From: Escherichia coli
Lineage (GTDB): Bacteria > Pseudomonadota > Gammaproteobacteria > Enterobacterales > Enterobacteriaceae
NCBI RefSeq assembly: GCF_045037415.1
Contig: NZ_CP173438.1
Length of the DNA stretch: 64,000 nucleotides
Strand: one strand, 5' to 3'
The notes beneath the pieces were generated by a model, which was not told where the DNA came from, did no database searches, and saw nothing but the letters and a program-made list of their open reading frames with translations. Every line of letters begins with the position of its first letter. Positions within the stretch are counted from its first letter, which is position 1. The position numbers and the translations under genes were made by a program. Positions 1 through 64,000 of this stretch are shown piece after piece.

Positions 1-15111: not shown

Positions 15112-15746
15112 TGTTTTGCCGCCTTGATGAGGGTGGTTTTCACCGGGAAGTAATCCGCGCCGAGATACTGTTCCGACTGGCGAATTTGCCCTTCGCTGTC
15201 GATCCAGTAGCGGTTATGCCAGCGCGCCTGGTCGGTGGAGACTTCTTCGTCCAGCACGCGAACCGGGGTTTCATCGCTGCCGACTTTGACGGTATCGGTG
15301 CCATCCCATTTGAAGACTGAGCGTGCGGTGGCGTAGCGTACCTGCTGGTACTCGGTCCAGCCCATCGTGCGCGTCCAGGTTGCACCATCAACAATTTGTG
15401 CGGGTTTAATCAGCGGGTCGGCGGCAAGGTTATTCACTTCAATCAGGTTGTCGCCGCCAAGCAAAGTCTTCACCAGACGACCATGTTGTGTGACAAGGGT
15501 GGCCTGATCCTGAGTGACCCATTTTTGTTGTCCGTCTTCAGCGAAGGCCAGCACCACAAATAACTGCGGCCCGCCATTAAGCTGCATGTACTGGCTGGCG
15601 TAGGGCATATTTTGAATATCATCGTCCGTCAGCTGTACGCCTGGCGTACCGAACAGACTGTCCCACAGTGAATTGCCCAGCTCTTTAGTCGTGGCTGAAC
15701 AGGCCTGTAATAGCAGGCAGATAAGAATGAGTGCTGGTCGCTTCAC
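15108..15746 (-). CDS. yjbF: YjbF lipoprotein
   Basis: GTG start at 15746 gives 212 aa beginning (M)KRPALILICLLLQAC with lipobox LLQAC; longer ORF start at 15776 is also GTG. Confidence 0.8.
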   Translation of the reverse strand: MKRPALILICLLLQACSATTKELGNSLWDSLFGTPGVQLTDDDIQNMPYASQYMQLNGGPQLFVVLAFAEDGQQKWVTQDQATLVTQHGRLVKTLLGGDNLIEVNNLAADPLIKPAQIVDGATWTRTMGWTEYQQVRYATARSVFKWDGTDTVKVGSDETPVRVLDEEVSTDQARWHNRYWIDSEGQIRQSEQYLGADYFPVKTTLIKAAKQ

Positions 15747-15860
15747 GACTCTTCTCCAGAGGGGCAGAATAACCACACCGGAGTGTGGTTATGGTTAATC
15801 CCCTTCATACTTCAAGCTTCAGATGCGATGACTCGAATTATTTTGGGGATACATACTTTA

Positions 15861-16103
15861 TTACTGGGTACTGGTGGTCGTGGTTGTGGTGGTCCCGGTA
15901 TTAGAACCATCACCGCCACCGGTTGCCGCGAGCGCGACACCCACCGCCGAGCTTACGGTGCTGACGCTGGTCGCGGAGGAACTACCCGCCGAAACCGACG
16001 TTGCTGCCGATCCTGCCGCTTCGCCCACCTGTACAGGTGCAGCCCACGCAGAAGTCGCCGCAAGCGCAGATATGGCAAAAATGCCATACAGAACTTTTTT
16101 CAT
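15861..16103 (-). CDS. yjbE: YjbE, small secreted Ser/Thr/Gly-rich protein
   Basis: 80 aa, signal peptide [21 protein letters not shown], poly-Thr C-terminus; first gene of yjbEFGH. Confidence 0.85.
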
Positions 16104-16412
16104 AACAATTTCCCTTCATTGAATGAATGGAGATTTACCCAAAACATTTCGGGCGGGATCGAGTATACACAACTAAAGCATGCGAATTACGGCGCGGGGA
16201 ATTAGTGATGGAGTTTTAGGACAATTGGAATGAATATCAAATATAAGCTTTGACTTATATATAAATAAGATTAAAAATCATGAAGTTAAAATAAAATAAA
16301 AAGTAATTACTCTGCGTATTTTCCGAAATAAACCACGATTAAAAATTTATTTTAGGATTAACCTCACGGTATGATTTTCGTTAAATGACAGACAAGAGGA
16401 TTTATCTGATAA

Positions 16413-16445
16413 AACAATGCCGACTTATAGTCGGCATTGTTTTTA
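16413..16445. terminator. bidirectional hairpin terminator downstream of pgi
   Basis: perfect palindrome aacaatgccgacttatagtcggcattgtt flanked by A-run and T-run. Confidence 0.75.
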
Positions 16446-16510
16446 AGGCTATTTAATCAATCGTACTATGTATTAATTGCCGAATACGATGTACATATCG
16501 GCATCGACCT

Positions 16511-16594
16511 GTAGGCCTGATAAGACGCGACCGCGTCGCATCAGGCATCGGTTGCCGGATGCGGCGTGAACGCCTTATCCGGCCTACATATCGA
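16511..16594. repeat. REP/BIME elements downstream of pgi
   Basis: gtaggcctgataagacgcg...gcatcaggc and gccggatgcggcgtgaacgccttatccggcctac. Confidence 0.85.
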
Positions 16595-16600
16595 CAATGA

Positions 16601-18250
16601 TTAACCGCGCCACGCTTTATAGCGGTTAATCAGACCATTGGTCGAGCTATCGTGGCTGCTGATTTCTTTGTCATCTTTCAGCTCTGGCAGAATACGGTTC
16701 GCCAGTTGTTTACCCAGCTCCACGCCCCATTGGTCGAAGGTGAAGATGTTCAGGATCACGCCCTGAGTAAAGATTTTGTGCTCATACAGCGCAATCAACG
16801 CCCCCAGGCTGAACGGAGTGATTTCACGCAGCAGGATGGAGTTGGTCGGGCGGTTACCTTCGAACACTTTGAACGGCACCACGTAGTCAAGCGTTGCCGG
16901 ATCTTTACCCTGATCGCGATATTCCTGCTCAACCACTTCGCGGGATTTACCAAACGCCAGCGCTTCGGTCTGAGCAAAGAAGTTAGACAGCAGTTTCTGG
17001 TGATGATCAGAGAGCGGGTTATGGGTGATAGCCGGAGCGATGAAATCGCACGGTACCATTTTGGTTCCCTGGTGGATCAGCTGATAGAACGCGTGCTGAC
17101 CGTTCGTGCCAGGTTCACCCCAGATAATCGGGCCAGTCTGGTAATCCACAACCTTACCGTTACGGTCAACATACTTACCGTTGGATTCCATATTGCCCTG
17201 CTGGAAGTACGCCGCGAAACGGTGCATATACTGGTCATACGGCAGAATCGCTTCAGTTTCCGCGCCAAAGAAATTGTTGTACCAGATGCCAATCAGCGCC
17301 AGCAGTACAGGCAGGTTTTTCTCGGCAGGCGTGGTGGAGAAATGCTTGTCCATCGCGTGTGCGCCAGAAAGCAGTTCAACGAAGTTATCAAAGCCGATGG
17401 AGAGAACAATCGACAGGCCAATCGCTGACCACAAAGAATAACGACCGCCGACCCAGTCCCAGAATTCGAACATGTTGGCAGTATCAATACCAAACTCGCC
17501 AACGGCTTTGGCGTTGGTGGAAAGCGCCGCAAAGTGTTTCGCAACGTGCTTCTCATCACCTGCCGCTTTCAGGAACCAGTCACGCGCGCTATGGGCGTTG
17601 GTCATGGTTTCCTGAGTGGTGAAGGTTTTAGATGCTACCAGGAACAGCGTGGTTTCCGGGTTTACTTTTTTCAGCACTTCCGCGATGTGAGTCCCATCGA
17701 CGTTAGAAACAAAGTGCATGTTCAGGTGGTTTTTGTATGGACGCAGTGCTTCAGTCACCATGTACGGGCCGAGGTCAGAACCGCCGATCCCGATGTTCAC
17801 TACGTCAGTGATTGCCTTGCCGGTATAGCCTTTCCACTCACCGGAAATAATCGCTTCCGAGAAGGTTTTCATCTTCTCCAGCACCGCGTTGACTTCCGGC
17901 ATAACATCTTTGCCATCAACCAGAATCGGGGTATTGCTACGGTTACGCAGCGCTACGTGCAGTACGGCGCGGTTTTCAGTGCGGTTGATCTTCTCGCCAG
18001 AGAACATCGACTTAATCGCGCCCGCCAGATCGCACTCTTTCGCCAGATCTTGTAATTTCGCCAGCGTCTCTTCAGTGATGCGGTTTTTGGAGTAATCCAC
18101 CAGCATCTGATCGTCGAAGGTTGCGGAGAACTTAGAAAAACGATCGCCGTCTTTAGCAAAAAGATCGGCGATCGTAACGTCTTTCATTTCATCGAAGTGT
18201 TTCTGTAGTGCCTGCCAGGCAGCGGTCTGCGTTGGATTGATGTTTTTCAT
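16601..18250 (-). CDS. pgi: glucose-6-phosphate isomerase
   Basis: start at [19 protein letters not shown] (549 aa); conserved PGI sequence. Confidence 0.97.
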
Positions 18251-18469
18251 TAGCAATACTCTTCTGATTTTGAGAATTGTGACTTTGGAAGATTGTAGCG
18301 CCAGTCACAGAAAAATGTGATGGTTTTAGTGCCGTTAGCGTAATGTTGAGTGTAAACCCTTAGCGCAGCGAAGCATTTATTAGCTGAACTACTGACCGCC
18401 AGGTGTGGATGAAAAATCCGCATGACCCCACCGTTGACAACCGCCCCGCTCACCCTTTATTTATAAATG

Positions 18470-18720
18470 TACTACCTGCGCTAGCGCAGGCCAGAAGAGG
18501 CGCGTTGCCCAAGTAACGGTGTTGGAGGAGCCAGTCCTGTGATAACACCTGAGGGGGTGCATCGCCGAGGTGATTGAACGGCTGGCTACGTTCATCATCG
18601 GCTACAGGGGCTGAATCCCCTGGGTTGTCACCAGAAGCGTTCGCAGTCGGGCGTTTCGCAAGTGGTGGAGCACTTCTGGGTGAAAATAGTAGCGAAGTAT
18701 CGCTCTGCGCCCACCCGTCT
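18470..18720 (+). promoter_or_regulatory. lysC leader with lysine riboswitch (L-box)
   Basis: long structured 5' UTR upstream of lysC with conserved segments ...gaggcgcgttgcccaagtaacgg...ggaggagcc...gggggtgcatcgccgaggtgattgaacggctgg...; boundaries approximate. Confidence 0.7.
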
Positions 18721-18774
18721 TCCGCTCTTCCCTTGTGCCAAGGCTGAAAATGGATCCCCTGACACGAGGTAGTT

Positions 18775-20124
18775 ATGTCTGAAATTGTTGTCTCCAAATT
18801 TGGCGGTACCAGCGTAGCTGATTTTGACGCCATGAACCGCAGCGCTGATATTGTGCTTTCTGATGCCAACGTACGTTTAGTTGTCCTCTCGGCTTCTGCT
18901 GGTATCACTAATCTACTGGTCGCTTTAGCTGAAGGACTGGAACCTGGCGAGCGATTCGAAAAACTCGACGCAATCCGCAATATCCAGTTTGCCATTCTGG
19001 AACGTCTGCGTTACCCGAACGTTATCCGTGAAGAGATTGAACGCCTGCTGGAGAACATTACCGTTCTGGCAGAAGCGGCGGCGCTGGCAACGTCTCCGGC
19101 CCTGACAGATGAACTGGTCAGCCACGGCGAGCTGATGTCGACCCTGCTGTTTGTCGAGATCCTGCGCGAACGCGATGTTCAGGCACAGTGGTTTGATGTA
19201 CGTAAAGTGATGCGTACCAACGACCGATTTGGTCGTGCAGAGCCAGATGTAGCCGCGCTGGCGGAACTGGCCGCGCTGCAGCTGCTCCCACGCCTCAATG
19301 AAGGCTTAGTGATCACCCAGGGATTTATCGGCAGCGAAAATAAAGGTCGTACAACGACGCTTGGCCGTGGAGGCAGCGATTATACGGCAGCCTTGCTGGC
19401 GGAGGCTTTACACGCATCTCGTGTTGATATCTGGACCGACGTCCCGGGCATCTACACCACCGATCCACGCGTGGTTTCTGCAGCAAAACGCATTGATGAA
19501 ATCGCGTTTGCCGAAGCGGCAGAGATGGCAACTTTTGGTGCAAAAGTACTGCATCCGGCAACGTTGCTACCCGCAGTACGCAGCGATATCCCGGTCTTTG
19601 TCGGCTCCAGCAAAGACCCACGCGCAGGTGGTACGCTGGTGTGCAATAAAACTGAAAATCCGCCGCTGTTCCGCGCGCTGGCGCTTCGTCGCAATCAGAC
19701 TCTGCTCACTTTGCACAGCCTGAATATGCTGCATTCTCGCGGTTTCCTCGCGGAAGTTTTCGGCATCCTCGCGCGGCATAATATTTCGGTAGACTTAATC
19801 ACCACATCAGAAGTGAGCGTGGCATTAACCCTTGATACCACCGGTTCAACCTCCACTGGCGATACGTTGCTGACGCAATCCCTGCTGATGGAGCTTTCCG
19901 CACTGTGCCGGGTGGAAGTGGAAGAGGGTCTGGCGCTGGTCGCGTTGATTGGCAATGACCTGTCAAAAGCCTGCGGCGTTGGCAAAGAGGTATTCGGCGT
20001 ACTGGAACCGTTCAACATTCGCATGATTTGTTACGGCGCATCCAGCCATAACCTGTGCTTCCTGGTGCCCGGCGAAGATGCCGAGCAGGTGGTGCAGAAG
20101 CTACATTTTAATTTGTTTGAGTAA
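18775..20124 (+). CDS. lysC: lysine-sensitive aspartokinase III
   Basis: 449 aa, MSEIVVSKFGGTSVADFDAMNRSADIVL...; ACT domains at C-terminus. Confidence 0.97.
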   Translation: MSEIVVSKFGGTSVADFDAMNRSADIVLSDANVRLVVLSASAGITNLLVALAEGLEPGERFEKLDAIRNIQFAILERLRYPNVIREEIERLLENITVLAEAAALATSPALTDELVSHGELMSTLLFVEILRERDVQAQWFDVRKVMRTNDRFGRAEPDVAALAELAALQLLPRLNEGLVITQGFIGSENKGRTTTLGRGGSDYTAALLAEALHASRVDIWTDVPGIYTTDPRVVSAAKRIDEIAFAEAAEMATFGAKVLHPATLLPAVRSDIPVFVGSSKDPRAGGTLVCNKTENPPLFRALALRRNQTLLTLHSLNMLHSRGFLAEVFGILARHNISVDLITTSEVSVALTLDTTGSTSTGDTLLTQSLLMELSALCRVEVEEGLALVALIGNDLSKACGVGKEVFGVLEPFNIRMICYGASSHNLCFLVPGEDAEQVVQKLHFNLFE

Positions 20125-20376
20125 ACACAGTATGGCCCGGAAGACATTATTTCGGGCCGTATTGTTTTTCTTGTCATTATGCCCATAAATAAACGAGCCT
20201 GTACTCTGTTAACCAGCGTCTTTATCGGAGAATAATTGCCTTTAATTTTTTATCCGCATCTCTAACTAATTATCGAAAGAGATAAATAGTTAAGAGAAGG
20301 CAAAATGAATATTATCAGTTCTGCTCGCAAACGAATTCCCGTACACTGAACTCTCTGGCTCACTGAGGGCACCATC

Positions 20377-20649
20377 ATGGCACTCCCCCGTATTACCCAA
20401 AAAGAGATGACTGAACGCGAGCAGCGTGAACTTAAAACACTGCTGGATCGGGCGCGGATTGCGCATGGTCGCGTACTGACCAACTCCGAAACCAACAGCA
20501 TTAAGAAAGAGTACATCGATAAATTAATGGTCGAGCGTGAGGCTGAAGCGAAAAAAGCCCGCCAATTGAAGAAAAAGCAGGCTTATAAACCGGATCCTGA
20601 GGCGTCATTTAGCTGGTCAGCAAATACGTCGACGCGCGGCAGGCGCTGA
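20377..20649 (+). CDS. yjbD: small charged protein YjbD (DUF3811-like)
   Basis: 90-aa ORF MALPRITQKEMTEREQRELKTLLDRARIAHGR...; position between lysC and rluF. Confidence 0.7.
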   Translation: MALPRITQKEMTEREQRELKTLLDRARIAHGRVLTNSETNSIKKEYIDKLMVEREAEAKKARQLKKKQAYKPDPEASFSWSANTSTRGRR

Positions 20650-21522
20650 TTAACGCCCCTTCTTTTTGCGCCCCGGCGAGGTAAAACGCTTACCGTTGGA
20701 CGCCGGGCGACCGCCTTTTTCCGCCGTTTTTTCCATCTTAACGACTGGACGTTTGATGCCTACCGTTTTCGGTTTGGCCTTCGCTTTAGGTTTTGCCTCG
20801 GAAGAGGAATTTTCAATGAGCTTAAAGAGATCGATTAACTCATCGTCGGTTAAATCGCGCCACTCACCCAGCGGAATGCCGCTTAAGCTGACGTTCATAA
20901 TGCGCGTACGTTCCAGCTTTTTCACTTCGTAACCAAAGTGCTCGCACATGCGACGAATCTGACGGTTCAGCCCCTGCACCAGGGTAATGCGGAAGACAAA
21001 CGGTGCTTCTTTTTTGACTTTGCACTTTTTAGTTACCGTCCCGAGGATCGGCACTCCCGCCCCCATACCACGAATAAATTCATCGGTAATCGGTTTATCA
21101 ACCGTCACCAGATACTCTTTCTCATGATCGTTACCCGCACGGAGGATCTTATTCACTAGATCGCCGTGATTGGTGAGGAAAATCAGCCCCTGGGAATCTT
21201 TATCCAGGCGGCCAATCGGGAACACGCGTTTGCTGTGGTTAACGAAATCGACAATGTTATCGCGCTCGCCATCTTCGGTGGTGCTGACAATGCCTACGGG
21301 CTTGTTCAGGGCGATAAGTACCAAATCTTCGGCTTCCCGAGGCTCAATCAACTGACCGTTTACTTTCACAACGTCGCCGGATTTCACCTGATCGCCAATG
21401 GTGGCTCGCTTGCCATTAAGGAACACATTGCCTTGCTCGATATAGCGATCCGCTTCGCGGCGTGAGCAAATTCCGCTTTCGCTGATGTATTTATTTAAAC
21501 GGACTGATGAGTCGGGCAGCAT
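20650..21522 (-). CDS. rluF: 23S rRNA pseudouridine synthase F
   Basis: 290 aa; S4 domain then pseudouridine synthase core (...[18 protein letters not shown]...); Lys/Arg-rich tail. Confidence 0.9.
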
Positions 21523-21839
21523 AAATTCTCCTGTAAAACGCGGAATATACCGTACCTCTTAGCGGGGAAAAACAGGGTTATGCGGCAACGTCGAAATTAA
21601 ATGTGATCTGCCACGCCTTTTATCACAAAAGTGTCTCCGGAAGTACGATGCAAATTTGCCTGGCAAAATAAGGATAATCAACAAATTACGAATCGCTGCA
21701 CACCTGTGCTGATGACTACTACGCAGAGAAACAAATGTGCAAGAGAAAGCGCTATTTCCCCCCATGCAAAGAGTGAAAAATCGCTTTGAAAGGCCATCAT
21801 GATGGGGTTATATCAGATCAAGCGGTGAGAAAGCGTATT

Positions 21840-21853
21840 TGCACAAATGTGCA
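21840..21853. promoter_or_regulatory. perfect 6-2-6 inverted repeat TGCACAAATGTGCA upstream of sorC, candidate operator
   Basis: palindrome 17 bp upstream of sorC ATG; related half-site caaatgtgca also at ~21733; no binding evidence. Confidence 0.35.
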
Positions 21854-21869
21854 GAACCAGGAGGCGGCA

Positions 21870-22817
21870 ATGGAAAACAGTGACGATATCCGTTTGATTG
21901 TGAAGATTGCCCAACTCTATTACGAACAGGATATGACGCAGGCGCAAATTGCGCGCGAACTGGGTATTTACCGCACCACCATCAGCCGCTTGCTTAAACG
22001 AGGCCGCGATCAGGGAATTGTCACCATCGCCATCAACTATGACTACAACGAAAATCTCTGGCTGGAGCAGCAAGTGAAGCAAAAGTTTGGCCTGAAAGAC
22101 GTTGTGGTGGTGTCAGGAAATGATGAGGATGAAGATACTCAACTGGCGATGATGGGGTTACACGGCGCGCAACTGCTGGATCGCTTGCTGGAACCTGGTG
22201 ATATTGTTGGTTTTTCCTGGGGTCGCGCGGTGAGCGCACTGGTTGAAAACTTGCCGCAGGCGGGGCAATCGCGGCAGTTAATTTGCGTGCCGATTATTGG
22301 CGGCCCGTCCGGTAAACTCGAAAGCCGCTATCACGTAAACACATTAACCTACAGCGCGGCAGCGAAGCTGAAAGGGGAATCGCATCTCGCGGATTTTCCG
22401 GCTCTGCTGGATAACCCATTAATTCGTAATGGGATCATGCAGTCTCAGCACTTTAAAACCATCTCTGCCTACTGGGATAATCTGGATGTCGCCCTGGTGG
22501 GAATTGGCTCACCGGCCATTCGCGACGGCGCTAACTGGCATGCGTTTTATGGTGGTGAAGAGAGTGACGACCTGAATGCCCGCCAGGTTGCTGGCGATAT
22601 TTGCTCGCGCTTTTTTGATATTCACGGCGCAATGGTTGAAACGAATATGAGCGAAAAAACACTCTCTATCGAAATGAATAAATTAAAGCAGGCACGGTAT
22701 TCCATTGGCATTGCCATGAGCGAAGAAAAATACAGCGGAATTGTTGGTGCACTGCGTGGAAAATATATTAATTGTCTGGTAACGAATAGCAGCACAGCTG
22801 AACTATTACTGAAATAA
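21870..22817 (+). CDS. sorC: SorC-family (DeoR-like HTH plus sugar-binding domain) regulator of the sorbose operon
   Basis: start at MENSDDIRLIVKIAQLYYEQDMTQAQIARELG with RBS aggagg; N-terminal HTH; 315 aa. Confidence 0.8.
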   Translation: MENSDDIRLIVKIAQLYYEQDMTQAQIARELGIYRTTISRLLKRGRDQGIVTIAINYDYNENLWLEQQVKQKFGLKDVVVVSGNDEDEDTQLAMMGLHGAQLLDRLLEPGDIVGFSWGRAVSALVENLPQAGQSRQLICVPIIGGPSGKLESRYHVNTLTYSAAAKLKGESHLADFPALLDNPLIRNGIMQSQHFKTISAYWDNLDVALVGIGSPAIRDGANWHAFYGGEESDDLNARQVAGDICSRFFDIHGAMVETNMSEKTLSIEMNKLKQARYSIGIAMSEEKYSGIVGALRGKYINCLVTNSSTAELLLK

Positions 22818-22886
22818 AAATCTTCCCGATGTTTACCGTAATAAAAATTACGGCGGGTCCTTATTATCTAAAATCAGGAGTCTGTT

Positions 22887-23693
22887 ATGCAAACGTGGTT
22901 AAATTTGCAGGATAAAATCATTATTGTCACCGGTGGCGCATCCGGCATTGGTCTGGCGATTGTGGATGAATTATTAGCACAAGGCGCGAATGTACAGATG
23001 GTCGATATTCACGGTGGCGATGGTCAGTATGAAAGCCATAAAGGTTATCAGTTCTGGCCGACCGATATTTCCAGCGCCAAAGAGGTAAATCATACGGTAG
23101 CAGAAATTATCCAGCGTTTTGGTCGCATCGACGGTCTGGTTAACAACGCCGGGGTCAATTTCCCGCGTCTGCTGGTCGATGAGAAAGCGCCTGCCGGGCA
23201 GTATGAACTCAACGAAGCTGCATTCGAAAAAATGGTCAATATCAACCAGAAAGGCGTTTTTCTGATGTCGCAGGCGGTGGCGCGACAGATGGTCAAACAA
23301 CATGATGGCGTGATTGTGAATGTTTCCTCAGAAAGTGGGCTGGAAGGCTCAGAAGGCCAAAGCTGTTACGCCGCGACCAAAGCCGCGCTCAATAGCTTCA
23401 CGCGCTCCTGGTCGAAAGAGCTGGGTAAGCACGGTATCCGTGTGGTCGGTATCGCGCCGGGGATTCTGGAAAAAACAGGGCTGCGCACGCCGGAATATGA
23501 AGAGGCGCTGGCGTGGACGCGCAATATCACCGTCGAGCAGCTGCGTGAAGGCTATACCAAAAACGCCATTCCTATTGGGCGCGCCGGAAGATTAGCAGAA
23601 GTGGCTGATTTTGTTTGTTATCTGCTGTCTGAACGCGCCAGCTATATCACCGGAGTAACCACTAACATTGCGGGCGGCAAAACGCGCGGCTAA
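22887..23693 (+). CDS. sorD: short-chain dehydrogenase (sorbitol-6-phosphate dehydrogenase type)
   Basis: 268 aa; TGGASGIG Rossmann motif and YxxxK catalytic pair (SCYAATKAA). Confidence 0.8.
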   Translation: MQTWLNLQDKIIIVTGGASGIGLAIVDELLAQGANVQMVDIHGGDGQYESHKGYQFWPTDISSAKEVNHTVAEIIQRFGRIDGLVNNAGVNFPRLLVDEKAPAGQYELNEAAFEKMVNINQKGVFLMSQAVARQMVKQHDGVIVNVSSESGLEGSEGQSCYAATKAALNSFTRSWSKELGKHGIRVVGIAPGILEKTGLRTPEYEEALAWTRNITVEQLREGYTKNAIPIGRAGRLAEVADFVCYLLSERASYITGVTTNIAGGKTRG

Positions 23694-23702
23694 GGAGGCT
23701 TT

Positions 23703-24110
23703 ATGGTCAATGCCATTTTTTGTGCGCATGGCAAATTAGCTTGCGCCATGCTGGAATCGGTTCAGATGGTTTACGGCGATGCCAGGGTCGAGGCAGTTGA
23801 ATTTGTGCCCGGCGAGAACGCCGGAGACATCGTAGCAAAGCTGGAAAAGTTAGTAAGCATTCACAATCAAGATGAGTGGCTGATTGCCGTGGATTTACAG
23901 TGCGGCAGCCCGTGGAATGCGGCAGCGATGCTTGCGATGCGCAATCCTCGTCTGCGGGTAATCAGCGGCCTTTCTCTGCCGCTAGCGCTCGAACTGGTTG
24001 ATAACCAGGACAGCATGAATGTTGATGAACTGTGTGAACACCTGACGCAAATCGCAAAGCAAACCTGCGTCGTCTGGAGACAGGTGGCAACAGCGGAGGA
24101 GGATTTCTGA
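23703..24110 (+). CDS. sorF: PTS mannose/sorbose-family EIIA component
   Basis: 135 aa MVNAIFCAHGKLACAMLESVQMVYG...; EIIA-Man fold pattern; operon position. Confidence 0.8.
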   Translation: MVNAIFCAHGKLACAMLESVQMVYGDARVEAVEFVPGENAGDIVAKLEKLVSIHNQDEWLIAVDLQCGSPWNAAAMLAMRNPRLRVISGLSLPLALELVDNQDSMNVDELCEHLTQIAKQTCVVWRQVATAEEDF

Positions 24111-24604
24111 TGAACATTACGCTCGCCCGCATTGATGACCGCCTGATCCACGGCCAGGTCACTACCGTCTGGTCTAAAGTGGCTAACGCCCAGCGCATTA
24201 TTATCTGCAATGACGAAGTTTATAACGATGAAGTTCGCCGGACATTATTGCGTCAGGCTGCGCCACCGGGAATGAAGGTTAACGTGGTCAATATTGAAAA
24301 AGCCGTCGCGGTGTATCACAACCCGCAATATCAGGACGAAACCGTTTTTTATCTTTTCACTCGCCCACAGGATGCCTTAGCAATGGTTCGCCAGGGGGTA
24401 AAAATAGGTACCCTGAATATTGGCGGCATGGCCTGGCGTCCTGGTAAAAAACAGTTAACCAAAGCAGTTTCATTAGATGACGATGATATTAACGCATTTC
24501 ATGAGTTAAATAATCTTGGCGTCATACTGGATTTACGCGTCGTAGCGTCAGATCCCTCAATCAATATTATCGACAAAATAAATGAACAGTTAATCGCGAA
24601 TTAA
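24110..24604 (+). CDS. sorB: PTS mannose/sorbose-family EIIB component
   Basis: 164 aa MNITLARIDDRLIHGQVTTVWSK... (conserved IIB-Man N-terminus with phospho-His). Confidence 0.8.
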   Translation: MNITLARIDDRLIHGQVTTVWSKVANAQRIIICNDEVYNDEVRRTLLRQAAPPGMKVNVVNIEKAVAVYHNPQYQDETVFYLFTRPQDALAMVRQGVKIGTLNIGGMAWRPGKKQLTKAVSLDDDDINAFHELNNLGVILDLRVVASDPSINIIDKINEQLIAN

Positions 24605-24669
24605 ATAATAGCGCCTGTGTACATATGCTTTAACAGGCAGGGATGACGACACTTAAAAGGTGACAAATC

Positions 24670-25467
24670 ATGGAAATAAGTACTCTACAAATCATTGCTA
24701 TATTTCTTTTTTCCTGTATTGCCGGAATGGGCAGCGTGCTGGATGAATTTCAGACTCATCGTCCGTTAATTGCCTGTACGGTGATTGGTTTAATTCTCGG
24801 TGATTTAAAAACCGGAATTATGCTCGGTGGTACGCTGGAATTGATAGCTCTCGGCTGGATGAACGTCGGCGCGGCGCAATCTCCGGATTCTGCGCTCGCC
24901 AGCATAATCTCCGCCATTCTGGTTATCGTTGGTCAGCAAAGCATCGCCACCGGAATCGCCATCGCGTTGCCTGTGGCTGCGGCAGGCCAGGTGCTGACGG
25001 TGTTTGCCCGTACCATCACCGTAGTGTTCCAGCACGCGGCGGATAAAGCAGCGGAAGAAGCACGGTTTCGCACTCTCGATATTCTGCATGTCTCCGCGCT
25101 TGGCGTGCAGGCACTGCGCGTTGCTATTCCGGCACTGATTGTCTCGCTGTTCGTCAGCGCTGATATGGTGAGCAATATGCTGAGCGCCATTCCCGAATTT
25201 GTGACCCGTGGACTGCAGATTGCTGGCGGTTTTATCGTGGTGGTCGGTTACGCCATGGTGCTTCGCATGATGGGCGTGAAATATTTGATGCCTTTCTTTT
25301 TCCTCGGTTTCCTCGCAGGTGGCTACCTCGATCTCAGTCTGCTGGCGTTCGGTGGCGTCGGCGTGATCATGGCCCTGCTCTACATCCAGTTAAATCCACA
25401 GTGGCGTAAAGCTGAACCACATCCCCAGACCACCACTATCACCGCCCTTGACCAACTTGATGATTAA
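24670..25467 (+). CDS. sorA: PTS mannose/sorbose-family EIIC component
   Basis: 265-aa polytopic membrane protein. Confidence 0.8.
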   Translation: MEISTLQIIAIFLFSCIAGMGSVLDEFQTHRPLIACTVIGLILGDLKTGIMLGGTLELIALGWMNVGAAQSPDSALASIISAILVIVGQQSIATGIAIALPVAAAGQVLTVFARTITVVFQHAADKAAEEARFRTLDILHVSALGVQALRVAIPALIVSLFVSADMVSNMLSAIPEFVTRGLQIAGGFIVVVGYAMVLRMMGVKYLMPFFFLGFLAGGYLDLSLLAFGGVGVIMALLYIQLNPQWRKAEPHPQTTTITALDQLDD

Positions 25468-25477
25468 CGGAGCCATC

Positions 25478-26302
25478 ATGGAACAGAGAAAAATTACACG
25501 CAGCGATCTGGTGAGCATGTTTCTGCGCTCCAACCTGCAACAGGCATCCTTTAACTTTGAACGTATTCACGGGCTGGGTTTTTGCTACGACATGATCCCC
25601 GCCATCAAACGACTTTACCCATTAAAAGAGGATCAGGTTGCGGCGCTCAGGCGACACCTGGTGTTCTTCAATACCACGCCAGCCGTATGTGGCCCGGTCA
25701 TCGGCGTCACTGCCGCCATGGAAGAGGCGCGAGCCAACGGCGCGGAAATTGATGACGGTACCATTAACGGCATCAAAGTCGGTCTGATGGGACCATTGGC
25801 AGGAGTTGGCGATCCACTGGTCTGGGGAACGCTGCGCCCGATTACCGCCGCGCTCGGCGCATCTCTGGCACTTTCGGGCAACATTCTCGGCCCCCTGCTG
25901 TTCTTCTTTATTTTCAACGTGGTGCGCCTGGCGATGAAGTGGTATGGCCTACAGCTCGGCTTTCGCAAAGGGGTGAATATCGTCAGCGATATGGGCGGTA
26001 ATTTGCTGCAAAAACTCACCGAAGGCGCGTCGATTCTCGGGCTGTTTGTGATGGGCGTGCTGGTGACCAAATGGACGTCAATCAACGTACCGTTGGTGGT
26101 TTCACAAACGCCTGCCGCCGATGGTGCCACCGTCACCATAACCGTGCAGAACATCCTCGACCAACTTTGCCCTGGTTTGCTGGCGCTCGGTCTGACGCTG
26201 CTGATGGTTCGTCTGCTCAACAAAAAAATTAACCCGGTATGGCTGATTTTCGCCCTGTTTGGTTTAGGGATTATCGGTAATGCGCTGGGCTTCCTGTCCT
26301 GA
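25478..26302 (+). CDS. sorM: PTS mannose/sorbose-family EIID component
   Basis: start at MEQRKITRSDLVSMFLRSNLQQASFNFERIHGLGF (IID signature), 274 aa. Confidence 0.8.
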   Translation: MEQRKITRSDLVSMFLRSNLQQASFNFERIHGLGFCYDMIPAIKRLYPLKEDQVAALRRHLVFFNTTPAVCGPVIGVTAAMEEARANGAEIDDGTINGIKVGLMGPLAGVGDPLVWGTLRPITAALGASLALSGNILGPLLFFFIFNVVRLAMKWYGLQLGFRKGVNIVSDMGGNLLQKLTEGASILGLFVMGVLVTKWTSINVPLVVSQTPAADGATVTITVQNILDQLCPGLLALGLTLLMVRLLNKKINPVWLIFALFGLGIIGNALGFLS

Positions 26303-26353
26303 TTCTTCGCCCCGGCGCAACCGTCGGGGCCATCGTTCAACACGAGGTGGTTT

Positions 26354-42123: not shown

Positions 42124-42279
42124 AACCTGATTACCTCACTACATACGCTTATACGTTTAGACATCCAGATAGCTGAAGATAACCAGAAAATTTACCAATG
42201 TCGAGCCTGCATGTTGAAGGTGAGAAAGTTTCAAGGAAAAGGCTACGTTAGAATATAAGAATGACGAAAAGGAGAGAAA

Positions 42280-42723
42280 ATGGTTATTAGTATTCGACGC
42301 TCACGGCATGAGGAGGGGGAGGAACTCGTTGCGATTTGGTGTCGTTCTGTCGATGCCACTCACGATTTTTTATCAGCAGAGTATCGGGCCGAGCTGGAAG
42401 AGCTGGTGCATTCCTTTCTGCCGGAAGCACCGTTGTGGGTCGCGGTTAATGAGCGGGATCAGCCGATTGGATTTATGTTGTTAAGTGGGCAGCATATGGA
42501 TGCGCTGTTTATCGATCCTGATGTGCGCGGCTGCGGCGTGGGCCGGATGCTGGTGAAGCATGCGCTCTCAATGGCCCCGGAACTGACAACCACTGTTAAT
42601 GAGCAAAATGAGCAGGCGGTTGGGTTCTATAAGAAGGTGGGCTTTAAGGTTACGGGACGCTCTGAGGTGGACGATTTGGGGAAACCGTATCCGTTGCTGA
42701 ATCTGGCATATGTGGGGGTGTAG
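42280..42723 (+). CDS. yjaB: GNAT-family N-acetyltransferase
   Basis: 147 aa with acetyl-CoA binding motif (RGCGVGRMLVKHAL). Confidence 0.85.
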   Translation: MVISIRRSRHEEGEELVAIWCRSVDATHDFLSAEYRAELEELVHSFLPEAPLWVAVNERDQPIGFMLLSGQHMDALFIDPDVRGCGVGRMLVKHALSMAPELTTTVNEQNEQAVGFYKKVGFKVTGRSEVDDLGKPYPLLNLAYVGV

Positions 42724-42786
42724 GCGGTTTTTTTCTCATCCCGGTGGGCTGAACTTTAGGTTTCGTACCCACCAATGGTGACATGA

Positions 42787-43170
42787 TTATTTCTGCTTAA
42801 ACATTGCCATGACCGCACTATCACTGAGTACCACTGATTGCGCATGGATGTGGAACTGGCGATATTTCATTAACGTTGCCCCTGCGACCACTTCATGAAG
42901 AATGCGTTCCTCAACCTGTGACAAACCGCCCTCATTCATTTCCAGCGCGCTCACAACAATATCCATACGTTTTGCTGGCAAAAAAGAATGCCAGGTTGAA
43001 CGTGGGTGGAGTTGCAGAACAAGATCTTGCAGAACTTTTTCTGCAACAAAGAAATTGGCGATTAACAGGCGCTGGTTACTGAAGGCAGCATCTCCTGACA
43101 CTTCACGTTTGCTTTCAAGATCGCGAACAGTAATTTGATTACGACGAATTTGGATATACAGAACTGACAT
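42787..43170 (-). CDS. yjaA: YjaA, stress-induced protein
   Basis: start at MSVLYIQIRRNQITVRDLESKRE (127 aa) inside ORF 42787..43206. Confidence 0.8.
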   Translation of the reverse strand: MSVLYIQIRRNQITVRDLESKREVSGDAAFSNQRLLIANFFVAEKVLQDLVLQLHPRSTWHSFLPAKRMDIVVSALEMNEGGLSQVEERILHEVVAGATLMKYRQFHIHAQSVVLSDSAVMAMFKQK

Positions 43171-43204
43171 GAGATTCCCTTCATCATGCAAATAATTGAT
43201 ATGC

Positions 43205-43236
43205 AAAAAACCCCGGCCTTATTGACCGGGGTTTTT
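43205..43236 (-). terminator. rrn operon terminator (bidirectional hairpin)
   Basis: ccccggccttattgaccgggg flanked by A-run and T-run, just 3' of the 5S rRNA. Confidence 0.8.
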
Positions 43237-43244
43237 CTAATTTG

Positions 43245-43364
43245 ATGCCTGGCAGTTCCCTACTCTCGCATGGGGAGACCCCACACTACCATCGGCGCTA
43301 CGGCGTTTCACTTCTGAGTTCGGCATGGGGTCAGGTGGGACCACCGCGCTAAGGCCGCCAGGCA
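43245..43364 (-). rRNA. rrfE: 5S ribosomal RNA
   Basis: 120-nt reverse complement of the E. coli 5S sequence (TGCCTGGCGGC...GGGAACTGCCAGGCAT); operon letter inferred from neighbours purH and metA. Confidence 0.96.
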
Positions 43365-43464
43365 AATTCTGTTTTATCAACACGTCCCGTTATGACCTGT
43401 CGATTTAATCTGCTATCAAGCTTACTTATCGATGTCTCTTCCGCCAAAACATCTTCGGCGTTGT

Positions 43465-46368
<2,904 letters not shown>

Positions 46369-46561
46369 TCACAACCCGAAGATGTTTCTTGCGATTCATC
46401 ATCGTGTTGCGAAAATTTGAGAGACTCACGAACAACTCTCGTTGTTCAGTGTTTCAATTTTCAGCTTGATCCAGATTTTTAAAGAGCAAATATCTCAAAC
46501 ATCACCCGAAGATGAGTTTTGAGATATTAAGGCAGGTGACTTTCACTCACAAACCAGCAAG

Positions 46562-46637
46562 TGGCGTCCCCTAGGGGATTCGAACCCCTGTTACCGCCGT
46601 GAAAGGGCGGTGTCCTGGGCCTCTAGACGAAGGGGAC
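46562..46637 (-). tRNA. gltV: tRNA-Glu (UUC) in 16S-23S spacer
   Basis: rc matches GTCCCCTTCGTCTAGAGGCCCAGGACACCGCCCTTTCACGGCGGTAACAGGGGTTCGAATCCCCTAGGGGACGCCA. Confidence 0.96.
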
Positions 46638-46722
46638 GTATCAGTCTGCTTCGCAAGACGCCTTGCTTTTCACTTTCTATCAGACAATCTGTGTGAGCAC
46701 TGCAAAGTACGCTTCTTTAAGG

Positions 46723-48264
<1,542 letters not shown>

Positions 48265-48448
48265 AAAAGTTTGATGCTCAAAGAATTAAACTTCGTAATG
48301 AATTACGTGTTCACTCCTGAGACTTGGTATTCATTTTTCGTCTTGCGACGTCAAGAATCCGTATCTTCGAGTGCCCACACAGATTGTCTGATAAATTGTT
48401 AAAGAGCAGTTGCGACGCGGCTTTCAGCTCACTGTCGCGAGGTGGCGT

Positions 48449-48476
48449 ATATTACGCTTTCCTCTTTCAGAGTCAA
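48449..48476 (-). promoter_or_regulatory. rrn P2 promoter (-35 TTGACT, -10 TAATAT, 16-bp spacer)
   Basis: minus strand reads ttgactctgaaagaggaaagcgtaatatacgcc upstream of 16S. Confidence 0.6.
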
Positions 48477-48558
48477 CCCTGAATTTCAGGATTTTTCTCT
48501 TCAACCGAACCGGCTGTTTGTGTGAAGTGATTCACATCCGCCGTGTCGATGGAGGCGC

Positions 48559-48586
48559 ATTATAGGGAGTTCTCCGCAGGCCGCAA
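48559..48586 (-). promoter_or_regulatory. rrn P1 promoter (-35 TTGCGG, -10 TATAAT, GC-rich discriminator)
   Basis: minus strand reads ttgcggcctgcggagaactccctataatgcgcctcc; AT-rich UP-like tract upstream at 48591..48620. Confidence 0.65.
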
Positions 48587-48757
48587 TAGAAAAATTGCAG
48601 AAAAATGACTGACTGCTGCATTCCCCAGCAAAACCCCGCTTTATACCTTTTTACACACAGAGTTATCCACAATCATCAATGTAATTTCTGTATTTTTCCC
48701 ACGGTAGCCACTGTCAAAATTGTGATCACCATTGAAAGAGAAAAATTCGCGAGCGTT

Positions 48758-48773
48758 GCGCAAACGTTTTCGT
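48758..48773. promoter_or_regulatory. PurR operator (PUR box) upstream of purH
   Basis: gcgcaaacgttttcgt matches the PurR box core ACGCAAACGTTTTC. Confidence 0.7.
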
Positions 48774-48880
48774 TACAATGCGGGCGAAAAATAAGGATGC
48801 CCCGTTAGGGGCGTTAGCTGAGTTTTTCGCGAAAAATTCAGCTAACGCTCTCTGTAATAGTCAAATCCAGGGGATTTACC

Positions 48881-50470
48881 ATGCAACAACGTCGTCCAGT
48901 CCGCCGCGCTCTGCTCAGTGTTTCTGACAAAGCCGGTATCGTCGAATTCGCCCAGGCACTTTCCGCACGCGGTGTGGAGCTGCTGTCTACAGGGGGCACT
49001 GCCCGTCTGTTAGCAGAAAAATGTCTGCCGGTAACCGAAGTTTCCGATTACACCGGTTTCCCGGAGATGATGGATGGACGCGTGAAGACCCTGCATCCGA
49101 AAGTACATGGTGGCATTCTGGGCCGTCGCGGCCAGGACGATGCCATTATGGAAGAACATCAGATCCAGCCTATCGATATGGTGGTTGTTAACCTGTATCC
49201 GTTCGCCCAGACCGTCGCTCGTGAAGGCTGCTCGCTGGAAGATGCGGTAGAGAACATCGATATCGGCGGCCCAACGATGGTGCGCTCCGCCGCCAAGAAC
49301 CATAAAGATGTCGCAATCGTGGTGAAGAGCAGCGACTACGACGCCATTATTAAAGAGATGGATGCCAACGAAGGATCGCTGACGCTTGCAACCCGTTTCG
49401 ACCTCGCCATCAAAGCCTTCGAACACACTGCCGCCTACGACAGCATGATTGCCAACTACTTCGGCAGCATGGTTCCGGCTTACCACGGTGAAAGCAAAGA
49501 AGCCGCCGGTCGCTTCCCACGCACGCTGAACCTGAACTTCATTAAGAAGCAGGATATGCGTTACGGCGAGAACAGCCACCAGCAGGCTGCCTTCTATATA
49601 GAAGAGAATGTGAAAGAAGCCTCCGTTGCTACCGCAACCCAGGTTCAGGGTAAAGCTCTCTCTTATAACAACATCGCCGATACCGATGCGGCGCTGGAGT
49701 GCGTGAAAGAGTTCGCCGAGCCGGCATGTGTGATTGTGAAGCACGCCAACCCTTGCGGCGTGGCTATCGGCAATTCCATTCTTGATGCTTACGATCGCGC
49801 GTACAAAACCGACCCAACCTCCGCATTCGGCGGCATCATTGCCTTTAACCGCGAACTGGATGCTGAAACCGCGCAGGCCATCATTTCTCGTCAGTTCGTC
49901 GAAGTGATTATTGCGCCGTCCGCCAGCGAAGAAGCCCTGAAAATCACCGCCGCCAAGCAGAACGTACGCGTTCTGACCTGCGGTCAGTGGGGCGAACGTA
50001 TTCCGGGTCTTGATTTCAAACGCGTGAACGGCGGTCTACTGGTTCAGGATCGCGATCTGGGGATGGTCGGTGCGGAAGAACTGCGCGTCGTCACCAAACG
50101 TCAGCCGACTGAACAGGAACTTCGTGATGCGCTGTTCTGCTGGAAAGTGGCGAAGTTCGTGAAATCCAACGCTATCGTCTATGCCAAAAACAATATGACC
50201 ATCGGTATTGGCGCAGGCCAGATGAGCCGCGTGTACTCCGCGAAAATCGCCGGTATTAAAGCTGCCGATGAAGGTTTGGAAGTGAAAGGTTCGTCAATGG
50301 CTTCTGACGCGTTCTTCCCGTTCCGCGACGGTATTGATGCCGCAGCCGCTGCGGGCGTGACCTGCGTAATCCAGCCTGGCGGTTCTATCCGTGATGACGA
50401 AGTAATTGCCGCCGCCGACGAGCACGGTATTGCGATGCTCTTCACCGACATGCGCCACTTCCGCCATTAA
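48881..50470 (+). CDS. purH: AICAR transformylase / IMP cyclohydrolase
   Basis: 529 aa [27 protein letters not shown]... Confidence 0.97.
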
Positions 50471-50481
50471 TGGAGCGACAG

Positions 50482-51771
50482 ATGAAAGTATTAGTGATCG
50501 GTAACGGCGGGCGCGAGCACGCGCTGGCCTGGAAAGCGGCTCAGTCGCCGCTGGTTGAAACTGTTTTTGTTGCTCCGGGCAATGCAGGCACTGCGCTGGA
50601 ACCCGCGCTACAGAACGTCGCTATCGGCGTAACCGATATCCCGGCGCTGCTGGATTTCGCACAAAACGAAAAGGTAGATCTAACCATCGTCGGCCCGGAA
50701 GCGCCGCTGGTGAAAGGCGTAGTCGATACCTTCCGCGCCGCCGGGCTGAAAATCTTCGGCCCAACCGCAGGTGCTGCACAACTGGAAGGTTCTAAAGCAT
50801 TCACCAAAGACTTTCTGGCCCGCCATAACATTCCCACAGCGGAATACCAGAACTTCACCGAGGTAGAACCTGCGCTGGCATATCTGCGTGAGAAAGGCGC
50901 GCCAATCGTCATTAAAGCTGACGGTCTGGCAGCCGGGAAAGGCGTTATCGTGGCGATGACGCTGGAAGAAGCTGAAGCAGCTGTTCACGATATGCTGGCG
51001 GGCAACGCGTTTGGCGACGCGGGTCATCGTATTGTTATCGAAGAGTTCCTCGACGGTGAAGAAGCGAGCTTTATCGTGATGGTGGACGGCGAGCATGTGC
51101 TACCGATGGCCACCAGCCAGGATCACAAACGCGTAGGCGATAAAGATACCGGGCCAAACACCGGCGGAATGGGGGCTTACTCTCCTGCGCCGGTAGTGAC
51201 CGATGAAGTTCATCAGCGCACCATGGAACGTATCATCTGGCCAACCGTGAAAGGCATGGCGGCGGAAGGCAACACCTACACCGGTTTTCTCTATGCGGGC
51301 CTGATGATCGACAAACAGGGTAATCCAAAGGTTATTGAATTTAACTGCCGCTTTGGCGATCCGGAAACCCAGCCGATTATGCTGCGCATGAAGTCCGATC
51401 TGGTTGAGCTCTGCCTGGCGGCCTGTGAAGGCAAGCTGGACGAGAAAACGTCCGAGTGGGATGAACGCGCTTCTCTCGGCGTGGTGATGGCTGCGGGTGG
51501 ATATCCGGGCGATTACCGCACCGGCGATGTGATCCACGGCCTGCCGCTGGAAGAAGTGGCAGACGGCAAAGTGTTCCACGCGGGCACGAAACTGGCGGAT
51601 GACGAGCAGGTAGTGACCAGCGGCGGGCGCGTACTGTGCGTTACCGCGCTGGGTCATACCGTGGCAGAAGCGCAGAAACGCGCTTATGCCTTAATGACCG
51701 ATATCCATTGGGACGACTGCTTCTGCCGGAAAGATATCGGCTGGCGCGCTATCGAACGCGAGCAGAACTAA
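50482..51771 (+). CDS. purD: phosphoribosylamine-glycine ligase
   Basis: start at MKVLVIGNGGREHALAWK (429 aa). Confidence 0.96.
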   Translation: MKVLVIGNGGREHALAWKAAQSPLVETVFVAPGNAGTALEPALQNVAIGVTDIPALLDFAQNEKVDLTIVGPEAPLVKGVVDTFRAAGLKIFGPTAGAAQLEGSKAFTKDFLARHNIPTAEYQNFTEVEPALAYLREKGAPIVIKADGLAAGKGVIVAMTLEEAEAAVHDMLAGNAFGDAGHRIVIEEFLDGEEASFIVMVDGEHVLPMATSQDHKRVGDKDTGPNTGGMGAYSPAPVVTDEVHQRTMERIIWPTVKGMAAEGNTYTGFLYAGLMIDKQGNPKVIEFNCRFGDPETQPIMLRMKSDLVELCLAACEGKLDEKTSEWDERASLGVVMAAGGYPGDYRTGDVIHGLPLEEVADGKVFHAGTKLADDEQVVTSGGRVLCVTALGHTVAEAQKRAYALMTDIHWDDCFCRKDIGWRAIEREQN

Positions 51772-53093
51772 CGCGACAGTTTTGCCAATAGCGTTTTGCG
51801 CGTGATCCCTAACTGGCGGGCGGCTTCGGTTTTGTTGCCGCCCGTTTTCTCCAGCGCCGCCAGAATCACCTCTTTTTCGACTTCCACCAGCGGCTGAATA
51901 TCCTGACTTTGTACCAGCGGGATCGGCGTACTGGCAATCGCCAGCGGCAGCTCGCGTTCGGAAATATATTCCCCGGTCAGCAGCACCACCGCCCGTTCCA
52001 CCGCGTTTTCCAGTTCACGAATATTTCCCGGCCAGTCGTAATGAATCAGCAGATCCATCGCCTGGGGCGTAAAGCCTTTTACCGCCTTGCGATTACGTTC
52101 GGCAAAGCGCTGAAGAAAATGGCCAGCCAGCAGAGGAATATCTTCCCGCCGTTGCCGCAGCGATGGTACTTCAATCGCCACCACGTTCAGCCGATAGTAG
52201 AGATCCTGGCGAAAACGCCCGGCATTCACCTCTGCGGCAAGATCGCGATGGGTCGCCGCAATCAGCCGGACATCAACCGAGATAGTCTGGTTGCTGCCGA
52301 CACGTTGCACTTCGCGCTCCTGAATCGCACGCAGCAGACGAACCTGCATCATCGGCGAGATATCGCCAATCTCATCGAGAAACAGCGTGCCGCCGTCCGC
52401 CTCAACAAAGCGCCCTTCTCGCCGTTTGTCGGCTCCGGTAAACGCCCCTTTTTCATGACCGAACAATTCAGATTCCAGCAAGGATTCGTTGAGTGCCGCA
52501 CAGTTGAGCGTTACCAGCGGTTTTTCGCTACGTGCGCTACTGGCGTGAATCGCCCTGGCGACCAGCTCTTTACCGGTACCGGAATCGCCGTGGATCAGCA
52601 CCGTGGCTTCCGATGGCGCGACGAGGGCGATTTCACTGAGCAGGTGTTGCATCGCCGGGCTTTTACCGACCATACCGAACTGGCTGGCAGACACCGCAGG
52701 CGTTTCAGCGTCGATACTGTGCGTATGCGCGAGCGCCTTTTCCAGCGTTGCCTGCAGGTTATCGAAATCCAGCGGCTTGATGAGGTAATCCAGCGCCCCG
52801 GTTTTCAGTGCCTCTACCGCCGTCTCGACGCTGGAGTACGCGGTCATAATCAGTACCGGAATCGCCGGATTTAACGCTTTGATCTCTTTTAGCGTGGCGA
52901 TGCCGTCCATCTCTGCCATTCGCACATCGCAAAGCACAAGATCGAAAACCTGTTCCCGCACCTGCTCCAGCGCCTGTCGCCCGCTGTTCGCCAGCGCGAC
53001 GTTATAGCCCCAGCCGCGCAGTAAAGCCTGCAAAATAGTGCAGTGGCTAATGTCATCATCCACCACCAGAATATCGATATTATCGTGCGTCAT
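51768..53093 (-). CDS. zraR: sigma-54-dependent response regulator ZraR (HydG)
   Basis: 441 aa; receiver domain, AAA+ sigma54-activation domain ([14 protein letters not shown]), C-terminal HTH. Confidence 0.93.
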
Positions 53094-54466
53094 CCTTGTG
53101 GGTCCTTACGCGTAATATTGACCGGAAGCCAGAGGGTGAACGTTGCGCCTTTCCCCTCCTGGCTTGCAACCTGAATTGTACCACCGTGTTGTTCAACAAT
53201 ATTATGCACGACCGCCAGCCCCAGTCCGGTGCCTTCGGCTTTGGTGGTGAAGTACGGAGTGAAGATGGCTTCAAGCTGATCCGCCGCAATTCCCTTACCG
53301 CTGTCGGTAACGCTGATTTTCACGCCCGCGCCGCTTTCGCTGGCCGTCACGCTAATCACGCCATGCAGACCAATCGCCTGAATAGCGTTGAGATAGAGAT
53401 TCAACAGGACCTGAGTCAGCCTGTCCGGATCGGCCTGAATTTCCGGTAATGTGTCGTTGGCGGTAAAGCGTAACTGGATCTCCCGGCTGTTTGCATCCTG
53501 GCTTACCAGCTGTAATGAGTGGCTAATCAGCGTGTTGAGCTCCACCGCCTGCAAAGCCAGATGCGTTGGCTTAACCAGTTCCAGCAGCTCGCTTACCACG
53601 CGGTTTAAACGGTCGGCTTCTTTCGCCATCACCTGCGCCAATTGATGCGCTTCTCCCCCTGCTGGCGCGCGTTCGGCAAAGTATTTCGCCAGCCCTTTAA
53701 TCGAGGAAAGTGGGTTACGGATTTCGTGGGCAACGCCTGCCGCAAGATGCCCCAGTGCCACCAGCTTCTCTTTGCGCTTCATTTCATCCTGCAACAGCTG
53801 GCCCGAGCGCAGATATCGGCGATACCAGAAGAATGACAACACGCTTGCCAGCAAGACCGTCGCCAGGGCGAAGAGGATAATCAGGGTGTTTCTCTGCTCA
53901 CGATCTTCGGCACTCACAATGTTACTGGCGTCGAAAGCGATAAAAATTGCTTGTGGTGTCGCGGCATACTGCTGCATATGGCGCATCCGGTGCATTCCAG
54001 CAGCAAACATCGGTTGAAACTGGCGATAAATTTCCAGAACAGGCTCGCCGTCTGCGCTATCGATCCGCCGCCACGCTTCTTCATCTCCCGGATGTAACTG
54101 CTGCATTTCCTGCGGGGAATAAAGCTGTTTTCCCACCATGCCGGAGTTGCTATGCATCACGATTGTTCCTTGTTCATCCGTGACCGCAAACCAACGTACT
54201 CCAGGCTGCCCGGCCATTTCTTCCAGTAAGGCCTGCTGCTGCGCATGATGCATGCGCATCCCCATTCCGACGCGCGAGCCGGATTCGAGAGCACGGATAA
54301 GTACACTGCCTTTTTCCAGCAGCGTTTGTCTGGCGGCGGCAGTCTCGCGCCCATAATCGCGAATCACTGTCACCGCAAACAGCCCCACCAGCCCAACAAT
54401 GACCACGGGGAGGATCGCGCTTAACCATTTAGCTAAGGAGTCTTTAGAACGTTGCATAAAACGCAT
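53090..54466 (-). CDS. zraS: sensor histidine kinase ZraS (HydH)
   Basis: 458 aa; TM segments, H-box (HEIRNPL) and ATPase motifs; 4-nt overlap with zraR. Confidence 0.9.
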   Translation of the reverse strand: MRFMQRSKDSLAKWLSAILPVVIVGLVGLFAVTVIRDYGRETAAARQTLLEKGSVLIRALESGSRVGMGMRMHHAQQQALLEEMAGQPGVRWFAVTDEQGTIVMHSNSGMVGKQLYSPQEMQQLHPGDEEAWRRIDSADGEPVLEIYRQFQPMFAAGMHRMRHMQQYAATPQAIFIAFDASNIVSAEDREQRNTLIILFALATVLLASVLSFFWYRRYLRSGQLLQDEMKRKEKLVALGHLAAGVAHEIRNPLSSIKGLAKYFAERAPAGGEAHQLAQVMAKEADRLNRVVSELLELVKPTHLALQAVELNTLISHSLQLVSQDANSREIQLRFTANDTLPEIQADPDRLTQVLLNLYLNAIQAIGLHGVISVTASESGAGVKISVTDSGKGIAADQLEAIFTPYFTTKAEGTGLGLAVVHNIVEQHGGTIQVASQEGKGATFTLWLPVNITRKDPQG

Positions 54467-54564
54467 CTTCTTCTTTGCCTGCCCATCCCTTTCTGACAGC
54501 AGAAATCATGCCATCTTTTATCAGCGCTTACCCTGCGCTGTAACACAAAGGCTTAAGTTTCAAT

Positions 54565-54610
54565 GAGTAAAAATGACTCGCTACCCACAACAGGCGAGTC
54601 ATTTTTACTC
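54565..54610. promoter_or_regulatory. inverted repeat gagtaaaaatgactcgc / gcgagtcatttttactc, ZraR enhancer-type site
   Basis: two 17-bp arms in perfect inverted orientation separated by 12 bp in the zraS-zraP divergent region. Confidence 0.7.
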
Positions 54611-54652
54611 GTTTATCATGCCAGATTACCCGTCATATCAGCGTTTCGCCGT

Positions 54653-54668
54653 TGGCACGAAAGATGCA
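54653..54668 (+). promoter_or_regulatory. sigma-54 promoter of zraP (TGGCAC-N5-ATGCA)
   Basis: tggcacgaaagatgca ~35 nt upstream of the zraP start. Confidence 0.75.
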
Positions 54669-54703
54669 ATACCCGAAGTAAGACAACCACTGGAGGATTA
54701 ACC

Positions 54704-55123
54704 ATGAAACGGAACACGAAAATTGCCCTGGTAATGATGGCGCTTTCAGCAATGGCGATGGGATCGACATCGGCATTTGCTCACGGCGGACACGGTATGT
54801 GGCAGCAAAATGCCGCGCCTTTGACCAGCGAACAACAAACAGCGTGGCAGAAAATCCATAATGACTTTTACGCTCAAAGCAGCGCACTGCAACAGCAACT
54901 GGTGACAAAGCGTTATGAATACAATGCCCTGTTAGCCGCGAACCCACCGGATAGCAGCAAAATTAACGCGGTCGCCAAAGAGATGGAGAATTTGCGTCAG
55001 TCGTTAGATGAGTTACGGGTGAAACGAGATATTGCGATGGCTGAAGCGGGTATTCCGCGCGGTACCGGAATGGGTTACGGCGGCTGCGGTGGTGGCGGTC
55101 ATATGGGTATGGGCCACTGGTAA
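54704..55123 (+). CDS. zraP: zinc-resistance-associated periplasmic protein
   Basis: start at MKRNTKIALVMMALSAMAMGSTSAFA with RBS ggagg; Gly/His/Met-rich C-terminus. Confidence 0.88.
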   Translation: MKRNTKIALVMMALSAMAMGSTSAFAHGGHGMWQQNAAPLTSEQQTAWQKIHNDFYAQSSALQQQLVTKRYEYNALLAANPPDSSKINAVAKEMENLRQSLDELRVKRDIAMAEAGIPRGTGMGYGGCGGGGHMGMGHW

Positions 55124-55124
55124 A

Positions 55125-55826
55125 TCAGAACGTTTTCTCGTTGGGTTGCCAGCGACAGAAATCAGAGTTTGCCACCAACAGTAATTGCGAACCTTCGGGC
55201 GCTTCCAGCCATGCCACGCTGACATCAACAGAAGAACGGCTCTGGCGGCGCTCGATATGCGCTATCGCCTGCGAATCTAAATCAGGTTTAATGGTTTGCC
55301 CTTCGCAGGTGGTCACAGTCTGCTCCATCGCATGCCAGCGCCCCTGGCGCAGCACGACTCTCCCCTGGCGTAAGGCATCGCTAATCTCGCGGATCTGCGC
55401 GGCACGATAACGGTATAAATCGATCTGATCATTGGAAAGCTGCTGCTTTTGCCCGTCGGATTCACGTTGCATAAAGCTCAAGTCACCGCGATCGTCAAAA
55501 CGCGCCCGGATGTTTACCGGCGGTTTGCTGTAAACGTTGATATTGATAAGCGTGAGGTTATCGCCCTGCCAGCGATACTCTCGCGTCGTCGTATCGCCAC
55601 TGCGCCACGGGCTAAACACGGCAAGAAGATGCACATTATCGCCGCTGTCTTTTCGCCAGATGCGTACCGCGCCCTGGTCTTCAGCAAATCCACTGGCGGT
55701 AAAGGGAGGAAGTGAAGAGTTGTGACTACAGGCAGTGAGAAACAGCGCACCTGCCAGCATCAATGATCGACGCCAGAAAGACAAAAGGGGTGAAACCACC
55801 CCTTCGTTAAAACTGTTCACTGCCAC
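55125..55826 (-). CDS. yjaH: YjaH lipoprotein (DUF1481)
   Basis: ORF of 233 aa with lipobox-like LTACS; exact start uncertain. Confidence 0.8.
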   Translation of the reverse strand: MAVNSFNEGVVSPLLSFWRRSLMLAGALFLTACSHNSSLPPFTASGFAEDQGAVRIWRKDSGDNVHLLAVFSPWRSGDTTTREYRWQGDNLTLININVYSKPPVNIRARFDDRGDLSFMQRESDGQKQQLSNDQIDLYRYRAAQIREISDALRQGRVVLRQGRWHAMEQTVTTCEGQTIKPDLDSQAIAHIERRQSRSSVDVSVAWLEAPEGSQLLLVANSDFCRWQPNEKTF

Positions 55827-55832
55827 GCAATC

Positions 55833-56105
55833 TTACTTAACTGCGTCTTTCAGTGCCTTGCCAGAAACAAATGCCGGTACGTTAGCTGCGGCAATTTTGA
55901 TTTCTTTACCGGTCTGCGGGTTGCGGCCAGTACGCTCAGCGCGGTGGTTCACTTTGAAGGTACCGAAACCAACCAGTTGTACAGCATCGCCTTCTTTCAG
56001 AGACTCAGTAATTGCAGCCAGAGTGGACTCCAGAGCAGCTTTAGCCTGGGTTTTGGACAGTTCTGCTTTCTCTGCAATTACATCAATCAGTTGAGTCTTG
56101 TTCAT
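55833..56105 (-). CDS. hupA: DNA-binding protein HU-alpha
   Basis: 90 aa [58 protein letters not shown]... Confidence 0.97.
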
Positions 56106-56291
56106 AAGTTATCCTTACAATGTGTTTATCGCTTGCTAAGCATCGAGTGCGACGGAAATGCCAGAATAGCACTCTCCTGCATACACGCACCGATAGCCAC
56201 TTTTTTTCGCCCCCCAAATGTAGACCAGACGGGGGGCGAAAGGGAAGACTCCAGGTACGACAAATCAGGCGTTAAATCACGTTTTCTGGTC

Positions 56292-56882
56292 TTATTGCTG
56301 AAAAATTATACCAATATTGCTCTCACCCGCCTCACGCAGGTCTGCCCTAAGGCCTTTTATCAGCTCGATATCGCGTTCTTCACACTCAGCTAAAAGTCGG
56401 AATATTTCCCACTGAATGTCCCATTCTTGCTCTACAGCTGGGTTTTCTTTGAGCTCTTCATCGCTCATTTCGCGACCAGCCTGAGTCATTTCCAGCATCG
56501 CAACGGTCGTGATGGAGGTCTTACTCACTTCCACCGCGTGTTCGAGCGTTTCGCCACTTAAACGCGAATGAACCAGTTCACTTAACGCCACGCAAGCATC
56601 GATTGCCGGATAAACGCCGTACAGATCGAAATCGTCGGCTGAAGGAATCGCTTCTTCAAATTTCTCCAGTTGGCTGTCGAAATTTACTTTTGCATCTTTG
56701 ACGGTCAGCGTTTCCCAAATGAGATCGAGAATGCGGCGGTAAATCTGCCCATCGCCGAAGCCGGTTTGCTGACAGAATACGGCGTAATTGGGGTACATGC
56801 GTTCGCATAAGCAGGCCATAAAAGTGACATGCTGCCAGCTTGCCAGGCGCTCCAGACGCAGATGAATTGGGTTTTGTAACAT
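56292..56882 (-). CDS. yjaG: YjaG (DUF416)
   Basis: 196-aa acidic protein; position between hupA and nfi. Confidence 0.85.
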   Translation of the reverse strand: MLQNPIHLRLERLASWQHVTFMACLCERMYPNYAVFCQQTGFGDGQIYRRILDLIWETLTVKDAKVNFDSQLEKFEEAIPSADDFDLYGVYPAIDACVALSELVHSRLSGETLEHAVEVSKTSITTVAMLEMTQAGREMSDEELKENPAVEQEWDIQWEIFRLLAECEERDIELIKGLRADLREAGESNIGIIFQQ

Positions 56883-56924
56883 GTTGAGTTCTCAAATACG
56901 GAAATTATCCGCAGTTTACCTGAA

Positions 56925-64000: not shown

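What the first reader, a model, noticed from the sequence alone, without database searches (positions are those of the whole stretch)
21840..21853. Perfect palindrome TGCACAAATGTGCA immediately upstream of sorC
A 6-2-6 perfect inverted repeat sits 17 bp upstream of the sorC start, and a related half-site caaatgtgca occurs about 110 bp further upstream. This is a plausible autoregulatory SorC operator or a CRP-like site; SorC-family regulators bind such palindromes.
Basis: seen in the sequence. Interest (0 to 1): 0.3.

Follow-up and report, generated by a model that had tools for sequence, protein, structure and literature searches.

The report
Likely SorC operator before sorC
The 14-base palindrome just upstream of the E. 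coli sorbose regulator gene sorC is a real, very strongly conserved protein-binding site, almost certainly the main operator of SorC itself and not a CRP site. It is an ordinary kind of element, but it seems never to have been mapped experimentally.

Summary
TGCACAAATGTGCA lies at 21840-21853, 16 nt before the sorC ATG (21870), and CAAATGTGCA recurs 112 bp upstream.

A perfect 6-2-6 inverted repeat alone means nothing: the window holds 20, against about 16 expected. Three other results give it weight:
- It is the most conserved 14-mer of the sorC upstream region across 28 enterobacterial loci. It is perfect in 25; three carry one substitution. Flanks average 62% identity.
- A second palindrome, O2 (21697-21710), sits 143 bp upstream in 24 of 26 loci. 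Its GCACA/GTGC half-sites are near-invariant and its centre varies freely.
- The motif travels with the regulator. It is found by SorC homologues sharing the GIYRTTISR helix in Kluyvera and three Firmicutes, which control other genes. Chloroflexi homologues have a different helix and a different palindrome.

Its geometry (TTGCA-N6-TGCAA) matches the crystallographically defined B. subtilis DeoR operator (TTGAA-N6-TTCAA).

The CRP reading fails; a separate CRP-like site lies at 21599-21620.

The only positionally conserved sigma-70-like promoter puts the palindrome (O1) near +20 to +33. This suggests repression, possibly by looping to O2. The start site and SorC binding are untested.

Verdict: new member of a known kind, modest interest.

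The parts
21840..21853 (.). O1: perfect palindrome TGCACAAATGTGCA, the proposed primary SorC operator. With its flanks it reads TTGCA-CAAATG-TGCAg.
   Evidence: Searches confirm the sequence. It is the most conserved 14-mer of the upstream region (majority fraction 0.991 against a mean of 0.72). It is perfect in 25 of 28 sequences; Serratia (AGCAC...) and two Kluyvera (TGCACATATGTGCA) each carry one substitution. It is also present in K. pneumoniae.
21697..21710 (.). O2: second palindrome TGCACACCTGTGCT, the proposed upstream SorC operator.
   Evidence: Searches find it. Across 28 sequences GCACA-NNN-GTGC is constant in all but the two Kluyvera rows (which lack O2) and single changes in two others. 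Positions 1, 7-9 and 14 vary freely. The spacing to O1 is 143 bp in 24 loci, 144 in Serratia, and Kluyvera has no O2.
21728..21741 (.). O2': half operator. The right half CAAATGTGCA (21732-21741) is conserved and the left half is degenerate. It lies 31 bp downstream of O2 and 112 bp upstream of O1.
   Evidence: In Kluyvera this site is a full palindrome, TGCACAAACGTGCA.
21622..21635 (.). Od: distal conserved palindrome ATCACAAAAGTGTC with core CAC-AAAA-GTG. It has the same CAC-N4-GTG geometry, but with A/T in place of G and T in place of C at the symmetric positions 2 and 13. It may be a weak SorC site or the site of another protein.
   Evidence: CACAAAAGTG is conserved in 24-25 of 27 sequences. 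No assignment was tested.
21599..21620 (.). CRP-like site AAATGTGATCTGCCACGCCTTT. The left half matches the 22-bp CRP consensus at 11 of 11 positions. The right half is poor in E. coli and better (CACAC) in most other genera.
   Evidence: Searches show that TAAATGTGATC and C..C.CCTTT are conserved. A search for the consensus with up to 3 mismatches finds nothing, so the site is only CRP-like.
21676..21688 (+). IHF-consensus site AATCAACAAATTA (WATCARNNNNTTR).
   Evidence: One search finds 8 matches in the window against 3.6 expected. One search shows AATCA[AG]NNNNTTA in 25 of 28 sequences, with the consensus bases invariant and the N4 free.
21786..21791 (+). Predicted -35 hexamer TTGAAA.
   Evidence: TTGAAA-17-TATATC is the best sigma-70-like match in the intergenic region. 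It is also the only one conserved in position (27 of 28 sequences). This is a prediction only.
21806..21820 (+). Conserved block GGTTATATCAGATCA containing the predicted -10 hexamer TATATC (21809-21814). The predicted transcription start is about 21821.
   Evidence: rank it the second most conserved block. Its distance to O1 is fixed at 31 bp in 27 of 28 sequences, Kluyvera included. The start site was not determined.
21859..21864 (+). Shine-Dalgarno sequence AGGAGG of sorC.
   Evidence: In most other genera GGAG directly abuts O1.
21870..22817 (+). sorC, a SorC-family regulator of 315 aa.
   Evidence: E = 1e-182 to K. pneumoniae SorC (PDB 2W48), with residues 1-46 of the DNA-binding domain identical. 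Pfam Sugar-bind domain plus an N-terminal helix-turn-helix.
22887..27583 (+). sorDFBAME: sorbitol-6-P dehydrogenase, sorbose PTS subunits IIA, IIB, IIC and IID, and a zinc-dehydrogenase-like gene I take to be sorE. This is the operon presumed to be controlled from the sorC promoter.
   Evidence: (NCBIfam) and the ORFs. No further motif copies occur inside the operon.

Best explanation
The palindrome (O1) is the high-affinity DNA site of SorC, the regulator encoded immediately downstream. One SorC dimer would bind it through its N-terminal helix-turn-helix domains, reading two half-sites (T)TGCA/GCAC placed symmetrically. This is the way B. subtilis DeoR reads TTGAA-N6-TTCAA. O1 belongs to a rigidly spaced array: a CRP-like site, a distal palindrome (Od), an IHF site, O2 plus the half-site O2', the predicted promoter, then O1. 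Because O1 lies about +20 to +33 from the predicted promoter, SorC bound there would repress sorC and the sorDFBAME genes when L-sorbose is absent. Repression is probably reinforced when a SorC tetramer bridges O1 and O2, 143 bp apart. Inducer would break this arrangement and leave SorC at O2/O2' upstream of the promoter, where it could activate. Shown here: the motif, its conservation, its fixed spacing, and its association with the SorC-type DNA-binding domain. Inferred: that SorC is the binder, where the promoter lies, and the repression, looping and activation logic.
For: Conservation:
- O1 is the most conserved 14-mer upstream of sorC in 28 loci from about 15 genera and is present in K. 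pneumoniae.
- Twenty-four of these loci are syntenic sorCDFBA operons.
- O2 keeps GCACA...GTGC while its centre and ends vary. That is the signature of a dimer reading two half-sites.

Spacing:
- Spacings are invariant despite about 62% mean flank identity: O2 to O1 143 bp, O2 to O2' 31 bp, -10 block to O1 31 bp.

Link to the regulator:
- The motif follows the regulator and not the cargo. Kluyvera has a sorC-like gene plus a shikimate-dehydrogenase-like gene.
- Three Firmicute homologues (43-47% identical) sit beside GFO/IDH/MocA and RpiA-like genes.
- All of these carry TGCACA-N2-TGTGCA-type sites and share the helix GIYRTTISR.
- Chloroflexi homologues with the helix LSRVKVYR carry GTGCAATTGCAC instead.
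- SorC here is about 90% identical to the K. pneumoniae SorC crystallised as 2W48, with residues 1-46 of the DNA-binding domain identical.

Family comparison:
- The two arginines of the DeoR helix SRPTVSR align with SorC R35 and R40. I equate these with R34 and R39, which PMC11229326 reports as base-contacting; that equation infers a 2-residue N-terminal offset in chain 7BHY.
- The DeoR operator OL, ATTGAACAAAATTTCAAT, has the same 5-6-5 register as TTGCACAAATGTGCA(a/g) (PMC11229326).
- PMC2943609 records that SorC is both repressor and activator of the sor operon and is a tetramer with two separated pairs of DNA-binding domains.
- The CggR operator lies at +32 to +77, so operators downstream of the start site have a precedent in this family.
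Against: - No binding experiment exists, and I found no published SorC operator.
- The transcription start is only predicted, and the -10 hexamer TATATC lacks the usual final T. The standard promoter scan found nothing, so 'downstream of the start' is uncertain.
- O1 has no partner site 20-31 bp away. DeoR, CggR and the Firmicute loci all use paired sites about two helical turns apart.
- The O1-O2 distance of 143 bp is 13.6 turns at 10.5 bp per turn, so the two sites are not on the same face of the helix.
- The centre of O1 (AAAT) is invariant although the centre of O2 is free. Some extra constraint on O1 remains unexplained.
Confidence: 0.8

Rival explanations
1. O1 is a CRP (cAMP receptor protein) site that mediates catabolite control of the sor operon.
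For: The motif contains TGTG and CACA, which superficially resemble CRP half-sites. Catabolite control of a sugar operon is plausible on general knowledge.
Against: CRP sites are TGTGA-N6-TCACA. In O1 the order is reversed (CAC before GTG), the spacing is 4 bp, and the whole site is 14 bp, not 22. No match to the CRP 22-mer with up to 3 mismatches exists in the window. A separate conserved site with a perfect CRP left half lies at 21599-21620. The same motif occurs next to SorC homologues in Firmicutes, which have no CRP (the absence of CRP is established knowledge).
Confidence: 0.02
2. The palindrome acts as an RNA hairpin in the sorC 5' untranslated region, just upstream of the ribosome-binding site, and controls translation or mRNA stability.
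For: If the start site is near 21821, the palindrome is transcribed and folds into a 7-bp hairpin ending 5 nt before the Shine-Dalgarno sequence. In most genera it abuts GGAG. The invariant centre of O1 is not explained by half-site recognition alone.
Against: The folding energy of the putative leader is ordinary (z = -0.67; 49 of 200 shuffles fold at least as well). No Rfam family matches. No compensatory changes exist because the arms never vary. Copies of the same motif sit 112 and 143 bp upstream, before the predicted promoter, with half-site-type conservation. In Firmicutes the motif overlaps -35 and -10 elements.
Confidence: 0.05
3. O1 is a true protein-binding site, but its binder is not SorC. 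It could be another regulator with TGCAC-type half-sites (an NtrC-like protein) or a nucleoid protein.
For: Binding has not been tested. From memory, NtrC sites (TGCACC-N5-GGTGCA) share TGCAC/GTGCA half-sites.
Against: NtrC half-sites are 3 bp further apart. The only gene shared by the sor, Kluyvera and Firmicute loci that carry the motif is the SorC-type regulator. The motif changes where the recognition helix changes.
Confidence: 0.08
4. O1 is a chance palindrome with no function.
For: Perfect 6-2-6 inverted repeats are as common as chance predicts: 20 in the window against about 15.6 expected.
Against: O1 is perfect in 25 of 28 diverged loci and has one substitution in the other three, while its neighbours vary. 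It also recurs in the same promoter.
Confidence: 0.01

Closest known systems
B. subtilis DeoR operator (dra-nupC-pdp operon), SorC/DeoR subfamily; structures 7BHY and 8R7Y, PMC11229326
   Same: - The regulator has the same domain architecture, an N-terminal helix-turn-helix plus a sugar-binding domain, and matches DeoR at E = 1e-39.
- The recognition helices align: SorC YRTTISR against DeoR SRPTVSR, with both arginines conserved.
- The operator geometry is the same: TTGCA-CAAATG-TGCA(a/g) against TTGAA-CAAAAT-TTCAA. That is 11-12 of 16 bases identical in the same register.
- The upstream pair O2 plus O2' (a palindrome and a repeat of its right half) mirrors DeoR's 'palindrome plus direct repeat' operator.
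   Different: - The half-site has C where DeoR has A (TTGCA against TTGAA).
- DeoR's two sites are about 22 bp apart and overlap the -35 (operator at -60 to -21). Here O2 and O2' are 31 bp apart and lie upstream of the predicted promoter.
- O1 is isolated, and by prediction lies downstream of the start.
- DeoR is a pure repressor, whereas SorC is reported to be both repressor and activator (PMC2943609).
B. subtilis CggR operator (gapA operon), SorC/CggR subfamily
   Same: The regulator is the first gene of the operon it controls. The operator lies downstream of the transcription start (+32 to +77, PMC11229326). Binding by a tetramer is modulated by a sugar phosphate.
   Different: CggR has a different, winged-helix DNA-binding domain and a 45-bp tandem operator built on direct repeats. 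There is no sequence resemblance to O1.
E. coli LsrR and the lsr intergenic operators
   Same: LsrR belongs to the same subfamily (E = 9e-29) and has an aligned helix, TRLKVSR. It is tetrameric and works alongside CRP sites in the same control region (PMC5137460).
   Different: The LsrR boxes are described differently in the paper I could read, and I did not compare them base by base. The effector is phospho-AI-2.
AraC-type 'light switch' and GalR/DeoR(E. coli)-type repression loops
   Same: Two operators more than 100 bp apart with fixed spacing bracket a promoter, together with CRP and a DNA-bending protein site. The regulator both represses and activates.
   Different: The protein family is unrelated. 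Looping here is only inferred from the invariant spacing and from the tetrameric SorC structure.

Membership tests
Operator of a SorC/DeoR-subfamily regulator | A dyad-symmetric site with 5-bp half-sites separated by 6 bp, as in DeoR OL (TTGAA-N6-TTCAA) | tested here: met
   O1 with its flanks reads TTGCA-CAAATG-TGCA(g/a), in the same register (DeoR sequence from PMC11229326).
Operator of a SorC/DeoR-subfamily regulator | Lies in the control region of the regulator's own operon or target operon | tested here: met
   O1 ends 16 nt upstream of the sorC ATG, and sorC is the first gene of sorCDFBAME.
Operator of a SorC/DeoR-subfamily regulator | The cognate regulator keeps the base-contacting residues of the helix-turn-helix | tested here: met
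   The two arginines of the DeoR helix SRPTVSR align with SorC R35 and R40. Their identification as DeoR R34 and R39 infers a 2-residue N-terminal offset in chain 7BHY; the contacts are reported in PMC11229326.
Operator of a SorC/DeoR-subfamily regulator | A paired second site about two helical turns away, allowing tetramer binding | tested here: not met
   O1 has no related site within 20-31 bp. The feature is met only loosely by O2 and O2' (31 bp). It is met in the Firmicute loci (19-20 bp).
Operator of a SorC/DeoR-subfamily regulator | The site co-varies with the regulator's DNA-binding domain across homologues | tested here: met
   Homologues with helix GIYRTTISR have TGCACA-N2-TGTGCA sites whatever the neighbouring genes. 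Homologues with helix LSRVKVYR have GTGCAATTGCAC.
Operator of a SorC/DeoR-subfamily regulator | Specific, effector-sensitive binding by the regulator is demonstrated | not testable with these tools
   This needs a gel-shift or footprint with purified SorC. In 2010 PMC2943609 said that B. subtilis DeoR was the only SorC-family member other than CggR whose DNA site had been identified.
CRP binding site | A 22-bp site with TGTGA-N6-TCACA | tested here: not met
   O1 is CAC-N4-GTG, with reversed order and shorter spacing. No consensus match with up to 3 mismatches exists in the window.
Structured RNA element or intrinsic terminator | Unusually stable structure, compensatory changes, a known family, or a U-tract | tested here: not met
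   z = -0.67. No Rfam hit. No terminator-like site. The arms never vary, so covariation cannot be assessed.
IHF site (for 21676-21688, not for O1) | WATCARNNNNTTR with the consensus positions conserved | tested here: met
   AATCA[AG]NNNNTTA occurs in 25 of 28 loci with the N4 free. Binding was not tested.

The most novel reading that the evidence does not exclude
The sor control region is a rigid, multi-protein switch. A SorC tetramer bridges the promoter-distal pair O2/O2' and the promoter-proximal O1 across a fixed 143-bp loop. An IHF-induced bend folds the far-upstream CRP-like site and the distal palindrome back onto the promoter: Od and O2' lie 53.5 and 52.5 bp either side of the IHF site. 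Inducer would convert the repressing loop into an activating upstream complex, which would explain SorC's long-known but mechanistically unexplained dual role as repressor and activator. It would be an AraC-like 'light switch' built from a SorC-family tetramer.
Probability: 0.25. Interest if true: 0.5.

Novelty: new member of a known kind. Interest (0 to 1): 0.32.

Why it matters
SorC gives its name to a large family of sugar-responsive regulators. Even so, the papers I could read treat only DeoR, CggR and LsrR as having defined DNA sites. A precise operator prediction allows direct tests of how SorC can both repress and activate. The prediction comprises:
- a 14-bp core (O1);
- two further sites (O2, O2');
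- fixed 31, 112 and 143 bp spacings;
- candidate IHF and CRP sites.

It also gives a specificity pair for the subfamily, TTGCA for the YRTTISR helix against TTGAA for SRPTVSR. This matters little beyond the field: autoregulatory operators in front of sugar-operon regulators are routine.

Tried and rejected
- **Standard promoter and terminator scan:** it found nothing. I replaced it with a position-weight scan across 28 orthologues. This gives one conserved candidate but no proof.
- **Candidate promoter with -10 GATAAT at 21673-21678:** rejected. It scores poorly, and the conserved bases there fit the IHF consensus better.
- **CRP consensus search:** no match with up to 3 mismatches, so the upstream site is only 'CRP-like'.
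- **RNA reading:** the fold is ordinary and there is no Rfam match.
- **Partner half-site for O1:** I looked 20-31 bp either side. The only conserved element, 31 bp upstream, is the -10 block, which bears no resemblance to the motif.
- **Literature:** neither the motif string nor a SorC binding motif appears in any searchable paper. The primary SorC papers (PMID 2277638 and 19232357) are not held. A promoter or operator described there, or in RegPrecise, cannot be excluded.
- **Protein homology search:** it returned only close homologues (at least 70% identity) and added no new genomic contexts.
- **LsrR operator comparison:** abandoned. The accessible paper gives only fragments of the box.

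Full report
**Observation.** The sequence TGCACAAATGTGCA occupies exactly 21840-21853. Its arms TGCACA and TGTGCA are perfect reverse complements around AA. The sorC ATG is at 21870, preceded by AGGAGG (21859-21864), so 16 nt separate the palindrome from the start codon. The upstream 'half-site' is real: ACAAATGTGCA at 21731-21741 is an exact 11-nt repeat of 21843-21853, 112 bp away. I call the three sites O1 (21840), O2 (21697) and O2' (21728-21741).

**Context.** The window is E. coli chromosome.
- The downstream ORF (315 aa) matches K. pneumoniae SorC (PDB 2W48) at E = 1e-182, with residues 1-46 of the DNA-binding domain identical.
- It is followed by sorbitol-6-P dehydrogenase, the four sorbose PTS subunits and a dehydrogenase, giving sorCDFBAME.
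- rluF lies divergently upstream (20650-21522).
- About half of complete E. coli genomes (2865 of 5426) carry this region. In the others the match stops at about window position 21557, so the whole 312-bp control region belongs to the sor segment.

**Is it more than chance?**
- A perfect 6-2-6 inverted repeat is not remarkable. The window contains 20, against about 15.6 expected.
- The specific motif is different. Only two sites in 64 kb match with at most 1 mismatch, against 0.21 expected, and both lie in this one intergenic region.

**Conservation.**
- A scan of one genome per species returned 27 enterobacterial loci (E. coli, Pseudocitrobacter, Citrobacter, Klebsiella, Raoultella, Enterobacter, Mangrovibacter, Cedecea, Pantoea, Serratia, Entomohabitans, Kluyvera) and 17 distant homologues. 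With the window this makes 28 sequences.
- Twenty-four of the 27 loci are syntenic sorCDFBA loci.
- In the alignment of the 340 bp upstream of sorC, mean pairwise identity of the non-coding part is 62%. The single most conserved 14-bp window is 21840-21853, with a majority fraction of 0.991 against a regional mean of 0.72.
- O1 is perfect in 25 of 28 sequences. Serratia has one change at position 1, and the two Kluyvera have TGCACATATGTGCA. The sequence between O1 and the start codon diverges freely.
- K. pneumoniae, the species in which SorC was studied, has the same site abutting its GGAG.

**A site read as two half-sites.**
- At O2 the pattern is informative. G2, C3, A4, C5, A6 and G10, T11, G12, C13 are constant in all but the two Kluyvera rows (which lack O2) and single changes in two other sequences.
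- Positions 7-9 take CCT, TCT, TTT, TAT, AAC, AAG, AAA or AAT, and positions 1 and 14 vary.
- This is what a symmetric dimer contacting GCAC(A)/(T)GTGC would leave.
- O2' keeps only the right half (CAAATGTGCA). In Kluyvera it is a full palindrome.

**Rigid spacing.**
- Spacing is fixed across 24-25 loci: O2 to O2' 31 bp, O2' to the -10 block 80 bp, the -10 block to O1 31 bp, and O2 to O1 143 bp (144 in Serratia).
- The spacing of the upstream elements described below is fixed as well.

**The motif follows the regulator.**
- Kluyvera carries, in the same rluF-pepE slot, a 70%-identical sorC-like gene followed by a shikimate-dehydrogenase-like gene and no sor PTS genes. It still has the palindrome 30 bp upstream of the regulator and another 101 bp further up.
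- Three Firmicute homologues (43-47% identical) neighbour GFO/IDH/MocA oxidoreductase and RpiA-like genes. They have TGCACAATTGTGCT, or TGCACAATTGTACT plus TGTACATTTGTGCA, in their upstream regions.
- These Firmicute sites are paired with a second site or half-site 19-20 bp away and overlap plausible -35/-10 elements.
- All of these proteins share the helix-turn-helix segment LGIYRTTISR(L/M)LK.
- Chloroflexi homologues (about 28% identical) have LSRVKVYRLLK instead. They carry a different tandem palindrome, GTGCAATTGCAC.
- The only gene common to all motif-bearing loci is the SorC-type regulator, which makes SorC by far the likeliest binder.

**Family comparison.**
- PMC11229326 gives the B. 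subtilis DeoR operator as ATTGAACAAAATTTCAATTACCAATTTACATATGTTCAA and reports base contacts by R34 and R39 within 5'-TTGAACA-3'.
- Written in the same register, DeoR OL is TTGAA-CAAAAT-TTCAA and SorC O1 is TTGCA-CAAATG-TGCA(g/a). They share the 5-6-5 geometry and 11-12 of 16 bases.
- The DeoR helix SRPTVSR aligns with SorC YRTTISR, and both arginines are kept (SorC R35 and R40). Equating them with DeoR R34 and R39 infers a 2-residue N-terminal offset in chain 7BHY.
- DeoR's 'palindrome plus direct repeat' layout is echoed by O2 plus O2'.
- The paired-site criterion is not met for O1 itself, because no related sequence lies within 20-31 bp of it.

**Promoter architecture (predicted).**
- A weight-matrix scan of all 28 sequences finds one sigma-70-like promoter that is both the best in E. 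coli and conserved in position (27 of 28). It is TTGAAA (21786-21791), a 17-bp spacer, then TATATC (21809-21814), inside the highly conserved block GGTTATATCAGATCA.
- This predicts a start near 21821. On that prediction O1 lies at about +20 to +33, O2' at about -87 and O2 at about -118.
- Further upstream are three more conserved elements:
  - An IHF-consensus site, AATCAACAAATTA, at 21676-21688. Its consensus bases are invariant and its N4 is free in 25 loci.
  - A distal palindrome, ATCACAAAAGTGTC, at 21622-21635.
  - A CRP-like site at 21599-21620 with a perfect left half, AAATGTGATCT.

**Mechanism (inference).**
- SorC bound at O1 would block promoter clearance or elongation. CggR offers a family precedent with its +32 to +77 operator (PMC11229326).
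- PMC2943609 describes the SorC tetramer as having two separated pairs of DNA-binding domains. Such a tetramer could bridge O1 and O2.
- PMC2943609 also recalls that SorC is both repressor and activator. Inducer-dependent release of O1 with retention at O2/O2' would account for both roles.
- None of this was tested.

**Rivals.**
- CRP is excluded for O1 by geometry and by the motif's presence in Firmicutes.
- An RNA hairpin is possible but not supported. The fold gives z = -0.67, there is no Rfam hit, and motif copies lie upstream of the predicted promoter.
- Another DNA-binding protein cannot be formally excluded without experiments.
- Chance is excluded by the conservation.

**Novelty.**
- In 2010 PMC2943609 described B. 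subtilis DeoR as the only SorC-family member other than CggR whose DNA site had been identified.
- The 2024 structural paper still speaks of limited knowledge.
- No searchable paper contains the motif string.
- The primary SorC papers are not in the library, and RegPrecise could not be consulted, so a prior prediction cannot be ruled out.
- In kind this is an ordinary autoregulatory operator: a new, well-supported member of a known class.

Noticed in passing
window 21697-21710 and 21728-21741: A second near-perfect palindrome (TGCACACCTGTGCT) and a half-site lie 31 bp apart. Both are conserved at fixed distances (143 and 112 bp) from the reported palindrome.
   Followed up: yes
window 21676-21688: A perfect IHF consensus, AATCAACAAATTA. 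In 25 of 28 orthologous loci the consensus bases are invariant while the four central bases vary freely.
   Followed up: partly
window 21599-21635: A CRP-like site (AAATGTGATCT left half) is immediately followed by another conserved palindrome, ATCACAAAAGTGTC. This palindrome has the same CAC-N4-GTG geometry as O1, but with symmetric substitutions (G to A/T, C to T). Its binder is unknown.
   Followed up: partly
window 21806-21820: The block GGTTATATCAGATCA is almost as conserved as the palindrome and always lies 31 bp upstream of it. It is longer than a -10 hexamer needs to be. It contains a conserved GATC, as does the CRP-like site (TGTGATC).
   Followed up: partly
L046 (E. coli EC65, NZ_CM128671.1), corresponding to window 21743-21751: An IS1 element is inserted in the sor control region, with the 9-bp target duplication GAGAAAGCG, just downstream of O2'. 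It separates the upstream sites from the core promoter and O1. This is a natural test of the upstream sites' role.
   Followed up: partly
L022 and L023 (Kluyvera), about 2870-4760: The same rluF-pepE chromosomal slot holds a 70%-identical sorC-like regulator plus a shikimate-dehydrogenase-like gene in place of the sorbose PTS operon. The operator palindromes are retained.
   Followed up: partly
window about 21557 (junction) to about 27600: The sor segment is a presence/absence polymorphism in E. coli: 2865 of 5426 complete genomes carry it. In most other genera examined sor is also next to rluF.
   Followed up: partly
L035, L036, L038 and L044 (Chloroflexi MAGs), -20 to -65 relative to the regulator start: Distant SorC-family regulators carry tandem GTGCAATTGCAC palindromes 19-21 bp apart next to -10-like TATTCT or TATCCT. 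This is a different motif that goes with a different recognition helix.
   Followed up: partly
window 21743-21751 and 21827-21835: The direct repeat GAGAAAGCG flanks O2' and O1 in the E. coli and Pseudocitrobacter lineage only. It is not conserved in other genera, and its significance is unknown.
   Followed up: no
window 21650-21659: GCAAATTTGC is a 10-bp perfect palindrome in E. coli. It is partly conserved (TGCAAnTTTG) between the distal palindrome and the IHF site, and no function is assigned.
   Followed up: no

What the first reader, a model, noticed from the sequence alone, without database searches (positions are those of the whole stretch)
43245..43364. 5S rRNA copy carries a variant near its 5' end
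The 5S sequence reads ...GCGCTAAGGCCGCCAGGCA on the plus strand where I recall the canonical copy as ...GCGCTACTGCCGCCAGGCA. This is either operon-specific heterogeneity or strain variation; it lies in the terminal helix.
Basis: partly seen in the sequence, partly recalled or inferred. Interest (0 to 1): 0.1.

Follow-up and report, generated by a model that had tools for sequence, protein, structure and literature searches.

The report
Common natural 5S rRNA allele
The 5S ribosomal RNA gene here differs from the laboratory K-12 copy at two adjacent unpaired bases; this is an ordinary variant found in about three quarters of complete E. coli genome records.

Summary
Window 43245-43364 (minus strand) is a full-length 5S rRNA gene, rrfE of an E. 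coli rrnE operon. It differs by one base (G13U) from the other K-12 allele (C12 G13: rrfC, D, G, H). No K-12 copy has U13.

It is not an error. A 25 kb segment of the window that contains the whole rrnE operon is 100% identical in many independent genomes. The exact C12-U13 5' end occurs at least once in 4114 of 5463 E. coli records.

In strain SK1144, a close relative, 2 of 8 copies carry U13 (rrfE, rrfH). Four copies are C12 G13 and two are A12 G13. In other lineages the same allele sits in rrfH, rrfD or rrfA. So it is both heterogeneity between copies within a genome and a difference between strains.

Nucleotides 12-13 lie in the unpaired three-way junction (loop A), not in terminal helix I, and helix I is unchanged.

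Best reading: a near-neutral loop A polymorphism moved between rrn operons by gene conversion. It is ordinary and already known.

Side observation: the 23S-5S spacer beside it is a divergent 100-nt type, present in all seven operons of this lineage but in only 13% of E. coli genomes.

The parts
43245..43364 (-). 5S rRNA gene, the rrfE orthologue, 120 nt, allele C12 U13
   Evidence: Rfam RF00001 at 93.2 bits, full length. It matches K-12 rrfE at 118 of 120 positions. RefSeq annotates the identical stretch as rrf in strains H105 and SK1144.
43352..43353 (-). The two variant bases. Plus-strand a43352 is RNA U13 (G in all eight K-12 copies). Plus-strand g43353 is RNA C12 (A in K-12 rrfA/B/E/F, C in rrfC/D/G/H).
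   Evidence: Direct reading and comparison with all eight K-12 copies. Both lie in the multiloop of the Rfam consensus structure.
43365..43464 (-). 23S-5S transcribed spacer, a 100-nt divergent type. Its ends match K-12 but its centre differs from all seven K-12 spacers (92-93 nt).
   Evidence: Alignments. It is identical in all seven operons of SK1144. It is found in 717 of 5426 genomes. It keeps a hairpin just 5' of AUAAAACAGAAUU.
43465..46368 (-). 23S rRNA gene of the same operon
   Evidence: Rfam RF02541 at 2866.7 bits.
46562..46637 (-). tRNA-Glu (UUC) in the 16S-23S spacer
   Evidence: ARAGORN. Rfam tRNA match.
46723..48264 (-). 16S rRNA gene of the same operon
   Evidence: Rfam RF00177 at 1577.6 bits.
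43205..43237 (-). Terminator hairpin and U-run directly after the 5S gene. It differs by one loop base from K-12 rrnE.
   Evidence: Predicted hairpin of -22.5 kcal/mol. The K-12 counterpart is visible. The simple consensus scan did not flag it.

Best explanation
This is a functional 5S rRNA gene, rrfE of the rrnE operon (16S, tRNA-Glu, 23S, 5S), in an E. coli clonal lineage that includes strains 81009, H105 and SK1144. It carries a common natural allele, C12 U13. The two variable nucleotides lie in loop A, the unpaired three-way junction just past helix I, so the change breaks no base pair. I infer it is neutral or nearly so. The allele is a long-standing polymorphism of the species. It is copied from one rrn operon to another by gene conversion (homologous recombination between the paralogous operons) and passed between strains. 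As a result it appears in different operons in different lineages and in only some copies within a genome. Shown here: the sequence, the location in the structure, the distribution across copies, operons and genomes, and the lack of effect on predicted pairing. Inferred: neutrality, and gene conversion as the spreading mechanism.
For: It is a full-length 5S gene in an intact operon. It differs from K-12 only at nt 12-13. Eight SK1144 copies were read: rrfE and rrfH are U13; rrfA, B, C and G are C12 G13; rrfD and F are A12 G13. The exact C12-U13 45-mer has a 100% best match in 4114 of 5463 records. An identical 120-nt allele occurs in rrfH of O157:H7, rrfD of B1S11 and SWHEFF_69, and rrfA of 2015C-4136CT1, next to K-12-type, window-type and mosaic spacers. 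This placement and the mosaic spacer are what recombination between operons would produce. Nt 12-15 are multiloop in the Rfam consensus structure. G13 is one of the two most strongly glyoxal-reactive guanines in vivo and is assigned to loop A (PMC5733565). C11, C12 and A15 of loop A are DMS-reactive in free 5S RNA, 50S subunits and 70S complexes (PMC1976436). Helix I is predicted identically for all three alleles, and the accepted secondary structure has the same computed energy, -41.7 kcal/mol, for each. In Serratia sp. DD3, six separate 5S loci all carry C12 U13, so U13 is compatible with being a major 5S form in a related bacterium.
Against: No functional measurement of U13 against G13 was available, so neutrality is inferred from structure and prevalence only. 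Gene conversion is inferred from the pattern, not from a reconstructed phylogeny. The copy-by-copy survey covers one close relative (SK1144), which differs from the window at a few positions inside 16S and 23S, plus single operons of four other strains. In both complete rrnH reads from non-K-12 strains (SK1144, O157:H7) the allele is present. That would also fit an operon-linked role.
Confidence: 0.9

Rival explanations
1. The U13 allele marks functionally specialised ribosomes, for example as part of a distinct rrnH-type operon. Its presence in rrnE would then change the ribosome pool of this lineage.
For: U13 is in rrfH in SK1144 and in O157:H7. rrnH has been proposed to yield functionally distinct ribosomes through its 16S variants (PMC6312700). 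Loop A is the junction that sets the overall geometry of 5S rRNA.
Against: The same allele also sits in rrfD and rrfA in other strains, so it is not tied to one operon. The base is unpaired and solvent-reactive. K-12 lacks U13 entirely. The published rrnH effect concerns 16S, not 5S.
Confidence: 0.05
2. The allele arrived in this lineage by horizontal transfer from another species, together with the divergent 23S-5S spacer.
For: The adjacent spacer differs strongly from K-12 and is restricted to 13% of genomes. C12 U13 also exists in a few other Enterobacterales.
Against: U13 occurs next to ordinary K-12-type spacers in O157:H7 rrnH and B1S11 rrnD. It is present in about 75% of E. coli records. 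It is therefore far more widespread than the spacer and not linked to it. The spacers of the other U13-bearing species are unrelated to the window type.
Confidence: 0.04
3. It is a sequencing or assembly error, or a decaying non-functional 5S copy.
For: rRNA repeats are prone to assembly collapse.
Against: The sequence is identical in many independently sequenced complete genomes, over 871 bp and over 25 kb. It is a full-length, high-scoring 5S match. All ten helix I pairs are intact. The operon and terminator are intact.
Confidence: 0.01

Closest known systems
E. coli K-12 MG1655 rrfE (b4010), identical to rrfB
   Same: It is the orthologous gene: last gene of rrnE, followed by the same terminator and by yjaA and yjaB. 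118 of 120 nucleotides are identical.
   Different: A12 G13 in K-12 against C12 U13 here. The 23S-5S spacer upstream is 93 nt of a different type, and one terminator loop base differs.
E. coli K-12 rrfC, rrfD, rrfG and rrfH allele (C12 G13; from my own memory, the classical textbook 5S sequence)
   Same: 119 of 120 nucleotides are identical, and C12 is shared. This is also the majority allele (rrfA, B, C, G) in SK1144.
   Different: G13 against U13.
rrf copies of other E. coli: O157:H7 PV15-279 rrfH, B1S11 rrfD, SWHEFF_69 rrfD, 2015C-4136CT1 rrfA
   Same: All are 120 of 120 identical to the window's 5S gene.
   Different: They lie in other operons, and the neighbouring spacers are K-12-type, window-type or mosaic.
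Early RNA-sequencing report of E. coli 5S heterogeneity (Brownlee, Sanger and Barrell, 1967-68), which as I remember it described G/U heterogeneity at position 13 in strain MRE600
   Same: If my recollection is right, this is the same U13 variant, coexisting with G13 molecules in one strain.
   Different: I could not verify this. The papers are not in the held library, and the MRE600 accession I tried, itself recalled from memory, is not in the collection. Treat it as a lead from memory.

Membership tests
5S rRNA (Rfam RF00001) | Covariance-model score above the curated gathering threshold, over the full length | tested here: met
   93.2 bits against a threshold of 38, model positions 1-120, not truncated.
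5S rRNA (Rfam RF00001) | Terminal helix I intact (nt 1-10 paired with 110-119) | tested here: met
   All ten pairs are standard in the window allele. Helix I is predicted identically in all three alleles.
5S rRNA (Rfam RF00001) | Gene lies at the 3' end of an rRNA operon, after 23S | tested here: met
   16S, tRNA-Glu, 23S and 5S are contiguous on the minus strand, followed by a terminator hairpin.
rrnE operon of E. coli (orthologue of K-12 rrfE) | Flanked by yjaA and yjaB downstream and purH upstream | tested here: met
   Annotated features under the 100% matches and in SK1144 and H105. K-12 shows the same neighbours.
K-12 rrfE allele (A12 G13) | Sequence identical to K-12 rrfE | tested here: not met
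   Two adjacent differences, at nt 12 and 13.
   The Rfam consensus structure puts nt 12-15 in the multiloop. C12 and G13 are listed as reactive loop A bases (PMC1976436; PMC5733565).
Common E. coli 5S allele C12 U13 | The same allele recurs in independent E. coli genomes | tested here: met
   100% best match of the 45-nt 5' end in 4114 of 5463 records. Full 120-nt identity in four other strains.
Historically described U13 form of E. coli 5S RNA (MRE600) | Published description of G/U heterogeneity at position 13 | not testable with these tools
   The papers are not held. The MRE600 accession I tried, recalled from memory, is not in the collection. The MRE600 genome paper does not discuss 5S.

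The most novel reading that the evidence does not exclude
The window's lineage has replaced the 23S-5S spacer of all seven rrn operons with a divergent type and has also spread the U13 5S allele from rrnH to rrnE. The most novel reading not excluded is that this rebuilt 3' end of the operons changes processing of the 5S precursor, or the make-up of the 5S pool, in a way that matters for the fitness of this successful clone.
Probability: 0.03. Interest if true: 0.4.

Novelty: already known. Interest (0 to 1): 0.05.

Why it matters
It matters very little biologically. It is a reminder that K-12 is not 'the' E. coli sequence. K-12 itself carries two alleles at position 12 (four distinct 5S sequences in all), and most other strains add a U13 allele. 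This is relevant to designing 5S probes or primers, to interpreting heterogeneity in ribosome structures and RNA sequencing, and to using rRNA operon variants as markers. The pattern of one allele in different operons, plus a mosaic spacer, is a neat small example of concerted evolution by gene conversion among rrn operons.

Tried and rejected
Literature: searches for the original 5S heterogeneity papers and for work on the E. coli 23S-5S spacer found nothing relevant. The J Bacteriol 1999 spacer paper is not held.

MRE600: the accession I tried, recalled from memory, is not in the collection, and the MRE600 genome paper says nothing about 5S. The historical link therefore rests on memory.

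Composite queries: I joined the window's spacer and 5S gene to K-12 flanks to pull out rrnG and rrnH of SK1144. They did not list that strain. I located both operons instead by walking along the annotation.

Terminator: the simple consensus scan missed the hairpin after the 5S gene, but folding shows it clearly.

5S folding: single-sequence minimum-energy folding does not reproduce the accepted 5S structure beyond helix I. I therefore evaluated the accepted pairing, entered from memory, directly.

Rejected explanations: sequencing error, pseudogene, and import together with the spacer. Reasons are given under the rival explanations.

Full report
**What is at the coordinates.**
Window 43245-43364 is a 120-nt 5S rRNA gene on the minus strand.
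- Rfam RF00001 matches it at 93.2 bits (gathering score 38), over the full model.
- It is the last gene of a complete rRNA operon on the minus strand: 16S at 46723-48264, tRNA-Glu(UUC) at 46562-46637, and 23S at 43465-46368.
- A strong hairpin and U-run follow it at 43205-43237.
- The 871 bp around the gene are 100% identical to many complete E. coli genomes. There the features are annotated as yjaB, yjaA, rrf and 23S rRNA.
- This is therefore the rrnE operon of E. coli. A 25-kb stretch including the whole operon is 100% identical in strains such as 81009, 4/4 and AR_0055.

**The observation.**
The RNA begins UGCCUGGCGGCCUUAGCGCGG. I fetched all eight 5S genes of K-12 MG1655 and compared them.

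| K-12 copies | nt 12 | nt 13 | Other differences from rrfB |
|---|---|---|---|
| rrfB, rrfE | A | G | none |
| rrfA | A | G | C92U |
| rrfF | A | G | C3U, G117A |
| rrfC, rrfD, rrfG, rrfH | C | G | none |
| Window rrfE | C | U | none |

- The window differs from K-12 rrfE at two adjacent bases: plus-strand 43353 (RNA A12 to C) and 43352 (RNA G13 to U).
- It differs from the other K-12 allele only by G13U.
- No K-12 copy has U13.
- The variable K-12 positions I found (3, 12, 92, 117) agree with the published count of four variable 5S positions in K-12 (PMC6312700).

**Is it real and how common is it?**
- The first 45 nt of the window's 5S gene find a 100% match as the best place in 4114 of 5463 E. 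coli records. K-12-type genomes reach only 97.8% or 95.6%.
- So about three quarters of complete E. coli genome records carry at least one C12-U13 copy.

**All copies in one genome of this lineage.**
I read all eight rrf genes of strain SK1144, which is identical to the window over 42600-43470.

| SK1144 copies | Allele |
|---|---|
| rrfE | C12 U13, identical to the window |
| rrfH | C12 U13 plus C118U |
| rrfA, rrfB, rrfC, rrfG | C12 G13 |
| rrfD, rrfF | A12 G13 (rrfF also C3U, G117A) |

- The variant is thus heterogeneous within the genome (2 of 8 copies) and also differs from K-12 at the orthologous gene.
- Caveat: SK1144 is not identical to the window inside 16S and 23S. It is a close proxy, not the same genome.

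**Other lineages.**
An identical 120-nt allele lies in different operons in different strains.

| Strain | Copy with C12 U13 | Neighbouring 23S-5S spacer |
|---|---|---|
| O157:H7 PV15-279 | rrfH | K-12 type |
| B1S11 | rrfD | K-12 type |
| SWHEFF_69 | rrfD | window type, 2 differences |
| 2015C-4136CT1 | rrfA | mosaic: 5' half K-12 type, 3' half window type |

- One allele in four different operons, unlinked to spacer type, with one recombinant spacer, is the expected footprint of gene conversion among paralogous rrn operons. This is an inference from the pattern.

**Outside E. coli.**
- An exact scan for nt 4-31 with C12 U13 across one genome from each of 100,044 species gave only ten stretches in five species.
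- These are a Plautia stali symbiont, Trabulsiella odontotermitis, Escherichia sp. MOD1-EC7003, Yersinia massiliensis and Serratia sp. DD3 (six loci).
- Their spacers are unrelated to the window's.
- Serratia sp. DD3 shows that C12 U13 can be the allele at many or all 5S loci of an enterobacterium.

**Where the change lies in the structure.**
It is not there.
- In the Rfam alignment the terminal stem ends at C11, and nt 12-15 are marked as multiloop.
- Published probing lists C11, C12 and A15 as DMS-reactive loop A bases in free 5S RNA, 50S subunits and 70S complexes (PMC1976436).
- G13, 'located in Loop A', is one of the two most strongly glyoxal-modified guanines of E. coli 5S rRNA in vivo (PMC5733565).
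- All ten helix I pairs are standard in the window allele. Helix I is predicted identically for all three alleles.
- The accepted pairing scheme has the same computed energy, -41.7 kcal/mol, for CU, CG and AG.
- The Rfam consensus base at the position of nt 13 is A, and E. coli's G already departs from it.

**Mechanism.**
- The gene is an ordinary, presumably fully functional 5S rRNA gene.
- The C12 U13 allele is a common, near-neutral polymorphism of unpaired junction nucleotides. It is kept in the species and shuffled among operons by gene conversion.
- Neutrality is inferred from structure, prevalence and natural occurrence elsewhere. It has not been measured.
- A role in specialised ribosomes cannot be formally excluded, because U13 is in rrnH in both non-K-12 rrnH operons I read. 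Its presence in rrnD, rrnA and rrnE elsewhere, and its absence from K-12, argue against that.

**Comparison with what is known.**
- 5S allelic heterogeneity in E. coli is long established, and K-12's is documented in the papers cited above.
- From memory, the original RNA sequencing of E. coli 5S RNA (Brownlee, Sanger and Barrell, 1967-68) already reported G/U heterogeneity at position 13 in strain MRE600.
- I could not verify this with the tools.
- Regardless, the allele is present and annotated in thousands of public genomes.
- Verdict: already known, of very low interest.

**Side finding.**
- The 23S-5S spacer (43365-43464, 100 nt) matches K-12 at both ends, but its centre differs from all seven K-12 spacers.
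- It is identical in all seven operons of SK1144.
- It occurs in only 717 of 5426 genomes. Of the 721 matching records, 550 match at 99% or more. Among genomes with any match, the median is seven copies per genome.
- Both spacer types keep a hairpin immediately 5' of the conserved AUAAAACAGAAUU that precedes the 5S gene.
- This lineage-wide homogenisation is a clearer example of concerted evolution than the 5S change itself. Its origin was not determined.

Noticed in passing
window 43365-43464 (minus strand): The 23S-5S spacer is a divergent 100-nt type, unlike all seven K-12 spacers (92-93 nt). It is identical in all seven operons of SK1144 but present in only 717 of 5426 E. coli genomes. A hairpin before the conserved AUAAAACAGAAUU is kept despite different sequence. 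Its origin is unknown.
   Followed up: partly
L023 489-586 (strain 2015C-4136CT1, rrnA): This is a mosaic 23S-5S spacer. The 5' half is K-12-type and the 3' half is window-type, next to a U13 5S gene. It looks like a gene-conversion breakpoint inside the spacer.
   Followed up: partly
L017 17926-18045 (SK1144 rrfH): rrfH of SK1144 carries C118U in addition to U13. This turns the G2-C118 pair of helix I into a G-U wobble.
   Followed up: no
L011 and L013 (SK1144 rrnB and rrnA): In SK1144, rrnA has tRNA-Glu in the 16S-23S spacer and rrnB has tRNA-Ile plus tRNA-Ala. As I recall the K-12 arrangement, which was not checked here, this is the reverse of K-12. That would be another sign of exchange between operons.
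   Followed up: no
window 43223 (terminator loop, minus strand): The terminator hairpin after the 5S gene has one loop difference from K-12 rrnE: GGUCAAUAAGG here against GGUCCAUAAGG. The stem is unchanged.
   Followed up: yes
window 44269, 45141-45152, 48128, 48189 and near 48280: The window differs from SK1144 at a few positions inside 23S and 16S and by an indel just upstream of 16S, although other strains match the window 100% over 25 kb. This is small-scale rRNA variation within the clone.
   Followed up: no
window 4465-4535, 8695-8765, 16514-16584, 37893-37964; 16299-16448; 18487-18683; 46376-46484; 60106-60206: Other Rfam matches in the window: four naRNA4 repeats, STnc430, a lysine riboswitch, StyR-44 in the 16S-23S spacer region, and a TPP riboswitch (upstream of thiC, by the SK1144 annotation). 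All are at or above gathering score.
   Followed up: no

What the first reader, a model, noticed from the sequence alone, without database searches (positions are those of the whole stretch)
51768..51771. Convergent purD and zraR share stop-codon nucleotides
purD ends with TAA at 51769..51771 and zraR (minus strand) ends with TAG at 51768..51770, so the two convergent genes overlap by 3 nt with no room for separate terminators. Convergent transcription collision or one shared bidirectional signal inside a coding region is implied. Probably conserved in E. coli, so low novelty.
Basis: seen in the sequence. Interest (0 to 1): 0.1.

Follow-up and report, generated by a model that had tools for sequence, protein, structure and literature searches.

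The report
purD–zraR four-base tail-to-tail gene overlap
Two E. coli genes that face each other, purD and zraR, really do end on top of each other by four bases. This is a common, already annotated arrangement, and each operon appears to have its own stop signal hidden inside the other gene.

Summary
purD (+) ends with TAA at 51769-51771 and zraR (-) ends with TAG at 51768-51770. The coding sequences overlap by 4 nt (CTAA, 51768-51771), not 3, and the two stop codons share 2 nt. RefSeq annotates the same overlap in MG1655 (b4004/b4005). The junction is present in 5420 of 5426 complete E. coli genomes. The 4-nt overlap recurs in Citrobacter, Kluyvera, Klebsiella, Phytobacter and Kosakonia; K. 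aerogenes has 11 nt instead. CTAA is one of the four tetramers of the commonest class of convergent overlap, and zraR-purD is already listed as a convergent "excludon".

There seem to be two separate one-way signals:

- **purHD:** 45 nt past the purD stop, inside the zraR codons for [10 protein letters not shown], lies a perfect 8-bp GC hairpin followed by a U-tract (51817-51852, + strand). All five four-fold synonymous sites in its stems are invariant in 14 orthologues, against 10 of 141 elsewhere in the gene (p = 6e-6). I read it as the purHD intrinsic terminator, but I found no mapped 3' end.
- **zraSR:** published bicyclomycin data place a Rho-dependent termination region about 266 nt into antisense purD.

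The finding is ordinary and of low interest.

The parts
50482..51771 (+). purD coding sequence, the last gene of the purHD operon; stop TAA at 51769-51771
   Evidence: RefSeq annotation; TIGR00877 match at E = 2.6e-190; translation.
51768..53093 (-). zraR coding sequence, the last gene of zraSR; stop TAG is the reverse complement of 51768-51770
   Evidence: RefSeq annotation; NF007689 match over 1-441 of 441; translation.
51768..51771 (.). The 4-nt tail-to-tail overlap, CTAA. Position 51768 is both the third base of purD's last codon (AAC) and the G of zraR's TAG. Position 51771 is both the last A of purD's TAA and the third base of zraR's last codon (CGT).
   Evidence: CTAA is present in all 15 sequences examined. 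It is one of the four tetramers of the commonest class of convergent overlap (PMC2174442).
51772..51852 (+). Predicted purHD 3' untranslated tail, about 81 nt and fully antisense to the last 27 codons of zraR
   Evidence: Inferred from the hairpin position.
51817..51844 (+). Hairpin CGGGCGGC, 12-nt loop UUCGGUUUUGUU, GCCGCCCG. It is encoded by zraR codons T417 to R426, in the helix-turn-helix region.
   Evidence: The hairpin alone folds at -18.4 kcal/mol. The 51-nt context folds at -22.6 kcal/mol with z = -2.9. All five four-fold synonymous sites in the stems are invariant in 14 orthologues, against 10 of 141 elsewhere (p = 5.8e-6). The four-fold site in the loop varies freely. It is one of only two such hairpin-plus-TTTT sites in the 64 kb window.
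51845..51852 (+). U-tract UUUUCUCC directly after the hairpin (UUUUUUC in most other genera). The predicted purHD 3' end is near 51851-51853, which is MG1655 minus strand about 4204561.
   Evidence: No mapped 3' end was found in the Adams 2021 tables.
51430..51690 (-). Zone of zraSR read-through and Rho-dependent termination inside antisense purD. The RNA here is C-rich and G-poor. The published Rho peak at MG1655 4204911 (+) corresponds to about window 51502.
   Evidence: PMC7815308 supplementary file 2 gives 74/17 reads without bicyclomycin and 172/169 with it, Rho score 4.28, p = 5.7e-8. The C/G ratio is 1.2-1.8 from +80 to +340 nt.
48881..50470 (+). purH, the first gene of the purHD operon (context)
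53090..54466 (-). zraS, upstream of zraR and overlapping it by 4 nt on the same strand (context)

Best explanation
purD and zraR are the last genes of two convergent operons, purHD and zraSR. Their stop codons interdigitate in the tetramer CTAA. This looks like a by-product of the zraPSR cassette sitting, without any spacer, between purD and yjaH. Relatives that lack the cassette have purD, a 40-130 nt spacer that often carries a classical terminator, and then the convergent gene yjaH.

With no intergenic DNA, each operon ends inside the other gene.

1. **purHD (inferred).** Polymerase runs about 80 nt into antisense zraR and stops at an intrinsic terminator. This is an 8-bp GC hairpin at 51817-51844 followed by a U-tract at 51845-51852. 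It is built from the zraR codons ACG GGC GGC ... GCC GCC CG, so those codons serve two purposes: they encode the protein and they form the terminator of the neighbouring operon.
2. **zraSR (published data, coarse resolution).** Polymerase runs past the zraR stop into untranslated, C-rich antisense purD RNA and is stopped by Rho about 270 nt downstream.

The two transcripts can therefore be complementary over roughly 350 nt (51502-51852), which fits the published "excludon" call.

**Shown:** the overlap, its conservation, the hairpin, and the constraint on its synonymous sites. **From the literature:** Rho dependence and transcript overlap. **Inferred:** that the hairpin actually terminates purHD.
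For: - **Overlap and annotation:**
- **Conservation:** the junction is in 5420 of 5426 E. coli genomes. The 4-nt CTAA overlap, with hupA-yjaH-zraP-zraS-zraR-purD-purH gene order, is found in Klebsiella, Phytobacter, Kosakonia and Kluyvera. It is also found in Citrobacter, Kluyvera and Escherichia.
- **Likely ancestral state:** genomes without the zra cassette have a spacer after purD, usually with a hairpin plus T-run, followed by convergent yjaH.
- **Hairpin:**
  - All 5 four-fold sites in the stems are invariant, against 10 of 141 elsewhere (hypergeometric p = 5.8e-6). The four-fold site in the loop shows all four bases.
  - SNPs within E. coli fall in the flanks and the loop, not in the stems or the U-tract.
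  - Only two such hairpin-plus-TTTT sites exist in the 64 kb window. The other follows the 5S rRNA gene. Simulated sequences average 0.1 per window.
  - The paralogues atoC and glrR have neither the protein motif nor the hairpin.
- **zraSR:** a Rho termination region at MG1655 4204911 (+), antisense to purD (PMC7815308), and C>G composition of the downstream RNA.
- **Transcript overlap:** zraR-purD is in the E. coli convergent excludome (PMC12288877).
- **Precedent:** 58 convergent overlaps are reported in E. coli, 19 with a predicted rho-independent terminator for one of the two genes, which must lie in coding sequence (PMC2174442).
Against: - I found no mapped purHD 3' end at the hairpin. 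The Adams 2021 supplementary tables, including its curated Term-seq list, have no entry between MG1655 4204400 and 4204999 other than the Rho region, and no entry naming zraR. Five other papers had no usable supplementary data for these genes.
- The 12-nt loop is longer than in most intrinsic terminators, and the tool's consensus scan missed the site for that reason.
- The E. coli U-tract is only UUUUCU, and in K. grimontii it is interrupted (GUUCUUUC).
- The stems never vary, so there is no compensatory covariation. The case for selection rests on invariant synonymous sites.
- The hairpin forms equally well on the zraR mRNA, so the constraint could serve zraR instead.
- The published Rho call uses 800-nt windows with low read counts, and it cannot show that the RNA starts at the zraSR promoter.
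Confidence: 0.65

Rival explanations
1. One shared bidirectional signal, or collision-driven termination (the first reader's idea; the model of Ju et al. 2019 and the Wang et al. preprint). The palindromic hairpin would pause polymerases from both sides, and head-on collisions would end both transcripts there.
For: - The hairpin forms on both strands with similar energy.
- The collision model needs a hairpin in the overlapping region of a convergent pair (bioRxiv 10.1101/2022.10.23.513370).
- The two transcripts do overlap.
Against: - The hairpin lies 46-73 nt upstream of the zraR stop codon, so ending zraSR there would produce mRNA without a stop codon.
- On the zraR-sense strand the hairpin has no U-tract after it, and it would be unwound by translating ribosomes.
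- RNA in the zraR-sense direction continues about 266 nt past the stop and is sensitive to bicyclomycin.
- From general knowledge, zraSR is a sigma-54, metal-induced operon with low basal expression, so collisions should be rare.
Confidence: 0.08
2. The conserved hairpin serves zraR rather than purHD. It could be an mRNA structure that affects translation or decay of the zraR 3' end, or a DNA palindrome bound by a protein. In that case purHD would simply read through until Rho stops it.
For: - The synonymous-site constraint does not say which strand is under selection.
- The hairpin folds on the zraR-sense RNA.
- The RNA beyond the hairpin in the purD-sense direction is also C-rich, which would suit Rho.
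- No purHD 3' end has been mapped at the hairpin.
Against: - The T-run sits on the purD-sense side in 14 of 15 sequences, and it is a longer TTTTTT in most genera.
- The hairpin starts 45 nt after the stop of the last gene of an operon, where terminators normally sit. Relatives without the zra cassette usually carry a classical terminator 4-30 nt after purD.
- The only other hairpin-plus-TTTT of this quality in the window lies just after the 5S rRNA gene, where an rrn operon terminator is expected.
Confidence: 0.15
3. The overlap has no functional content. Both transcripts read through until they decay or Rho acts, and the conserved hairpin is an accident of codon usage in a conserved protein motif.
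For: - GGC and GCC are preferred E. coli codons.
- The stems show no covariation.
- Four-base convergent overlaps can arise neutrally (PMC2174442).
Against: - Of 18 conserved Gly or Ala positions that use GGC or GCC in E. coli, only 5 are invariant across the orthologues, and 4 of those 5 are the stem sites.
- Overall, all 5 stem sites are invariant against 10 of 141 other sites, p = 5.8e-6.
- Chance expectation for such a hairpin plus TTTT is about 0.1 per 64 kb on both strands together.
Confidence: 0.05
4. The overlap is an annotation artefact, with one of the two genes really ending earlier.
For: None found.
Against: - Stop codons are not a matter of annotation choice. Both frames are open up to these stops.
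- Both proteins match their family models to the last position.
- The C-terminus ...LAKLSR* is kept across genera.
Confidence: 0.01

Closest known systems
Four-base convergent (tail-to-tail) gene overlaps of prokaryotes, tetramer class CTAA/TTAA/CTAG/TTAG (Lillo & Krakauer 2007, PMC2174442)
   Same: Two stop codons on opposite strands are interdigitated in CTAA, and the overlap has the commonest length, 4 nt. That paper counts 58 convergent overlaps in E. coli. In 19 of them one gene has a predicted rho-independent terminator, which must lie in coding sequence.
   Different: Nothing essential differs. I could not check whether purD-zraR is one of their 19.
Intrinsic (Rho-independent) terminators
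   Same: A GC-rich 8-10 bp stem with a U-tract directly after it, 45 nt downstream of the stop of the last gene of an operon. Stability is about -18 to -23 kcal/mol.
   Different: It lies wholly inside the coding sequence of the convergent gene, so its stems are also Gly-Gly and Ala-Ala codons. The loop is long (12 nt). The E. coli U-tract is short. No 3' end has been mapped.
Convergent excludons (ExcludonFinder, PMC12288877)
   Same: zraR-purD is listed among the 165 convergent excludons of E. coli MG1655, meaning overlapping transcripts in at least 50% of 58 RNA-seq data sets.
   Different: The listing shows only that transcripts overlap. Mutually exclusive expression or RNase III processing has not been shown for this pair.
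Overlapping bidirectional terminators between convergent genes (Ju et al. 2019; Wang et al. preprint 10.1101/2022.10.23.513370)
   Same: A convergent pair with a palindromic hairpin in the region both operons transcribe.
   Different: The hairpin lies inside the zraR reading frame rather than between the two stops. It has a U-tract on one side only. The opposite transcript appears to be stopped by Rho farther on.
Rho-dependent termination of read-through and antisense RNA (Adams et al. 2021, PMC7815308)
   Same: A bicyclomycin-sensitive drop in coverage in untranslated, C-rich RNA antisense to a gene, like many other "antisense" entries in that table.
   Different: None apparent. It is an ordinary case.

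Membership tests
4-nt convergent gene overlap (CTAA/TTAA/CTAG/TTAG class) | Two coding sequences on opposite strands whose 3' ends overlap by exactly 4 nt, stops included | tested here: met
   purD is 50482..51771 (+) and zraR is 51768..53093 (-). MG1655 shows the same, 4204642-4204645.
4-nt convergent gene overlap (CTAA/TTAA/CTAG/TTAG class) | The overlap tetramer is one of the four that hold a stop codon on each strand | tested here: met
   CTAA at 51768-51771. The tetramer list is in PMC2174442.
4-nt convergent gene overlap (CTAA/TTAA/CTAG/TTAG class) | Both genes are genuine up to their annotated ends | tested here: met
   Both match their NCBIfam models end to end. The C-termini are conserved in 14 orthologues.
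Intrinsic terminator (for purHD) | A stable GC-rich stem-loop in the nascent RNA | tested here: met
   An 8 bp stem with 8 of 8 G-C pairs, extendable to 10 bp. Energy is -18.4 to -22.6 kcal/mol, z = -2.9.
Intrinsic terminator (for purHD) | A U-tract directly 3' of the stem on the transcribed strand | tested here: met
   UUUUCUCC in Escherichia and Kosakonia, UUUUUUC in most others, and interrupted in K. grimontii.
Intrinsic terminator (for purHD) | Located shortly downstream of the stop codon of the last gene of the operon, in untranslated RNA | tested here: met
   The stem starts 45 nt after the purD stop.
Intrinsic terminator (for purHD) | Transcript 3' ends map to the U-tract in vivo or in vitro | tested here: inconclusive
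   The Adams 2021 supplementary tables, including its curated 3' end list, have no entry at MG1655 4204400-4204999. Other data sets were not available as text or did not mention the genes. Absence from one curated list is not proof.
Intrinsic terminator (for purHD) | Evolutionary maintenance of the stem | tested here: met
   All 5 four-fold sites in the stems are invariant against 10 of 141 elsewhere, p = 5.8e-6. There are no compensatory changes because 9 of 10 pairs never vary.
Bidirectional terminator shared by a convergent pair | The hairpin lies between the two stop codons, or at least downstream of both | tested here: not met
   The hairpin at 51817-51844 lies inside the zraR reading frame, upstream of its stop at 51768-51770.
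Bidirectional terminator shared by a convergent pair | A U-tract after the hairpin on both strands (an A-tract before it on one strand) | tested here: not met
   On the zraR-sense strand the hairpin is followed by CCAGUUAGGGA.
Rho-dependent terminator (for zraSR) | Read-through increases when Rho is inhibited | not testable with these tools
   Taken from the literature. PMC7815308 supplementary file 2 lists 4204911 (+) antisense to purD, with 74/17 reads without bicyclomycin and 172/169 with it, score 4.28, p = 5.7e-8.
Rho-dependent terminator (for zraSR) | C-rich, G-poor untranslated RNA upstream of the termination zone | tested here: met
   C is 36-40% and G is 22-28% from +80 to +340 nt after the zraR stop. 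The C/G ratio reaches 1.8. The enrichment is modest.
Excludon | Overlapping transcripts from neighbouring genes on opposite strands | not testable with these tools
   Taken from the literature. zraR-purD appears in Table 1 of PMC12288877.
Excludon | Reciprocal effect on expression, through transcriptional interference or RNase III cleavage | not tested
   No data found.

The most novel reading that the evidence does not exclude
The 3' overlap could act as a regulatory link. When purines are scarce, purHD is strongly transcribed. Its roughly 80-nt antisense tail, plus any read-through past the embedded terminator, could then lower zraSR mRNA by transcriptional interference or RNase III cleavage. 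That would tie purine supply to the ZraPSR envelope and zinc stress response. A related reading is that the ZraR motif [10 protein letters not shown] was itself shaped by the need to host the neighbouring operon's terminator, since the paralogues AtoC and GlrR lack it.
Probability: 0.1. Interest if true: 0.4.

Novelty: already known. Interest (0 to 1): 0.13.

Why it matters
It matters little as a discovery. The overlap is annotated, belongs to the commonest class of convergent overlap, and the pair is already listed as an excludon.

It has modest value as a clean worked example. It shows how two operons can end without any intergenic DNA, each stopping inside the other gene. It also shows how a terminator can impose measurable constraint on the synonymous sites of a neighbouring gene's DNA-binding motif. 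There are two practical consequences:

- Recoding or codon optimisation of the zraR 3' end, or deleting zraR, could remove the purHD terminator.
- Mutations at 51768-51771 affect both genes at once. For example, the rare zraR stop-loss allele TAG to CAG corresponds to purD TAA to TGA.

Tried and rejected
- **Built-in promoter and terminator scan.** It found nothing at the junction and missed the hairpin, because it only allows loops of 8 nt or less. My own scan with loops up to 12 nt found it.
- **Search for a mapped purHD 3' end.** The Adams 2021 supplementary tables have no entry for purD or zraR other than the Rho region. For PMC9023263, PMC12288877, PMC6061677 and PMC11092163 no supplements were held as text. 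TERMITe (PMC12207403) and SMRT-Cappable-seq (PMC6131387) supplements do not mention these genes. The Ju et al. 2019 paper is not held.
- **Literature searches.** "purHD + terminator" and "hydG + purD" returned nothing relevant.
- **Rfam.** No family matched. The one hit, a lncRNA exon at E = 0.82, is noise.
- **Covariation test on the hairpin.** It is uninformative because 9 of 10 pairs never vary. I used the synonymous-site test instead.
- **First ZraR homologue search.** It returned only E. coli and E. albertii sequences. A second search seeded with Kluyvera ZraR was needed to reach other genera.
- **An intrinsic terminator for zraSR inside antisense purD.** Hairpins exist there (z = -2.6 for the region), but none is followed by a U-tract, so I rejected this in favour of Rho.
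- **Hairpin forced by the protein family motif.** I rejected this because atoC and glrR have neither the motif nor the hairpin.

Full report
**1. The observation**

The + strand at 51760-51779 reads gagcagaacTAAcgcgacag. purD ends ...EREQN* with TAA at 51769-51771. zraR on the minus strand ends ...LLAKLSR* with TAG, the reverse complement of 51768-51770. The ORF list gives 50470..51771 (+) and 51768..53093 (-). RefSeq for an identical strain gives purD 50482..51771 and zraR 51768..53093 in window coordinates.

The coding sequences overlap by 4 nt (CTAA), and the two stop codons share 2 nt.

Gene identities are secure. PurD matches TIGR00877 at E = 2.6e-190. ZraR matches NF007689 over 1-441 of 441. 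ZraS, PurH and ZraP are also confirmed.

**2. Is it more than chance, and is it known?**

MG1655 carries the same overlap: zraR is 4203320..4204645 (+) and purD is 4204642..4205931 (-).

- A 1-kb query around the junction matches 5420 of 5426 complete E. coli genomes.
- A 95-nt query covering the junction and hairpin also matches 5420 of 5426, all at 90% identity or better. Both genes lie under every listed match.
- The 4-nt overlap is annotated in each record whose coordinates I read.

Lillo & Krakauer (PMC2174442) describe this class exactly. [quoted passage not shown] They count 58 convergent overlaps in E. coli. In 19 of them one gene has a predicted rho-independent terminator, which must lie in coding sequence. 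ExcludonFinder (PMC12288877) lists zraR-purD among 165 convergent excludons of MG1655.

Within this window, the nine convergent gene pairs have gaps of 154, 93, 46, 0, 89, 16, 63, -4 and 1 nt. Tight tail-to-tail packing is therefore common locally.

**3. Comparative picture**

Eighty purD loci from one genome per species were fetched and searched with tblastn.

- zraSR lies next to purD only in Escherichia, Kluyvera and Citrobacter among that sample.
- All other Enterobacterales sampled lack zraPSR at this site. They have purD, a 40-130 nt spacer, and then the convergent gene yjaH.
- In most of the more distant genera (Serratia, Yersinia, Pantoea, Rahnella, Brenneria, Shimwellia, Mangrovibacter, and also Aeromonas) the sequence just after purD holds a classical hairpin plus T-run 4-30 nt past the stop.

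Eight further ZraR orthologues were found with a second protein search and located on their contigs. They come from K. grimontii, K. michiganensis, K. aerogenes, Phytobacter diazotrophicus, Kosakonia arachidis, Kluyvera intermedia and two others. All show the gene order hupA-yjaH-zraP-zraS-zraR-purD-purH. All but one show a 4-nt zraR/purD overlap. In K. aerogenes purD ends 7 nt later at TGA, giving an 11-nt overlap.

The likely history is that zraPSR was inserted between purD and yjaH in part of the Enterobacteriaceae, leaving no spacer at either edge. In this window zraP and yjaH are 1 nt apart.

**4. Where does transcription stop? purHD**

Forty-five nt past the purD stop, the + strand reads CGGGCGGC-UUCGGUUUUGUU-GCCGCCCG-UUUUCUCC (51817-51852).

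- It folds at -18.4 kcal/mol alone and at -22.6 kcal/mol in a 51-nt context (z = -2.9).
- The tool's consensus scan missed it because its loop limit is 8 nt.
- A scan of the whole window on both strands for a perfect 8-bp stem with at least 6 G-C pairs, a loop of 3-12 nt, and TTTT after it finds only two sites. One is this hairpin. The other, at 43233-43209 (-), lies directly after the 5S rRNA gene, where the rrn operon terminator is expected. Simulated sequences give 0.1 sites per window.

The hairpin is made of zraR codons T417 (ACG), G418 and G419 (GGC GGC), and A424, A425 and R426 (GCC GCC CG). In a codon alignment of 14 orthologues from six genera:

- 146 four-fold-degenerate sites sit at conserved residues, and only 15 have an invariant third base.
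- Five of those 15 are exactly the five four-fold sites in the stems.
- A sixth is the last codon, R441 (CGT), whose T pairs with the final A of purD's TAA.
- The single four-fold site in the loop (T422) shows all four bases.
- The hypergeometric and Fisher p-value is 5.8e-6.
- Among conserved Gly/Ala positions that use GGC or GCC in E. coli, 5 of 18 are invariant, and 4 of those 5 are stem sites.

SNPs within E. coli hit the flanks and the loop but not the stems, the U-tract or CTAA. The paralogues atoC and glrR have neither the GG...AA motif nor the hairpin. There is no compensatory covariation, because 9 of 10 pairs never vary.

The T-run lies on the purD-sense side in 14 of 15 sequences. 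On the zraR-sense RNA the hairpin is followed by CCAGUUAGG. I therefore read it as the intrinsic terminator of purHD, embedded in zraR.

The weak point is experimental. The Adams et al. 2021 supplementary tables, including its curated Term-seq list, have no entry in this interval apart from the Rho region, and I could reach no other 3' end table that covers these genes.

**5. Where does transcription stop? zraSR**

Adams et al. (PMC7815308, supplementary file 2) list a Rho termination region at MG1655 4204911 (+), classed as antisense to purD. Coverage upstream/downstream is 74/17 without bicyclomycin and 172/169 with it, giving a Rho score of 4.28 and p = 5.7e-8. That position is 266 nt past the zraR stop, about window 51502.

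The zraR-sense RNA from +80 to +340 nt is C-rich and G-poor, with a C/G ratio up to 1.8. Hairpins exist in that stretch, but none is followed by a U-tract.

**6. Synthesis**

There is no room between the genes, but there are two separate one-way signals, each inside the partner's coding sequence. Together they create a zone of roughly 350 nt where the two transcripts can be complementary, which fits the excludon listing.

A shared bidirectional terminator or a collision mechanism (for the model) is unlikely. The hairpin precedes the zraR stop codon and has a U-tract on one side only.

Natural variants show the junction tolerates change:

- An 11-nt overlap in K. aerogenes.
- Rare E. coli ZraR stop-loss alleles of 456 and 469 aa. 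In the 469-aa form, TAG to CAG would turn purD's TAA into TGA.

**7. Verdict**

The feature is real, conserved, annotated, and a member of the commonest class of convergent overlap. The only added value here is the evidence that a terminator-like hairpin for purHD is held in place by selection on synonymous sites of the zraR helix-turn-helix codons. Interest is low.

Noticed in passing
window 55121-55127: The other edge of the zraPSR cassette is packed just as tightly. The zraP stop TAA and the yjaH stop (TCA on the + strand) are separated by a single base (TAAaTCA). yjaH-zraP is also a published excludon, and Adams 2021 lists a strong Rho region antisense to zraP (MG1655 4201402, score 17.2).
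   Followed up: partly
window 52944-52979 (-): zraR has an in-frame indel hotspot in the receiver domain, at [12 protein letters not shown], where short CAGG/CGGG repeats occur. E. coli ZraR variants of 436-448 aa differ here and at other in-frame sites. Two 437-aa forms are seen on 88 and 188 contigs.
   Followed up: partly
window 51768-51771 and orthologous loci L003, L006-L008, L034, L083-L090: CTAA is invariant in the 14 intact-zraR orthologous sequences (and in E. albertii), although TTAA, CTAG and TTAG would also keep both stops. In the 13 sequences where purD stops at this TAA, its last residue varies (N, R, S, H) but the codon always ends in C. The last zraR codon is always CGT. This is unexplained and could reflect stop-context preference.
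   Followed up: partly
L002:3308-4631 (E. albertii NBRC 107761): zraR carries a frameshift near codon 262 and an internal stop, so it is an apparent pseudogene (or a draft assembly error). The CTAA junction and the hairpin are still intact.
   Followed up: partly
window 20651/20652: yjbD (+) and rluF (-) are convergent with no intergenic base at all. Adams 2021 lists a Rho region antisense to yjbD in MG1655.
   Followed up: no
window 43209-43233 (-): This is the only other perfect 8-bp GC-rich hairpin plus TTTT in the 64 kb window. It lies directly after the 5S rRNA gene and is presumably the rrn operon terminator.
   Followed up: no
loci L004, L005, L009, L010, L012-L014, L018: Enterobacteriaceae that lack zraPSR have a purD-yjaH spacer with CCCTCTCCC...GGGAGAGGG-type hairpins but no T-run on the purD strand. 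This differs from the classical terminators seen in more distant genera. zraPSR presence is patchy even within Phytobacter: absent in P. massiliensis and present in P. diazotrophicus.
   Followed up: no
proteins P0002 and P0003 (E. coli ZraR variants): These are rare stop-loss alleles that extend ZraR by 15 or 28 residues into antisense purD. Each is a single-member cluster.
   Followed up: no

What the first reader, a model, noticed from the sequence alone, without database searches (positions are those of the whole stretch)
54565..54668. zraP-zraS divergent region with paired 17-bp inverted repeats and a sigma-54 promoter
The arms gagtaaaaatgactcgc and gcgagtcatttttactc are perfect inverted repeats 12 bp apart, followed by TGGCAC-N5-ATGCA upstream of zraP; a weaker TGGCAT-N5-CTGCT element points toward zraS on the other strand. 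This is the expected ZraR enhancer/sigma-54 architecture and shows the envelope zinc-stress module is intact.
Basis: partly seen in the sequence, partly recalled or inferred. Interest (0 to 1): 0.15.

Follow-up and report, generated by a model that had tools for sequence, protein, structure and literature searches.

The report
Known zraP–zraSR sigma-54 control region
This is the already well-studied control region between the E. coli zraP and zraSR genes: two mirror-image binding sites for the activator ZraR sit between two back-to-back sigma-54 promoters. It is intact and ordinary here.

Summary
Perfect 17-bp inverted arms lie at 54565-54581 and 54594-54610, 12 bp apart. TGGCAC-N5-ATGCA lies at 54653-54668 (+) and TGGCAT-N5-CTGCT at 54513-54498 (-). 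The window is E. coli chromosome. The region is the 237-bp zraS/zraP intergenic spacer, and 5,419 of 5,426 complete E. coli genomes carry it. It differs from K-12 at 6 positions, none in the arms.

The two sigma-54 motifs are the two best of 127,968 positions in the window when scored with a matrix built from 40 other E. coli sigma-54 sites. Both are sigma-54 ChIP targets in K-12 and in Salmonella.

An alignment of 24 sequences from five genera shows only four strongly conserved islands: the two promoters and two 15-bp sites, GRGTAAAAATGACYC. The site centres are 31 bp apart in 23 of 24 sequences. The long repeat is perfect in only 4 of 24 sequences. The constraint is therefore on two protein-binding sites, not on a hairpin.

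The zraS promoter is not weaker by sequence, only by measured occupancy and expression. The functional unit is two 15-bp dyad sites rather than 17-bp arms.

Novelty: already known. In passing I saw two deeply divergent forms of the ZraS sensor domain in E. coli, and a weakly conserved motif of unknown role.

The parts
51768..53093 (-). zraR: sigma-54-dependent response regulator and enhancer-binding protein (receiver domain, AAA+ domain with GAFTGA motif, HTH_8 DNA-binding domain)
   Evidence: NCBIfam equivalog NF007689, 996 bits, full length. Pfam finds Response_reg 8-117, Sigma54_activat 141-308 and HTH_8 403-440. 438 of 441 residues are identical to K-12. PDB 1OJL (ZraR) matches at E 4e-178.
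53090..54466 (-). zraS: sensor histidine kinase. The periplasmic sensor part is encoded by about 53868-54346.
   Evidence: NCBIfam equivalog NF007688, 880.8 bits. Pfam finds HisKA and HATPase_c. The cytoplasmic part is 98% identical to K-12 and the periplasmic part 59%.
54498..54514 (-). PzraS, the sigma-54 promoter ATGGCATGATTTCTGCT (GG at 54512-54511, GC at 54500-54499). Predicted transcription start about 54487, giving a 21-nt leader.
   Evidence: Best matrix score in the window, 18.0. Identical to the K-12 sigma-54 ChIP-seq motif OS39. Conserved in all 21 related loci. Weighted information content 1.87 bits.
54529..54551 (.). Weakly conserved bipartite island, ACCCTG-N8-ACACAAA, between PzraS and site A. 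Role unknown.
   Evidence: The blocks 54530-54535 and 54544-54550 have 1.58 and 1.51 bits against a background of 0.67. None of 10,000 random column draws reached the island mean. No IHF consensus and no sigma-70 match.
54565..54579 (.). ZraR site A, GAGTAAAAATGACTC (dyad GAGT-N7-ACTC). Its centre at 54572 is about -107 from PzraP and -85 from PzraS.
   Evidence: Identical to K-12. Consensus GRGTAAAAATGACYC, with 11 of 15 positions invariant and two more varying in a single site, over 48 sites. Information content 1.82 bits.
54580..54595 (.). 16-bp spacer between the sites. Its length is conserved but its sequence is free to vary.
   Evidence: Two of the six differences from K-12 lie here, at 54587 and 54590. 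Information content 0.75 bits. Length is 16 bp in 23 of 24 sequences.
54596..54610 (.). ZraR site B, GAGTCATTTTTACTC, the reverse complement of site A. Its centre at 54603 is about -76 from PzraP and -116 from PzraS.
   Evidence: Information content 1.92 bits.
54652..54668 (+). PzraP, the sigma-54 promoter TTGGCACGAAAGATGCA (GG at 54654-54655, GC at 54666-54667). Predicted transcription start about 54679, giving a 25-nt leader.
   Evidence: Second-best matrix score in the window, 17.75. The K-12 ChIP-seq motif OS38 differs only at spacer base 54660. Conserved in all related loci. Information content 1.85 bits.
54692..54696 (+). Shine-Dalgarno sequence GGAGG of zraP
   Evidence: Read directly from the sequence. 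Conserved.
54704..55123 (+). zraP: periplasmic CpxP-like chaperone and feedback modulator
   Evidence: NCBIfam equivalog NF008584, 279.5 bits. Pfam Metal_resist. 138 of 141 aligned columns are identical to K-12.

Best explanation
The region is the bidirectional ZraR enhancer and the two divergent sigma-54 promoters of the zraP / zraSR envelope-stress (zinc-responsive) module.

Shown here by sequence and conservation: two 15-bp dyad sites (GRGTAAAAATGACYC, core GT-N7-AC) lie in mirror orientation, 31 bp centre to centre. That is about three helical turns, so both sit on the same face of the DNA. Together they form a 46-bp unit with two-fold symmetry, placed between PzraS and PzraP.

Inferred from published work on K-12 and Salmonella and from general knowledge of sigma-54 activators: sigma-54 RNA polymerase sits on both promoters as a closed complex. 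Envelope stress or high Zn2+ activates ZraS, which phosphorylates ZraR on D56. ZraR dimers occupy the two sites and assemble into an AAA+ ring. The ring reaches either promoter by looping the 50-60 bp of intervening DNA and uses ATP hydrolysis and the GAFTGA loop to open the promoter. The result is strong induction of zraP and weaker autoinduction of zraSR. ZraP then feeds back on ZraS.
For: - The repeat and both -24/-12 motifs are present and non-random.
- The flanking genes are ZraP, ZraS and ZraR equivalogs with complete domains, including HTH_8, GAFTGA and D56.
- Both sites and PzraS are identical to K-12, and PzraP differs at one spacer base.
- Published binding in K-12: ZraR genomic SELEX found this spacer as the single high-affinity target, in 81 of 86 clones (PMC8249747). 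ZraR ChIP-exo peaks lie upstream of zraP and zraSR (PMC7657598). Sigma-54 ChIP-seq peaks OS38 and OS39 carry these motifs (PMC4591121). Sigma-54 holoenzyme SELEX also picked up this spacer (PMC8743547).
- In Salmonella both promoters are bound by sigma-54 and are sigma-54-dependent (PMC3844500).
- In 24 sequences from Escherichia, Citrobacter, Salmonella, Kosakonia and Pluralibacter, only the two promoters and the two sites are strongly conserved (1.82-1.92 bits against 0.4-0.9). The site spacing is 31 bp in 23 of 24. The spacer sequence is free to vary.
- The distance from site B to PzraP is 50.5-51.5 bp in Escherichia and 61.5-62.5 bp elsewhere. The difference of 11 bp is one helical turn, as expected if helical phase matters.
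- Synteny zraR-zraS <> zraP-yjaH-hupA is kept across genera.
Against: - Nothing in the data contradicts this explanation.
- No binding or transcription was measured for this strain.
- The original footprint paper could not be read.
- No IHF-like site was found to explain how such a short loop forms.
- Transcription start sites are predicted from motif positions, not mapped here.
- The ZraS sensor domain differs from the K-12 form that has been characterised, so signal input may differ.
Confidence: 0.95

Rival explanations
1. The long palindrome acts as a nucleic-acid structure: a DNA cruciform, or a transcribed hairpin such as a terminator, attenuator or small RNA. It would not be a pair of protein-binding sites.
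For: The single strand is predicted to fold into a 20-21-bp stem at -18.8 kcal/mol, with a z-score of -8.9 against shuffles. Rfam gives only sub-threshold matches to microRNA hairpin models; the best is 25.5 bits against a gathering score of 79.
Against: - The palindrome lies upstream of both predicted transcription starts.
- No terminator-like site and no T-run follow it, and no Rfam family reaches threshold.
- Across 24 sequences the arms are perfectly complementary in only 4. Changes at positions 2 and 14 are not compensated in the other arm, while each site's own sequence stays nearly invariant. This is the pattern expected of protein sites, not of base pairing.
Confidence: 0.02
2. The sites serve a regulator other than ZraR, or in addition to it. 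Candidates are a second enhancer-binding protein such as NtrC or AtoC, or a repressor. ZraR would then be only one of the inputs.
For: zraP expression rose under nitrogen limitation in K-12 (PMC4591121). The ZraR-associated gene module is active under phosphate starvation and ethanol stress (PMC7657598). A weakly conserved extra island at 54529-54551 has no assigned factor.
Against: [quoted passage not shown] The site GRGTAAAAATGACYC does not resemble the NtrC consensus TGCACC-N5-GGTGCA (my own knowledge). ZraR SELEX selects this spacer almost exclusively. The sites stay linked to zraR across genera.
Confidence: 0.03
3. The inverted repeat is a remnant of a mobile element (terminal inverted repeats, or a miniature or REP-like element), and the sigma-54-like motifs are chance matches.
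For: Long perfect inverted repeats are typical of mobile-element ends. The loose pattern TGGCA-N7-TGCW occurs 5 times in the window against 1.8 expected.
Against: The region is single-copy: a median of 1 place per genome in 5,420 genomes. It sits at the same syntenic position in five genera. The two motifs are the top two matrix hits in the window and are experimentally bound by sigma-54.
Confidence: 0.005

Closest known systems
E. coli K-12 zraP-zraSR (hydHG) intergenic region (Leonhartsberger et al. 2001, J Mol Biol 307:93; RegulonDB and EcoCyc ZraR sites)
   Same: The same locus. It is 237 bp in both strains. Both 15-bp (and 17-bp) repeats and PzraS are identical. The flanking genes and their divergent layout are the same.
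   Different: There are six single-base differences: 54483, 54587, 54590, 54648, 54649 and 54660. Two are in the spacer between the sites, one is in the PzraP spacer, and none is in a conserved element. ZraS carries the other, more common form of the periplasmic domain, and ZraP is 2 residues shorter. I recall the 2001 abstract describing 'two inverted repeats separated by a 14 bp spacer'. I could not check that wording.
NtrC enhancer of glnAp2 (E. coli and Salmonella)
   Same: Two strong dyad sites for a response-regulator-type activator, about three helical turns apart. They drive oligomerisation and looping to a sigma-54 promoter. The NtrC site positions (-140 and -108, 32 bp apart) are from my own knowledge. 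The ZraR spacing of 31 bp is.
   Different: The ZraR sites are closer to the promoters (centres at -76/-107 and -85/-116). They serve two divergent sigma-54 promoters from one symmetric unit. The recognition sequence is different.
NorR enhancer of norVW (E. coli)
   Same: Inverted repeats with the core GT-(N7)-AC (PMC2831303). The ZraR sites share that core (GRGT-N7-ACYC). The activator gene is divergent from its target, and the regulator has a single target (PMC8249747).
   Different: NorR needs three sites plus an IHF site. Here there are two sites and no recognisable IHF site. As far as I know, the activator's own operon has a sigma-54 promoter here, which is not the case for norR.

Membership tests
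Sigma-54 (-24/-12) promoter | GG and GC doublets exactly 10 bp apart within TGGCAC-N5-TTGCW | tested here: met
   PzraP is TGGCAC-GAAAG-ATGCA at 54653-54668. PzraS is TGGCAT-GATTT-CTGCT at 54513-54498.
Sigma-54 (-24/-12) promoter | Score comparable to experimentally bound sites and well above the local background | tested here: met
   A leave-out matrix from 40 ChIP sites gives 17.75 and 18.0 bits (training median 15.8). These rank second and first of 127,968 positions; the next best scores 14.2.
Sigma-54 (-24/-12) promoter | Oriented toward a gene and a short distance upstream of it | tested here: met
   The predicted leaders are 25 nt (zraP) and 21 nt (zraS). These equal the 'distance' values in Table 1 of PMC4591121.
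Sigma-54 (-24/-12) promoter | Bound by sigma-54 holoenzyme; transcription depends on rpoN | not testable with these tools
   Published for K-12 (ChIP-seq scores 39 and 9; holoenzyme SELEX) and for Salmonella (ChIP-chip and expression). The motifs here are identical or differ at one spacer base.
Enhancer (upstream activating sequence) for an NtrC-family activator | Dyad-symmetric sites roughly 70-150 bp upstream of the sigma-54 promoter | tested here: met
   The site centres are at -76/-107 from PzraP and -85/-116 from PzraS, derived.
Enhancer (upstream activating sequence) for an NtrC-family activator | Two or more sites on the same helical face, with conserved spacing | tested here: met
   31 bp centre to centre in 23 of 24 sequences, and 32 bp in one.
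Enhancer (upstream activating sequence) for an NtrC-family activator | Sequence conservation of the sites but not of the DNA around them | tested here: met
   Information content is 1.82 and 1.92 bits for the sites, against 0.75 for the spacer and 0.43-0.50 for the flanks. Of 15 positions, 11 are invariant and two more vary in a single site, over 48 sites.
Enhancer (upstream activating sequence) for an NtrC-family activator | Cognate activator with a DNA-binding domain encoded at the locus | tested here: met
   The ZraR equivalog has HTH_8 at residues 403-440, and the linkage is kept in all genera checked.
Enhancer (upstream activating sequence) for an NtrC-family activator | Direct binding by ZraR to these bases (footprint) | not testable with these tools
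   ZraR binds this spacer in SELEX and ChIP-exo and binds the zraP-hydHG intergenic region. The base-level footprint paper is not held. No held paper quotes the site sequence.
ZraPSR three-component envelope-stress module | Full-length ZraP, ZraS and ZraR with catalytic motifs, in divergent zraP <> zraSR order | tested here: met
   Equivalog matches cover the full profiles. D56, GAFTGA and the HEIRNPL histidine box are visible in the translations. RefSeq annotates the identical strain without pseudogene flags.
ZraPSR three-component envelope-stress module | Zinc or envelope-stress responsiveness of this strain's ZraS form | not testable with these tools
   The periplasmic domain is only 59% identical to the characterised K-12 form.

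The most novel reading that the evidence does not exclude
The spacer may hold more than the two ZraR sites and two promoters described so far. A bipartite island (ACCCTG-N8-ACACAAA, 54529-54551, about -43 to -63 from the zraS start) is conserved across five genera, and only on the zraS side. Each ZraR site also keeps a strictly invariant asymmetric centre (AAAAATG), with the A-tract on the outer side. Together these could mean that an unrecognised architectural or regulatory factor, or intrinsic DNA curvature, sets the unequal output of the two promoters from one symmetric enhancer.
Probability: 0.15. Interest if true: 0.25.

Novelty: already known. Interest (0 to 1): 0.06.

Why it matters
This matters little beyond correct annotation. 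The zraP/zraSR control region has been characterised since 2001 and is used in zinc biosensors. The work here confirms that it is intact in this strain.

It adds a base-level comparative definition of the ZraR site: GRGTAAAAATGACYC, present twice in mirror orientation, 31 bp apart. It also shows an 11-bp, one-turn length difference between the enhancer and PzraP in Escherichia compared with other genera.

The side observation may be of more practical interest. K-12 carries the minority form of the ZraS sensor domain, so results from K-12 may not transfer to most E. coli.

Tried and rejected
- Leonhartsberger 2001 could not be retrieved by DOI.
- A full-text search for the site sequence found only unrelated primer coincidences. 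Searches for 'HydG / inverted repeats / spacer' and for a ZraR consensus found nothing that quotes the footprint.
- A sigma-70 promoter and terminator scan of 54400-54760 found nothing.
- Rfam at a permissive threshold found only sub-threshold microRNA-hairpin matches caused by the palindrome.
- An IHF consensus scan (WATCAANNNNTTR, up to 1 mismatch) found no positionally conserved site in any of the 24 spacers.
- A search of the window for further ZraR-like 15-mers found only 3-mismatch hits at about the chance rate: 8 found, including the two real sites, against 4.1 expected.
- By eye I compared the weak island with CRP, CpxR, the marbox, NtrC, Zur, ZntR, a third GT-N7-AC site and sigma-70 hexamers. 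None fits.
- A literature search on ZraS sensor-domain variation gave only an unrelated mention, an ato-locus gene labelled zraS_2.
- The single genome-collection scan used exact E. coli ZraP peptides and did not reach Klebsiella or Enterobacter. I ran no further search on this.

Full report
**What is there.** The window is E. coli chromosome. The 291 bp around the finding is 100% identical to strain SK1144 and is present in 5,420 of 5,426 complete E. coli genomes, in 5,419 of them nearly complete, and as a single copy. RefSeq annotation of the identical strain, and NCBIfam equivalog models, give the gene order purD, zraR (51768-53093, -), zraS (53090-54466, -), zraP (54704-55123, +), yjaH, hupA. 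The finding therefore lies in the 237-bp zraS/zraP divergent spacer, 54467-54703.

**Checking the observation.** The arms GAGTAAAAATGACTCGC (54565-54581) and GCGAGTCATTTTTACTC (54594-54610) are perfectly complementary with 12 bp between them. The paired pattern occurs once in the window and never in 100 shuffles. TGGCAC-GAAAG-ATGCA is at 54653-54668 on the + strand. TGGCAT-GATTT-CTGCT is at 54513-54498 on the - strand. A loose -24/-12 pattern is not rare, with 5 hits against 1.8 expected. I therefore built a 17-bp scoring matrix from the 40 other intergenic sigma-54 ChIP-seq motifs in Table 1 of Bonocora et al. 2015 (PMC4591121) and scored every position of the window on both strands. The zraS and zraP sites rank first and second of 127,968 positions, at 18.0 and 17.75 bits. 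The next best scores 14.2 and the training median is 15.8.

**Comparison with the characterised strain.** Against K-12 MG1655 the spacer has the same length and six single-base differences. None is in the repeat arms or in the GG/GC promoter elements. Two fall in the 12 bp between the arms and one falls in the PzraP spacer.

In K-12:
- Sigma-54 ChIP-seq gives peaks with exactly these motifs, zraP at score 39 and zraS at score 9.
- Sigma-54 holoenzyme SELEX recovers the spacer.
- ZraR genomic SELEX finds this spacer as its single strong target, in 81 of 86 clones (PMC8249747).
- ZraR ChIP-exo gives peaks upstream of zraP and zraSR (PMC7657598).

In Salmonella both promoters are bound by sigma-54 and are sigma-54-dependent (PMC3844500). 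The 2001 footprint paper is not in the held library. My recollection that it describes two inverted repeats with a short spacer is knowledge, not a tool result.

**Comparative footprint.** I collected the orthologous spacer from 21 species-level genomes and from four further contigs. Of these, 22 were aligned together with the window and K-12, giving 24 sequences from Escherichia, Citrobacter, Salmonella, Kosakonia and Pluralibacter, all with the same gene order.

The spacer is otherwise poorly conserved, at 0.4-0.9 bits per column after sequence weighting. Four islands stand out:
- PzraS, 1.87 bits
- 54565-54579 (site A), 1.82 bits
- 54596-54610 (site B), 1.92 bits
- PzraP, 1.85 bits

.

The two central islands are copies of one 15-bp word in opposite orientation, GRGTAAAAATGACYC. 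Over 48 sites, 11 of 15 positions are invariant and two more vary in a single site. Their centres are 31 bp apart in 23 of 24 sequences, about three helical turns. The 16 bp between them varies freely.

The 17-bp arms are perfectly complementary in only 4 of 24 sequences. Changes at positions 2 and 14 of one site are not matched in the other site. Selection therefore acts on two protein-recognition sites, not on base pairing. This disposes of the cruciform or hairpin reading despite a strong predicted fold of -18.8 kcal/mol, z = -8.9. No sigma-70-like promoter, terminator or Rfam family is present.

**Geometry.** Taking GC as -13/-12, the predicted starts are 54679 (zraP, 25-nt leader) and 54487 (zraS, 21-nt leader). 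These match the 'distance' values 25 and 21 in the ChIP-seq table. The site centres are then at -76/-107 from PzraP and -85/-116 from PzraS.

The distance from site A to the PzraS GG is 58.5-60.5 bp in all taxa. The distance from site B to the PzraP GG is 50.5-51.5 bp in Escherichia and 61.5-62.5 bp in the other genera. That 11-bp difference is one helical turn, so it keeps the rotational phase.

The whole 46-bp unit has two-fold symmetry about 54587/54588, which suits an enhancer that feeds two opposite promoters. No conserved IHF-type site is present on either side.

**Mechanism.**

Shown:
- The elements, their conservation and their spacing.
- An intact activator with receiver domain (D56), AAA+ domain with GAFTGA, and HTH_8. 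It is 438/441 identical to K-12 ZraR and matches the solved ZraR structure 1OJL.

Inferred from the literature on this system and on NtrC-type activators:
- ZraS phosphorylates ZraR under zinc or envelope stress.
- ZraR dimers fill the two sites and assemble a ring.
- The ring loops to sigma-54 polymerase at either promoter and opens it by ATP hydrolysis.
- ZraP is made in large amounts and damps ZraS, and zraSR is autoinduced more weakly.

**Relation to known systems.** This is the known K-12 element itself. In layout it resembles the two strong NtrC sites of glnAp2. In core sequence (GT-N7-AC) it resembles the NorR sites of norVW (PMC2831303). Unlike NorR there are two sites rather than three, and no evident IHF site.

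- The zraS promoter is not weaker by sequence. It scores 18.0 against 17.75 here, and 20.1 against 17.4 in the Salmonella study. It is weaker in occupancy and output.
- The functional units are 15-bp dyads. The perfect 17-bp arms are specific to a few lineages.
- PzraS lies outside the stated coordinates.
- 'Intact' holds for ORFs and domains. Function in this strain is inferred.

**Verdict.** The feature is real and correctly interpreted, and it is already known. Interest is low.

**Side observations**, listed separately: two deeply divergent forms of the ZraS periplasmic domain in E. coli; a weakly conserved island of unknown role; over-extended ZraP start annotations; and one strain with the control region deleted.

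Noticed in passing
window 53868-54346 (zraS, residues about 41-199, the periplasmic sensor domain): E. coli carries two deeply divergent forms of the ZraS sensor domain. This segment is only 52-71% identical in DNA to K-12, while the rest of zraR-zraS-zraP is 93-100% identical. At the protein level the periplasmic part is 59% identical and the cytoplasmic part 98%. Of 5,419 E. coli genomes, 4,183 carry the window's form (at least 95% identity) and 1,236 carry the K-12 form (60-80% identity to the window). The well-studied K-12 sensor is therefore the minority form. The K-12 form is closest to E. whittamii (92.5%) and E. albertii (80%). The window's form is closest to Escherichia sp. MOD1-EC7003 (86%). 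This points to old allele classes or recombination. I found no description of this in the held literature.
   Followed up: partly
window 54529-54551: A bipartite island, ACCCTG-N8-ACACAAA, lies between PzraS and ZraR site A, about -43 to -63 from the predicted zraS start. It is conserved across five genera: 1.58 and 1.51 bits against a background of 0.67, and none of 10,000 random column draws reached its mean. It matches no motif I could name, including IHF, sigma-70, CRP, CpxR, NtrC or a third GT-N7-AC site. The zraP side has no counterpart.
   Followed up: partly
window 54611-54651, against L008-L027: The stretch between ZraR site B and PzraP is 11 bp shorter in Escherichia than in Citrobacter, Salmonella, Kosakonia and Pluralibacter (51.5 against 62.5 bp from site centre to GG). 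It shows no sequence conservation. An insertion or deletion of exactly one helical turn keeps the rotational phase.
   Followed up: yes
window 54563-55123: An ORF of 186 aa starts at an ATG inside ZraR site A and runs in frame into zraP. Some database entries annotate ZraP with this extended start (P0001 at 183 aa and P0002 at 186 aa). The real start is ATG 54704, behind the GGAGG, downstream of the sigma-54 promoter and of the predicted transcription start.
   Followed up: yes
L028 (E. coli WS0115A, NZ_CP035882.1), locus 1772-2539: One of 5,426 genomes has a deletion that removes the N-terminal half of zraS, the whole enhancer and both promoters. Only 17 bp remain between the truncated zraS pseudogene and zraP. 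This is a rare natural loss of the module's control region.
   Followed up: partly
window 59488-59504 (+) and 59080-59096 (+): These are the next-best sigma-54 matrix hits in the window: CTTGCACTACCTTTGCA at 14.2 bits and ATGGCAACAATAATGCA at 13.4 bits. The second lies inside nudC and the first sits just past its start codon. They could be weak intragenic sigma-54 sites of the kind reported in K-12, or chance matches.
   Followed up: no
window 54505-54513 and 54615-54623: The 9-mer ATCATGCCA occurs twice. One copy is the -24 element of PzraS. The other is just right of ZraR site B, where it has no matching -12 element. It is specific to E. coli and not conserved in other genera, so it is probably chance.
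   Followed up: partly
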